Of a stretch of 26,174 nt of DNA, positions 1 to 26,174 are shown piece after piece. This stretch comes from Candidatus Zixiibacteriota bacterium (GTDB taxonomy: Bacteria > Zixibacteria > MSB-5A5 > CAIYYT01): NCBI GenBank assembly GCA_040235515.1, contig JBECKX010000001.1:1-26174 (forward strand), written 5' to 3'. The position numbers were made by a program, and so were the translations under genes. The notes below the pieces were generated by a model, which was given only the letters and a program-made list of their open reading frames with translations, was not told the DNA's origin and searched no databases. Numbering within the stretch: the first letter of the stretch is position 1; every line of letters begins with the position of its first letter.

Positions 1-1251
1 GTTGTTCTTGATACCGAGTATCCGATAATCCTTCAGCGCAAGAATCATCCGTTCGGTCGACTCCTCGCGATCCTTGCCGTAGGTAATCACCTTCGACATG
101 ATCGGATCATAGAAAATCGGTACCTCCACGCCGGAATAAACGCCGGTGTCGATGCGCAGATTGGCGCCCGCCGGCTCACGCAGGTAGACCAGCTTACCCG
201 CAGAGGGAAGAAACCCGCTCGCCGGGTCCTCGGCATAAACACGGCATTCGGTAGCATGACCGCGTTGCTGAATCTCATCTTGTTTGAACGACAACTTCTC
301 ACCGGAAGCAACTTTGATTTGTTCCTTTACCAGGTCAATTCCCGTCACAAGCTCCGTGATCGGGTGCTCCACCTGGATGCGCGTATTCACCTCCAGGAAA
401 TAGAACTTGCCATCCTGGAACAGAAACTCCACCGTGCCGGCAGAGGTGTAGTCTGCTGTCTTTGCCGCCGCCACAGCCGCCTCTCCCATCTGCTTGCGCA
501 ACTCAGGCGTCAGGGCAGGGGAGGGCGTTTCCTCGATAATTTTCTGATGTCGCCGTTGGATCGAACATTCGCGCTCGAAGAGGTGCACGGTGTTGCCATG
601 TTCGTCTGCCATCACCTGCACTTCGATATGACGCGGGCGACCGAGATACTTCTCAAGGTAAACCGTCGCATCACCGAACGCGGATTTGGCCTCGCGCTGC
701 GCGGCTTCGACGGCATCGATCAGATCGCCTTCATTCTCCACCACACGCATGCCCTTGCCGCCACCACCCGCGGCGGCCTTGACGAGCACGGGATAACCGA
801 TCTGACCCGCCAGCTTCCTGAACTCGGCATGATCACCCGACTTGACTTCACCACCCGGCACGGTCGGCACCTTAGCCTTCATCATCATGGCGCGGGCTTC
901 CAGCTTGTTGCCGAGCGAACGGATTGCTGCAGGTATCGGGCCTACGAACTTAAGACCGGCATCACCGACCGCCTTTGCGAACTCGGCATTTTCAGCGAGG
1001 AAGCCGTAACCGGGATGGACCGAGTCACACCCCGTCTTCCTGGCAGCCTCTATGATCTTCTCAACCACGAGGTAGCTTTCATTCGCCGGTGCGGGCCCAA
1101 GCAGAACTGACTCTGCGGCAGAGCGCACATGCAAGGCCTGCGTGTCAGCCTCCGAATAAACTGCAACTGTGGGGATACCGAGTTCCCGCGCTGCCCGCAT
1201 GATGCGGAGCGCGATTTCACCTCTGTTTGCAACTAGGATTTTCTTAAGCAT
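1..1251 (-). CDS. accC: Biotin carboxylase subunit, truncated at the window edge; by context probably the methylcrotonyl-CoA carboxylase alpha subunit (LiuD/MccA)
   Basis: Not in the ORF track because it runs off the left end. Manual translation from ATG 1251 gives MLKKILVANRGEIA, later HPGYGFLAEN, RDCGSGKDSRLHLCRHGG-region-independent motifs FLEVNTRIQVEHP and FYDPIMSKVI. Frame is open to position 1. Confidence 0.93.
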   Translation of the reverse strand, partial: MLKKILVANRGEIALRIMRAARELGIPTVAVYSEADTQALHVRSAAESVLLGPAPANESYLVVEKIIEAARKTGCDSVHPGYGFLAENAEFAKAVGDAGLKFVGPIPAAIRSLGNKLEARAMMMKAKVPTVPGGEVKSGDHAEFRKLAGQIGYPVLVKAAAGGGGKGMRVVENEGDLIDAVEAAQREAKSAFGDATVYLEKYLGRPRHIEVQVMADEHGNTVHLFERECSIQRRHQKIIEETPSPALTPELRKQMGEAAVAAAKTADYTSAGTVEFLFQDGKFYFLEVNTRIQVEHPITELVTGIDLVKEQIKVASGEKLSFKQDEIQQRGHATECRVYAEDPASGFLPSAGKLVYLREPAGANLRIDTGVYSGVEVPIFYDPIMSKVITYGKDREESTERMILALKDYRILGIKNN

Positions 1252-1340
1252 GGTTCCTGTTCAGCATTTTCCGTGATTGAACTTCTACGTTCGTTACAGC
1301 AGCCTCCCGCACCCGAACCGGAAGCTCACGTGTCGCTTGA

Positions 1341-1585
1341 CTCTGGCTCCCCGCTCCCTTGCAAGGGAGAGGAGCTGGGGATGAGGGTGCAAGCAGCACC
1401 ACTGCAATTGCTTTCATCATCCGTTGTCAAGCCCCAAGAGGGCTTGACCTACTTGCTATCGCTGGCGCAGCATGCTGCGCCCCTACGATCATTCATCCAC
1501 AATCCGGCAGCCTGTAGCCCAACCCCTCTTGAGAGGGGTCGTCCCGTCGATTCCGCAACGCGGAATCAAAGGGCGGGGGTGTGTT
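1341..1585. repeat. Composite REP-like palindromic repeat, copy 1 (partial)
   Basis: Near-identical direct repeat of about 2670-2914 and about 3110-3355. Contains hairpins CTCCCTTGCAAGGGAG, GTCAAGCCC..GGGCTTGAC-CTAC, GGCGCAGCATGCTGCGCC-CCTAC and ACCCCTCT..AGAGGGGT. Confidence 0.92.
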
Positions 1586-1609
1586 CTCAAGGCGCACACA
1601 GCCTGAGCC

Positions 1610-2404
1610 CTACTCCTCCTCCGGCACCCACTTCGGCGTGCGCTTATTAAGGAAGGCATCCATCCCCTCCTGTCCTTCCGGCGACTGCCGCAGGTCCGCG
1701 ATCATCCGCGCCGTATATTCCTTAAACTGCTCTACGGTTTGCCCCGGCACATTCTGAAGCAACTCCTTGCAAACCTTGATCGCCTCAGGCCCCGACGAAA
1801 GCAGCTTCTGCACAAGTCCGTTCACCGTTGCATCCAGCATCTCATCAGGCACCGAACGATTCACCAATCCAACCCGTTCGGCTGCGTTGCCATCGATGCG
1901 TTCACCGGTCAGAAACAACTCGCGTGCCCGACCCTCGCCAACACGCTTGATGACGTATGGCGAGATGCACGCCGGCACTACACCGATCTTCACCTCACTG
2001 AATGAGAAAATCGCGTTTTGCGCAGCGATAGCGATATCAGTCACCGCCACAAAACCAGTCCCACCACCGATCGCGGCGCCGTTAATCTTGCCGATGACCG
2101 GTTTGGGGAAAGAGTAGATATCGTAAAACAAGTCAGCCAGGCGGCGGGCTTCATCGAGATTATCCTCATAGGCGGCATCCTTGACGCTCCGCATCCAGTT
2201 GAGATCTGCACCGGCGCAGAATGATTTCCCTTCACCGGTAATCACCACCACGCGCACATCCTCATCCAGCTTCAACTTCTTGAACGCGAAGGTCATTTCG
2301 TCTATGACCTGATCATTAAAGGCGTTGTGTACTTCAGGCCGACAGAAGTGTACTTCCGCGACCGCGCCTTTGTTGATCACTCTGATAGTCTTGGAACCGT
2401 TCAT
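1610..2404 (-). CDS. liuC: Enoyl-CoA hydratase family protein, probable methylglutaconyl-CoA hydratase
   Basis: Crotonase motifs FCAGADLNWM, GAAIGGGTG, FSEVKIGVVPACISPYV and EGQEGMDAFL. Lies between MCC beta and biotin carboxylase genes. Confidence 0.88.
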   Translation of the reverse strand: MNGSKTIRVINKGAVAEVHFCRPEVHNAFNDQVIDEMTFAFKKLKLDEDVRVVVITGEGKSFCAGADLNWMRSVKDAAYEDNLDEARRLADLFYDIYSFPKPVIGKINGAAIGGGTGFVAVTDIAIAAQNAIFSFSEVKIGVVPACISPYVIKRVGEGRARELFLTGERIDGNAAERVGLVNRSVPDEMLDATVNGLVQKLLSSGPEAIKVCKELLQNVPGQTVEQFKEYTARMIADLRQSPEGQEGMDAFLNKRTPKWVPEEE

Positions 2405-2546
2405 CTATCTCCATCCGATTCGGTTGCATTGATCTAACTTCAAGACTGAGTGGCGTTCCCCAGCGGCATGCGCAGCATGCTCTACTCCGCAGGCGTCATT
2501 CCCGTGCAGGCGGGAATCCGGCAGGTCGGGTTCCCTTGGATGCCGA

Positions 2547-2914
2547 GAGTCAAGTTCCAGGTGAACTTGACCTACAATGCCTGCATCAATGTGTCTCTTC
2601 AATGGCCTCAACCCTGACCCATCTCCCACTCATGGGAGAGGGGAACTGGAAATCGGCTGATCGCCTAAGCTCCGGCTCACCTCTCCCTTGCAAGGGAAAG
2701 GGGCTGGGGGTGAGGGTGCACGGAGCACCACTGCAATTGCTTTCATCATCCGTTGTCAAGCCCCAAGAGGGCTTGACCTACTTGCTTTCACTGGCGCAGC
2801 ATGCTGCGCCCCTACGATCATTCATCCACAATCCGGCAGCCGGTAGCCCAACCCCTCTCGAGAGGGGTCGTCCCGTCTATTCCGCTACGCGGAATCAAGG
2901 GGCGGGGGTGTGTT
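2547..2914. repeat. Composite REP-like palindromic repeat, copy 2
   Basis: About 370 bp unit duplicated in tandem at 2987-3355 (offset 440-441 bp). Made of at least six hairpin modules; degenerate homology extends left to about 2516. Confidence 0.95.
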
Positions 2915-2986
2915 CCGGAAAACACTCGCAGAAAGTCCCTGCGCCCCAGGCGATCATCCAGTAAGTCGGATTTCCAGGACACCCAA

Positions 2987-3355
2987 GAGTCAAGTTCCAG
3001 GTGAACTTGACCTACAAGGCATGCATCTATGTGTCTCTTCAATGGCCTCACCCCTGACCCATCTCCCACTCATGGGAGAGGGGAACTGGAAATCGGCTGA
3101 TCGCCTAAGCTCCGGCTCACCTCTCCCTTGCAAGGGAGAGGGGCTGGGGGTGAGGGGGGCACGGAGCACCACTGCAATTGCTTTCATCATCCGTTGTCAA
3201 GCCCCAAGAGGGCTTGACCTACTTTCTTTCGCTGGCGCAGCATGCTGCGCCCCTACGATCATTCATCCACAATCCGGCATTCGGTAGCCCAACCCCTCTC
3301 GAGAGGGGTCGTCCCGTCAATTCCGCTACGCGGAATCAAGGGGCGGGGGTGTGTT
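2987..3355. repeat. Composite REP-like palindromic repeat, copy 3
   Basis: Direct repeat of 2547-2914 with scattered substitutions and a 1-bp indel in the G-run near 3154. Confidence 0.95.
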
Positions 3356-3369
3356 GGCCGGGACCCGAG

Positions 3370-4977
3370 CTACATCCTGAACACACCAAACTTGGCGTCC
3401 GGTATCGGGCGATTCAACGCCACCGCGATCGAAAGACCCAGCAAATCTCGCGTCTTCTTCGGGTCGATGATCCCATCATCCCAGATACGCGCAGTCGAAT
3501 AGTAGGCGCTCGACTCCATCAAATACTTTTCCAGCACCGGGCGCTTGAATTCCGCCTCTTCTTCCGGCGTCATCTTGCCGCCCCTCTTCTCGATCGCACG
3601 TTTCTTCACCGTTGTCAGGACATCCGCCGCCTGTTCACCACCCATCACGCAGATTTTGCCATTGGGCCACATCCAGAGGAAATTCGGGTCATAGCCGCGT
3701 CCACACATGGCGTAGTTGCCCGCGCCATAAGACCCTCCGACGATCACCGTGAACTTCGGCACCTGTGCATTCGCTACAGCGTGCACCAGCTTGGCGCCGT
3801 CACGGGCAATGCCGCCATGCTCATACTTCTTACCAACGATGAATCCGGTGATGTTCTGCAGGAAGAGCAGGGGGATCTTGCGGATCGCGCACATCTCGAT
3901 AAAATGCGCACCCTTCAGCGAACTCTCACTGAACAACACGCCGTTGTTTGCCAGGATTCCTACCGGGTAGCCATGAATCCGCGCAAATCCGCACACCAGC
4001 GTAATACCATACAGCGCCTTAAACTCCTGGAAGCGGCTGCCGTCGACGATGCGGGCAATCACTTCGCGGATATCATACGGTTGTCGCAGGTCAGCAGGCA
4101 CGACGCCATACAACTCCGTCGGATCATAGTGAGGTTCCTCAACCTCATGCCGATCTATCGGAAACTTCTGATTCCGGTCAAGTGCCTCGACAATGTTGCG
4201 CGTGATCGCGATCGCGTGCGCATCATCAAGGGCATAATGGTCGGCCGTTCCCGAGATGCGACAGTGAACATCCGCTCCACCAAGCTCTTCATCCGTCACC
4301 GACTCCCCGGTAGCTGCCTTCACCAGCGGCGGGCCACCGATGAAAATCGTTCCTTGCTCCTTGACGATAATCGCCTCATCCGACATCGCGGGCACATACG
4401 CCCCACCCGCCGTGCAACTTCCCATGACGCAGGCAATCTGCGGAATTCCCTCCGCGGACATCGTCGCCTGGTTGTAGAAAATCTTGCCGAAGTGATCCTT
4501 GTCCGGAAATGTGCCTGACTGTTCCGGCAGGAAAATCCCACCCGAGTCAACCAGGTAGATGCAGGGGAGCTTGTTCTTGAGTGCCACCTCCTGCGCGCGG
4601 ACATGCTTCTTGATCGTCATCGGGTAGTAGGTGCCGCCCTTGACCGTTGCGTCATTGGCGACCACCAGCACCTCCCGGCCATGCACGACCCCGATGCCCG
4701 TGACCATCCCGGCCGCCGGGGCATCGTTGTCATACATATCCCACGCAGCTAAAGGGGACAATTCTATGAACGGAGTATTGTCGTCGAACAGCTTGTTAAG
4801 GCGTTCTCGTACCGTCAGCTTGCCACGCTCTTTGTGGCGGTCGATGGCACGCTGCGGGCCGCCGGGACGTACCTTCTCCAGGCGCTCGCGCAGTTCATCG
4901 ACCAGCTTCCGGTTCTCTTCGAAATTGCGTTTGTAGTCGTCCGACTTAGTGTCGATCTTCGATTCTATGCGATACAT
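3370..4977 (-). CDS. liuB: Methylcrotonyl-CoA carboxylase beta (carboxyltransferase) subunit
   Basis: Motifs [66 protein letters not shown] and C-terminal FGVFRM, typical of MccB/LiuB. Confidence 0.92.
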
Positions 4978-5003
4978 CTAGGTATTCTTGAATCTCCAAC
5001 CGA

Positions 5004-5399
5004 CTAATTGTAAACCGGAACGAATTTGTAGCCGTACGCCAGCACGCCATGATGAGCATCGGTCTGCACGCGGCGGAACTCAATCTGCAGTTCCATGCCG
5101 GTCTTGATCTCATCGGTTGGAATGTCGACGATCTGCGCCGTCACATTCACCCCCTCAGGCATCTCGCAGATACCGAGCGCATAAGGCGCCTGATCCTTGA
5201 ACTGGCTGGCCGGGGTATGGATTACGGTATGGCTGATCAACTTGCCCTTGTCGGACAGCTTGATCGTCTCGAACTCGCGGCTCTTGCACTCGCGACAAAC
5301 AAGACGGTGCGGGAAATATACCACGCCGCACTTCTTGCACTTGCACGCCTCGAGGCGGTAGCGGTGCGGTATCTCACGATGATATCTTGCCGGATTCAT
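5004..5399 (-). CDS. DUF35 Zn-ribbon/OB-fold protein (thiolase/HMG-CoA synthase scaffold)
   Basis: CxxC-GxxxFP-R-xCxxC zinc ribbon followed by OB-fold ending YGYKFVP. Its ATG directly abuts the thiolase TAA. Confidence 0.92.
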   Translation of the reverse strand: MNPARYHREIPHRYRLEACKCKKCGVVYFPHRLVCRECKSREFETIKLSDKGKLISHTVIHTPASQFKDQAPYALGICEMPEGVNVTAQIVDIPTDEIKTGMELQIEFRRVQTDAHHGVLAYGYKFVPVYN

Positions 5400-6554
5400 T
5401 TATGCAACCTCCATCACATGCACGACTGAACTGCCGCCGGAGCCGCCCATATTCTGGGTGACACCAACTTTGGCATCCTTGACCTGGTTGTGGGCCTCAC
5501 CGCGCAACTGCTGCACGATCTCGATTCCCTGCGCGATTCCGGTTGCGCCGACCGGGTGCCCCTTCGATTTCAGACCGCCCGACGGATTGATCGGATGCTT
5601 GCCATCCACGCGCGTCTCGCCGTTGGCCGCTGCCTCAGCGCCCTTGCCGCAGGCGAAGAAGCCCATCGACTCGCTGACGATAATCTCCGCTATCGAGAAA
5701 CAATCATGCACCTCGGTCACGTCGATGTCGTGCACATCCTTGCCCGCCATCTGGAGGGCCTTCTGCGTGGCCATCTTAACCGCATCCAGCGTCGTCAGGT
5801 CGCGGCGATCATGCAGCGCGATCGAATCAGTCGCCATCGCCGAACCGATAATCTTGACCGGAGCCTTGTCGCTCAGTTCCTTCGCCCGATCGAGCGGGCA
5901 CAGGATCATCGCCGCCGCGCCGTCGGTGATCGGAGAACAGTCGAGGATTCGCAACGGCTCGGCGATCATCACCGAGTTGTTGACCTGCTCGATGCTCAGC
6001 TTCATCCGGTACTGGGCGTTCGGATTCTTGTTGCCGTTGTCATGCGCCTTGACCGGGATCGCCGAAAGCTGATCGCGCGTCATGCCGAAACGGTCCATAT
6101 AGTTGCGCGCCATCAGGGCGTAAAGGCCCGGGAAGGTCGCACCATGATAAACTTCATATTCCTGGTCGGCGGCGGTGGCCAGCGCGTAGGTCGCACCATC
6201 ACCCGACACATCGGTCATCTTCTCGACACCTCCCACCAGCACGATGTCACTTATGCCGGAGGCAACCTCGATGAACCCGGCGCGCAACGCGCAGCCACCC
6301 GAAGCGCACGCCGACTCAACGCGCATCGCGCTCAGGTAACGCTGACCGAGGTAGTCAGCCATGATCGAACCGATATGCTCCTGTCCGACGAACAAACCGC
6401 CCGACATGCAGCCGATATACATATTATCCAGTTTGTCGACTTTCGTCTCGTCGAGGGCGTTGAGCGCCGCCTCGACAAACAGATCGCGGAATGACTTCTC
6501 CCAAAGCTCACCCCACGGCTGCAAGCCGACGCCAATGATTGCTACATCTCTCAT
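5400..6554 (-). CDS. Archaeal-type (SCP2-thiolase-like) acetyl-CoA acetyltransferase
   Basis: ESACASGG catalytic Cys, [32 protein letters not shown] and C-terminal QNMGGSG. Confidence 0.93.
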
Positions 6555-6568
6555 CTATCTATCTCCAA

Positions 6569-7624
6569 TCAGACATTCTTCAAGATTTTGCGACGGAACT
6601 TGGCGTAGGTGCCATAGTTGATATAGTACTTCCGCTCATCGAGCAGCGTGAAGGTATCAACCGTGAGCTTCTGAACTTCTTTGATCCGGTCCGTAACCTG
6701 CCAGACAAAACCATCCGACCCGGCGCCGGAACCGTAGGAGACCATGAAAATCTTGTCTCCCGGCTTGGCGGCATCGAGAATCGCCGTCAGACCCAGCGGG
6801 GAAGCACCCGAATAGGTATTACCGAGACGCGGCGTCAGGCGACCACGATCCATCTGCGCTTCCGTGAAACCGAGCATCTTGCCCGCGCGGTGCGGGAACT
6901 TGCCGTTCGGCTGATGGAAGACCGCCCATTCGAAATCGGACGGCTTCATACCGCACTTCTTCAGCAGATCATTGGCAGCGCCGAGGGTATGCTTGAAGTA
7001 GGCCGGCTCACCCGTAAAGCGGCCGCCATGCTGCGGGTAAAACTCATGCTCGCGACGCCAGAAATCGGGCGTGTCGGTCATGTAACTGGTCGTATAGAGA
7101 CATTCGGCGATCAGGTTCTCCGAGCCGAACACGAACGCAGCCGCGCCGGCACCGGCGGAGTACTCGAGCGCATCACCGGGTGCGCCCTGCGACGTATCGG
7201 CGGCGATTCCCATACCCCATTCGATCTCACCCGCTTTGACCAGCGACTGGGCCACGAACATGCCCTCGGTCCCGGCTTTACAGGCGAACTCGAAATCTGC
7301 CACGCGGCAGAAGGGGGTTGCGCCGATCGCTTCGGCTACTACCGTTCCCGATGGCTTTACGGCATACGGGTGCGATTCCGAACCGATATACATGCAGCCG
7401 ATCTTGGTGCCGGGCACACCCGCGCGTTTCAGGGCGCGTTTGGCGGCTTCGACCGACAGGGTGATCGTGTCCTGATCCGGCGGCGGGACTGATTTCTCCC
7501 ACAACTCAAGACCTTTCTTGTACGACGGTGCATCGGCGCCCCAGGTATCGGCGATCTCTTCGACCTTCACCCGGTAGCGTGGGATATGCGCGCCGTAACC
7601 GACGATGCCAACTTTTTTCGACAT
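6569..7624 (-). CDS. mvaS: Archaeal-type hydroxymethylglutaryl-CoA synthase
   Basis: Motifs IGSESHPYAVKP (Glu), EFACKAGT (Cys), FHQPNGKFP (His), GNTYSG and SYGSGAGSD; 351 aa. RBS-like GAGG upstream. Confidence 0.93.
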   Translation of the reverse strand: MSKKVGIVGYGAHIPRYRVKVEEIADTWGADAPSYKKGLELWEKSVPPPDQDTITLSVEAAKRALKRAGVPGTKIGCMYIGSESHPYAVKPSGTVVAEAIGATPFCRVADFEFACKAGTEGMFVAQSLVKAGEIEWGMGIAADTSQGAPGDALEYSAGAGAAAFVFGSENLIAECLYTTSYMTDTPDFWRREHEFYPQHGGRFTGEPAYFKHTLGAANDLLKKCGMKPSDFEWAVFHQPNGKFPHRAGKMLGFTEAQMDRGRLTPRLGNTYSGASPLGLTAILDAAKPGDKIFMVSYGSGAGSDGFVWQVTDRIKEVQKLTVDTFTLLDERKYYINYGTYAKFRRKILKNV

Positions 7625-7867
7625 GAGTTACCTCGCTGTATCGTTAAAGTAGAAGTTTAAAGTCATGCTGTATTTCTGCCCTGATAATCCGAACTCGTGC
7701 GCGGGGTACGTCGCCGTGCACCGCGAGCAGTCTCTGCTTTGCAGGGGCATGCTGTGCATGCCCAATCGGAATCCTGTGCGCTGTGTACGTCCTCGTGCAC
7801 AGCACCGATTCAGCCGTAATCGCGCCCCGATTACGCCATTTCTACGCAAAAGAGGAGCGAAGCGCTA

Positions 7868-7896
7868 ATTTTATCGATAATGGAGGACAAAGTCAA
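7868..7896 (-). promoter_or_regulatory. Sigma70-type promoter for the HMGS-thiolase-DUF35-liu run
   Basis: Minus strand reads TTGACT-N17-TAAAAT. Confidence 0.7.
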
Positions 7897-7914
7897 GGGG
7901 GAAAGGGGGGGCGG

Positions 7915-8910
7915 CTAAGTCACCAGCGTGCCTAAGAAGAAATAACCATACTCGTCAGTGTTCCCGATGCTTCCAGTTATCTTCTCAGCAAATGAATCAT
8001 TTTCAACATAGACCGCCAGCCCGTCTGGTGAAGCATACAAACAGATGTTTCCAGTCTGATTTTTTGTCACAAAAGGCAGCTTTCGACTGTTCCAGGCGGC
8101 GTAGGCAAGATTCTCTGAAGGGGCACAACCGAGAACGCTCATGCTTGGATTCAGATGCGACAGGAAACTGAAGTCAGCCTCGGATTGTCTGCCGTGATGA
8201 GGTGCGAGCAGGAACCTGCAGTTTTCAAGAATGCCCTGGAAGGTTGCGACTGCAGACTCCCAAGCACGATCGCGGGCATCACCAGGAAAGATTATGTTCC
8301 CTGCCGGAGTCTGAAAAGCTATCATGTAGGAGGCATCGTTGATTTTCGTCGCTGTCTCTGAGAGATTCGCCTCCTGTACAAGTTGAGAGTTTGGGCCGCA
8401 GATTTCGATATTGTCACCCTTTCCCCCTTCATCATCCGAATTCCAGTACTTGCCGGTCGAGCCGGCCTCCGGCTGTATCACAGTTATGTCTGTGCGAGCA
8501 CCTGAGATGAGGGATTCATACGCATTCCAATCCTCTTCCAAGTACGGAGAGCCAGCGAAGTCAGGTTTTGATTTCCGAACTCCTGAATCCCAGAAATTGA
8601 CAACTTCAAACTCCGACAGCAGTCTTGCGAGTCCGTCCATGTGATCCATATCTGGGTGTGTGAGGATAAATCTAAATACCGAAGATGTCCTCAGCTTGTC
8701 TCGCAAATATTTGAGAGGATTGGTAGGATGTTTGCACATTCTGAAATTGCCTCTCCCCTTTGGCCTCTGAAAAAACGCATCGGCCACTATCTCCTCCAGA
8801 GTTGGTTCACGGTTTCCCATACAAATGTCTACCATTGTTATACGACCGCTATCTGAGCGAATAATACTGCAGTCACCCTGCCCTACGTTTAGGATATGCA
8901 CTTCACTCAT
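7915..8910 (-). CDS. Stand-alone ComEC/Rec2-type metallo-beta-lactamase-fold hydrolase
   Basis: Motifs NVGQGD, THPDMDHMDG, NDAS, PGDA and APHHG. No membrane competence domain and no signal peptide. Start placed at ATG 8910, overlapping the upstream gene's TGA; the ORF track extends to 8943. Confidence 0.87.
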   Translation of the reverse strand: MSEVHILNVGQGDCSIIRSDSGRITMVDICMGNREPTLEEIVADAFFQRPKGRGNFRMCKHPTNPLKYLRDKLRTSSVFRFILTHPDMDHMDGLARLLSEFEVVNFWDSGVRKSKPDFAGSPYLEEDWNAYESLISGARTDITVIQPEAGSTGKYWNSDDEGGKGDNIEICGPNSQLVQEANLSETATKINDASYMIAFQTPAGNIIFPGDARDRAWESAVATFQGILENCRFLLAPHHGRQSEADFSFLSHLNPSMSVLGCAPSENLAYAAWNSRKLPFVTKNQTGNICLYASPDGLAVYVENDSFAEKITGSIGNTDEYGYFFLGTLVT

Positions 8911-9382
8911 TGGGTGTTCTGCTTCCCTCCCTTCGTTGGACATCAGAAGCTTTTGACTTTGAAACTCCCCAAACAGACTGGGCTACCGCCTCGAGTTTCC
9001 TTAAGAAATTGTCAACATTGTACCCCGAAACAAAGGCGACCGCTAGGTAGCCATACACCGAACTATTGTCCACGACTTCTGCGTCCAGCATCAGTAGACC
9101 AGCCTTCAAGAACAGGTAACTGGCGAATCCTGAGATCGTACTGGCTATGGGCCTGAGGTAATACCAGACATGCCAATCAGTATCCCACTTCTTTAGCACA
9201 CACTTGTTTAAGTACACTCCTCTAAGACAATAGAGGCATCCACCGATCCCTCCAACCACGGATGCTCTTAATGCCTCAACTATGCCCAAATACCACGCAG
9301 GCATTGTCAGGACTCTATCCGTGATCAAGAGGCACAGGAGAGACGCAACAACGGTTAGCTCGTAGAGAACGATTCGATACAC
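8903..9382 (-). CDS. Hypothetical membrane protein (about 4 TM segments)
   Basis: Hydrophobic segments with motifs GGIGG, WYYLRP and AFVSGY. Likely GTG start at 9382 after AAGGTGG; the ORF track extends to 9499. Confidence 0.75.
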   Translation of the reverse strand: MYRIVLYELTVVASLLCLLITDRVLTMPAWYLGIVEALRASVVGGIGGCLYCLRGVYLNKCVLKKWDTDWHVWYYLRPIASTISGFASYLFLKAGLLMLDAEVVDNSSVYGYLAVAFVSGYNVDNFLRKLEAVAQSVWGVSKSKASDVQRREGSRTPNE

Positions 9383-9536
9383 TTCATCCACCTTGGCTAT
9401 GAACTGAGAAGCGGAGCAGATGAGCCCTTTCAATTTGGACGGGCTTTTGCCCGCGCCAACTTTGTAGTAAAGCAAAACTTCGTGCTGCGAGTCAATCACT
9501 TTTGCTCAAAAGGTTTATGGCCACAATCTATGACCT

Positions 9537-9728
9537 GCAGCCCACCTTTCATGGTGGGCATTTGCCTCGAATAACCCTCCCGACAGCATCCCACAACGTA
9601 CCGCCCGCAGAATACGTACCCAATCCCCCTCTAACAAGACGTGTGGATTTCATGCTCCGCCTTGGCGGAGGATGAAAGCCGGAGTGTGTTCTTCCCGAAG
9701 CTAACCCACCGCAAGCGGTGGGGCACCC
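9537..9728. repeat. Cluster of REP-like hairpins
   Basis: GCAG-CCCACC-TTTCAT-GGTGGGC (9537-9559), TTTCAT.CTCCGCC-TT-GGCGGAG.ATGAAA (9648-9677) and CCCACCGC-AA-GCGGTGGG-GCACCC (9705-9728). Confidence 0.55.
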
Positions 9729-9831
9729 GGACGCTGCGCCTCCCCCGAATCCCCCATTTTCTTCGCCAAAACACTCCACTTTTCCGTATATTATTATAGC
9801 CGCGAGATTACCCCCAACCAAGGAGGTGGAG

Positions 9832-10233
9832 GTGCCGTTCTGTCCAAAATGCCGTTACGAATACAATCCCAATATCACCACCTGTCCCGACTGTGATGAA
9901 CCACTCGTGGATCTGTTGCCACCGGAGGATGTTACCAACATGGAGGGCTGGTCAACCGAGGCGGATTGGGTAGCGGTCGTGATCCTGACCTCCTCGCAGT
10001 ACGCCCAGATGGTGGAAGAAGGCCTTAAGCAGGAGGGAATCCCGGCAATGCTCTACTCCAAAACCGGACACTTCGGTGAGACCGGTCAGATGGGACTCTC
10101 GATCTTCAACCCCGCCGGAGCAGGCATACTTGTCCTCGTGCCGGCCAATCGGGTTACAGAGGCCAATGAGGTTGGTGAAGCTATGTTAGGGGAGTTATGG
10201 ACCAGGTCAAAGGTCGAGCGCACGACGAAGTAA
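9832..10233 (+). CDS. Small protein with N-terminal Zn-ribbon and DUF2007-like (putative signal-transducing) domain
   Basis: GTG start after AAGGAGGTGGAG. MPFCPKCRYEY...CPDCDEPLV, then L...GIP and LVLVP...EA pattern. Confidence 0.75.
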   Translation: MPFCPKCRYEYNPNITTCPDCDEPLVDLLPPEDVTNMEGWSTEADWVAVVILTSSQYAQMVEEGLKQEGIPAMLYSKTGHFGETGQMGLSIFNPAGAGILVLVPANRVTEANEVGEAMLGELWTRSKVERTTK

Positions 10234-10299
10234 CCGGCGTCTACCTAAAGCTTGGTGGCTTCGCGCAGTTCAGCAGCTATAGTTGCTGCAATGCGTCAG

Positions 10300-10368
10300 G
10301 CAGGGGCGAATGGCATTCGCCCGCCGACCACCACCCCCTCCAAAAGGGCGAGCACCACTCGCTCTTAC
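10300..10368. repeat. Inverted REP-like pair (REPIN-like) between convergent genes
   Basis: GCAG-GGGCGAA-TGGCA-TTCGCCC (10300-10322) and inverted GGGCGAG-CACCA-CTCGCTC-TTAC (10346-10368). Confidence 0.6.
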
Positions 10369-12614
10369 AACCCATACCCACCGGTGTGGACGTGGCAGGT
10401 CTCCTCAACAGGGAATTCGCTTAGAAAGAGTTCATCGCGAGTATTGGTGCAGTAGGGCGTAGCTTTCTCACCCGTTTCGGTACAGATGCGAATATGAAGG
10501 ATTCCCGCCGGCTCGGTGAAGTTCTCCACCGGCAGGTTCTCATGCGCCGCAATCATGAAATCAGTCCAGATCGGTAACGCATTTGTCGCACCGGTCTGAT
10601 TTTTTCCGATCGAAGTCTTGTCATCAAATCCAACCCAGCACCCGGCGGTAATCTGCGGGGTGTAGCCAACATACCAGTTGTCGGCGAAATTGTCCGAGGT
10701 GCCGGTTTTCCCCGCAGCAGGCCGCTGGAATCCCAGCACGCGCGCCTTGTGTCCCGTACCATACCACTCGTCCATGACCGACTGGATCATGTTGACGGTG
10801 ATATACACCACAGCGGGGTCGATAACACTCCGCCGCGGCGAAACCCGGTTGTGCTCGATCACGTTGCCGTAGCGGTCCGTTACCGTCTTGATGAAGCGCG
10901 GCTCAACCCGCACACCACCATTCGCGAACACCGTATAGGCGCTGGTGATCTCAAGCGGTGATACTTCGGATGTGCCGATCGCCAGGGCCGCGTTCGGTGT
11001 CAGCGGACTCGTGATCCCCATCTTCTTGGCCGTATTGATCACATCACGCACCCCCACCTTTTGCAGCAGCTTGATGGCGATCAGGTTGCGCGAGCGTGCC
11101 AGTCCGGTACGAATCGACATCGGTCCCATGAATTTATCATCGAAGTTGTTGGGGCTCCACTCATCCGAACCCGGTATCGTCAGCACAATCGGCGTATCGA
11201 AAATGATGTCGCACGTGTGATATCCCTCAGCGATCGCCGTCGCATACACGAACGGCTTGAACGACGATCCGGGCTGACGTTTCGCCTGCACGGCCCGGTT
11301 GAATTTCCAGGTCGAGAAGTCTTTACCGCCGATCAATGTGATGATATCACCCGTATGATTGTCGAGTCCGACGAATGCCCCCTGAATCTGCCTGTATCTG
11401 CGGCCAATCTGTTTTCCCGTCGAATCCGTGACTGCCACCGTGTAGTTCTCGTCGGTGGAACTGTAGTTACGCTCGATGCGTGCCTGGATCGAGTCGAGCT
11501 GACTTTCCATCGATGCTTCGGCCACCTTCTGCAAATCGAGATCGAGCGTCGTCTCAACCACCAGCCCTCCGGTGTAGAACAACTCTTCACCATACTTGTC
11601 AACCAGGTACTGGCGCACCATCTCGGTAAAGTAGGGCGCCTCACCCGGCAGATCCTGCGACAGGTCAAGTTTCACCGGGATCGCTTTCAGGCTGTCGCGC
11701 ATTCCCTCGGAGATGTAACCTTCCTCGCTCATGCGGTTCAGTACGTAGTTGCGACGATTGAGCGCACGCTCCGGATGATTGATCGGAGAGAAACGTGCCG
11801 GCGCATTCAGGATCGCGACCATCAATGCCGCCTCCTCGATGCTCAAATTCTCCGCGTTCTTGTTGAAGTAGGTTCGCGCCGCAGTCTCGATTCCATACGC
11901 GCCATGCCCGAAATAGTAGGTGTTGAGATACATCTCGAGTATCTCATCCTTCGAGTAGGTGCGCTCTATCTTCAGCGCCGTCAGCGCTTCCTTGATTTTC
12001 CGTTTGAGCGTGGTGTCACGGTTGAGAAACAGCATGCGCGACAATTGCTGCGTGATTGTCGAACCACCCTGCGCGCCGAACCCATGCGCCAGGTTGCGCA
12101 CCACCGCCCGCGCAACACCCTTGGTGTCCACTCCCCAGTGATCATAAAATCCCGCATCCTCGGTGGCTATCAACGCCTGAACCAGATGCGGCGGTATCTT
12201 TTCATAAGGAACCAAGCTGCGGTTCTCATAGGCATACTTCTGCAGCAGCACACCATGCGTGTCGGTAATCTTGGTGATCACCGCCGGTTCAACATTGTAG
12301 ATCTCTTCGATCGAAGGCAGGTCGCCGCTCAGCGAAAAGGCGACCGCTACCCCCACCAATCCACCTACAATCACCAATGCTGCAAAGACTATATAGAACT
12401 TGGCGAGGAAACTGACATTCTTCAAAGCAGACTTCGGCTCAGCCTCATCCTCCGCATCCGGCTCGACCCCGCTCTCCCTGTCATCCTCACCGGCTGCAGC
12501 ACTCCCGCCTTTCGATTCCTCTTTCCGATTCTTCCGATCTTCCTGATCATCCGCATCGTCACGACTTTCGTCGTCAAGCGGTTCCTGATCGTCGCGCTCT
12601 TCGTCTCTTTCCAT
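10365..12614 (-). CDS. mrcA: Class A penicillin-binding protein 1A
   Basis: Transglycosylase motifs EDAGFYDHWG, GGSTITQQL and RKIKE; transpeptidase motifs SSFK, SRN and KTGT; single TM anchor. Start uncertain (12614 chosen; ORF open to 12698). Confidence 0.95.
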   Translation of the reverse strand: MERDEERDDQEPLDDESRDDADDQEDRKNRKEESKGGSAAAGEDDRESGVEPDAEDEAEPKSALKNVSFLAKFYIVFAALVIVGGLVGVAVAFSLSGDLPSIEEIYNVEPAVITKITDTHGVLLQKYAYENRSLVPYEKIPPHLVQALIATEDAGFYDHWGVDTKGVARAVVRNLAHGFGAQGGSTITQQLSRMLFLNRDTTLKRKIKEALTALKIERTYSKDEILEMYLNTYYFGHGAYGIETAARTYFNKNAENLSIEEAALMVAILNAPARFSPINHPERALNRRNYVLNRMSEEGYISEGMRDSLKAIPVKLDLSQDLPGEAPYFTEMVRQYLVDKYGEELFYTGGLVVETTLDLDLQKVAEASMESQLDSIQARIERNYSSTDENYTVAVTDSTGKQIGRRYRQIQGAFVGLDNHTGDIITLIGGKDFSTWKFNRAVQAKRQPGSSFKPFVYATAIAEGYHTCDIIFDTPIVLTIPGSDEWSPNNFDDKFMGPMSIRTGLARSRNLIAIKLLQKVGVRDVINTAKKMGITSPLTPNAALAIGTSEVSPLEITSAYTVFANGGVRVEPRFIKTVTDRYGNVIEHNRVSPRRSVIDPAVVYITVNMIQSVMDEWYGTGHKARVLGFQRPAAGKTGTSDNFADNWYVGYTPQITAGCWVGFDDKTSIGKNQTGATNALPIWTDFMIAAHENLPVENFTEPAGILHIRICTETGEKATPYCTNTRDELFLSEFPVEETCHVHTGGYGL

Positions 12615-12791
12615 CAATCTTTCTACACTTAAGGTTTTGCCTGCGTTCACCCCGATCTGGGCCCGGTTCATATTGGTGGGCTTGATTGCAGAGTACAAGC
12701 GATTTCAACCAGGTTGTTTCAACCAACCGATCTCAACCAACCCTTCTCGACGGCCCACAATCGCTCTGCCCGACAGCAGCCAATTAAGCTA

Positions 12792-12820
12792 TTGACAGAA
12801 TCGGGGCAGGATGCCATTTT
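12792..12820 (+). promoter_or_regulatory. Possible sigma70 promoter
   Basis: TTGACA-N17-CATTTT with TG of an extended -10. Confidence 0.4.
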
Positions 12821-13124
12821 AGCAAGTGAAGTGAACCTTGAATGTTCTCCTGAACATGACGATGCGCCATTCTCCATTCCGCGAATCTCCCGGAGTGTGC
12901 AGACCCTTGCGCAGGATATGTAGCGTCGCTCGCCTCGCCGACCTCACGGCCGGGAAGTGCCGCGCGATTGTGAACCGATCAACTGAAAGGCCATCCAGAG
13001 ATTCTTCTCTAAGAGATATCTAAGGCGCTATCTGTATGTTAGTTAGGTAGTGTACCTAAAGTAAACTCTAACCTGGGGATCGACCTGATTCTGCCTTCAC
13101 GACTGGTAGAGAAGTTCACGCTTC

Positions 13125-13140
13125 CGGCATGAGCTTTGCA
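13125..13140 (+). promoter_or_regulatory. Putative sigma54 (-24/-12) promoter
   Basis: CGGCATGAGCTTTGCA gives GG-N10-GC with TTGCA, about 30 bp upstream of the start codon. AT-rich tract at about 13010-13070. Confidence 0.55.
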
Positions 13141-13168
13141 AATCCAGGGTGGAGAAGAAGGAGGACGT

Positions 13169-16015
13169 GTGGCTAAGCACATATCTTATAAGTATACGCC
13201 TGAATTCGCGCCGAAGCGAAATCTCGGCAAGCGCTCATTTTGGGTTGCTGCTCTTATCCTCGTGCTCCTGGCGGTGGTCCTGATTTCCTGGTCGACCCTG
13301 TTTGCGGCCAACCACCCCGGAACGAGCGACTTCCTGCAGCAACGAATTCAGCGCCATGAGGCGGCATCGGCAAGTCAGTTTACCAGGCTGAATGGAACAC
13401 CAAAAGCCGCGACCTCAGTGCGTTCAATCTCAATGATTGGTGCCGCCTCGCAGGGGGTACTTGTAAGTGAATCCACCGCACCCGCCACCTTCGCACAGGA
13501 CTACAGCGACATAGCATCATTCGCCGACGGTTCCTCCATCGTCGTATGGCAGGATAACCGTAATGGCGACCAGGATATCTTCATCCGCAAAATCGCCGCT
13601 GACGGCTCCGTCACGGATGCCAATATCGACCTCGTTTCCGATCCCGATTTCCATGACCAGATCCAGCCACAAGTTACGGTCAACTCAAGCAACCTGGCCC
13701 TTGTCATCTATAATGACGCCACAACGGCAGAGATCTATGGCATTGTGCTCGACAACACGCTTGCGCCGGTCGCCGGACCGATTCTCATCAATGAACCGGC
13801 GTCAGAAATAGTCGTGAATATGCCCGCTGTCGCACCTCTGAGCGGCAATCGCTTCGTGGTGGTCTGGGAGGATAGCCGGGCCGGAGCCAGCATCTTCGCG
13901 CAGATACTAGGTGGGGATGGCTCATTGCACGGCAGCAATTTTAAGATCAACGGCGGCGGAGCGGCAGCGTACCGAATCTCTCCCGACGTAATCTCAAGCC
14001 TCAATGGTGACTTCGCGGTAGTTTGGGAAGAACCCACCAGCGGCAGCCCCGACGTGATGTTTAGAATCTTCACCGATGTCGGCACCGCGCTCTTTCCGGA
14101 CTTGCAGGTAGCTTCAGCATATTCATCCGCCACGCAGGTAATGCCGGCGGTCTCATACCTCGGCAACCAGCAATACCTCGTCGGCTGGATCTCAGATCGA
14201 GGCGGCAACCAGAACGCCTGGGCACAACGAATCACGACTTCATCGACCGAAGCCGATACCTCGTTTCGGCTGAATGCCGCTGATGAAGACCTCTGCTGGG
14301 ATGTCTCCTTCGTCCAAACCTCCGGCGGCGGCGTCGCGGCTCTCTGGGCTGACTACGCCGGTCCCAGCGCGATCAAACTGCAACAACTCAACTCCGCAGG
14401 CGAATTCGTCGACACCAATCTCTCCCTCGAGGACCCGGCGCTTCTGCGTGAACGCAGCTTTCCCCATGGAAGCGCCGCTGCAGATGAATATCGCTTCGTC
14501 TGGACAGACCACCGCAACGATAATGCAGATATCTACCTGCAACGCCTTGATGATGTCTTCCTGAAACTGGGTACCAACTCCATTGTAAACGACGATGCAG
14601 CCGGCAGTCAGCAACTCGACCCCGATATCGCATTGATCAGCTCCAACGGTTCAGCTGTCGTCTGGTGTGACGAGCAAAGCGATGGCGGAGATATCTATTA
14701 CAGATTCGTCAGTCAAAATGGCGATCTCATCGGCTCTGCATTGCGCGTCAACGATGACATCGGTAAGGCCGTGCAGTCCTCACCACGAGTCGCCGGCAAT
14801 AGAAGCGGCAAGGGGGTCGCGGTCTGGGCCGACAGTCGGACGGTGAGCGGCCACTCCAGTCAGCAAATCATGGGACAGGTACTCACCACGACGCCGGGAC
14901 TGAGCGGCAGCAACTTTCTCATCAGCAACGATGCTACCGGCCTGCCGAAAAGTGACCCCGACATCGCTATGGCGCCCGATGGCGCCTATGCCGTCGTGTG
15001 GACAGACCGCAGGGATGGTTCGCAGCAAATCTACATGCAGGGCTACAACGCAGGTGGAGCCGCGGTCGGAAGCAATAGCAAGATATCAGGTATAGTCTCA
15101 ACATCAGCCAATTTCCAACCCAGCGTTAGCATCGATGACGATCACTCCGGAGTGATTGCGTGGTTGGCAGTGGATGGCGACGAGCAGGTCATCTACTACG
15201 AATTCTTCGATTCCAGCTTTGATCTCGATGGCGCCAACCAGTTACTCCCGGTCTCGTCGGACGGCGTGATCACTGCTGTCCGGGTGTACCACCATTCAGC
15301 ATCAGGCATCAACTTCTTCGCCTACCTCCGCGATCTCGGTGAATCAGCGCAGGTGGAACTCCTCGCTGTGGACGCCACCAAGGCCAATGTTTGGGGACCG
15401 ATTGTCATCAATGAGGAAACCGCTACCACAATCTCCTCGCTGAAGATCGGTGGTAGCTCCACCGCCGTTGGCGTTACCTGGAGCGATTTCCGCACCGGTA
15501 GCGAGCGTGTCTGGATGCAACTGGTCAACCTCGACGGTACCCTGATCATGAGCAATCTCCCGTTGAGCGGCCTCACTCAATCTGCCCGTGAGAAACAACC
15601 GGCAATCATCCTCGCCGAATCATACTACTATACGACCTGGGTGGATAACCGCACACCCTCTGAAGGCTACGACGTCTTCTTCACGAACGACCAGTTCACC
15701 GCCACCGATGTCGATGACAACGTCGTCGTGCTGCCCGATCAGTTTGAACTGAATCAAAACTATCCGAATCCCTTCAATCCTGAAACCGTGATCAGCTTCG
15801 CACTCGGCACGCCGCAGCATGTCCGGTTGACCATCTACAACACCCTCGGTCAGCGTGTGCGTACCCTCGTGAACGATCACCAGCCGGCGGGCTTCCATCG
15901 AGTCCGCTGGGACAGCAGGGATGATTCAGGTCGAGCGGTTGCCAGTGGAGTTTATCTCTACCGCCTGGAGACGGCTGACGCCATCCTCACCCGCAAGATG
16001 ACCCTGATCAAGTAG
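13169..16015 (+). CDS. Large exported repeat protein (beta-propeller-like) with C-terminal FlgD-Ig/T9SS type A-like sorting domain
   Basis: GTG start after AGGAGG; hydrophobic N-terminal segment; about 13 repeats of P.....VVW.D.R....I..Q......G; C-terminus LNQNYPNPFNPET...SGVYLYRL...RKMTLIK. Confidence 0.88.
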   Translation: MAKHISYKYTPEFAPKRNLGKRSFWVAALILVLLAVVLISWSTLFAANHPGTSDFLQQRIQRHEAASASQFTRLNGTPKAATSVRSISMIGAASQGVLVSESTAPATFAQDYSDIASFADGSSIVVWQDNRNGDQDIFIRKIAADGSVTDANIDLVSDPDFHDQIQPQVTVNSSNLALVIYNDATTAEIYGIVLDNTLAPVAGPILINEPASEIVVNMPAVAPLSGNRFVVVWEDSRAGASIFAQILGGDGSLHGSNFKINGGGAAAYRISPDVISSLNGDFAVVWEEPTSGSPDVMFRIFTDVGTALFPDLQVASAYSSATQVMPAVSYLGNQQYLVGWISDRGGNQNAWAQRITTSSTEADTSFRLNAADEDLCWDVSFVQTSGGGVAALWADYAGPSAIKLQQLNSAGEFVDTNLSLEDPALLRERSFPHGSAAADEYRFVWTDHRNDNADIYLQRLDDVFLKLGTNSIVNDDAAGSQQLDPDIALISSNGSAVVWCDEQSDGGDIYYRFVSQNGDLIGSALRVNDDIGKAVQSSPRVAGNRSGKGVAVWADSRTVSGHSSQQIMGQVLTTTPGLSGSNFLISNDATGLPKSDPDIAMAPDGAYAVVWTDRRDGSQQIYMQGYNAGGAAVGSNSKISGIVSTSANFQPSVSIDDDHSGVIAWLAVDGDEQVIYYEFFDSSFDLDGANQLLPVSSDGVITAVRVYHHSASGINFFAYLRDLGESAQVELLAVDATKANVWGPIVINEETATTISSLKIGGSSTAVGVTWSDFRTGSERVWMQLVNLDGTLIMSNLPLSGLTQSAREKQPAIILAESYYYTTWVDNRTPSEGYDVFFTNDQFTATDVDDNVVVLPDQFELNQNYPNPFNPETVISFALGTPQHVRLTIYNTLGQRVRTLVNDHQPAGFHRVRWDSRDDSGRAVASGVYLYRLETADAILTRKMTLIK

Positions 16016-16141
16016 CGCCCCGCCACACATCAACCCTCAATCCGCTCTCGTCAGGCAACTGCGGCGCTCTCCGCTGTTATGGTCTGTTGGCAGTTGAGAA
16101 TTCCGCCGCAATCACTCGTAGAGCGGTTGTTCCAAAATAGC

Positions 16142-16170
16142 TTTACACCCTTACCCCACCTGCCTATATT
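16142..16170 (+). promoter_or_regulatory. Sigma70-type promoter
   Basis: TTTACA-N17-TATATT, 40 bp upstream of a TTG start with AAGGAG RBS. Confidence 0.6.
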
Positions 16171-16209
16171 GCGCGATAATTTGGACCGAGCCTGAAGGAG
16201 TGTACTACC

Positions 16210-17238
16210 TTGTTAGGAATAGGAATAATCGGAATCGGCTATTGGGGGCCCAACCTCGTTCGTAACTTCGCCGCGTTGCCCGGCCACTGCAAGGTCGTGG
16301 GCGTCTGCGATCAGCGCCCCGAACGCGTCAAGTTCATACAGAATAGCTACCCCACGATCAAGGGCTTCTCTTCGGACGAGCAACTGATCAACGATAGCGA
16401 GATCGATGCCGTTGTGATCGCGACTCCGGTCTTCACACACCACCGTCTCGCCAAATTGGCACTCGAGGCGGGTAAGCATGTGTTGCTGGAGAAACCACTC
16501 ACCTCCACCGTGGCTGAAGCGGAAGAACTCCTCGAACTGGCCGCCCGCAAAGGCTTGACCGTTATGGTGGACCACACCTTCCTCTACACCGGCGCGGTTC
16601 GCAAAATTAAGTCTCTCGTCGATGCCGGCGAGATCGGTGACATGCTCTACTTCGATTCGGTGCGCGTCAACCTCGGGTTGTTCCAGCATGATATCAATGT
16701 CATCTGGGACCTGGCACCCCACGACATCTCGATCTGCGATTATGTCTCCGGTAAACGCGCGACCGCCGTCAACGCCGTTGGTTTCGCCCACTACGGCCAG
16801 TCGGTCGAGAACATCAGTTACCTCACGGTCTGGTACGAGGATGATGTCCTCGCACACATCCATGTCAACTGGCTCGCCCCCGTTAAGGTCCGGATGACGC
16901 TGATCGGGGGCACCAAGCAGATGATCGTCTACGATGACACCGAGCCATCCGAGAAGATCAAAATCTACGACAAGCGCGTGGAGTTCAAAGACGCTTCCGG
17001 AAAAGAAGATCGCGAGCGCGTCTACAAGGCCCTGGTGGAGTATCGTACCGGCGATATGCGCGCACCGCGCATCGACAGTACCGAGGCGCTCAAGCTGGTC
17101 GCACAGGAGTTCATCGATTCGATCAACGAGAAGCGTAAACCACTCACCTCCGGTGAGGATGGTCTCCATGTCGTCAGCATTCTGGAGGCAGCTAACAAAT
17201 CCCTCAAACAGGGTGGCGCTCGGATCTCGATTAAGTAG
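16210..17238 (+). CDS. Gfo/Idh/MocA family oxidoreductase (probable nucleotide-sugar dehydrogenase)
   Basis: GIGYWG Rossmann motif, GKHVLLEKP and WDLAPHD. Confidence 0.92.
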   Translation: MLGIGIIGIGYWGPNLVRNFAALPGHCKVVGVCDQRPERVKFIQNSYPTIKGFSSDEQLINDSEIDAVVIATPVFTHHRLAKLALEAGKHVLLEKPLTSTVAEAEELLELAARKGLTVMVDHTFLYTGAVRKIKSLVDAGEIGDMLYFDSVRVNLGLFQHDINVIWDLAPHDISICDYVSGKRATAVNAVGFAHYGQSVENISYLTVWYEDDVLAHIHVNWLAPVKVRMTLIGGTKQMIVYDDTEPSEKIKIYDKRVEFKDASGKEDRERVYKALVEYRTGDMRAPRIDSTEALKLVAQEFIDSINEKRKPLTSGEDGLHVVSILEAANKSLKQGGARISIK

Positions 17239-17321
17239 GTTTGTTTAAGTAGACACGAATAGGCAAGTACGAATCAGTAATAACACGCGGCTCGAAACGG
17301 TTCGGGCAGAGGTCGCAGCAA

Positions 17322-17822
17322 ATGACAACTTTTGACTCCAATTGGAATAGCATAGCGCCCAGCGTCAAGTTGGGCAAAGATGTACTGATCACCAAGTTCA
17401 TCAACATGTATGGCTGTGAGGTCGGCGACGGCACGAAGATCGGACCATTCGTCGAAATCCAGAAAAACGCCGTTGTCGGCAAGCGCTGCAAGGTCTCATC
17501 GCACACCTTCATCTGTGATGGCGTGCAGATAGGGGACAACTGCTTCATCGGACATGGCGTGATGTTCATCAACGACAACTACCCGCAGGCCACGCGCGCC
17601 GATGGCGAATTGGAGACCGAGGATGACTGGAAAGGCCGCTTCGTGAATACCCGCATCGGCAATCATGTCTCCATCGGAACCAATTCGACGATTCTCGGCG
17701 GCGTGCAGATCGGCGACAACGCCATCATCGGCGCCGGCAGCGTCGTTACCAAAAATGTTCCTGCCAATCAAATCTGGGCGGGGAATCCGGCACGCTACTT
17801 CCGCGACGTTGAATCAAAGTAA
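17322..17822 (+). CDS. Hexapeptide-repeat (LbH) N-acyltransferase, WbpD/WxcM-like
   Basis: IGPFVEIQKN, SHTFICDGV, FIGHGVMFIND, IGAGSVVTKNVP and AGNPAR. Confidence 0.9.
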   Translation: MTTFDSNWNSIAPSVKLGKDVLITKFINMYGCEVGDGTKIGPFVEIQKNAVVGKRCKVSSHTFICDGVQIGDNCFIGHGVMFINDNYPQATRADGELETEDDWKGRFVNTRIGNHVSIGTNSTILGGVQIGDNAIIGAGSVVTKNVPANQIWAGNPARYFRDVESK

Positions 17823-17897
17823 GAGAATCAAAGTAGAAGTGGTTGCGCGCGCTGCAGTTGTTGATCTGTTCCAGCACTCCGGAATCGGGGGGTGGTG

Positions 17898-18620
17898 ATG
17901 CCTGATGGAGCGTTACGTTTCCTCGTCGTGGTCTTCTGCTACAACGAGGGGGGGAAGATCCAGCGTGTGCTCGATCGCTTTCCGCAAGACCGCAACTACG
18001 GCATGCTGCTGGTCGATGACGGTTCCTCCGACGAATCGGTGGAAATCATCCGCAACTCAGGCTTTCCCTCCATCCGCCACGAAACCAACCTCGGCGTAGG
18101 CGCCGGGCTCAGGACCGCATTCCGTTACGCCGCCGAAAACGGTTACAACGCCGTGGTGATCATGGCCGGCAACGGCAAGATGGCTCCTGCCGAAGTCCCC
18201 CGTCTGATGGAACCGATCCTCGAGCACGGCTACGACTACGTGCAGGGGTCGCGCTACCTGGAAGGTGGAAGCAGTGAAAACCTCCCCTTCAAACGCGCAA
18301 TCCTGATCAAAGCCTTTACCTGGATCGTCAATCTCTTCATGGGATTTCGCGGCACCGACGTTACCTGCGGTTTCCGAGCCTATCGCCTCGATATAATCGA
18401 GCGCACCGGGATGGATATCAACCAGGATTGGCTCGGCCGCTACGAGATGGAGTACTATATCCACTACAATGTTATCAAAAAGGGTCTGAAAATAACCGAA
18501 GTACCGGTGGGGATGACCTATCCCGCCGAGAAAAAGAATTACTCCAAGATCAAGGCCGGATCAGGTTGGTGGTCGATGATCCGTCCCTGGGTTTTGCTCA
18601 TTCTGCGCATTAAAAAATAG
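17898..18620 (+). CDS. Glycosyltransferase family 2 (DPM1-like)
   Basis: YNE, VDDGSSD, N.GVG, VQGSRY and TDVTCGFRAY. Start could be 17892, 17895 or 17898. Confidence 0.9.
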   Translation: MPDGALRFLVVVFCYNEGGKIQRVLDRFPQDRNYGMLLVDDGSSDESVEIIRNSGFPSIRHETNLGVGAGLRTAFRYAAENGYNAVVIMAGNGKMAPAEVPRLMEPILEHGYDYVQGSRYLEGGSSENLPFKRAILIKAFTWIVNLFMGFRGTDVTCGFRAYRLDIIERTGMDINQDWLGRYEMEYYIHYNVIKKGLKITEVPVGMTYPAEKKNYSKIKAGSGWWSMIRPWVLLILRIKK

Positions 18621-18699
18621 CCCGGTTTAAGAGCCTCGGCACAAACGCCGTTCAGCCTCTCTCAAACCGGGCCGGTTCTCACAAAAGATTTACAGGCGA

Positions 18700-21048
18700 C
18701 TATTCGGCCGGCGCCGGACATCCCGCGCAGGGTGCCGGCCCTCCACCGAATATGAAGTTGACCAGGTATACAGCGTCCGAAATCGTGGCCTTCTGGTCGC
18801 AGTTCACATCCCCACCCGCGAGATCACGCGGCGGTGCGCCACCACCGAAGATGTAGTTCAGCAGGTAAACCGCATCGCTCACCGACACCGAACCAAGCCC
18901 ATCCAGGTCACCGCAAATTGAACTACAGCCTACAGCCTTGGCTCCAATCAATTCTCCGCAACTGTTGTTTGCAGGAGCACACTGCGATGAAGCGAGGACG
19001 TTGTAGAAGTTGTTCGCTGTGTCGCAAAACATCGGCTCGGCCGAGAAGTTGCCGAACAACTCGGCCTGTCCCGCGGCACAATCCTGGAAATCACCGAACT
19101 CATTCCCGAACATATCGGTGCAGAGTAACGAAAAAGTACCCACGCAATTGAGCGCACCTGCTCCCTCGCCGTATGCGATGATGCTCAGGCTGACGGTCAC
19201 ATTGCCCGGATTTGTACTCAGTTGTGATCCGATCGAGGCGCTGTTGGAGACAAACGTACAATTGGAAAACTCAACGGCCGACTGATAGCATTGAGCCGCA
19301 CCGCCCAGGAACGCCGTGTTACGCGCAAAAGTGCAGTAGTTGAATTTCGAGGGCGAGCTGAATGCGCAGTCCACCGCCCCGCCATCGATCGTAGCCGTGT
19401 TGTTAATGAAGGTGCAGTTAGTAACGGTGCAGGGAGAATTCTGCCAGCAGTAAAGCCCACCGGCATTCTCGGTTTGTCCTCCCTCGAAGTAGCACCCAAT
19501 GATGCGCGGGCTCGAACCGAACACCGCAGCTATGCCACCTCCGGCATGTCCTTTGCCACCGATGAACCGGCAGTCAACGATCGTCGGTGATGACGCCTGG
19601 ATTCTGATTCCTCCACCCATCGGAAAACCGGGATGGCTCGGATGGTCTACCGCTACACCATTGATGATCGTCAGTCCGCTGATTACAGTCGTGCTATCCT
19701 CGCCCCGAAAGATGTGAAATGCCCGATGTGGTTCCACATCAGTACCCTCACAATCGATGATCGTCTGATCGACTGCTCCCGAGGACGTTATCACCACTAT
19801 CTTTTCATTCAAGTCGACGTCCCGGTTGCCATCACCCGTGTAAGTCCCCGGTGCGAGAAAGATCGAATCACCCGGGAGCGAAGCATTCACCGCCGCCTGA
19901 ATCGTGGGATAATCCCCCGTTCCCTCGGCGTTGATATACAGGTTGTTACCGCCCGGTACACAGGCTGGATTCACCGCTCCTGATCCAACCAACATCCCGC
20001 ACGGGCTATGGCTCGGAGCGCACGGCGAGTCGGCCGCAATCTTGTACGGATCTTCCGCATCCGGGCAAAACAGCGGCGGAGCGCTGAAGTTGTTGTTCAT
20101 CGTCGCCTGTGAAGCGATGCAGCCAATAGCCCAGTCTCCTTCGATGTTTGCATAGATATTCGTGCATTCCAACACCGGGGATCCGGCGACACAGTTCACC
20201 ACCAGATCCTGGTAGTTCTGCGTCAGCAGGCAACGCGTCAACGTTGGATCGCTCTGGTTCGCGTTAAGCACCGAACCGAGGCCCGCGTTGTTGGCTACAA
20301 AGGTGCAGTTTTCAAAATCCGTGTCACACTGGTCGAAGCACATGATCGCACCACCAACCGGCGCGCTGTTAAAAGAAAACGCACAAAAGCTCACGCTGCC
20401 GGGAGATGAAAACGCAAAATCAATCGCGCCACCATCATTCTCCACACTGTTGGAGTCAAACACACACAATTCGATCACGGTAGGGGAATTCTGCCAGCAA
20501 TAAACGCCGCCGCCATACTCGGCATAGTTGGAGATGAATTTACATCTCCTGATCGTCGCATTCGATCCCGATGTCGCAGCTACTCCGCCTCCACCGTGGG
20601 CAACGTTGTCGCGAAACACACAATCCTGGATGATCGGGCTTGAACCCTCAATAAACACCCCCGCTCCCTTCGGATAGTCCGTTGTCCCGAAATCGTCGAA
20701 AATATAGGCATTCATGATCGTGAAACCCTCCACGACCAGATTGGCATCCTCGCCACTCGTGATCATAAAACCGCGCCGGTCAAAGCCAACCACACCGCCG
20801 ACATCGATGATCGTCATGCCGGCTCCCGCCTGACCACGATAAACCAGTAGCTTGCCCCCGGGATCGATGTCGAAATTGCCTGATCCCGAGTAAGTGCCCG
20901 GCATCACCAGGACAGTGTCGAAATCATTCGCCGCAGCGGTAGCTGCCATGATCGTTGGATAGGAATCGGGTACGACCAGTTCCGCCCCCGTCGCTGCGGT
21001 TGTGAACAAAAGTACAACTGATAGAATTAACAAAACGTGCACTCGCAT
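18700..21048 (-). CDS. Secreted protein with two tandem right-handed parallel beta-helix modules and a C-terminal dockerin-like domain
   Basis: Signal peptide from ATG 21048 (RBS AAAGGTGG); two YPTI.AA...GTY modules with N.A..GGG repeats; paired GD.(D/N)......SDAVYL.N.IFGGG.AP at the C-terminus. Confidence 0.88.
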   Translation of the reverse strand: MRVHVLLILSVVLLFTTAATGAELVVPDSYPTIMAATAAANDFDTVLVMPGTYSGSGNFDIDPGGKLLVYRGQAGAGMTIIDVGGVVGFDRRGFMITSGEDANLVVEGFTIMNAYIFDDFGTTDYPKGAGVFIEGSSPIIQDCVFRDNVAHGGGGVAATSGSNATIRRCKFISNYAEYGGGVYCWQNSPTVIELCVFDSNSVENDGGAIDFAFSSPGSVSFCAFSFNSAPVGGAIMCFDQCDTDFENCTFVANNAGLGSVLNANQSDPTLTRCLLTQNYQDLVVNCVAGSPVLECTNIYANIEGDWAIGCIASQATMNNNFSAPPLFCPDAEDPYKIAADSPCAPSHSPCGMLVGSGAVNPACVPGGNNLYINAEGTGDYPTIQAAVNASLPGDSIFLAPGTYTGDGNRDVDLNEKIVVITSSGAVDQTIIDCEGTDVEPHRAFHIFRGEDSTTVISGLTIINGVAVDHPSHPGFPMGGGIRIQASSPTIVDCRFIGGKGHAGGGIAAVFGSSPRIIGCYFEGGQTENAGGLYCWQNSPCTVTNCTFINNTATIDGGAVDCAFSSPSKFNYCTFARNTAFLGGAAQCYQSAVEFSNCTFVSNSASIGSQLSTNPGNVTVSLSIIAYGEGAGALNCVGTFSLLCTDMFGNEFGDFQDCAAGQAELFGNFSAEPMFCDTANNFYNVLASSQCAPANNSCGELIGAKAVGCSSICGDLDGLGSVSVSDAVYLLNYIFGGGAPPRDLAGGDVNCDQKATISDAVYLVNFIFGGGPAPCAGCPAPAE

Positions 21049-21216
21049 GGCATACCACCTTTCTCGCAGGTGTGCAGAAACCGGGATTGATGCCGGAGCA
21101 TGCACTCAGATTCCTGCTTCGCCCGCAGAGCTTATTGCTGCTATGAGAAGAAATCAGGGCCTGTTTTCACGTTCGCCTCGCGGCTGTGGCTGTTCGGTTT
21201 TGGAGGTTCTGCTATC

Positions 21217-21245
21217 AAGCTAGCCGGAACCCCGAATTCTGTCAA
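21217..21245 (-). promoter_or_regulatory. Sigma70-type promoter for the beta-helix gene
   Basis: Minus strand TTGACA-N17-TAGCTT. Confidence 0.55.
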
Positions 21246-21290
21246 TACTAAAGTTCCGCTTTCAACCGCCGCCACGCCGTTTCGTATACC

Positions 21291-21318
21291 TTGACAGGGT
21301 GATTTAATTAGCTAAGTT
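21291..21318 (+). promoter_or_regulatory. Sigma70-type promoter for the manC operon
   Basis: TTGACA-N16-TAAGTT upstream of manC. Confidence 0.5.
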
Positions 21319-21352
21319 ACTGGTCTTTTTGGAGGAATGAGGACGCGATAGT

Positions 21353-22432
21353 ATGATATATGCCGTACTGATTGCCGGAGGGCGCGGCGAGCGTTTCTGG
21401 CCCTTTTCCACAACCGAAAACCCCAAGCAGTTGCTGAAGATCACCTCGGATCGATCTATGCTGGAAGAGACGCTTGACCGCGTGGAAGGGCTCGTCCCCA
21501 AAGAACGCGTTATGCTCGTTACCGGCGAGAGTATCAAGAAGAAAGTGCTCGAAAATCACGCCGGAATCGATGAGGCCAATATTCTCGCCGAGCCGTTCGG
21601 CAAAAACACCTGCCTCGCAATCGGTTTCGTCGCCGTACATCTCCTCAAGCACGATCCCGCCGCCACCATGATCGTGCTCCCTGCAGATCATTATATCAAG
21701 CCCAAAGACAGGCTCATGGAAATCTTCCGCTACGGTGCCACCCTGGCCGAGAAAGAGGATGTTCTGATCACGATCGGAATCACTCCGACTCGTCCCGAAA
21801 CAGGCTATGGCTATATCGAACTGGGTGAGCCCTACGATTCCTCCAACGGCCTCAGCAGCTTCCGCGTCCGGGAATTCAAGGAAAAACCGAATCGCACCCT
21901 CGCGCAACAATACTACGTCGGCCGCCACCATCTCTGGAATTCCGGCATGTTCATCTGGTCCGCAAAATCGATCCTCGACGCTGTGCTGCGCTGTCAGCCG
22001 GAGATGCGCAAGGAATTGGAAGCGTACGCCGCGAAAATCGGTTCAATCGAGGAACTCCCCGCCCGCCGCCAGCTCTTCGAAAAATGTGACAATGTCTCGA
22101 TCGATGTCGGCGTGCTGGAAAACGCCGAAAATGTCGTTGTCATCAAGGGAGATATTATCTGGGACGATATCGGCAGTTGGCTCGCACTCGAGAGAATCAG
22201 CGGAAGGGATAAAGACAACAACGTTTCGATCGGCAAAAACCTGTTGCACGATTCCTATGAAATTACGGCCGTCAACGCCGGCGATGGCATTCTCACAACC
22301 CTCGGCGTTTCGGATCTGGTCATCGTCAAGACCGGAGACGTCGTTCTGGTAGCGCACAAGACCAAGGTGAACGAGATCAAAGATATGCTCGCGCGCATGA
22401 AAGATGATCCCAACTTCGCCGGGTACCTGTAA
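21353..22432 (+). CDS. manC: Mannose-1-phosphate guanylyltransferase (monofunctional, no PMI cupin domain)
   Basis: AGGRGERFWP.S....PKQ, EPFGKNT, LPADH, PETGYGYI, FKEKP, WNSGMF and WDDIGSW. Confidence 0.94.
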   Translation: MIYAVLIAGGRGERFWPFSTTENPKQLLKITSDRSMLEETLDRVEGLVPKERVMLVTGESIKKKVLENHAGIDEANILAEPFGKNTCLAIGFVAVHLLKHDPAATMIVLPADHYIKPKDRLMEIFRYGATLAEKEDVLITIGITPTRPETGYGYIELGEPYDSSNGLSSFRVREFKEKPNRTLAQQYYVGRHHLWNSGMFIWSAKSILDAVLRCQPEMRKELEAYAAKIGSIEELPARRQLFEKCDNVSIDVGVLENAENVVVIKGDIIWDDIGSWLALERISGRDKDNNVSIGKNLLHDSYEITAVNAGDGILTTLGVSDLVIVKTGDVVLVAHKTKVNEIKDMLARMKDDPNFAGYL

Positions 22433-22454
22433 GCTAATAGGAGACTATGACTCT

Positions 22455-23096
22455 ATGGCTGCCGGGGCGACTAAGATCCTTGACGTACGCGATGAACGCG
22501 CCGCGATCCTCGCGGTTGAACATATCACCGCCGGGGATGTCATCGTGATTCCAACCGATACGATCTACGGCTTGACCGCCAACGCCGAAAGCCAGACGGC
22601 CGTGGAGCGCCTCTATCAGATCAAGGGACGCCACCTCAATAAACCGTCGGCGATCTTCCTGGCTTCCGTCGCCGCTATCGCGCGCTACGCCGAAATCGAG
22701 CACGAGTACGCCGATCGCATCGTGCGGAAGTTCTTGCCGGGACCATTGACTGTCGTATTAAAGAGCAAGATATCTGATCTGCCCGGGGTCGTGACTCCCG
22801 ACGGCAAGGTCGGAATCCGTGTCAGCTCCGATGCCTTTGTGCGCGAGTTGGTGGAGACATCCGCTTCACCGCTGATCGCAACTTCGGCTAACCGGAGCGG
22901 TCAGCCGGATCCGCGCGACGCAGCGGAAGTGGTCCGGCTGTTCGAAAATCAGGTGCCGCTGATCCTGACCAGATCAGGCCCGCTCGATTCGAGCGCGACC
23001 ACCGTCGTCGACCTGTCGGAACCTGAACCGAGACTGGTGCGTGAGGGAACTATTGAATTTGCGGAATTGTTAAAAACCGAGGAAGAAGAAGACTAG
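22455..23096 (+). CDS. tsaC: L-threonylcarbamoyladenylate synthase (YrdC/Sua5, short form)
   Basis: PTDTIYGL, K.R...KP, PGPLT, GIRV and TSANRSG. ATG 22455 after AGGAG. Confidence 0.92.
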   Translation: MAAGATKILDVRDERAAILAVEHITAGDVIVIPTDTIYGLTANAESQTAVERLYQIKGRHLNKPSAIFLASVAAIARYAEIEHEYADRIVRKFLPGPLTVVLKSKISDLPGVVTPDGKVGIRVSSDAFVRELVETSASPLIATSANRSGQPDPRDAAEVVRLFENQVPLILTRSGPLDSSATTVVDLSEPEPRLVREGTIEFAELLKTEEEED

Positions 23097-23102
23097 GAAA
23101 CA

Positions 23103-23588
23103 ATGTATAAGATACTCTACGTTTGTACCGGTAATACCTGCCGCTCCCCCATGGCTGAGGGGATCATGAAAAAACTGCTCGCCGATCACGGGATCGACAC
23201 CGTCGATGTCTCCTCCGCAGGCATCGGAACCCTCGATGGCTACCCCGCCACGCACAACGCCGTGGAGGTCTCCGCGAAACACGGTATCGACATCTCGCAA
23301 CACCATTCGACCCGCATGAATGAACGCCTCTTCAAAGAGTCCGACCTCGTGTTCGCGCTGGCCGCCGAACACCATAAGCAACTCGAGAAGATGGTGAATT
23401 CCGACCGGAAGCTCTACATGCTCAAGGCATTTCCGCAGACCGATCTCTCCGACGCCGAACACTCGGTCGACGATCCGATCGGTGGTTCGATGGAGGAGTA
23501 CCTCGTGACGTTCAAAGAAATCTATTCCGCCATTGAAGGCACACTGCCGGAAGTAATTCGGCTCATCGAGGAAGGAAGCAAAAAATAA
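23103..23588 (+). CDS. ywlE: Low-molecular-weight protein phosphatase, YwlE-like (protein-arginine phosphatase type)
   Basis: VCTGNTCRSPMAE P-loop, SAG and DPIGG; follows tsaC as in Bacillus ywlC..ywlE. Confidence 0.8.
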   Translation: MYKILYVCTGNTCRSPMAEGIMKKLLADHGIDTVDVSSAGIGTLDGYPATHNAVEVSAKHGIDISQHHSTRMNERLFKESDLVFALAAEHHKQLEKMVNSDRKLYMLKAFPQTDLSDAEHSVDDPIGGSMEEYLVTFKEIYSAIEGTLPEVIRLIEEGSKK

Positions 23589-24415
23589 ACAGGCGCATCT
23601 CGATATTTGCTCGCGTCGCGGTCATCCTGGTAGTCCTGGCGATCGCTGCGTTCTTCGGCACCAGGTTGAGTCTTCACTCGGGGAATGTCGAGGCGATGCC
23701 TGCCGACAGCCTCTATCGGGAAGTCGAAAATGATGCCTTCGGCCCCGGTGAGTACCTCCGTTTCTCGGTCGGCTATGGTTTCCTCACCGCCGGTCAGGCA
23801 ACCCTGGAAGTACTCGATACCAACACTTATGAGGGACACCTCTGCTACAAAATCTATTCCGAGACCTCATCCAACAGCTTCTTCGATGGCTTCTATAAAG
23901 TGCGTGACACCGCAGTCAGCCAGATCGATGTCGACGGCATTTACTCACATTACTTTCACAAGGCACTGCATGAGGGGTCGTACCATTCGCAACGCGAGGT
24001 GAAATTCGAGCCGGAATTGGGCAGGGCGATCACCCGCAAGGATGTCGACGAGATCGACACCGTCGCGGTCGGAAGCTTTGCCCAGGATGTTCTCTCCGCA
24101 ATGTACTTCGTGCGTACACAGCCGCTCAAGATCGGCGACTTCCTCACAGTCAACAGCGTCGAGGGCAAAAGAGCCAATCAACTCCGCGTGCATGTGCTCA
24201 AGAAGGAAACGGTGGAAGTGCCCGCCGGGGTGTTCGATTGCATCGTGGTGGAACCTCTCCTCTCGGAAGCCGGCATCTTCAAGCAAGAGGGGGAAATCAA
24301 AGTCTGGCTGACCGATGACCGCTTGCGTATGCCCGTGCTGATGAAAAGCAAGGTGCTTGTTGGCTCCATCCACGCCGAGCTGGAGGAGTTTCGACTCGGA
24401 AACCTGAACTGGTAG
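23585..24415 (+). CDS. DUF3108-like exported protein
   Basis: GE.L.F.V.YG...AG.A, FYKVRD, VEVPAGVFDC and VWLTDD...PV motifs. The frame extends upstream of TTG 23666 into a signal-peptide-like segment starting at ATA 23585. Confidence 0.75.
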   Translation: MNRRISIFARVAVILVVLAIAAFFGTRLSLHSGNVEAMPADSLYREVENDAFGPGEYLRFSVGYGFLTAGQATLEVLDTNTYEGHLCYKIYSETSSNSFFDGFYKVRDTAVSQIDVDGIYSHYFHKALHEGSYHSQREVKFEPELGRAITRKDVDEIDTVAVGSFAQDVLSAMYFVRTQPLKIGDFLTVNSVEGKRANQLRVHVLKKETVEVPAGVFDCIVVEPLLSEAGIFKQEGEIKVWLTDDRLRMPVLMKSKVLVGSIHAELEEFRLGNLNW

Positions 24416-24438
24416 GGCCGAACGGCAAAAACAATCGT

Positions 24439-25428
24439 ATGGACCAAATCGATCTCAACAAAATTAAAGTCATATCTATCAAGGGGCGAAGCTCCAAGGT
24501 TAACAAGAAACAGTTCGCCTCTTCGATCGCGACCGCCGGAGTCGGGGCCTTCGTAGATTCGCTGCCCGATATCCTCAAAGGGAGCGATTTGAAAACCCTC
24601 GTCAACCTGCTCATCAAAGCCAACAACAAGAATAAACCGATCCTCTGGATGTTCGGTGCGCACGTGATCAAGGTCGGCCTCACGCCACTGCTCTGTGAAA
24701 TCATGGAAGCCGGCTTCTGCCAGATGATCTCCACCAACAACGCCGGGGTGATTCATGACCTCGAGCTGGCTTTCTTCGGCCAAACCTCGGAGGATGTCGA
24801 GGCTGCGCTTCAGGCCGGTCAGTTCGGCATGACCGCTGAGACCGGCAAACATTACGAGGGTGTCATTTCAACCGCGCGCGACACCGGCTGCGGACTGGGA
24901 GAAGCAGTTGGGTGCTACATCAACTTCGAGAAGGCGCCTTACCGCGAGCGCTCGATCTTCGCAACGGCGCAACGCCGGGGAATCCCGGCCACCGTCCATG
25001 CAGCCATCGGAACTGATATCGTCAATGCGCATCCGGGGTTCGACGGAGCTGTGGTAGGGGAGGCTTCACAGGTCGATTTTAAGAAGCACTGTAAACAGGT
25101 TACCAGGCTCAAAAACGGTGGCGTCGCGCTCAACTTCGGCTCCGCCGTGATCATGCCGGAGGTATTCCTCAAAGCGATCGCCATCGCCCGCAACCTCGAC
25201 CCGAAATTCACCCGCTTTGCCGCCGCAAATTTCGATATGATTGGGCTCTACCGCCCGCGCAATAACTTTGTCAGTCGACCGCGACTCCTGGGGGGACAAA
25301 CTTTTGATTTCTCCGGGCATCACGAAATCATGATGCCTTTGCTCTGGGCCGCGGTGAAAGACAAGCTGAACAGCAAAACCAAAACGTCAGCCGGCAAGTC
25401 CCGGCGCCGCGCAAAGCCCGGAGTCTAG
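24439..25428 (+). CDS. Conserved protein with deoxyhypusine-synthase-like fold, function unknown
   Basis: GAHVIKVGL, IHDLE, TSEDV, GQFGM, PATVHAAIGTDI, GSAVIMPEVFLKA and GHHEIMMPLL. Confidence 0.7.
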   Translation: MDQIDLNKIKVISIKGRSSKVNKKQFASSIATAGVGAFVDSLPDILKGSDLKTLVNLLIKANNKNKPILWMFGAHVIKVGLTPLLCEIMEAGFCQMISTNNAGVIHDLELAFFGQTSEDVEAALQAGQFGMTAETGKHYEGVISTARDTGCGLGEAVGCYINFEKAPYRERSIFATAQRRGIPATVHAAIGTDIVNAHPGFDGAVVGEASQVDFKKHCKQVTRLKNGGVALNFGSAVIMPEVFLKAIAIARNLDPKFTRFAAANFDMIGLYRPRNNFVSRPRLLGGQTFDFSGHHEIMMPLLWAAVKDKLNSKTKTSAGKSRRRAKPGV

Positions 25429-25478
25429 ATCATTCTTAACCTTCTGACCAGACATACTCTCCAACGGGAGGTCACTCT

Positions 25479-26174
25479 ATGCCAAAAATAGTGGAAGCCG
25501 TACCTAACTTCTCGGAAGGTCGTCGACCTGAGATAATCAAAGAGATCACCGATGCCATTACCTCCATTTCAGGCGTCGTGTTGCTCGACTCTGAGATGGA
25601 CAAGGATCACAACAGGGCGGTTGTTACTATTGCCGGTGAACCTCAGGCGGTGAAGAAGGGGCTCTTCCTCGGGATCAAGAAAGCTAGCGAGTTGATCGAC
25701 CTGCGTGAACATAAAGGCGAACACCCCCGCATGGGCGCCACCGATGTCTGTCCTTTCGTGCCGATACAGGATATCACCACGGCAGAAGCTGTCGAACTGG
25801 CGAAAGAACTGGGTCAGCAGGTGGCAGAAGAACTGGAAATCCCGGTCTATCTCTATGAAGACGCAGCCCAGCGACCCGAGCGCCAGAGCCTCCCCAATAT
25901 TCGTAACAAGTGGGGGCAGTATGAGGGGATCAAAGAAAAGATCGCAACCGAGGATGCGCTGATTCCCGACTATGGTCCGCGCAAACTCCATGATCGTGCC
26001 GGCGCCGTGGCAATCGGCGTCCGCCTCCCGCTGATCGCTTTCAACGCCTACCTCGGAACGAACAACATCAAGGTCGCAAAGCGTATCGCCAAGGATGTCC
26101 GCTCGAATAGCGGCGGCTTCCAGCACTGCCGTGCTCTCGGCTTCGCCATCGAGGAACGCGGCTGCGTCCAGGTC
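25479..26174 (+). CDS. ftcD: Glutamate formimidoyltransferase, truncated at the window edge
   Basis: Not in the ORF track. Manual translation gives MPKIVEAVPNFSEGR, DKDHNRAVVT, IDLREHKGEHPRMGATDVCPFVP, PVYLYE and LIAFN. RBS GGGAGG. Confidence 0.95.
   Translation, partial: MPKIVEAVPNFSEGRRPEIIKEITDAITSISGVVLLDSEMDKDHNRAVVTIAGEPQAVKKGLFLGIKKASELIDLREHKGEHPRMGATDVCPFVPIQDITTAEAVELAKELGQQVAEELEIPVYLYEDAAQRPERQSLPNIRNKWGQYEGIKEKIATEDALIPDYGPRKLHDRAGAVAIGVRLPLIAFNAYLGTNNIKVAKRIAKDVRSNSGGFQHCRALGFAIEERGCVQV

Follow-up and report, generated by a model that had tools for sequence, protein, structure and literature searches.

A leucine breakdown operon of the Zixibacteria in which an archaeal-type HMG-CoA synthase trio probably replaces HMG-CoA lyase

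Introduction

In a genome of Candidatus Zixiibacteriota the genes of an archaeal-type HMG-CoA synthase (HMGS), an acetoacetyl-CoA thiolase and a DUF35 protein stand in one row with genes of methylcrotonyl-CoA carboxylase (MCC). What does a bacterium do with this combination? A preliminary description of the window, the whole stretch of 26,174 nucleotides analysed here, offered two options: a hub supplying mevalonate, or a route to isovaleryl-CoA in which a biotin enzyme takes the place of AibAB. A third option, outside these two, is that the trio stands in for the lyase LiuE. The locus is probably an operon for the catabolism of leucine (branched-chain amino acids), with thiolase, HMGS and DUF35 protein working backwards in place of HMG-CoA lyase.

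Gene order and contig join

The window carries six minus-strand genes, co-directional as claimed in the preliminary description. HMGS (351 aa, 6569..7624) matches TIGR00748 with 494 bits, the cut-off being 353. It is followed by the archaeal-type acetoacetyl-CoA thiolase (384 aa, 5400..6554; PRK06064 above cut-off, 382 bits to 6ESQ chain A) and by the DUF35 scaffold (131 aa, 5004..5399), which consists of a zinc ribbon and an OB fold (PF12172, PF01796) and has two CxxC pairs. The gap from there to the carboxyltransferase, the MCC beta subunit LiuB (535 aa, 3370..4977), measures 26 bp, the figure given before. A crotonase (264 aa, 1610..2404) is likely the methylglutaconyl-CoA hydratase LiuC, given its position between the MCC subunits. 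The sixth gene, for biotin carboxylase (LiuD N-part, 1..1251), is truncated by the contig end. The gene identities proposed earlier hold up, and so does the functional link of the trio with the MCC genes.

The window joins contig C175 (locus L001) through an exact 127-base overlap that is unique to these two contigs. The biotin carboxylase reading frame stays open across the overlap, and read across it the protein has 495 aa. On C175/L001 there follow a biotin carrier with the biotin motif (361-870) and, by family assignment, an AtoB-type thiolase (1123-2313), Hbd (2381-3232), two acyl-CoA dehydrogenases, ACAD1 and ACAD2 (3337-5630), and ilvE (5657-6598). A genome of the same genus has the identical gene order on a single contig (locus L064). 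The assembly is 100% complete by markers and consists of 218 contigs. The preliminary description had directed attention to the genes left of the window; the carrier, both ACADs and ilvE adjoin there, while liuE and hmgR were not found in the genome. Its sign of ordinary leucine catabolism, an adjacent liuA plus liuE, came out split: the ACADs and ilvE are adjacent and liuE is missing from the gene set found.

Two gaps in the row, 965 bp between carboxyltransferase and crotonase and 358 bp between crotonase and biotin carboxylase, are packed with palindromic repeats found genome-wide, whose motif families have 17-55 occurrences each across the genome. The first (2405..3369) is an inserted cluster of REP-like palindromic repeats, in tandem copies with a spacing of ~440 bp. 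The second (1252..1609) holds a third copy of the unit, a 246-nt repeat with 94% identity to 2670-2915. In several relatives the carboxyltransferase-crotonase spacing is a few bases only. A sigma-70-like promoter candidate lies on the minus strand at 7868..7896, ~245 bp upstream of HMGS, and has a 10/12 consensus match; such sites occur at chance frequency in these 12 kb (5 found, 6.0 +/- 2.4 expected). A TTG-led -35/-10-like motif is present <300 bp upstream of HMGS in 14/20 relatives. An Rfam search of the window and L001 gave no match.

Carboxylase, hydratase and dehydrogenases

The carboxyltransferase scores 759 bits to the solved MCC-beta 3U9R, 474 to geranyl-CoA carboxylase, <=284 to propionyl-CoA carboxylase-type enzymes and 149-166 to glutaconyl-CoA decarboxylase (GcdA). 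With the beta subunit, biotin carboxylase and biotin carrier, the MCC of the Liu pathway is complete here. A sodium-pumping biotin decarboxylase (Gcd/Mmd) was rejected on the GcdA and MCC-beta scores and on 0 matches in the genome to OadB (PF03977). The intact ATP-dependent carboxylase, together with the failure to find OadB, argues for the catabolic direction. The best NCBIfam models for the crotonase, PRK07468 and PRK05674, both remain below cut-off. ACAD2 has 368 bits to 5OL2 and <=281 to solved isovaleryl-CoA dehydrogenases. Its closest solved relatives, 5OL2 and 4L1F, are presumably reductive butyryl-CoA dehydrogenases, and this kinship counts against catabolism through a reversed trio. 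The Etf genes are scattered and uninformative on direction.

The synthase, thiolase and DUF35 trio

The best solved relative of HMGS is 6ESQ (450 bits); against TIGR01835 it reaches 121 bits, with a cut-off of 360. Residues E83, C115, H237 and N269, the E-C-H-N tetrad as named in a passage of PMC12960953, are present in 136/136 aligned sequences. The thiolase carries CAS, HDCF and GHP, corresponding to the required CxS, HDxF and GHx motifs. The sequence features of the archaeal complex are found: HMGS class and tetrad, thiolase motifs, and an adjacent DUF35 protein with zinc ribbon and OB fold. By likeness to 6ESQ the three proteins would probably also assemble into a complex in which the CoA site is shared. 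The complex of Methanothermococcus thermolithotrophicus (6ESQ/6ET9), the best solved match for both enzymes, has the same three subunits, catalytic tetrad and thiolase motifs. Here, in contrast, the host is bacterial and has the MEP pathway, no HMG-CoA reductase was found, and the trio is fused to MCC genes and predicted to run in reverse. The PhlABC and MucABC Friedel-Crafts acyltransferases are a bacterial reuse of the same three-gene scaffold (PMC12960953, in part), but they have lost the tetrad and HDxF, both of which the trio retains.

No residue signature of reversal was found, as only 2 columns split 49 MCC-linked from 3 archaeal HMGS sequences. Judged from the alignment, the active site is unchanged from that of the forward archaeal enzyme, with no sign of adaptation. 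HMG-CoA synthase is regarded as irreversible. A back reaction is reportedly known for the S. aureus enzyme, and the energetics of the coupled archaeal trio are said to lie near equilibrium. The unchanged active site and the presumed irreversibility weigh against a reversed trio, as does the coexistence of trio and lyase described below.

HMG-CoA exits in the genome

LiuE gave 0 matches in the genome with PF00682 and with NF004283, and none by tblastn with the enzymes of two relatives. AtuA gave 0, the CitE/HpcH family none above cut-off, and PF01144 (ScoAB/AibAB) 0 in the genome and in 0/21 family genomes. AibAB has a CoA-transferase fold. HMG-CoA reductase (PF00368) also gave 0, with control matches in 5/14.

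These results bear on the hub proposed earlier, in which HMG-CoA from acetyl-CoA and leucine would supply mevalonate. The suggested inventory of MVA versus MEP genes found DXR present, and neither the reductase nor an IDI-2-like match was found in the genome. The hub fails here and counts as refuted; only a non-homologous reductase could still save it for this genome, and as an explanation of the operon it is extremely improbable. The reductase occurs in 0/16 same-family genomes and 27/201 in the phylum, and adjoins the trio in 1/80 other loci, an archaeon. A hub is plausible in the reductase-bearing genomes, since 26/27 have the synthase and 15/27 are without DXR. In those 15, HMG-CoA for mevalonate must come from the trio or leucine, a point against the reversed trio, and mevalonate supply may be a secondary use of the trio in the 26; the other 140/166 synthase-bearing genomes have no reductase.

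Linkage and substitution across the phylum

The trio-MCC arrangement is the majority state in the phylum. Synthase and MCC-beta occur together in 156 of the 201 genomes surveyed, and the arrangement is also seen elsewhere, in loci whose titles name seven or more other phyla. The two genes share a contig in 103/130 genomes with both positions listed, and in 99 of these 103 MCC-beta is co-directional with HMGS and downstream of it within 16 kb. The linkage, whose conservation the preliminary description had asked to see, is not due to chance, and the tight fusion is retained in 11 families. AtuA, an HMG-CoA-lyase-family gene and a reductase are all missing from 82/156 genomes with synthase and MCC-beta. 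An assembly gap as the cause of the missing lyase was rejected because the no-exit state recurs in these 82. That no other exit for HMG-CoA was found in them or in the present genome argues for the reversed trio.

MCC-beta occurs without the synthase in 22 genomes. Of these, 15 carry AtuA and 3 carry LiuE plus ScoAB; of the remaining 4, 2 have a trio interrupted at the end of a contig and 2 are assemblies of at least 400 contigs. Neither synthase nor MCC-beta is present in 13 genomes, and AtuA, LiuE and reductase are found in 0/13. A Fisher P of 4e-7 for the substitution is overstated, the swaps being few independent events among kin. Since most MCC-beta genomes without synthase carry AtuA or LiuE, the trio appears interchangeable with two C-C lyases, and their taking its place beside the MCC genes supports reversal. 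In family f4, liuBCD-carrier-liuE-scoAB stands ahead of the same AtoB-Hbd-ACAD-ACAD block. The LiuE-linked MCC-beta form a separate clade; the LiuE case is a replacement of the entire cluster and carries less weight than AtuA. ScoAB pairs occur in 8/9 LiuE genomes and in 0/13 trio-reliant families, f2 included, a pattern that direct release of acetoacetyl-CoA would predict.

Trio and AtuA are both kept in 35/156 genomes, four genomes have a divergent trio elsewhere together with LiuE, and in genome G120 the trio faces liuE. Gain of a lyase therefore does not always go with loss of the trio. This coexistence with AtuA or LiuE (39/156 genomes), with the trio beside AtuA in 8/80 sampled loci, favours a reading in which an unrecognised enzyme, its gene lying outside the locus, disposes of the HMG-CoA made from leucine. 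The trio would then be merely co-regulated and would run in the forward direction to some other end, such as a cycle of HMG-CoA with AtuA or LiuE that drives acetoacetyl-CoA formation. In ~20 genomes a CoA-transferase III gene neighbours a second gene of the HMG-CoA-lyase family; this points the same way, as does the division of the assembly into 218 contigs. However, none of five exit families turned up in the genome, the 82 no-exit genomes are beyond what gaps explain, and the fusion is preserved across families; a forward trio with a catabolic MCC and no exit would be a dead end. This reading is quite unlikely.

AtuA as a candidate lyase

AtuA lies immediately upstream of MCC-beta in 11/11 retrieved genomes that have both and no synthase, and the AtuA-linked MCC-beta are nested within a trio-linked clade (support 0.987). 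A search of the PDB with one AtuA sequence gave no match, and the best profile hit reached only E 0.018. For a structure model (pLDDT 85) a single match passed E <= 0.001, namely 9EVF, a citramalate lyase (E 3e-24); the fold search settled a likeness on which sequence and profile searches had given little. Modelled in this way, AtuA looks like a C-C lyase, a resemblance that adds to the case for a reversed trio. Citramalate lyase CmlAB (9ERQ, 9EVF) appears, by entry title and analogy, to release acetate by cleaving a tertiary hydroxy acid, and AtuA occupies the slot of the trio in relatives. Unlike the trio, these proteins are missing from this genome; their fold is unrelated to it and the HMG-CoA activity of AtuA is putative. 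A passage of PMC4847356 names AtuA tentatively as isohexenylglutaryl-CoA:acetate lyase. The substitution pattern makes HMG-CoA a likely candidate substrate of the AtuA proteins.

Synthesis or breakdown of branched chains

The same substitutions bear on the second earlier option, isovaleryl-CoA through a biotin enzyme replacing AibAB, which is disfavoured to the point of being improbable because relatives set AtuA or LiuE beside the same MCC genes. In an anabolic route the trio would make HMG-CoA, LiuC would dehydrate it, MCC would run in reverse with ATP made, and an ACAD would give isovaleryl-CoA for iso-fatty acids or, through Vor and IlvE, leucine. The synthase, its active site intact, would work in its known direction, and LiuC is reversed likewise in M. 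xanthus according to part of PMC9636800. HMGS is the first gene after the promoter candidate, ACAD2 is nearest to Bcd-type enzymes, and the genome has VorB and neither a LeuA-family gene nor IlvD was found in it. Yet relatives place lyases where the trio sits, a forward trio co-expressed with AtuA would squander acetyl-CoA, AibAB and OadB were not found in the genome, and no AibC-like gene is at the locus. The route also seems dispensable, as 13 relatives are without trio, MCC and IlvD. It is unlikely. The isovaleryl-CoA route of Myxococcus xanthus (MvaS, LiuC, AibAB, AibC) has the same intermediates, and a synthase and hydratase are present in both; here, however, the synthase is archaeal-type, AibAB was not found, the biotin enzyme is intact and the direction is likely opposite.

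IlvD is found in 1/201 phylum genomes; no genome without the trio has it, so that these must import branched-chain amino acids, and its rarity argues for leucine catabolism. IlvC, found in 191/201 genomes, says nothing about branched-chain synthesis and was replaced by IlvD as the marker; an IlvC neighbour taken for PanB is RlmB. Leucine catabolism is further supported by the presence of Vor, Buk, Ptb, PCC- and mutase-type genes and by leucine dehydrogenase and butyrate kinase downstream of the operon in locus L069. A lyase-free, fully reversible CoA-ester network that has this locus as its core and also works in the synthetic direction is very unlikely. It would lead from acetyl-CoA through HMG-CoA to isovaleryl-CoA (MCC reversed, yielding ATP) and then, after carboxylation (Vor) and amination (IlvE), to leucine, and AtoB/Hbd/ACAD with an isobutyryl-CoA-mutase-type enzyme would give isoleucine and valine skeletons.

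Proposed route and known systems

In the favoured leucine breakdown, IlvE would convert leucine to 2-oxoisocaproate and Vor, encoded elsewhere, would give isovaleryl-CoA. One of the two acyl-CoA dehydrogenases would form methylcrotonyl-CoA, MCC would carboxylate it to methylglutaconyl-CoA at the expense of ATP, and LiuC would produce HMG-CoA for the trio. Reverse HMGS would split HMG-CoA into acetoacetyl-CoA and an acetyl-enzyme. Thiolysis by the thiolase coupled to it would draw the reaction on (HMG-CoA + 2 CoA -> 3 acetyl-CoA), a yield of one thioester above LiuE plus ScoAB. If the acetyl-enzyme were hydrolysed, the yield would be weaker, 2 acetyl-CoA + acetate.

The Liu pathway of Pseudomonas for leucine and isovalerate (liuABCDE) likewise has ilvE, acyl-CoA dehydrogenases and the MCC parts (beta, biotin carboxylase, carrier); its hydratase corresponds to the likely LiuC-type enzyme here. 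In contrast, the alpha subunit here is split into carboxylase and carrier, LiuE and ScoAB were not found, and the trio would fill the missing step. In Ca. Cloacimonetes, which have the complete MEP pathway as well, an orphan thiolase and HMG-CoA synthase were described in PMC7852524. These are likely the same genes, but the relevant passages file them under mevalonate and mention no leucine link. A Cloacimonadota-titled locus (L168) has trio and MCC. A literature search over main texts (supplements excluded, few subscription journals) found no description of this operon, and the word 'leucine' does not occur in the main texts of PMC3903129 (Zixibacteria RBG-1) and PMC6107057.

Significance

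Were the reversible network real, branched-chain amino acids would be made de novo by a new route. If leucine breakdown through the reversed trio is true, it would be a physiological reversal of HMGS by thiolase channelling, parallel to reversed citrate synthase. For amino-acid fermenters each leucine would yield a further thioester. These genes are now annotated as a partial mevalonate pathway, and the metabolic models of many uncultured bacteria would have to be corrected.

Organization of the operon

The archaeal-type HMG-CoA synthase, thiolase, DUF35, carboxyltransferase, crotonase and a cut biotin carboxylase lie on the minus strand from 7624 to the contig end; the six-gene same-strand block of the preliminary description is present in full. 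The Methanothermococcus complex 6ESQ is the closest solved relative of both the synthase and the thiolase, and comparison with solved structures identifies the carboxyltransferase as the methylcrotonyl-CoA carboxylase (MCC) subunit MCC-beta by a wide margin. The intergenic distances are, in order, 14, 0, 26, 965 and 358 bp. Since the two long gaps are filled with palindromic repeats common in this genome, and several relatives have short gaps there, they look like recent insertions. The repeats (1252-1609 and 2405-3369) are composite REP-like units from several palindrome families, each occurring 17-55 times in the genome. The trio-MCC gap of loci L072 and L079 contains IS200-like genes (weak Y1_Tnp matches).

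The window is contig C172 in full. The start of contig C175 overlaps it exactly over 127 bases, a sequence confined to these two contigs. Read across into C175, the biotin carboxylase is 495 aa long, and is followed by a biotin carrier, an AtoB-type thiolase, Hbd, two acyl-CoA dehydrogenases and ilvE. The identical order is found on a single contig of a same-genus genome (L064). Among the genes that the preliminary description thought might lie left of the window, the carrier and acyl-CoA dehydrogenases were there; no lyase or reductase was found on C175.

Directly upstream of the operon (7915-9499) are a metallo-beta-lactamase-fold gene, with weak ComEC and anti-phage 6A-MBL matches, and a membrane-like gene, possibly an inserted defence pair. 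Large secreted-looking proteins are encoded at 13136-16015 and 18700-21105, one with a C-terminal FlgD-Ig domain and one with beta-helix repeats.

HMG-CoA has no known exit

The genome has 100% marker completeness in 218 contigs. A PF00682 search found no gene, hence neither LiuE nor LeuA. Searches for HMG-CoA reductase, AtuA, PF01144 CoA-transferase, OadB and IlvD found none in the genome, and no CitE/HpcH gene was above cut-off. It carries DXR, VorB, Kor, Pfor, Ior, Ptb, Buk, PCC-type genes and two B12 mutases. With DXR found and the reductase not, the mevalonate hub suggested earlier does not hold for this genome. HMG-CoA can be reached from two sides and has no known exit, so one operon half must oppose its textbook direction.

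One B12 mutase (L002:2009-3715, contig C184) has Phe where the other has Tyr, which we take to be the isobutyryl-CoA mutase signature; it adjoins MeaB, an acyl-CoA dehydrogenase and a PCC-beta-type gene.

Conservation

A phylum sample of 201 genomes, all of one class, was drawn evenly from a larger group. The synthase was above cut-off in 162 (166 with partial genes) and HMG-CoA-lyase-family genes in 28; MCC-beta is in 178, DXR in 177, AtuA in 50 and the reductase in 27. In 20 synthase loci fetched from 11 families, a selection favouring long contigs, the trio is followed by MCC-beta and the hydratase in 20/20; the biotin carboxylase is present in 19 and an acyl-CoA dehydrogenase lies within the 20 kb in 11. 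Synthase and MCC-beta share a contig in 103 of the 130 genomes with listed coordinates (156 have both genes), and in 99 of these 103 MCC-beta is co-directional within 16 kb. The linkage is conserved in these relatives and is not a chance one.

Most of the reductase genomes encode the enzyme as a fusion to a GHMP kinase, about 770-800 aa long, and 15 of the 27 lack DXR; at L043:403-3841 the fusion adjoins an FMN-dependent IDI-2-like gene. A lone IlvC (C203:18763-19749 in this genome) is kept in 191/201, and IlvD was found in 1/201.

Across prokaryotes, 80 loci among at least 598 matches were sampled, many incomplete. MCC-beta lies within 9 kb of the trio in 26, AtuA occurs in 8, the reductase in 1 (an archaeon) and a lyase near the trio in 0. 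The submitters' titles of MCC-beta-linked loci include Eisenbacteria, Aminicenantes, Acidobacteriota, Glassbacteria, Kapabacteria, Stahlbacteria and Cloacimonadota. The trio's neighbours at L162 (titled Kapabacteria), L164 and L165 are two acyl-CoA dehydrogenases, MCC-beta and the fused isobutyryl-CoA mutase IcmF. In L196, L199 and L200, which have Ignavibacteria in their titles, the trio is immediately followed by split AtuA genes.

Exchange of the trio, AtuA and LiuE

MCC-beta occurs in the absence of the synthase in 22 genomes, of which 15 have AtuA and 3 have LiuE; in the rest the trio is cut by a contig end (2) or fragmentation is high (2). AtuA, LiuE and the reductase occur in 0/13 genomes having neither synthase nor MCC-beta. 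AtuA is immediately upstream of MCC-beta in 11/11 fetched AtuA genomes without the trio; several genomes that retain both AtuA and the trio have AtuA placed between the trio and MCC-beta. MCC-beta of these trio-less AtuA genomes nests inside a trio-linked clade (support 0.987), so AtuA entered a trio operon and the trio was lost afterwards.

A fold search with the AtuA predicted model gave one confident match, citramalate lyase 9EVF, covering both chains; the single-chain AtuA at L112:1813-3606 and L076:7177-9006 matches both. According to the accessible text of PMC4847356 and PMC13689101, AtuA is the lyase expected to release acetate in the terpene pathway.

MCC-beta linked to LiuE falls in a separate clade (support 1.0) that includes one trio-linked locus, and by this tree the LiuE-linked liu cluster is imported. 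In family f4 this cluster also carries scoAB and stands ahead of the AtoB-Hbd-ACAD-ACAD block seen on C175. ScoAB pairs occur in 8/9 LiuE genomes and in none of families f1-f3, f6, f7 and f10-f18. At L090 (G120:C30) the trio converges on liuE of an imported liu cluster, whose own MCC-beta is in two pieces. In family f5 genomes that also have liuBCDE, the trio is divergent (55-57% identity), lies apart from that cluster (L124-L128) and has its tetrad intact where aligned.

The 28 lyase-family genomes comprise 9 with the gene in liu clusters and 20 with a weaker type, one genome having both; the weaker type was near MCC genes in 0/11 fetched. This second lyase-family gene (L061:245-2388 and L093-L103), present in about 20 genomes outside the MCC cluster, is accompanied by a CoA-transferase III gene and by genes of 430 aa and 165 aa, and may act on a free hydroxy acid. 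No known HMG-CoA exit was found in 82 of the 156 genomes with synthase and MCC-beta, a count that also leaves out genomes with weaker-type lyase matches.

Direction of flux

LiuE plus ScoAB, AtuA and the trio would be three alternative modules for one pathway slot. That two of them are lyases argues for catabolism, in which the trio would split HMG-CoA. At about +26 kJ/mol the thiolase condensation is uphill, and the synthase step, at about -31 to -33, offsets it, so that the channelled sum is near equilibrium. Staphylococcus aureus HMGS reportedly shows a back reaction. Reverse flux would depend on the acetyl-CoA/CoA ratio being low, and the saving would be one thioester for each leucine.

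Against reversal, the synthase alignment gives no sign of adaptation. Trio and AtuA are retained together in 35 genomes, and a divergent trio elsewhere accompanies LiuE in 4. In the 15 genomes that have the reductase and lack DXR, HMG-CoA must come from the forward reaction or from leucine. The swaps amount to few independent events in related genomes. ACAD2, closest to Bcd-type enzymes, counts against the catabolic reading.

The anabolic alternative, with the trio forward and MCC and Vor reversed, is unlikely. In its favour, both enzymes are reversible and IlvD was found in only 1/201 genomes. LiuC, in the accessible text of PMC9636800, is run backwards in Myxococcus xanthus. However, trio-less relatives also have no IlvD and must then import these amino acids, which weakens it.

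Relation to known systems

For catabolism through a reversed trio, each component is already known; no description of the operon combination or proposed direction was found in the literature searched, relative to which both appear new. The repurposed PhlABC/MucABC enzymes lost residues (accessible text of PMC12960953) that the synthase and thiolase of the window keep. In Cloacimonetes, thiolase plus synthase beside MEP were assigned to mevalonate (accessible text of PMC7852524). Leucine is mentioned neither in the accessible text of PMC6107057 nor, by term search, in PMC3903129. The present analysis contributes a count, across the phylum, of how the three modules replace one another. The operon arrangement is real and conserved and, if it runs in the proposed direction, would represent a new variant of leucine degradation.
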